A DNA stretch of 28,058 bases from Monocercomonoides exilis PA203 (Eukaryota > Protista > Preaxostyla), in the NCBI GenBank assembly GCA_001643675.2, contig LSRY02000092.1:1-28058 (forward strand). The letters are read 5' to 3'. A program made the position numbers and the translations under genes. Under the pieces are notes generated by a model that worked only from the letters and a program-made list of their open reading frames with translations, was not told the DNA's origin and did no database searches. Shown in pieces: positions 1 through 28,058 of the stretch (its first letter is position 1; the number at the start of each line of letters is the position of its first letter).

Positions 1-2425
1 AACCTAACCTAACCCTAACCCTAACCCTAACCCTAACCCTAACCCTAACCTAACCCTAACCCTAACCTAACCTAACCCTAACCTAACCTAACCCTAACCT
101 AACCCTAACCCTAACCCTAACCCTAACCTAACCTAACTAACCTAACCCTAACCCTAACCCTAACCCTAACCTAACCTAACCTAACCTAACCTAACCTAGC
201 CCTAACCCCTAACCCTAACCTAACCCTAACCTAACCTAACCCTAACCCTAACCCTAACCTAACCCTAACCCTAACTTCTTTAAGCCCTAACCCTAACCCT
301 AACCTAACCTAACCCTAACCCTAACCCTAACCCTAACCTAACCTAACCTAACCCTAACCTAACCCTAACCTAACCTAACCCTAACCTAACAACCTAACCC
401 TAACCTAACCCTAACCTAACCTAACCTAACCTAACCCTAACCCTAACCCTAACCCTAACCCTAACCCTAACCCTAACCCTAACCTAACCCTAACCTAACC
501 CTAACCTAACCCTAACCCTAACCTAACCTAACCCTAACCTAACCCTAACCCTAACCTAACCCTAACCTAACCTAACCTAACCTAACCTAACTAACCTAAC
601 CTAACCTAACCTAACCTAACCTAACCCTAACCTAACCTAGTTTGAACCTAACCCTAACCTAACCCTAACCTAACCTAACCCTAACCTAACCTAACCTAAC
701 CTAACCCTAACCTAACCTAACCTAACCCTAACCTAACCCTAACCCTAACCCTAACCCTAACCCTAACCCTAACCTAACCCTAACCTAACCCCAACCTAAC
801 CTAACCCTAACCTAACCCTAACCTAACCTAGTTTGAACCCTAACCCCTAACCTAACCTAACCTAACCCTAACCTAACCCTAACCTAACCCTAACCTAACC
901 CTAACCTAACCCTAACCCTAACCCTAACCTAACCCTAACCCTAACCCTAACCTAACCTAACCTAACCTAACCCTAACCCTAACCTAACCTAACCCTAACC
1001 TAACCTAGTTTGAACCCTAACCCTAACCTAACCTAACCTAACCTAACCTAACCCTAACCTAACCCTAACCCTAACCTAACCCTAACCCTAACCTAACCTA
1101 GTTTGAACCCTAACCTAACCCTAACCCTAACCCTAACCTAACCTAACCCTAACCCTAACCTAACCCTAACCCTAACCTAACCTAACCTAACCTAACCTAA
1201 CCTAACCCTAACTAACCTAACCCTAACCCTAACCCTAACCTAACCCTAACCTAACCTAACCTAACCTAACCTAACCCTAACCTAACCTAACCCTAACCCT
1301 AACCCTAACCCTAACCCTAACCCTAACCTAACCCTAACCTAACCCTAACCCTAACCCTAACCCTAACCTAACCCTAACCTAACCTAACCCTAACCTAACC
1401 TAGTTTGAACCTAACCCTAACCTAACCCTAACCTAACCCTAACCCTAACCTAACCTAACCTAACCCTAACCCTAACCCTAACCTAACCTAACCTAACCCT
1501 AACCTAACCCTAACCCTAACCCTAACCCTAACCCTAACCCTAACCTAACCCTAACCCTAACCCTAACCCTAACCCTAACCTAACCCTAACCTAACCCTAA
1601 CCTAGTTTGAACCCTAACCTAACCTAACCCTAACCCTAACCCTAACCCTAACCCTAACCCTAACCTAACCCTAACCCTAACCCTAACCCTAACCTAACCC
1701 CTAACCTAACCCTAACCTAACCCTAACCTAACCCTAACCCTAACCCTAACCTAACCTAACCTAACCTAACCCTAACCTAACCTAGTTTGAACCCTAACCC
1801 TAACCTAACCCTAACCTAACCCTAACCCTAACCTAACCTAACCCTAACCTAACCTAACCTAACCCTAACCCTAACCCTAACCCTAACCCTAACCTAACCC
1901 TAACCTAACCTAACCTAGTTTGAACCTAACCTAACCTAACCTAACCCTAACCCTAACCCTAACCCTAACCCTAACCTAACCCTAACCCTAACCTAACCCT
2001 AACCCTAACCCTAACCCTAACCCTAACCTAACCTAACCTAACCCTAACCCTAACCCTAACCTAACCTAACCTAACCCCTAACCCTAACCCTAACCTAACC
2101 CTAACCTAACCTAACCCTAACCCTAACCTAACCTAACCTAACCCTAACCTAACCTAACCCTAACCTAACCTAACCCTAACCCTAAGCCTAACCCTAACCC
2201 TAACCTAACCCTAACCCTAACCCTAACCCTAACCTAACCTAACCTAACCTAACCTAACCTAACCTAACCCTAACCTAACCTAACCCTAACCCTAACCTAA
2301 CCCTAACCCTAACCCTAACCCTAACCTAACCCTAATAACCCTAACCTAACCCTAACCCTAACCCTAACCCTAACCCTAACCCTAACCCTAACCATAACCT
2401 AACCCTAACCCTAACCTAGTTTGAA
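1..2425. repeat. Telomeric array, C-rich strand on +, irregular mix of CCCTAA (TTAGGG) and CCTAA (TTAGG) units; chromosome end lies to the left
   Basis: Continuous CCCTAA/CCTAA units from base 1 to ~2414, then an abrupt change to AT-rich unique sequence at 2426. Confidence 0.97.
636..2425. repeat. Interspersed variant telomeric unit CCTAGTTTGAA (G-strand TTCAAACTAGG), 9 copies
   Basis: Identical 11-mer starting at 636, 827, 1004, 1097, 1399, 1601, 1781, 1914 and 2415; the last copy abuts unique sequence. Confidence 0.95.
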
Positions 2426-3967
2426 TCACTCAGCATTATTATTTTGTTTCATTTCATCAACTATTCCATCATTCAATGTTTATAATTCTTGGATTATTCT
2501 CAACATTAAATATTTCTATTATTCAAGAATTCATTCCAATTTCACAACTGATTTAAATTGGAATATCTTATTTATTATTTGAAAGCCTTCTTTCAATCAA
2601 TTCATTTATATTTTTATCGATATTAAAGATCTCGAATAGATTGATTATTAAAATTTATTTTTCAATTATTTTTAAAGTTTTTCCTTTCATTTTATTTAAT
2701 TTCTTCCAATATATAATACAAATGAACTGGTAAGTTCTTTTTAAACAAATGAAATGTTTTATTTGTAATTTTTGTCAAAATTTTTAAAAATGAATGAAAA
2801 TAATAGAATCAAATATAACAATCATAACAACAATGTTGTCAGGTTCAATTCATCATAAAGCTTCAGTTGCACTATATCTATTCCTCAGAATTATGTTGCA
2901 CTGATTATTTCTTGCTCTTCTTTTTTAATGGACAAAGAATTCAAAATATCTGAATTCAAATAAACGTGATAGATATTTTCTATAATAAACAAATCATAAG
3001 AAATTAACCCTTTTGTCACAAACTTGAATTTATGAACTGTGCACTCAATTTTGTTTTTTGACTTCTTCCTTTGAAACTGCACATTTTCCTTTCATTCTCT
3101 TGTTTTCCTTTATGAATAACTTTTGTTCCCCAATAAGTGATCGTCAATAAGCATTAAATTTCATTTAACGTTTGCTGATATCTATATTCAATAAAAAAGA
3201 ATTTTTTTCAAACGAATAAAGTTTACCATACTGTTTTAATCAACAAATAATGCAAACTCTTTGAACAATGTTTCTATTCCTTCAATTAACTTTTCTGAAC
3301 GTTGTTTTAAAAACGAATGATTTCTCCTTGATAAAAAAAATACAATTCAATCGTGAATTAATGAAAAAATATTAATCACAATGTGTTCAAGTCATCTCCT
3401 TATTTATTAAAATTGCATTCCTATTGATTTCCTTTTATTCTTTAATTTCCAGATGATATTATCCTTCTCAATTATCTCTGTTGATCTTGTTATATTATTT
3501 GGTACAAGATTTTCTGTGAAATAATTGAACTTCAACAACTAAACAAAACATCACTCAAGACAATAAATGCAAACATTTTTGGCTCTTCTTCGTATCAAAG
3601 TTAATCCAACTTTGACGATGTTTCAATAAATGCACGATTAGTCTTGTAATTCTTCAAAGTTTATTTTTATTGCAAAGTAAATACAACTCAAAAGGTTTAG
3701 TCATTTCTTCAAATGATAAATCAATTATATTTTGCATCTATTTAATGTATTTCACATATATTCGACAATTATTTCTTTCAATAACAGTATTTTTACACCG
3801 AACTTTTGTAATAATATGTCTCCTAATTTTACAGAAAATCAACTGTTCACCAAAAAGTTTGATTTCACTCATTTATCTGCAAATAATTATTATATTTTCT
3901 TTTTTATTTTGTTCAAAATAAGTGATTCAGAAACAATTCAGATTGGAATGTGTGATTATGAATACTA

Positions 3968-6100
3968 TTAAATGACTTCAACACATGATTCCTCTTCGTC
4001 TAATTCCCAACCAGTTCCGTCATCTTTTTTCCTCAATCGTTTGTTTCTTTTTTCTTTGCTGTTATCTTCAAACAAATAATCATATATTTCATTTTCGATT
4101 TCCTCATTTTCGTCTTTGCTTGAATTTTCCCTTTTATGATTGAAATGAAACTTAAGTTTTTCCTTTCTGGAAGTTCCTGTGCTCGGCTCTTGAACTTGTT
4201 CAACAGTTCTTCTTCCTTTATCATCAATTTTCACAACTCGTTTGTTTCTCCTTCGATTATTCCTTTCAATAATTGATTCATCTGAAAAATCGCTTTGAGA
4301 ATCATCATCCTCTTCTGCTCTTTTTCTCTTCTTCGCTAACTTATTACAAGTATTTTCATCTTCTTCACAATAAGAATCATTATCTTCATCTTCATCAAGA
4401 ATTTTTCTTTGTTTCTTCTTGCCAATGAACCAACTATCAAATTCCTTCTCAAATGTTAACTGTTTTGCATTCTCCAACACCCCTTTTCGAATCAACACCC
4501 CTTTTCGAATCAACACCCTTATTCGATCTCTCACATGATTTGGAGCTCGGCTTTTGAGTTTTTCAGCTGTAGCATAAATGGATTCACCTTTATTATACAT
4601 TTCAATCACAATATCATCTTCTTCTTTCTTCCAGACTTTGCGTCTCAGATTATTCATTTCATCTCTTTCTCTGTCAATCAAATACTTTTCGAGTTTCTTC
4701 TTTTCCAGTTCCTTCCTTTCTTTCAAACCATCAAAATCTTTAATTTCTTTTATTTTCTGTTTCTTCTTTCTTCGATTTTTCATCATTATTTCTTTTGTCG
4801 TTGATTCTTCTGCCAAATCACAATACAACTTTGCCAAAGTCTCTGCTTCAACCTTTTTGTTCACCAACTGATCTTTCACATATAATCTAACTATCTTATC
4901 TTCAATTCTAGATTTCGAATAAAAGTGATTTGAATCTCTTTCATCGTTAATTTGTTTGTACTTTTTTTCAACCATGTTCTTCAATAATTTCGTCTTCTCA
5001 ACCATCTTTTTAGCAGCATTGCTTTCATACCGATTTCTTTCAACTCTATCAACGTCATCCTTCTCAAAAAACTTCTTCATCCTTCTCTTTACTTCATCGT
5101 TGAATGCCTTTACAGCATTTATTTCCTTTTCGAGCTCGACTTTGAATGATATCCCGTGGAAGACTTCTAAATCAAGAAGAGTTTCGTCAACTTCTCCTGT
5201 ACTCCCTTGTTCATTCGCAGCAACGAGCCTTGAGGATACAATTGTTCGGCGAGCGACCATTTTTATATATCCCATTTGAGCCAAATGCATCGGAGCCCAG
5301 CCGGCAATAAGAGCAGTTTTCTCCAATACTGCTTGTTTAGCTTCTGCACTAGAACCAGCCTTTATCAGTGCACTACATATAAAACCACTTCTAAGAGAGT
5401 GGAAACTAAGGAAATTCCAGTCATAACCTGCGTGACTTGCTCTTTGTCGAAAGCGATTTCCCATGGATGCTGTTGTGATTGGCCATATTCTCTTTTTCGT
5501 GTCAATGGTGTGCTTTTTCGCTTCCCATTCAGATAACTTTATATTGGTTTTTGTTTTCAGATATCGCGAAAGCCAATAAATAGGATCTTGATTGTTTTGA
5601 ACATTTTCTTGACCTTCAATGGTCACTTCATGCGCCCAAGCGAGGATTCCCTTCGCTCGATTAAACCGGAGTGTACATAAAAGGTTCCCCGTTTGCTTGG
5701 ATGTTATGACTTTCACTATATCAGACAGGAAAACATTTGCTAGCGTCACTGCCCGAGCTCCAGTGTGAACGGCGACGAGAAACAACGAGCATTCCATTTC
5801 TTTTGCCCTGCATTTTTCTGGAAAAAGATCGATAATTCGTTGAACATCCCAAAGGAGAGCTGGCTCCTTTTCCTTTCCTTTCTTCAGAACATTTCTGTTG
5901 TGTCGCAAGCAGCAGACTGCTTCACTCATGGCTTGCTTCGTCTTCGCATTTAGCTTCTTTCCTCTCTTTATGATACTGAGACGCTTCAGAGATGGTATGA
6001 TTACATATTTTATTGAATTCAAAGGATAAAAACATTCTTTTCCACAAAACAGGACAAATCCGCGAGCAAGATTCCTTTTGAGGCCAGGGATCACATTCAA
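3968..6100 (-). CDS. Tyrosine recombinase (Crypton/DIRS-type YR) with C-terminal Myb/SANT-like domain and acidic/basic low-complexity tail; main reading frame
   Basis: 710-aa ORF with YR catalytic motifs: HTGAR (R at 5753-5755), RAKG (K at 5651-5653), FHSLRSG (HxxR at 5390-5401), AGW (W at 5297-5299) and MGYIK (Y at 5267-5269). The TTG start is probably not real; the frame is entered from the upstream ORF. Confidence 0.9.
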   Translation of the reverse strand: MNVIPGLKRNLARGFVLFCGKECFYPLNSIKYVIIPSLKRLSIIKRGKKLNAKTKQAMSEAVCCLRHNRNVLKKGKEKEPALLWDVQRIIDLFPEKCRAKEMECSLFLVAVHTGARAVTLANVFLSDIVKVITSKQTGNLLCTLRFNRAKGILAWAHEVTIEGQENVQNNQDPIYWLSRYLKTKTNIKLSEWEAKKHTIDTKKRIWPITTASMGNRFRQRASHAGYDWNFLSFHSLRSGFICSALIKAGSSAEAKQAVLEKTALIAGWAPMHLAQMGYIKMVARRTIVSSRLVAANEQGSTGEVDETLLDLEVFHGISFKVELEKEINAVKAFNDEVKRRMKKFFEKDDVDRVERNRYESNAAKKMVEKTKLLKNMVEKKYKQINDERDSNHFYSKSRIEDKIVRLYVKDQLVNKKVEAETLAKLYCDLAEESTTKEIMMKNRRKKKQKIKEIKDFDGLKERKELEKKKLEKYLIDRERDEMNNLRRKVWKKEEDDIVIEMYNKGESIYATAEKLKSRAPNHVRDRIRVLIRKGVLIRKGVLENAKQLTFEKEFDSWFIGKKKQRKILDEDEDNDSYCEEDENTCNKLAKKRKRAEEDDDSQSDFSDESIIERNNRRRNKRVVKIDDKGRRTVEQVQEPSTGTSRKEKLKFHFNHKRENSSKDENEEIENEIYDYLFEDNSKEKRNKRLRKKDDGTGWELDEEESCVEVI
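4475..4528. repeat. 18-bp in-frame tandem duplication (VLIRKG x2) right after Myb helix 3
   Basis: caacaccccttttcgaat at 4475-4492 and 4493-4510, with a degenerate third copy at 4511-4528. Confidence 0.9.
4511..4645 (-). other. Myb/SANT-like helix-turn-helix domain within the YR ORF
   Basis: RRKVWKKEEDDIVIEMYNKGESIYATAEKLKSRAPNHVRDRIRVL fits the Myb pattern W-x-x-EED...IA..L..R....(K/R)xR. Confidence 0.75.
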
Positions 6101-6626
6101 CTAGCTTCGAATATGTTTCCAACAATGTATTCACCCATTTGTGCTTCTTTTTTGTGGCGTTTGACCAGATGCTTCCAAGTTTCATATACTGCTGTGCAAC
6201 TTCTTTCTGGACTCTTGCAACTGCGATGTCCATTTTCGTTGTTCTGTGATAATCACTTGCACTATCTTTTTCTTTTTCTTGATCAGAAGTTTTGCCTGAA
6301 GTTGCTGATGAAGAAGATGATGAGGGTGGTGATGGTTTGTTCTCATTATCATTCGATATGTCTGAAATATCATGAAGTTGTTTATTTAGTATTTCTTTTG
6401 TTTCTTTTTCAACTTCTCTCAAATTTTTAATTGCACAAAGAGCATCATTGATATCCTTATCTTTTATTTTGTCATTGATTGTATCATCTATTTCGCTTTC
6501 CTCTTCTTCTTCTTCTTCTATATTTTCATCGGATTCTTCAAAATCTTCTGTTTCTTCTGAGTCTTCGAATTTATCTTCGGATTCTTCTTCATCATCTTCG
6601 CTTTCTTCGTCAAATGAACTGATTTT
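6075..6626 (-). CDS. N-terminal part of the same YR gene (acidic linker and start of the core-binding domain), joined to the main frame by a +1 frameshift near 6075-6085
   Basis: The frame of ORF 5922..6422 is open from 6626 (KISSFDEESEDDEEE...LREVEKE...WSNATKKKHKWVNTLLETYSKLVECDPWP). It continues naturally into (K)RNLARGFVLFCGKECFYPLNSIKYVIIPSLKRL of the main frame. Confidence 0.7.
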
Positions 6627-7021
6627 TCATTTCTTGTTTCTTTGTTTGATTCTTTATAGCACAGAGGAAGAAGAGTTCTTTTGATAGAAGGAGTTTGTGT
6701 TGGGTCTGTTAATGTTTGAAGATGATTCAGGTGGATGTGAGAAGGTGATGGAGTGGATTGCAAGGAGAAGTGTTGAGTCCAGATGTTTGTTTGAAAAGCG
6801 TTGACGGGAGTGATTGATGATGATGCGATTGGAGAGAGAAGCTCATTCATCATCCTCATCATTCTTTCGCAAACCTCGTTCCTGCTTACAAGGACATCGT
6901 TTCCGCAAGTCGGGCTAAGAAAGGCAGTCAGTTGTGTTGGAGTTTGCTGTTTATTGATTAAAAATGTTAATGATTCTGTTATAAAATATTTTTCAAATAA
7001 TTTGATTTTTGCAAACTTCAT
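6518..7021 (-). CDS. Possible extreme N-terminus of the YR gene (S/T/P/Q-rich), linked by an indel in the A5 run at 6623-6627
   Basis: 167-aa ORF overlapping the next frame. Adding one A gives ...ETRNEKISSFDEE; removing one gives an ATG start at 6630 (MKISSFDEE). Confidence 0.35.
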   Translation of the reverse strand: MKFAKIKLFEKYFITESLTFLINKQQTPTQLTAFLSPTCGNDVLVSRNEVCERMMRMMNELLSPIASSSITPVNAFQTNIWTQHFSLQSTPSPSHIHLNHLQTLTDPTQTPSIKRTLLPLCYKESNKETRNEKSVHLTKKAKMMKKNPKINSKTQKKQKILKNPMKI

Positions 7022-7885
7022 TAAATATAGAAAAATGTTGCTGTGGTTTTGGAGTTTCTTTTAAATAATCATTCATATTCTGAAAAATATTTTTTGTTTT
7101 AATATTTTGTTTTACTTTTGAATCAAATAAAAAGCAACAATAAATAAGTGCACACATCAATTTTTCCTGCATTTTGTATTGTAATGCTTGTTCCTTCATT
7201 TTCTTCCAAATCATTATGTGGAAATAAAAACTCTGTCTGCTTATGATCTATTCGAGATTCCGAATCTTTAAAACTTTCTTCCATCCAAGATATTCACAAA
7301 TTTAAATTTTGAATTCAAATTGCAAATAATTATCAATGGGATTGATCAAAATCTTTTATTTTTCAAAAATTTTGAAAATAAACTTTTTAATTCCTGTCAA
7401 AAGTACTTGAAAGTTTTTGTAATAATATAATAGTTATTGCACAACAATCAAACTTTAATAATTCCTCAAATTCGTTGGGAAAAAAAAGGCGAATTTCAAC
7501 ACACTTGAAATGTTGAATTTTTCACAATCTTAAATATCAAAAAAAAAAATATTCCAAGATAAGCAGTTTTTAATCTTTTTGTTACACAACAAAGAAGTTT
7601 GTTTGACAGAAAGAAAGTATTTAAAAAAACAGAATGAATAATCAAACGGATGAAATGAAAACAAAAAATTAATAACAAATTATTTGTTCACCAAAAATGG
7701 GAAGAAATATCCAGTTTTCTAAAGTGAAAATGACAAAAAAGTTAAAATTGTGTATAATATAAAGCCAATTTTGAATTAATATTTCATTATTAGCGAAAAA
7801 AAATCTAATATATATTTTTTGACTCTATATAGTGGGAACGGAAAGATCAAAACTTTTTGATCATTTTTGATCTTATTTTCAGATC

Positions 7886-7921
7886 AATTAAACGTTTGCG
7901 ACTTTTCAAAAAGAATGACCC
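7886..7921. mobile_element. Solo right-hand TIR of the GGGTGATT MITE family
   Basis: aattaaacgtttgcgacttttcaaaaagaatgaccc closely matches the right TIRs ending at 8269 and 19155. Confidence 0.7.
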
Positions 7922-8029
7922 ACATATCTTTCTTGGACCAGTGTTCTATCTTCTTGGGAAAACCTGTGTTGTTGAATTCCTTTTTCCTTTTGACCACAAG
8001 GAATTTGTGGACTTTCTGCTCGAAGATAT

Positions 8030-8269
8030 GGGTGATTCTTTTTGAAAAATCACAAATGTTAAATTTTCAAATACTTCAGAAATTACATATTTTGCTCAAA
8101 ATTCTGTTTCAGCTCACAAATCTCCTCGAGAATGTTGGAAATAGCTTTATCAAGTATAAGATTCCATTTTAGTGAAGTTTGATATTTGTTAACAAATTAT
8201 TTGGCAAAATATGAAATTTTTGATTTATTTGAAAATTAAACATTTGTAACTTTTCAAAAAGAATTACCC
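8030..8269. mobile_element. MITE (~240 bp), copy 1
   Basis: TIRs gggtgattctttttgaaaaatcacaaatgtt / aacatttgtaacttttcaaaaagaattaccc, with imperfect inverted symmetry to ~70 bp. AT on both flanks. Homologous to 18922-19155. Confidence 0.85.
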
Positions 8270-8554
8270 ATATTCATTTAAAAAATTTTCATTTTGTAAC
8301 TTCTCATTATTTTTTTTTTTTTTTTTTTTTGTGACAGACAGCTGCAAAAAATGGAAAAAAGCGTAACACAGGTTTATTGAATATATTCAAATTGAAATTC
8401 TATTATAAAAATAGTCAAGATCCAATATCAAAAAATAATATTTTCTCGTGATCAAATACATAATATATATTGAGAGCTTTGAAATTTTAACAATTGACAT
8501 TATCTCTTTATATATTGCAGAATAATAAGCAAAATCGAAACAGTGAGCAGTAGA

Positions 8555-10388
8555 ATGGAATACAAAACAAATGCGAGTAATGATCTCTATTTAAAGGACG
8601 AAAAAGGAAAAACAAAAGCAATGCTATGGATTGCTTGAGAAAAGAACAGATCCTCCATTAGAAATTCGTCATAGTATCACTTTTACCGATGAGGACGGAT
8701 GGACAATGGCCATGTACTGGATTGCATATGTTAAAACAGATCCACCAGAATGGATGAGACACAATATCTCATTTACCAATGAATGTGGAGAAACAATGGC
8801 AATGTTGTGGATAGAGAATGTGAAGAAAGAACCGCCGGAATGGATGAGGCACGGAATAACGCTATATAATAAAAAAGGAAGCACAATGGCTATGCAGTGG
8901 ATTGTGAATGTCAAAGCAGAGCCACCAGAGTGGATGAGACACGACATCATGATTCGCGATAAAAAAGGAAACACAATGGCCATGTACTGGATTGCATATG
9001 TTAAAACAGATCCACCAGAATGGATGAGACACGAAAATACATTCGCAGACAAAGGAGGACGAACAATGGCTATGATATGGATTGAATATGTGAAGACAGA
9101 ACCACCGAAATGGATGAGACATGGAAGTTCATTTCCTGATAAAGACGGCAAAACAATGGCCATGCTGTGGATTGAACTCGTGAAGACAAATCCACCAGAA
9201 TGGATGAGACACGACGTAGCACTCAAAGATAATGACGGGTGCACAATGGCAATGCTGTGGATTGAGAATGTTAAAGCAGACCTTCCTGAATGGATGAGGC
9301 ATGATATTACTCTTGGAAATAAGAAAGGAAAAACGATGGCAATGATATGGGTTGCAAATGCTAAGACAGACCCACCAGAGTGGATGAGACATAACAACGA
9401 AGTTGCAGACAAGAAAGGACGAACAATGGCCATGCATTGGATAAAGGAAATCAAGACTGAACCTCCAGAATCCATGAGACACGTAATCACTCTTGCAGAT
9501 AAGGAAGGACAGACAATGGCAATAATATGGATAATATATATCAAAATTGAGCCACCGGAGTGGATGAGACATGGAATTACACTTGCTGATAACAACGGAA
9601 GAACAATGGCCATGTTCTGGATTGAAAATGTAAAAACTGAACCTCCTGAATGGATGAGACATTGCATCACTGTTCGCGATAAGTGTGGAGACACAATGGC
9701 CATGTATTGGATTGCAGATGTCAAAGCAGAGCCTCCAGAGTGGATGAGACATGGAATAACGCTTGCTGATAACGACGGAAGAACAATGGCTATAATATGG
9801 ATTGTTTGCGTTAGAACAGAACCACCAGAATGGATGAGGCATAGCAATGAACTTTCCTGTTCGTATGGCCGGACAATGGCCATGCAATGGATTATATTTG
9901 TGATGACAGAACCGCCAGAGTGGATGAGACACGATATCGCACTTCGCAACAATAATGGCTTAACAATAGCTATGACATGGATTGCTTATGTAAAAACTGA
10001 ACCTCCTGAATGGATGAGACACGGAATTACTATTTGCAATAAATATGGATGGACAATGGCTATGATATGGATTGCAAATGTCAAAACTGAACCTCCTGAA
10101 TGGATGATACATGGAATTACACTTGCTGATAACAAGGGAAGAACAATGGCTATGACATGGATCACAAACATCAAAACAGAGCCACCAGAATGGATGAGAC
10201 ATGAGATAACGCTTCGAACTGAGAAAGGAAATACAATGGCCATGTTCTGGATTGCAAATGTGAAGACTGAACCTCCTGAATGGATGAGACATGGAATCAC
10301 TGTTCGCGATAAGGATGGAGACACAATGGTTGATTATTGGAAAAACAATTTAATAATTGACCCACCAGAATGGATGAAGACAGATTAA
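8555..10388 (+). CDS. Tandem-repeat protein, ~20 x 30-aa ankyrin-like units (consensus EPPEWMRHGITLADKxGxTMAMxWIxxVKT)
   Basis: ORF 8631..10388 holds 19 full 90-bp units plus partial ends. An ATG at 8555 (MEYKTNASNDLYLKDEKGKTKAMLWI) encodes another partial unit, joined by a +1 frameshift at ~8630-8633. The D-x-x-G-x-T-x-hydrophobic segment resembles the ankyrin beta-hairpin/helix-1 motif. No introns seen. Confidence 0.85.
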
Positions 10389-13300
10389 TCAATATAAATG
10401 CGAAAGATCATTTCATTGGAAATGAAATTCATTTTCTGAATTTCAACAAATCAACATTTCACTTCTTGTCTGAATAAAAACATTTGTCGTTCATGAGACA
10501 AAATGTTTGATGTTAGAATGTTCTTTCTTTCTTTCTTGAATAGATTTTCGATCTTTCGATGAACATTTGGACATTCTTCAAAAAACATTCATTTTTGAGC
10601 TTTTCCTTTTGCTTTTTCATTGCTTTGATGTTTTCTTTCCAAATGTGAAAATCATTTCATTTTTTGTATTTTTAATTTTCTTAGATCTGTCAAAACAGTC
10701 CATTCTATTTTCTATAAAAATGTGCTTATTGGTAAGTTTATTGATTCAGATGAGTCTTTATTTTTTTCCATTCATTTCCATTTCACAATATAAACTGATA
10801 TCGTAAGTTCGATTTTTTCTTTCAAAAAACAGTCAAGAAATCAGAAGAAATAAAAGAAGAAAGTTGAGAGGTTGAGAATTAATAAGGATTAACAATCTTT
10901 TTCAAACTGTAATTTTGAGTTTTGGACAAGGTTTATGAGAAAGAAGCAGGAGCAACAAAAGAGTCAGTTGCCTTTTCGGTTGAAATTATGAGCATGGTCT
11001 TAAACTCCAGATTTCATCAAAATAGCAGGAAAAAATTGAAAGATAGAAGATTATTTGAATAAATGGATGGAACCAAAAGTGGTTGAGTAATCTTCACTTT
11101 TAATCCTTGTAGATAACTGAATTCACAATCATTCTCAAATTGTGTGCAGAACTTTAATGCTCGAACAGAGTTCTTTCAGCAATTCGTATCATGCATTTTA
11201 TTGATTTCGCTCTTTCTTGTTTCAGATCGTAAAACATCTGTTGATCGCTCAGCCATAAAACGGATTCGGCAAGCTTATTTTCAGTGAAAGAGAAAAATTG
11301 TGTTTGCAAAGAAAGATGTTCCAAAAGCATCCTACGAAGAGAAAGACGAACAAAACGAAGAAATTGATTTCAAAATTGATTTTTCTGTTTTATTACTTCC
11401 CGCGCTTTTAGCATTTTTAATTTGAAAATCAATCCGTGTTTTGTAATTTGCCTTTTTAACATCTCGACGTTCAAAACTCGAAATCTTCATCGATTCATTG
11501 ACAGTTTCCACAATTATCTTTCACCGTATTCCTCATTTGTCAGAAGAACGCATTTCCATTGTACGATAAAACAGCAGAAAAACGATTATTCAATGTGTCA
11601 GACCACAATCAGGAATTAATTTCCTGAGCAAGTGAAGATCCTTCCATGAATAAAGCCGTGTTAACGGATGAAAGGCGGCTGAAGTTCAAAAACGTGAGAC
11701 GTCTTATTTGAAGACAATGGAAGCTGTGTGAATATTGAAGAGTTGCTCGAAAATTGAGGAATGAAGCTTTGCGATTTTAAAAATTGGTTAAAGAATGAAT
11801 GGAAGAGGAGATGAGAATGAATAATGACATGAATTTACTTTTGTTCGAAATGAAGACCCCGAAGTATTCGAGCGGAAAGGCATCAAAAATCTGATAAATC
11901 TGTTCATTTGGCGAGAAAATTGAAAAAGAGATTGCTTCTATCAGCTCAAAAATTATAGAATTCGGATATTTCTCTTTCGTATTTAGTATTCCCATTGGCT
12001 TCTCTGTTAATAACTTTCCAAAGAAAACACTTTTTGCAACATTACCGTTTTAAATACGTATAACCTGCTTCTTTTCCTCTTCCTCTTCTTCTTCTTTCAT
12101 CCCAATAAACAAAAAATGAAATTGCTGCTTTCTTTGTCTTCAATGCATCAATAACTTAAGCTTACTGAAAACGCTCAAACACACTGCAACATAATTTCTG
12201 CAAGGCAACTTTTCTGGATCAGATTGTATTTTTGTCCAACGAAAATTAATTCACATATTTATAAAAATAGTTTACTCAGATTATGATTGAAGCACATGCC
12301 CACACGGCTGTTGTAGATGTGCACCACCACAGCACGGAAAAGGCGATTCTGTGGAAAGAGCTGTCTTTGAACCAGCTGAGCTACGCGTTTACCCGCGAGC
12401 TAACACCAGCTGATGAGACATTCAACCACTACGATGGCCTGCTCTACACAGAGGCTGGCATGAGCTTGCTGCAGAATTGACTACGCCTGCCATTCTATTT
12501 GGGTGCTGCTCCTGTGGGAAGAAAGTCGTTTTGAAGATTGCATTCCAGATGCTGAATCAATACGAAGCGCGTTTTAAGTTTGAGAGAGGGAGAAAAGAAG
12601 AAGCTACTGAAATATACTTTCTGGAGCAGGTGCCCATCGGAGAGGTGGATGCACTTTTGCAGTCGATTGTGCTGCGGAACGAAGGAGGGACGAGCATCGA
12701 CAACAGACTGGACCTGTCTGATGTGGAGCGGCTGAATGCGTCTGCGACTTATTTCCCTCTGTTTGAGTGTTCTATCACGAGAGGGATTGTACCTGCTATG
12801 AAAAGCAGGCAATATATTGGTGCTTCCATTCGCTGATGAAAATAGGTTATTTTGTGAGGATTCCAATCAAGCTGGAAAGCAGAAACAGTTCAATGAATGA
12901 GATGAACGAGAATGTTGGAGGAGGCTCAGGGGAAGAGGAAGAAGCAACGAAATGGAAAGCATCGTAGGCACATGGAGCCAGTGCTGCAAGCGCTGTTGGC
13001 AAACAACGACTTTATCGCAAAGGAAGGAGCAGAGCTGCTTGTGAATGAGAAAAAGACAAAGATTTCCCTCACAACAGGGAAAAATCAGAAGGCTTCCTCC
13101 TCCTCCTTCTTCTTATCCTGTGCCATCTCAGTCTTCCTCTTCCTCCTCTCTGGAAATTTCCCATCAGCCAAGCATCCGCAAACAGCCGAGAGTGAGTGTC
13201 ATTGAGCGCATGACGAAGTCGCAGGGCATTCAAATAGCCTCTCGACTTGTGCAGTTCCGCCCTGCCCTGGAAAAGAGAGAGAGAAACGAGAACCAGTTTC

Positions 13301-14145
13301 TGTTGGCGATGGCGAAGCAGCCTGTTGATCCGCTTATAGCAGCTGATGCTTCAACATTGCAGTTGCGAACATTGACCAGTCGCATTCAGCTCAATGAGAC
13401 CACTAAGCAGGCGCTGGATATAGCAGGACAGATATAAAAGGAGCAGAAGATAAGGATTTTGCAGAAGGAGAAGAAGAGAGAAGTGTTTGGGATAAACAAC
13501 CTCATTCCAACGGCATCTGCCATGAAATGAACACCAATAGAGAACAAAAAGAGCCTGGTCCAACTGAGAGAGTCGCGAAACTTCAATACTGGAGGAAGAA
13601 GGATGACTGATGCAAATGTAGTAAGCGGAGCGAATGTGTCTCTTCCTCCGTTGTTGAATACGTTTTCTGGCTCTTCTTCTGGTTCTGGTTCAGTTTCAGT
13701 TCCATTGTATTCTCAGCAGGGAATAGCACAGCAGGTGTCTATACAATCATAGGGCATTCAAAGAATTCAAAGGCTTATTCCAACAGGAGTAGTGAACAAG
13801 CAAGGCAGCGCAGTTCGTCCGCGTCCTTTGAGGATGCAAGAGTCAAATGAAGGAGGAAAAGCACATGAAGGGAGGATTCGTTGAAGAAGGAGAGGCTTTG
13901 CGAGTTGGATAGATTGCCGGATTTATATGGAGGGATGAGTGGAATGCTGGACGAGTGAGAGGAAGACGGAGAATGGGATGATGGTTTCATAAAGCCAGAC
14001 CAGAAGATACTTTTGAGAGTGTCGTTCAAAAGTAGCTCGGCCAACAGGTTTTGGAGCTGCATGGGGCTTCTTATCTTTTGCTAGTGTTTCTGTCTCAGCC
14101 ACCGCTCAGTACTGACGGAAATAGAGATTCCTTTTGTTTATTCTC

Positions 14146-14276
14146 TCTTCTTCTTCTTCTTCTTCAAATTCTTCTTCTTCTTCTTCTTCTTCTTCTTCTT
14201 TATTGTCTTCTTCTTTTGCTTCTGCTTCTGCTTCTGCTTCTGCTTCTGCTTCTGCTTCTGCTTCTGCTTCTGCTTC
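14146..14276. repeat. (TTC)n followed by (TTCTGC)n microsatellite
   Basis: Direct inspection. Confidence 0.9.
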
Positions 14277-15271
14277 ACATATTTTTAACTCCTTGTCTGA
14301 GAATATCAATTCCATTTGTCTCTATCGCTCGAAAACAATGAGCTTTTGTTGCTAACCAATCTTTCAAATCGGAATATGGATGTGTTTGTGTAGCTGGTGG
14401 AGCTGCCAGCAGACGTGGTGGGGGACCTGAAAAAGCTTCTTGTTTCCAGGACAGCGCTGCAGTAGCCTCTTCACTCAGCTCCTTCTTCTTCGTCGTCTTC
14501 TTCTACTGGAGCAGCATGCCGATCAACTTCGCCATTCAGGAGGCGGAGAAGCGAAGAGAAGAAGGAAGCAGGAGATCAGCCATCATCAGCACCTGTGATT
14601 GACCCTTCGGATGCTTCGGCAGTGGCAGCATCATTCACGTCGGCAGGAGCGATAGACGACTTAGAGAGGCGGCTGCGGATTGTGGTGCCAGAGGCAGCTG
14701 GGGTGTATGGGCTGCACATGCCGCTGTCGCTGCTGCTGCTGCTGTCGCCACGGGCGCTGCAGACGCTTCGAATGATTTGTTGTGGCTCGGCGGGCGGTGC
14801 TGTATGGGGGTGTTGTGTGCGCATACGACGTGGCGCTTTCAGCGATGCTTTTGGTTCCGCTGGTGGCGCAGCTTCCGTCGCTTGCAGCGTCTGCGAGAAC
14901 GAAGCCAAAGGGAAAGCAAGCGGATCTTTGCAGTAGCAGATGTGAATGCGTTCCCGTCGATCTACGATCAGTTTGACCTTTCACTACAAATATGATTATC
15001 GCCGCAGTCGAGGCGTGTGGTGATGAAGCTGGACGAGGAAGTGATGAAGTGATGGGGCGAGGGGTTGCTGCGCGCGAAGTGGGTGAGATTGTGGAGAAGG
15101 GGCTGTCGGAGGCGGGGCTAAGAATGGAGGATGTGGTTCTGTCACCAGTAGCGATTGTACAGGTTGTGCTGGAGGAGCTAGAAGAATAATAATTCGAAGA
15201 AGCAGCAGAATAAGGGGAAGAAGAATGGGAAGAAGAAGGGGAAGAAGAAGGGAAGAAGAAAAGAAAGGAAA

Positions 15272-15350
15272 ATGAGGAAGATGAGGAAGATGAGGAAGAT
15301 GAGGAAGATGAGGAAGATGAGGAAGATGAAGAAGATGGAGAAGATGGAGA
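15272..15350. repeat. (ATGAGGAAG)n 9-bp tandem repeat, poly-EED in the acidic frame
   Basis: Six perfect units at 15272-15325 plus degenerate units. Confidence 0.85.
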
Positions 15351-18300
15351 AGAAAAAAGAGATAACAGAGGAAGAGCAGATACAGAATGCATATAAGCAA
15401 CTTATGATTTCGTTGCATCGTTCAAACTTTGAAGAAATTAACAGAGATGCATGTGGGAGATGGTTGGTAATATGCTTGTGAAGGCAAGAAAAATGCATTG
15501 ATAAAAATTAAATGCATTTCTGAAGAGAAGAGAAAGAAGTCGAGTTGCACAGTTTTTGATTGCGAAAAGGGGAAGACAGACGATTTTCACATTTTTGTTG
15601 AGGAGAATAAGAACAATTTTTTTGAGTGAGGCGAAGGGGATTTTTAAAAACAGACTTCATTGGAGCGGATGTTGGCTTTCCGGTGGATGTTGTATCTTCT
15701 TCAGGGAGGCATCGAGATTGCCTCACGAAACTGTTTCCTTCGATTCCGCATTAGCATTGCCTCTTTGCACACAAGCGCTCTGTCTTCTTGTACCTCATCT
15801 TTTGTGTAATTGTTATGATCTGTAAAACTTCTGTCTTTTTGAGTGCAACATGCTAATCAGTTTTCACAAATGAAGTCACGCACTCATTGAGAGAAAATCC
15901 TCTCTGTTGTCATCTGCTTCCCCTGAAATTGCATTAAATATTCTTCTCTTTCTCTTCCCCATTCCAACAAGCAGCTTTGTGATTGTTCTTTCCGTCTCAT
16001 CAAAGTCTCTCTGAAATAGCTTAAATTACATTTCGTTTGAAGAAGAGAAAAAAACAATGAAGATCGTCTTCAACATGTTCAAAATATCCTTCTTCATTTC
16101 TAAATCAAATTAACATTTTTAAATTCAACGGGGAAAATGCTGCTTCCGTTGAGCGAGCTCATCCAGTAGACACGCTATGACTGCTAACAACCATCTCTTC
16201 TGGTTCAGTTGCTTCACATATATTTGAGGCTTGTTCGTTTAGGTGGATCGAGTCATGCCAAATAGCAATGTCTCAAATGGATTGAACGCAATCGATACGG
16301 ATGAAAGTGACAGATAAAATGCTTCTTATTCGGCTTTGATCGCCTATCCAAATAAATTTTTACCAAAAATTGAAATTGCATTTTAGCTGAAATCAAAACT
16401 TGTTGTCTCCTTTATCGTTCCTGCTGGAATCTTAATATTAGCCGCTGAATCAACAATCTGCAGAGTGAGGCAGAGACTAATCGCGTTGCATTGCTGGGAT
16501 TCATCTCATTTGCTCGTAAATGTATCTTTCTCATATGATTGTGTTTCAGAAGAAGAAACAAATCTGAATCTTCCACTGAGGCTTCAAAGATATTCGCTTT
16601 TATCTGCAATAAAAAACTGTATCTGGACTAACTCTATGTTCTATTTGCCTTGTGGAATAACAGTTTTGATCAATGCCATTTTGAAAAGAATTGCATCGTT
16701 GAATATTTTATTCTCCATTAAGGCATGTATTATTATCGAAAAATCAGAAAAATTTCAATGTTCCGTTGATACAGCAAGAAATTTGTATATAAACTGTTTC
16801 GCTTCCGAAAGCCAAATTGCAGTAACAAAATAGACAAATGGATATAATTACTTGATCTGTGTAATTCCTATGCTTAATGGCGCTTCCTGTACAATAAGAC
16901 GATCGATTTCAACGGCAGTTCTTTAAAAAATGAATTATTAAAGCACCGATTTCGCTTTTGAGTTTCTGTAAAGGGAGATCAACTGCTCCACTATCACTGC
17001 TAGAAGAACAGCTTGGAAAAGAAAAGTCGCCAATCTGTTGCTTTTCCACTTTCCAGACAAGAGGAAATAGTCTAACGATAGCACATCCGGTCTGTAATGA
17101 TTGAATTTCTCAACTTGATCAGATTGTTGCAATCGGATGATAATAAGAGGTTGGACGAATAAATATTCATTTTTGGATCAATTTCTTATCAGTGAAGGAG
17201 ATTGACCAATTTTGTAAATGAAACTGAGACAGCGATTTTTGAAAAGAAGCAAAGGAATCCAGTGATACACTGAACTTTTCTGTCATTACCATAAATGATT
17301 ATGACAAATGTTCATCTGCAAATATTTTCATTAGAATTTTATAAAGGCATAATCTCTAAAATGCAATAATAATGATTGTAGTGTCTCTGGCTTCCATTTT
17401 TTCTCCAGCAAATATAATTTTCTCAAAAAAAGAATTGTTGTTTGTTTTAGAGGGAAACTGTGATTCATTTAAACTGTCTTGATCAAAATTAACACAATCA
17501 TTATTATAAAAAATATTGAAGGGATATCTTTTCTTTTCAATTGTAAATTTCACACACATCTTATAATTTAAGTGTTGTTTCCAAAGGCAACGTAATTTAA
17601 ACAATAAGCGCAATTTCATGATGAAAACATTTTTTCAAATTGATCATAATATTTTGGGAAATAATATTTTCTGAAAAAAATATATTTATTATTTACATTT
17701 TCATGATGAAATTGTTGTTTTTAAAACTTTCTTTTGTACGGAAAAATGGTGCATATTTTTCTGTTTTCAATTGTTTGAAGTTTTAATATTAGAACTATAA
17801 TGATTAATCAAAATAAAGTGACTAATTATATAATAAATCATAAAAAAATTATCAAATATTCGATTTTTCAAATCCAAAAATGTATTTTTTTCATTTGGTC
17901 AAAAAGTCTGGTGACAGAACTCTTTGACTGCTCCTGTTGTGTGAAAAAACGCAGAAAACAAATTTTCCAATAAAGATTGCAGTTGTTATTGAATGAATAT
18001 GAATCCAAATGAAATTGTTCGAAAACCAATGTGGCTCATTGGCATTTGTTTTATGAAACAAATATTTCAAATATTTCAAAGAAAAAATGAATGATGATTA
18101 AAAATTCAAAGCGGATTTTCCAGTGCAACGCGTAAAACTTGTGAAAAACCTGACTAATATTTTTGATGTGATAGTTAATTTTTACTGGACAAACTTTTTT
18201 TGCATGAATATGAATGAATAGACAATGCGCAAATTGGGAATAAATTTGTTCAAATAAGAACGGATGTGTTCTATTTTTCATTCGATCAAAATTTTCTTTG

Positions 18301-18364
18301 TGTGTTGTCAATTACCAGTTTTTTGTGACAGTTGCATTGATTTGCCCTGATTGTGTTTTGAAAA

Positions 18365-19560
18365 TAAGGGTGATTATTTTTGAAATCAAAACTTTTGGGA
18401 GTGATGATAAATCAAAGGTTTTATTTTTAAAGATTGTTTATTCATTCAAAAGAAAAAAAGAATGATTGTTCGATATGACAATGTTTGAGATTTTATTCAT
18501 GAAAAATTATCTTTGAAAAAGAATTGATTTATCTGTATTCATAAATACATATTCAAATTGAATTTTCAAACAGAAATTTATGAATTGAAAAATATGGATT
18601 CAATAAGAATCACATATAATTATATATTTCTGATTGACACATGATTAAAATACTAAACATTTGAGTGTTTTAGAAAACAATGTGAAAATTATTTGTGTTT
18701 AATAAATTGCATATGTCAAAATTTTTTGAAAAGTTCTATTTGTTTTATTTTCAAATAAAATAAAAATTTCATATTTCGATCAAATTCCTGTTTTCACTTA
18801 CGAAACCACACCAAAACGGATAAAATTACGTTGTCAAGGATTTGTTTCAATTACAGCAAAATTTGGTGAGTGAAAACAGAAATTTAATCGAACTATGAAA
18901 TTTTATTTGAATTAAACAAATGGGTGATTCTTTTGAAAAGTCACAAATGTTTAATTTTTAAATGAATCAAAAATTTCATATTTAGCTCTTATATTTATAA
19001 ACATTCAGGAAACTTCACTTGAATTCATGAAACTACATTATCCAATAATGGATTCCATGTTTGTGAAGTTTGGTTGATGTTATCAAAATTTTGAGCAAAA
19101 TATAAAATTTTGATTCATTTAAATTAAACATTTGTGACTTTCAAAAGAATCACCCATGGTACTTTTAAAAAATTAACATATCGAAAAATTTTCAACAGAA
19201 TGTTTTTGTGATAAACATATTGTGAATTTATTGAATCACATTGATTATTTGCTATGAAAATGGAATTGAAATTAATCAGTTGAAAATTTCAAAACTGTAT
19301 TGGGTATTATTTTTGATTGCATATTTGAACTATCAAAATTCTCTGTTAGAGAATACAAATTGACTTCTAATTAATAAACACTGAACAGAAATAACTTCAT
19401 TCAAAATTATATTTTTCATAAGAATAATATGAAAAATCGAAGTTTAAAATAAATTGTTGGTGTGAATTTATTTAATGAATGACGAATTCCTTTCCCTTGA
19501 AACAAAATCATCCAAAAATCAATACTTCAAAAAAGTTATGATTTCAAAATAATCGCTTTA
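18365..19560. mobile_element. Older ~1.2 kb non-autonomous TIR element containing MITE copy 2
   Basis: Left end taagggtgattatttttgaaatcaaaacttttgggagtgatgat (18365-18408) versus reverse complement of the right end taaagcgattattttgaaatcataacttttttgaagtattgat (19518-19560). Very AT-rich, ORF-free interior. Confidence 0.55.
18922..19155. mobile_element. MITE (~234 bp), copy 2
   Basis: Near-perfect TIRs gggtgattcttttgaaaagtcacaaatgtttaattt / aaattaaacatttgtgactttcaaaagaatcaccc. AT flanks. Interior shares gattccat...gtgaagttt with copy 1. Confidence 0.88.
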
Positions 19561-20250
19561 ATTGAACACAAAAAATGGATGAACAAAAAAAACATTTCAT
19601 TCAATAAAAATGTAAATTAGTGATTAATTAAAGTTATAAACAAGTTCTCAAAACTGTAGCTTACACATTATTTTTTATTTTGTTATGCTTACAATAATGA
19701 ATTCGTTAACAGTCGAATTAACAAGTATTATAATGAAATTTTGATCAATTACCAATTGCATGTGCAAAATCGCTTTGTCACTTTTTGGAATCATCAACGT
19801 AATATCATATCATTTCATTGAGATAAAACGGAAAGAATGAAACGAATGCATGCCTCGAATACTTTTCAAAAAATAAGAAAAGTGTCAAAGTTCATATTTT
19901 TCTCCTAATTTTTTACGGATTCGGAAATATCTTTTGATAAAACACATTGGAAGATGAAAATTGTCAGATTTGTTATTTAAATGAAACTAGCTTTGAATCA
20001 TCAGCCATGAAAATAACAAAATTTTAGTTATTAACAGAAATTTTTATTATGAATGTTCCAGATGAAAATGTGCATAATCTTTCCAATGGAAAGACAAATA
20101 CAAGAAAAGTGTGTCACAAATCCGGGACAATGCATAAATTGCAGCTTTCATTGAGCTTTTCGCTCATTTATTTTTTCAAATTAAATGAAGGAAGCGTTTG
20201 AAGTTATAAGAATTGCTTTTTAATATTACAGTGTTCGTTAAAACACTTTG

Positions 20251-20427
20251 TCTTCTTCTTCTTCTTCTTCTTCTTCTTCTTCTTCTTCTTCTTCTTCTTC
20301 TTCTTCTTCTTCTTCTTCTTCTTCTTCTTCTTCTTCTTCTTCTTCTTCTTCTTCTTCTTCCTTTTTTCTTCTTCTTCTTCTTCTTCTTCTTCTTCTTCTT
20401 CTTCTTCTTCTTCTTCTTCTTCTTCTT
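20251..20427. repeat. Long (TTC)n / (GAA)n microsatellite
   Basis: About 175 bp of TTC with one interruption at ~20361-20367. Confidence 0.95.
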
Positions 20428-20554
20428 TTAGGAAATAAAAACAATAATAATTATTCTTCAATTATTGTTTTCCTCCCAATTTGTGAAATAAATAAAAATT
20501 ATAAAAGATAGCTTTTGAGTTTCAAAATCAAAAGAAAAGAATTTTGCTAAACAT

Positions 20555-22007
20555 TCACAAAATAATCAGAAATATTTTTGATAACCCTCTATAATATTTT
20601 TCATAAAGAAAAGAAATTACTCCATAAAAGCTGACAAAGCTGTCTTCGTATCCTTCTTCTTCCAGCTTTTCAAATATCTCCATTTTGATTGCCTTTCTTT
20701 TCATTTCATCATTTTCACTTTTCTCCTTTCCTTTCAATCGCCTTGAAATGCTCTTATAGAAATGCAGGATTTTGTTTGCCATTTCGTCAACAATTGTTGT
20801 CCCATGAATCTCCTCCAAAACAGCATCAATTGCTCCACCTTTCAGCAAATCATCAACTTTCACATCTTCAACATCTGAAGCAAGTTGAAGTAAATACATG
20901 CTTCTGTTGCAAATTTCTCCATTATTATCCTTACCTGCATAAAATACTTGAACAATCCTGTAAATTAGCCTTGAACAGTCTTCAATTCTCAATTGACAGC
21001 AGAAAATGAAATTCTTCAATGTTCGGCTCCATGAAATCAAAAGAATCTCTTCTTTCGTTTCTTTTCTTTTTCCATTTTCCTCTTCTTTTCTCTTCCAATC
21101 CATACATTTTGAAAGCTCTTCTAATTCTCTCTCTGCTTCTCTCACAAAATGCAGTTCTTTCGTAATCACTTCTTCCAAGCTTTTGTCATTGGAAAAACTT
21201 TTAATCAAACAATCCCAAGCAGATAAATAGGCAACATGAGTCAAATTGCGATGTTCCTGATGATATTGGATTATCTCTTTGACCACATTCAAGTACAATC
21301 CTTGATCCATTTCCTTATTTAAAAAAATGAGAGAAAAATCCAAAAAGAAAGAAAAGAAAGAAAATAAATACACTCATACATTATATAGATAATTGATCAA
21401 GGCCAACAATGCTATTTCCACTTCTTTTTGGTTTCTTCATTATCCTCTTTGTTCGATGCAGCTTTCAGAAGGCAAGGAACACAAATTGATTCCAATTCAT
21501 TAGAAGTATCATCATCTTTCAGTAAAACAAAGCATTCGCAAAGATCGACCAGAAAATTTTCATTCTTTTTCCTTTCTTCTTCTCATTTTCATAAATAATT
21601 ATCTTCTCAAATCTTTTGTTCAGTGAAGAATATTTAAAGTCAAAGATCCAAATTCTTTTCAGCACATTGTAATATCCAGCATGCTTCAACAACAAAATTG
21701 CGTTTCTCCACGATAATGTCTTTTCTTCAATCATTTTGTCCATTTTATCAAACAGTTTTGTTCTGAAAATGGATATGAATTCTTGTTCATTCATTTCCTC
21801 AATCATTCCGTTCATTTCAAGGATTGTATGCTTTTGTTCAATTTCATTACAGTGTTCCAGCTTGCGAAGAAATTCTTCCAAAATTATCGAAACATGTCAA
21901 ATAAAGTTCTTTAAAACAATAGATTAAATTCACACACTTGAAAACCTGTCTGCAAGGGAAAGCTCCTGAACATTGTCAATGGATTTGTCTTCATAACATA
22001 TTTCCAT
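20555..22007 (-). CDS. 3-exon hypothetical alpha-helical (ARM/HEAT-like) protein of a multicopy family, paralog A, with frameshifts
   Basis: ATG 22007; GT-AG introns at 21937..21875 and 21379..21314. Motifs ICVPCLLKAA, KEVEIALLAL, EIIQYHQEHRNLTHVAYLSAW, ELHFVREA, KGGAIDAVLEE and KLEEEGYED are shared with paralog B. Frameshifts in A-runs near 21570, 21430 and probably 20575. Confidence 0.8.
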
Positions 22008-22779
22008 TCTGTCTATTATTAGCAATGATCAATTTGCAGCAAAATTTCAAATGAAAAACAGAAAAACAAACAGAAAAACAAACATTGTTGATAATTGACA
22101 AAATTAAAATATAATTGTCAAACTCGATTCTTTTGCTTAGTAAAAATGTATGTTAAAAAATAAATCACAAAGAAGCTAACGATATAGGCTATTTTAAGCA
22201 AGCAAGAAAGAGTTTAATTTCTTTCTGATCGAATAAACAATAAATTATTTCAAGGATATGGATTGAATTTTGAATGAGATTTTGAACATATTTTAAAATA
22301 TCCAACATGTCTGGAATTGAATATTAAAAAAATATCTATTTTAACATTCTGAGTGGAACAAAGAAGGGAAATTGGTGCTTTTGAACTTTTCGAAGAAGAG
22401 ACAAAAAAGCAACATTTTGTTCATTGATCGTGTGTGTGCTTCAATGCCCCCTTTAAATTAAAACATATTTGTATTTCAATTTTAGCACTCACATTTTGTT
22501 TCATCTGGAAGCTTTACTTCATCGAAATGATTTTTCTGTTATTTCAGTGTATTTGCTGGTTTCCGTGAATGTTCCAAATTTAATGTGTTGAGTATAGTTA
22601 TAAGCAATCGGGATAATTTTATTATTTGTTCGTTTCTTGAGTGGGTCATCCAGGCTGAAGGAAGATTGTGAGGGAATCATGCTTTCAACAATTCGCAGTT
22701 TTTGAAACAAGGACGAATGTCGATTGAATGCCTTTGGAGCAACATCAAGGCAACAATGGGCAAAATTGTTAATTGACCA

Positions 22780-25150
22780 TTGAAAGAGATTCTTTTACAA
22801 AAGGCTTTGAAGCTGTTTGAACATGAAAGTATACGAGAAAACGAAGGAAGATTAATGAAATATGTTGAACCAAGTACATGCTGAATTTTGAATTCATTTC
22901 AACACATTTATCGTTTGATGGTGATTTCCACTTGATGTGTATTTTCCCTTCAAGCTGCTTGTTGCATTTTGTTGAAAGTCATCATTTTTGGTTGTTTTGA
23001 TGGTTATTGTTGATTCACCGATTTCGGTGTGGATTTCGAGGCAAACCTTGAAGCCACATGGAAGAAGAAGAAACGAATCAAAAAGACAGAACAGATAACG
23101 ATAGAAATGTTTGATCAAATTATGTGTGCAATTCGTTAGATGTTGCATTTGAACAATTTTTATTTTAATAAGAAAGAAAGAAAGATTATTAAAAAATTAA
23201 AATAAATCTAAATTTTTGCAATGATAATTTCATGTTAACACTTTTTCTTTTTCTTTTCTTTTTCCTTTTCTTTTATAATTTTTTGATTTTTCTTTCTTTC
23301 TTTCTTTTTTTCTTTTCTTTTCTTTTTTTTTTTTTGGAATTTCTTTATAACTTCACTCTAAAACTAATTCTAACTGCAGATTATCACCAATTCCATCCAC
23401 GAAAACTTGCAGTCGCTTGTGAATGCGCTCACCCTCATCGTGCTTGTTATCTTGTACTTCTGGCAGCATCTGCCTTTGAATGTGTCTTTCTTGTATCCTT
23501 CCATCCGAATCATTGAATCACTCAGGACATCGCTGAACAGAATTCCGTCGATGTTGAACAGCATCTGGATGGAGAAAACTGTCATTGACAGAGTGGAGAT
23601 GCTGCTGCAGTCTATTGAGTCTGCTGACAAATGCGAAGGAAAAGAAAGAGAAGAGGGAGAAGAGGTGGTTAGAGATATCAGGCCATTTGGAAACGGAAGG
23701 GATGATAAAAGGGAGGAGGAAATGAAGAAAAAGAAGGTGAAGAAGATAAAAAGAAAGAAGATATTGCTGATTTGTCGATGAATTTTGGGAAGGATGAAAA
23801 AGTTCGATTTCATTCACAAACAAAGAAAATTCCAAAAGTGATGATGATGATTATGATGGTGGAGTGAGGTGTATCAAAGAAAACTCATTGAAAGTGTTGA
23901 AAAGAAAGAGAAAGAGATAAAGAAAAAGGGAGCGAAGAAGAAAAAGATCATCATAATGATGACAAAGAAGATATAGTGATTAGCCTGTCAAATGCATCGT
24001 TTGCATGGGGTCGCTGTGAAGTTACCAACAAAAAAATAGAAAGAAATACAAAGAAAAAAGGCAATAAAATGCAACTCAAAACATCGACAAAAGATGAGAA
24101 TGAAGGAGAGGAAAGAAAGAAGATAAAGAAGATGAGAAGAGAAAAGAAGAAAAGAAGAAGAAAAAGGATAAATTGCGATCATCTCCAACTGTTTTGTCAA
24201 CTTCTTCCTCTTCCTTCTTCTTCTTCCTCCTCCTTCCTCCTCCTCTCTTCTTCCTCTTCTTCTCGTCATTCCTCCTTCCTCCACTCGTTTCTCTCGATCT
24301 TCGTCTTGTTGTATGGACTCGATCACTCATCCCACATTAGTCCTCTTCCTTCTCCTTTGCCATCTCCTCGTCCCTTCCTCCACAACACCTCCTTCTCTCT
24401 TCCAAGGCATTCACACTCTCCTCTTCGGCCCTGTTGGCTGTGGCAAGTCAGCGCTGCCAGCGTCCATTCTGGGGGAGACAATCTGTTTGGAAGGGAAAGG
24501 TTATTTGAGGGAAAGGTGGCTTATGTGTCTCAGGTGTGTGAGTTAGAAAGAATAAAAGAAAATTAGTTATTATTTATTTATTATTAATATTTTAATAACT
24601 TTATCTCTTTCAAACATTATATTCATCATTTGTCTCACTGAATTTATATTCTTCTTCTTTTTCTTCCTCTTCTTCTTCTTCTAATATGCATCATGTATCT
24701 GTTCCTCTATCATTTCCGTTCAGATTCCCCACATTTTCAACGACACCATCAAATCCAACATCCTCTTTCACACTCCCTTCGACCCTGTCCGCTTCAATCA
24801 TGTTATTCAAGAATGTTTGTTGGAACAAGACTTGGTCATTGTTCCTGGTGGAGATAAAGCAGAAGTGGGCGAAAGAGGATACAACCTGTTGGGCGGGCGG
24901 CGTGTGCGGATAGCTTTGGCGAGGGCAGTCTATTCATCGGCTGAGGTGTTTCTGTTGGATTACATTTTAGCGAGAGCAAAATGCTCATGTTAAGCAGACG
25001 CTGATGAAAAAGTGCATCTACCAGCTGTTGAAAGGGAAGACTGTCTTTATCGACACACACAACACAAAATATCTGCCTTATTTAGACACAGCCATCGCTA
25101 TGTTGGAAGAAGAGAGGATCAGAAAGATTGGAGGGGTGGAGGAGTTTTAG
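22780..25150 (+). pseudogene. ABCC/MRP-type ABC transporter pseudogene (TMD1 remnant plus NBD1)
   Basis: TMD1-like LKEILLQKALKL...NEGRLMKYV (22780-22866) and YPSIRIIESLRTSLNRIPSMLNSI...IDRVEMLL (exon from 23380). Walker A GPVGCGKS (24427-24450); Q-loop VAYVSQ|IPHIFNDTIKSNILF across an intron; GERGYNLLGGRRVRIALARAVYSSAEVFLLD (from 24868); H-loop KTVFIDTHN. Several stops and frameshifts; signature and Walker B/D-loop are degenerate. Confidence 0.88.
24534..24723 (+). other. Spliceosomal intron (190 bp) in the ABCC pseudogene
   Basis: CAG|GTGTGT...TTCAG|ATT; removal restores the ABCC Q-loop region in frame. Confidence 0.85.
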
Positions 25151-26329
25151 GGGATTGTGAAAGAGACGGGGAAGTTGATGCACTTTTCGTTGGATGCACA
25201 AAGACAGATCTCTCAATCACTTCCTGTTCATTTGGCAAGTGCTCATCAAGCAGTGGCGAAGGAGGAACAATGTTCTGTCAATGCTTGTTTGATAGGCATC
25301 CCAAATCCAAAGTTCGATGATTACCCTTCCATGTAATTTTGCTGTTGCAGTTAAATGCAAAGCAAACGCCTTCGAGCTTTCGTCGGTTTTTATTATTCTT
25401 TTGTCTTCCGTTCGGAAAAATTATATTTTTAAGTTCAAAAAAATTGAATTTGTGATTGAATTTGTTGGTGTTCTCCATCCGTAGCTGGAACAATATCAAC
25501 AAATCTAATTGTTGTGTTTGAAGCAGGTTTATTGGAAATAAATATCAACTTTTTTTGACAATTTTTCAAAATAAATTTCAAGAGTCTTGCTTTTTCATTG
25601 CTCACAAGAGAGCTTTTCGTTGATATTCTACTTTCGATTCTATTTTATGAGCGTTTTTCAATAACTATGATATTTATTCTTCGAATTCAAAGAAACTTCC
25701 AAATTTAATCGATCAATAAAGGATTTCTGAAGCTCAAATATTCAAAAGCTACGAACAGCGTCTGTGTTCATAAAAGCATCATCATAAAAATTGAGCATGC
25801 TTCCGACGCAAAACCTTTCAAAAAAAAAAAAAAATGAATGGTGTGTTTTTCACGATCATTTCTAATTAAAGGATTAATTTTAGAAAATTCCATTAATAAT
25901 TTATGCTTCTCATCTTCTTTCAGATCTTTGCAGCTTCAGTCAAAATAAAGAATTCATTTTTATGCACGAATGGCAGTTTAATTATTGAGTTATGTTAATT
26001 CAATTCATGTGTATTTATTTGTGATTTTTCCTCATAGATGAAAGACGAATTTTTATCTATTGGTTTGATCAGAAAATTATAAATTTTCTGTTTTTCCATC
26101 TTATTTTAGAGAAAAGTCATAAATATTAACTATCTTCTGTTATACCATGAATTCTACAGCAGATTTATTGAAACTATTAACGCTATTGTTTTTTCCTAAC
26201 TTGATATTATTTTATGTTTGGATTATTTGCATAATTATTAAATTAGTGATGTTATATTAGAAATTTAAAACAACAATTTTTAATAAAAGAAAGTTTCGTA
26301 GATAATTACAACGGAATTTTGATCAATTG

Positions 26330-27795
26330 ATGCATTCATCTCAAAAATTTTTGGGTTTGTTTTAATCATAATTTTCTGTGTTTAATAACAATGTTTTTTA
26401 ATTTCTAAATTTTTAGAAATACTTTCCGAATTGGAAAAATATTCTATTGATGAACAAAAACAAAAGGTTGTTGAAATGAACGCTCTGTTTGACAAGATGA
26501 ACAGAGTTGAACTTAAATCAATTTTTACATCGATATTGTTCAAAAGAATTGACGAATTAACAGAGGAAAAGAATGTGCACTTAGAATATGTAATATTGCT
26601 ATTGAAATATGCTGGCTGCTACAAAGTATTGAATGGCTTGATGAGCATTAGCTCTTGCATTTCTTCATTGGTACAAAAAATAGAAAAGATGATTTTTGAG
26701 GAATGGAAGAAAAAAGGAGAAAAGAACGAAACGCTTCTAATTGATCTTTTTGAAAGCTATTTTACTGTTGGTAACTATTTTACAAAAAAAGTTATATCAA
26801 TCGGCGTGCCATTCCTTTTGAAAGTTGCTTTGAGAAAAGATACAAATACAGAAATCAAAGAAGTGGAAATGTCATTATTGGCTTTAAGTTGTATTCAATT
26901 ATCTGAAGTTTGAAATTTTCATTTTCTTTTATGATATTTTAGTGTTTCTTTCTTTCTTTCTTGAATAGAAATTAGATAAAAAAGCATATTTAAGTTATGC
27001 TTCAGAAATCATCAAATATCATCAGGAGCATCGCAATCTGACACGACTTGCTTACCAATCCGCTTGGTGTTTTTTGTTGAGCAGGTTAGAAAAAGAAAGA
27101 AAACTCGGATATATTATTGTGAACAAGCTTCATTTCGTAAAAGAAGCAATAAGAGAATTTGAAGAGCTGCTGGGGCGTGTGCAATGGAAAGAAATGAAAA
27201 GCAGAAAAAAAGAAACAAAAGAAATGTGGATTATCAAAAGGTGGATTTCGACACTTTATTTGTGTTTTGATAATTGCACCCTTAGCAGTGAAGATAATGT
27301 GAAGATGGTTGCATGCGTAGTGAAAGTGGGGAGGGAAGCAAGATGCGCCAGAAGAAAAATCAACGAAAAATGTGTTGATCTATTTAATTTAATCGTTGGG
27401 GCTACAAATATACCCTTTGAAGACATTGCTAAAGGCGGAGCAATTGATTTTGTTCTGGAAGAGCATTATCAAACAACAATAGAATATGTGACAATACCCA
27501 GAGGTGTTTGATATTCATGAGCTCTCTTCTATTCAGAATGAGAGCAAGAAAGGAGAAAATGAATACGGTTGTGTCATTTTTGGCTCCGATTTGGTGTAAA
27601 CTGACCAGAAAGGAAAGCGAAAGCGCCTTTCAGGCAAAAACAGAAGCAGAGAAAAGAATGGCCATTGACAAGCTGGAGGAGGAAGGATACGACGACATCG
27701 TTGTCAGCTTCTATGGGATGTTTAATGGGGACAAGTACTATTTTCATGTTTCAAAGAATTTTACGGATTACTGTATTCATTGCAAGGCCTCGTAA
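26330..27795 (+). CDS. 3-exon hypothetical alpha-helical protein, paralog B, one frameshift near 27500
   Basis: Putative ATG 26330; GT-AG introns 26355..26416 and 26908..26968 at positions equivalent to paralog A. Motifs IGVPFLLKVAL, KEVEMSLLAL, EIIKYHQEHRNLTRLAYQSAW, KLHFVKEA, KGGAIDFVLEE and KLEEEGYDD. Confidence 0.8.
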
Positions 27796-27837
27796 TGACA
27801 TGTTTCTTGATAGGGAATCTATTCTTTATGCGGTATT

Positions 27838-28058
27838 TCAAACTTTTGAAGAAAAAAATTGGTATTTTTCTGCAACAAAAACGACTTTGTCGTAATCGCT
27901 GTCATCAACTTCTTCGACTTTGTCATCATCATCATCACCGTCTTTTTCTTCAAATTCTACTTCATTTTCTTCTTCATATTCTTCTTCATGTTCTTCTTCG
28001 TATTCTTCGTCTTCTAAAAATTTCAAAGTTAGAAAATTTTTACCGTATATTTCTCTTT
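27838..28058 (-). CDS. Possible 3' end of an acidic-tailed gene continuing beyond the window
   Basis: Frame open to the window edge: EIYGKNFLTLKFLEDEEYEEEHEEE...DDDDD...FSSKV*. Confidence 0.4.
   Translation of the reverse strand, partial: REIYGKNFLTLKFLEDEEYEEEHEEEYEEENEVEFEEKDGDDDDDKVEEVDDSDYDKVVFVAEKYQFFSSKV

What the first reader, a model, noticed from the sequence alone, without database searches (positions are those of the whole stretch)
8555..10388. 30-aa repeat protein with rigid scaffold and hypervariable positions: candidate modular recognition code
Nineteen units are exactly 90 bp with no indels. PPEWMRH, G-x-TMA and WI are nearly invariant. Variation concentrates at G-x-T (W,E,S,N,R,K,C,K,R,Q,R,D,R,R,L,W,R,N,D), at the residue before WI (Y,L,Q,Y,I,L,L,I,H,I,F,Y,I,Q,T,I,T,F), at the pair after WI (AY,EN,VN,AY,EY,EL,EN,AN,KE,IY,EN,AD,VC,IF,AY,AN,TN,AN) and in the hairpin. 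These roughly match the binding-surface positions of ankyrins, but the unit is 3 aa shorter and a Pro/Trp segment replaces the outer helix. There is no signal peptide or effector domain. It could be a natural DARPin-like binder or a TALE/PPR-like coded reader; that is inference.
Basis: partly seen in the sequence, partly recalled or inferred. Interest (0 to 1): 0.72.

Follow-up and report, generated by a model that had tools for sequence, protein, structure and literature searches.

The report
Shuffled family of shortened ankyrin binders
This gene is one of about 90 related genes in a protist genome, built from a 30-residue repeat predicted to fold like a shortened ankyrin, with a fixed frame, a variable face that likely binds proteins, and blocks shared between genes, so the family likely works as a natural library of intracellular binders, possibly obtained from viruses.

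Summary
Observation confirmed: 18 full 90-bp units plus a C-terminal cap, without indels. The frame from ATG 8555 is broken by one extra base; an intact 610-aa copy lies on contig C53, of which this window is an error-rich duplicate. RNA contigs cover the ORF, not its flanks (one study). Pfam finds no ankyrin, but an alignment-based model (pLDDT 98) matches only ankyrins (Z 14); the outer helix is reduced to a turn. At least 87 loci (about 1,400 units) exist in the genome, 31 within 1.05 Mb of one chromosome. The seven most variable positions are ankyrin positions 2, 3, 5, 10, 13, 14 and 33, the face randomised in designed ankyrin libraries. The scaffold is under strong purifying selection; dN/dS above 1 was not shown. 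The gene is a mosaic of blocks shared with paralogs. There is no small TALE-like vocabulary and no link to the YR-Myb gene. The same repeat occurs on virus-like metagenome contigs and in RING-finger proteins. Best reading: a recombination-diversified protein-binding repertoire, likely for recognising foreign proteins. New variant of a known kind; target unknown.

The parts
8555..10388 (+). Gene for a 30-aa ankyrin-variant repeat protein (610 aa in the C53 copy; frame broken once in this contig)
8606..8696 (+). Degenerate N-terminal capping unit; holds the extra base near 8635-8636 that gives a stop at 8636-8638, probably a consensus error
8697..10316 (+). 18 internal repeats of exactly 90 bp
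10317..10388 (+). C-terminal capping unit and stop; 66 bp identical to the end of a paralog on C30 (L087)
8869..9028 (+). 160-bp block identical to a paralog on C10 (L075)
9007..9460 (+). 454-bp block (5 units, one mismatch) shared with the inverted twin genes at C80:91 kb and 100 kb
8449..8520 (+). Upstream motif shared by 15 of 79 family ORFs; promoter-like or 5'-UTR (inferred); splice-donor and AG not conserved, so probably not an intron
10389..10485 (+). Probable 3' UTR: RNA contigs of two runs of one study end at 10479 and 10485
   Evidence: weak

Best explanation
The gene encodes a repeat protein predicted to be an ankyrin-fold solenoid with a shortened 30-residue unit, one of about 90 paralogs that share sequence blocks and likely form an intracellular protein-binding repertoire, likely for recognising changing foreign (viral or symbiont) proteins. 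How it works: an N-cap and C-cap close a stack of 4-46 units (shown in sequence). Each unit keeps the hairpin and inner helix; the outer helix is cut to a PPEW turn packed by two invariant Trp and two Met (predicted). Seven positions on hairpin and inner helix form a continuous groove (inferred from the ankyrin register). New surfaces arise mainly by in-register recombination through the conserved DNA of the scaffold: multi-unit blocks and short patches move between genes on different chromosomes (mosaic shown; mechanism inferred). With no effector domain, the proteins would act by binding and sequestering targets or by recruiting partners in trans; a subset starting Met-Gly or with a hydrophobic segment may be membrane-tethered (inferred). 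The repeat was probably gained from, or exchanged with, DNA viruses of anaerobic protists (inferred, weak). Odds by step: ankyrin fold 0.95; protein-binding face 0.85; recombination as main diversifier 0.8; non-self recognition 0.45; viral origin 0.5.
For: Fold: model pLDDT 98.1, pTM 0.91; all 50 listed rows of the wide structural search are ankyrin proteins or DARPin fusions, best Z 14.1, rmsd 3.2 A over 174 of 180 residues; Foldseek PDB and viral lists likewise; weak HMM alignment to KANK2 gives the register with a 3-residue gap after helix 2; 11 of 147 homologs hit an ankyrin Pfam model at E<=0.002, 2 above cut-off. Face: the seven highest-entropy columns in 1,027 distinct units map to ankyrin 5, 13, 14, 33, 10, 3, 2; designed libraries vary 2, 3, 5, 10, 13, 33 (PMC4308713, passages) or the equivalents of 2, 3, 5, 13, 14 (PMC10484509, passages; my conversion of numbering); W+Y+F+H are 19% there against about 1% at six other exposed columns. 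Function under selection: core dN/dS 0.03-0.05; 80 of 87 loci in one open frame; RNA contigs of 247 and 386 nt with no mismatch, none on flanks that DNA runs cover. Recombination: mosaic window gene, one junction bridged by an RNA contig (9384-9630); twin genes on C80 differ only by 10 changes in a 23-bp tract over one binding helix in 2,577 bp; silent sites nearly unlinked. Virus link: homologs on gene-dense, AT-rich contigs, one beside a Polinton-like capsid-like gene, one with IleRS, one with eRF1; quick tree nests the family among these.
Against: No ligand and no immune phenotype shown. dN/dS at the seven sites is 0.48-0.79 pooled; single-site values above 1 appear mainly when the site lies at the edge of the compared window, a recombination artefact. 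Only 13 of 87 loci are within 50 kb of a contig end. No RING motif in 79 of 79 ORFs (regex, within the ORF only). The viral nature of the metagenome contigs is inferred from gene content: three scans of IMG/VR found no relative, the capsid-like assignment rests on Atlas features with a low recognition value, and that capsid query found no match in this genome. The 23-bp tract could be a polishing artefact; its exact donor was not among the 79 ORFs. RNA support is from contigs of one study. The tree is quick, 81 columns, mostly unresolved; the one-clade test did not finish.
Confidence: 0.6

Rival explanations
1. Housekeeping scaffolds or adaptors (cytoskeleton, membranes) whose exposed face is merely less constrained; the family grew by duplication and is homogenised by gene conversion, like the ankyrin 'Protein 21.1' family of Giardia (recalled).
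For: dN/dS at variable sites does not exceed 1 when edge effects are removed; 16 of 79 ORFs start Met-Gly and 5 have a hydrophobic stretch; transcripts present in ordinary culture RNA.
Against: Variation is concentrated on one face and rich in aromatic residues, while six other exposed columns are conserved (dN/dS about 0.3); 1,006 different unit sequences among 1,154 units is hard to match to fixed host partners.
Confidence: 0.2
2. A virus-derived gene that spreads by segmental duplication with little benefit to the host; selection only keeps the fold.
For: Intronless ORFs, shared multi-kb flanks between some copies, 7 of 87 loci broken, a few homogeneous tandem arrays (C13, C21, C76), tandem homologs on virus-like contigs.
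Against: Core dN/dS 0.03-0.05 with freely varying silent sites; 80 of 87 frames intact; no shared termini or mobility gene seen around the six copies in C80:1-200 kb; YR gene near only 8 of 87 loci.
Confidence: 0.12
3. A TALE/PPR-like reader in which residues of each unit specify one nucleotide.
For: Exact unit length, long arrays (up to 46 units), a covarying residue pair at 10-11 (highest mutual information); selected DARPins can bind G-quadruplex DNA (PMC4132713, search listing only).
Against: 154 pairs at 10-11, top four 29%; seven variable sites, many hydrophobic; slightly acidic units; ankyrin fold; homologs fused to RING fingers, which points to protein substrates.
Confidence: 0.05

Closest known systems
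Ankyrin repeat (PF00023/PF12796) and designed ankyrin libraries (DARPins, ANK-N5C)
   Same: Hairpin plus inner helix, G-x-T register, capping units, variable positions on the concave face (PMC4308713, PMC10484509 passages).
   Different: 30 instead of 33 residues; outer helix reduced to a 3-residue turn; TMAM.WI replaces the TPLH.AA motif (recalled); no Pfam ankyrin hit for 35 of 35 members scanned at E<=1 among the 25 families shown or for the window protein.
Fungal NLR sensor repeats with high internal conservation (Podospora NWD, NACHT-ANK; PMC4986451, passages)
   Same: Conserved scaffold, variable binding face, repeat shuffling within and between genes, repeat-number variation.
   Different: No NACHT/NB-ARC or effector domain in these ORFs; unit identity about 60-65%, below the 85% of that definition; positive selection not shown here; different repeat.
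Ankyrin gene expansions of giant viruses (Bodo saltans virus, 148 copies; PMC5871332, passages) and viral ankyrin-E3 adaptors
   Same: Many stand-alone ankyrin genes with variable repeat number; virus-like homologs of this repeat lie in tandem arrays; 17 of 150 listed homologs have a RING hit (inflated because the profile held a RING).
   Different: Here the family is in a telomere-bearing nuclear genome, scattered singly among host genes, and lacks RING or captured enzyme fragments.
TALE and PPR repeat codes (recalled)
   Same: Fixed-length tandem units with position-specific variation.
   Different: Different fold; no small residue vocabulary; not basic.

Membership tests
Ankyrin repeat superfamily | Stacked hairpin/helix solenoid superimposable on ankyrins | tested here: met
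   Predicted model, Z 14.1, rmsd 3.2 A, 174 of 180 residues; TM-score up to 0.60 in PDB
Ankyrin repeat superfamily | 33-residue unit with two antiparallel helices (PMC8229355, passage) | tested here: not met
   Unit is 30 aa (1,111 of 1,338 spacings; 1,303 are multiples of 30); second helix is 3 residues in the model
Ankyrin repeat superfamily | Pfam ankyrin model above cut-off | tested here: not met
   None for the window protein; a genome search with PF12796 listed 34 matches, none at the family loci; 2 of 147 distant homologs pass
Ankyrin repeat superfamily | Sequence continuity with ankyrins (homology) | tested here: inconclusive
   KANK1/2 at E 0.2-1.6; Atlas first hit 0.90 to an ankyrin cluster, 166 shared features; P0156, on record with PF12796, aligns at 99.7%
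Fungal NLR-type sensor repeats | Fused NACHT/NB-ARC and effector domains | tested here: not met
   ORFs consist of caps, repeats and short tails
Fungal NLR-type sensor repeats | Repeat exchange within and between genes | tested here: met
Fungal NLR-type sensor repeats | Positive selection on binding-face codons | tested here: inconclusive
   Estimates depend on window framing because of recombination
Fungal NLR-type sensor repeats | Polymorphism between isolates | not testable with these tools
   One genome, no relatives held
TALE/PPR-type code | Small set of specificity residues per unit | tested here: not met
TALE/PPR-type code | Sequence-specific nucleic-acid binding | not testable with these tools
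   needs SELEX
Ankyrin-RING E3 ligase | RING finger in the same protein | tested here: not met
   No RING pattern in 79 of 79 ORFs (downstream exons not examined); no Pfam RING in the window protein
Endogenous viral element | Viral hallmark genes and termini around the gene | tested here: inconclusive
   Neighbours in the window and C80:1-200 kb look like host genes by inspection; one capsid query found nothing in the genome; other hallmark genes not searched

The most novel reading that the evidence does not exclude
A unicellular eukaryote has domesticated a virus-borne, miniaturised ankyrin repeat and turned it into a stand-alone, antibody-like intracellular repertoire: about 90 genes, a third clustered on one chromosome arm, whose binding cassettes are reshuffled by ongoing gene conversion to neutralise proteins of the giant and Polinton-like viruses that carry the same repeat.
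Probability: 0.25. Interest if true: 0.75.

Novelty: new variant of a known kind. Interest (0 to 1): 0.46.

Why it matters
How heterotrophic protists recognise viruses and intracellular parasites is largely open. A clonable, intronless family with about 1,000 natural binding modules makes the idea of a diversified innate repertoire directly testable. The predicted ankyrin without an outer helix is also a smaller natural scaffold for binder design, and a profile of it labels a few hundred unannotated proteins of anaerobic metagenomes, some of them probable E3 ligases. The evolutionary regime itself is known from fungal NLRs, and this scan has noted similar ankyrin repertoires in other protists, which limits the surprise.

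Tried and rejected
Single-sequence AlphaFold failed (pLDDT 41). Pfam, NCBIfam and PHROGs hits to the window protein (YycE-like_C, DUF4926 and others) are additive noise from repeats, with short or no passing stretches. IMG/VR scans: 0 relatives in 3 of 3; GTDB genomes: 46 pattern matches, 0 confirmed; phage tblastn: 2 records at 21% identity, disregarded. Idea that C80 is an integrated virus: rejected, its first 200 kb begin with a telomere and hold host-like genes. Idea of an upstream coding exon: donor and acceptor not conserved, no RNA contig there, so untested rather than excluded. Apparent dN/dS 1.2-1.5 at unit positions 2 and 7: position 2 fell to 0.41-0.47 and position 7 to 0.76-1.00 when away from the window edge; not claimed. 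Syntenic-unit test gave only 7-10 pairs. C-terminal tail in 17 of 79 ORFs: no PDB match below E 0.1; looks like a decayed N-cap. PF26802, on record for 1 of 13 hits (P0029), is not in the library held nor in any paper searched; it may or may not describe this repeat. No paper on this family was found in: ankyrin repeat + giant virus + endogenous + oxymonad, 0; ankyrin + Polinton-like + a genus name, 0; ankyrin + gene conversion + hypervariable + protist + immune receptor, 0; oxymonad + ankyrin, 3 listings, none on it by title and abstract start; supplements were not read and may list these genes. No complex was predicted, as no candidate partner exists.

Full report
Observation. The array is real. 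The frame from ATG 8555 stops at 8636-8638. The window is contig C94 of G000 and begins with a telomere. It aligns over its length with the start of contig C53, with 444 differences including the telomere, mostly missing bases. C53 has only three differences between 8300 and 10500, lacks the extra base and gives an intact 610-aa protein. One DNA-run contig also lacks a base here, though it could come from a paralog. I read the break as a consensus error. RNA contigs from two runs of one study cover about 8775-10485, including pieces of 247 and 386 nt without mismatch, and none lie on the flanks that DNA runs cover. This is moderate evidence of transcription.

Family. A 120-aa query gave 231 matches in G000. 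In the regions I fetched there are 87 loci on 34 contigs with 1,394 motif-defined units, 4-46 per locus; 31 lie in the first 1.05 Mb of C80. An independent pattern search listed 100 of 119 matches and added one new locus; one more on C7 was seen but not fetched. So about 90 loci is a fair estimate. 80 of 87 are in one open frame. Six copies in C80:1-200 kb stand singly among host-like genes. The architecture is a short leader, N-cap, repeats, C-cap; 17 of 79 ORFs add a short tail, 16 start Met-Gly, 5 have a hydrophobic stretch, none has a RING pattern. The tyrosine-recombinase gene next door belongs to a separate family with 112 matches, most near contig ends, and is within 20 kb of 8 of 87 loci. 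That it is a tyrosine recombinase with a Myb-like part is recalled from its motifs; Pfam gave no hit.

Fold. Pfam has no ankyrin hit for the window protein. A single-sequence model failed. With a 100-row alignment, six units folded at pLDDT 98.1: one helix of 8-9 residues and a 3-residue turn per unit. Foldseek against PDB and viral models lists ankyrin-type proteins throughout; the wide structural search gives Z 14.1, rmsd 3.2 A over 174 residues, and all 50 rows are ankyrin domains or DARPin fusions. The tool warns that Z under about 13 can be common for repeats, so the uniformity of the list matters more than the value. A weak profile alignment to KANK2 sets the register, with three residues missing after helix 2. 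Eleven of 147 homologs hit an ankyrin model, two above cut-off, and the Atlas's first hit is an ankyrin cluster (0.90). So this works like an ankyrin and is probably derived from one, but fails the 33-residue, two-helix and Pfam tests.

Variable face. In 1,027 distinct units from 79 ORFs, twelve columns are nearly fixed and the seven most variable are unit positions 2, 10, 11, 27, 7, 30, 29 (3.55 to 2.43 bits). In ankyrin numbering (the consensus is recalled) these are 5, 13, 14, 33, 10, 3, 2. A designed library varied 2, 3, 5, 10, 13, 33 (PMC4308713, passages); another lists the equivalents of 2, 3, 5, 13, 14 as lining the concave face (PMC10484509, passages). Aromatic residues and His make 19% of these columns against about 1% of six other exposed ones. 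The same columns, apart from 27, vary most in 95 units from metagenome loci. A nucleotide code is unlikely: 154 pairs at 10-11 with the top four at 29%, 702 four-site combinations, net charge -0.42 per unit.

Selection and recombination. On nearest-neighbour unit pairs (144-209 pairs per framing, at most 9 differences; more distant pairs dropped) core dN/dS is 0.03-0.05 and the seven sites pool to 0.48-0.79. Values above 1 at single sites moved with the framing, so positive selection is not shown; position 7 is the only site near 1 in all four framings (0.76-1.60). Recombination is the clearer signal. The window gene has a 160-bp block identical to a C10 paralog, then 454 bp shared with twin genes on C80 with one mismatch, then a cap identical over 66 bp to a C30 paralog. 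An RNA contig bridges the right junction of the C80 block. The C80 twins differ only within a 23-bp tract over one binding helix; no exact donor was found and a polishing artefact is not excluded. Differences between close units are clustered (span 59 against 73 simulated) and silent sites are nearly unlinked, which saturation could also produce.

Elsewhere. A profile search found 256 proteins at E<=0.001 and listed 150; the profile also held a RING tail from two homologs, which inflates RING-bearing hits. 17 of 150 have a RING match. A metagenome scan gave 24 loci. The longer ones are gene-dense, intronless and AT-rich: L106 has the repeat gene beside a capsid-like gene whose look-alikes are in parabasalids, Preaxostyla and Preplasmiviricota (Atlas features only; a Metamonada capsid group is described in PMC10120064, passages); L114 carries IleRS and a patatin, L123 an eRF1, L119 two helicases. 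Several short contigs hold tandem repeat genes. I infer giant and Polinton-like viruses of anaerobic protists; no giant-virus hallmark gene was confirmed, and IMG/VR, GTDB and phage collections gave no relative. A quick tree of 76 three-unit blocks (40 of 79 family ORFs) puts the family with L101, L102 and L105 in one branch (support 95) nested among these contigs; the careful search and clade test did not finish. The host looks like an anaerobic gut flagellate; that is recalled, not tested.

Mechanism and comparison. The best reading is a cytosolic binder repertoire: fixed scaffold, variable groove, reshuffled by in-register recombination, acting without a fused effector. The target is unknown; foreign proteins are the likeliest reason to keep a thousand different modules, by analogy with fungal NLR sensor repeats, which show shuffling and selection on the same face (PMC4986451, passages), and with ankyrin expansions of giant viruses (PMC5871332, passages). 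It is not a member of either system: no NOD, no RING, not inside a recognisable viral element. Rivals are a housekeeping scaffold (0.2), a near-neutral viral relic (0.12) and a nucleotide code (0.05).

Novelty. The searches named under Tried and rejected found no description of this repeat; supplements were not read and PF26802 could not be looked up. Earlier notes of this scan report similar ankyrin repertoires in other protists and a 29-residue ankyrin in a phage (unchecked), so the regime is recurrent. What is particular here is the loss of the outer helix, the stand-alone family of about 90 genes, direct mosaic evidence and the shared repeat in virus-like contigs. Verdict: new variant of a known kind, interest 0.46.

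Noticed in passing
window 1-2418: Telomeric array mixing 6- and 5-base units, with a 10-base variant word inserted at intervals.
   Followed up: no
window 3968-6626 (-): Tyrosine-recombinase/Myb-like gene (recalled motifs, no Pfam hit), split here but one 1,017-aa frame in C53; 112 matches in the genome, most near contig ends. May be a telomere-associated element.
   Followed up: partly
window 8023-8285 and 18710-19157: A roughly 260-bp element that matches C80 copies in both orientations and has very high DNA depth: likely a palindromic MITE-like repeat.
   Followed up: no
whole window vs G000:C53:1-28 kb: Contig C94 is an error-rich duplicate of the end of C53; contig depths look single-copy, so other frameshifts in this window are suspect.
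   Followed up: yes
G000:C80:1-1,050,000: 31 of 87 family loci lie on this one chromosome arm, spaced tens of kb apart; unexplained.
   Followed up: partly
G000:C13:946-950 kb, C21:931 kb, C76:75-76 kb: Some members are homogeneous tandem arrays of one, two or four units, i.e. recent internal amplification.
   Followed up: no
window 8769 and 9284: Read contigs show A where both C94 and C53 have T, at depths of about three copies; possible shared consensus errors.
   Followed up: no
L106:876-2567, L121:2166-2543: Capsid-like genes (Polinton-like type; L121 judged by eye only) beside repeat genes.
   Followed up: partly
L114, L115, L119, L123: Giant-virus-like contigs of 19-45% GC with IleRS, eRF1, helicases, a serine recombinase and many unannotated ORFs, absent from the IMG/VR scans.
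   Followed up: partly
P0010, P0057: Homologs with longer spacing and Ank_2 hits, preceded by an unknown N-terminal domain; they recall diplomonad ankyrin proteins (recalled) and may bridge to canonical ankyrins.
   Followed up: no
window 20555-21896 (-) and 26389-27795 (+): Two related multi-piece genes of another multicopy family without Pfam match.
   Followed up: no
G000, 34 matches: Canonical Ank_2 matches lie in separate, often very long frames (up to 7,368 aa).
   Followed up: no
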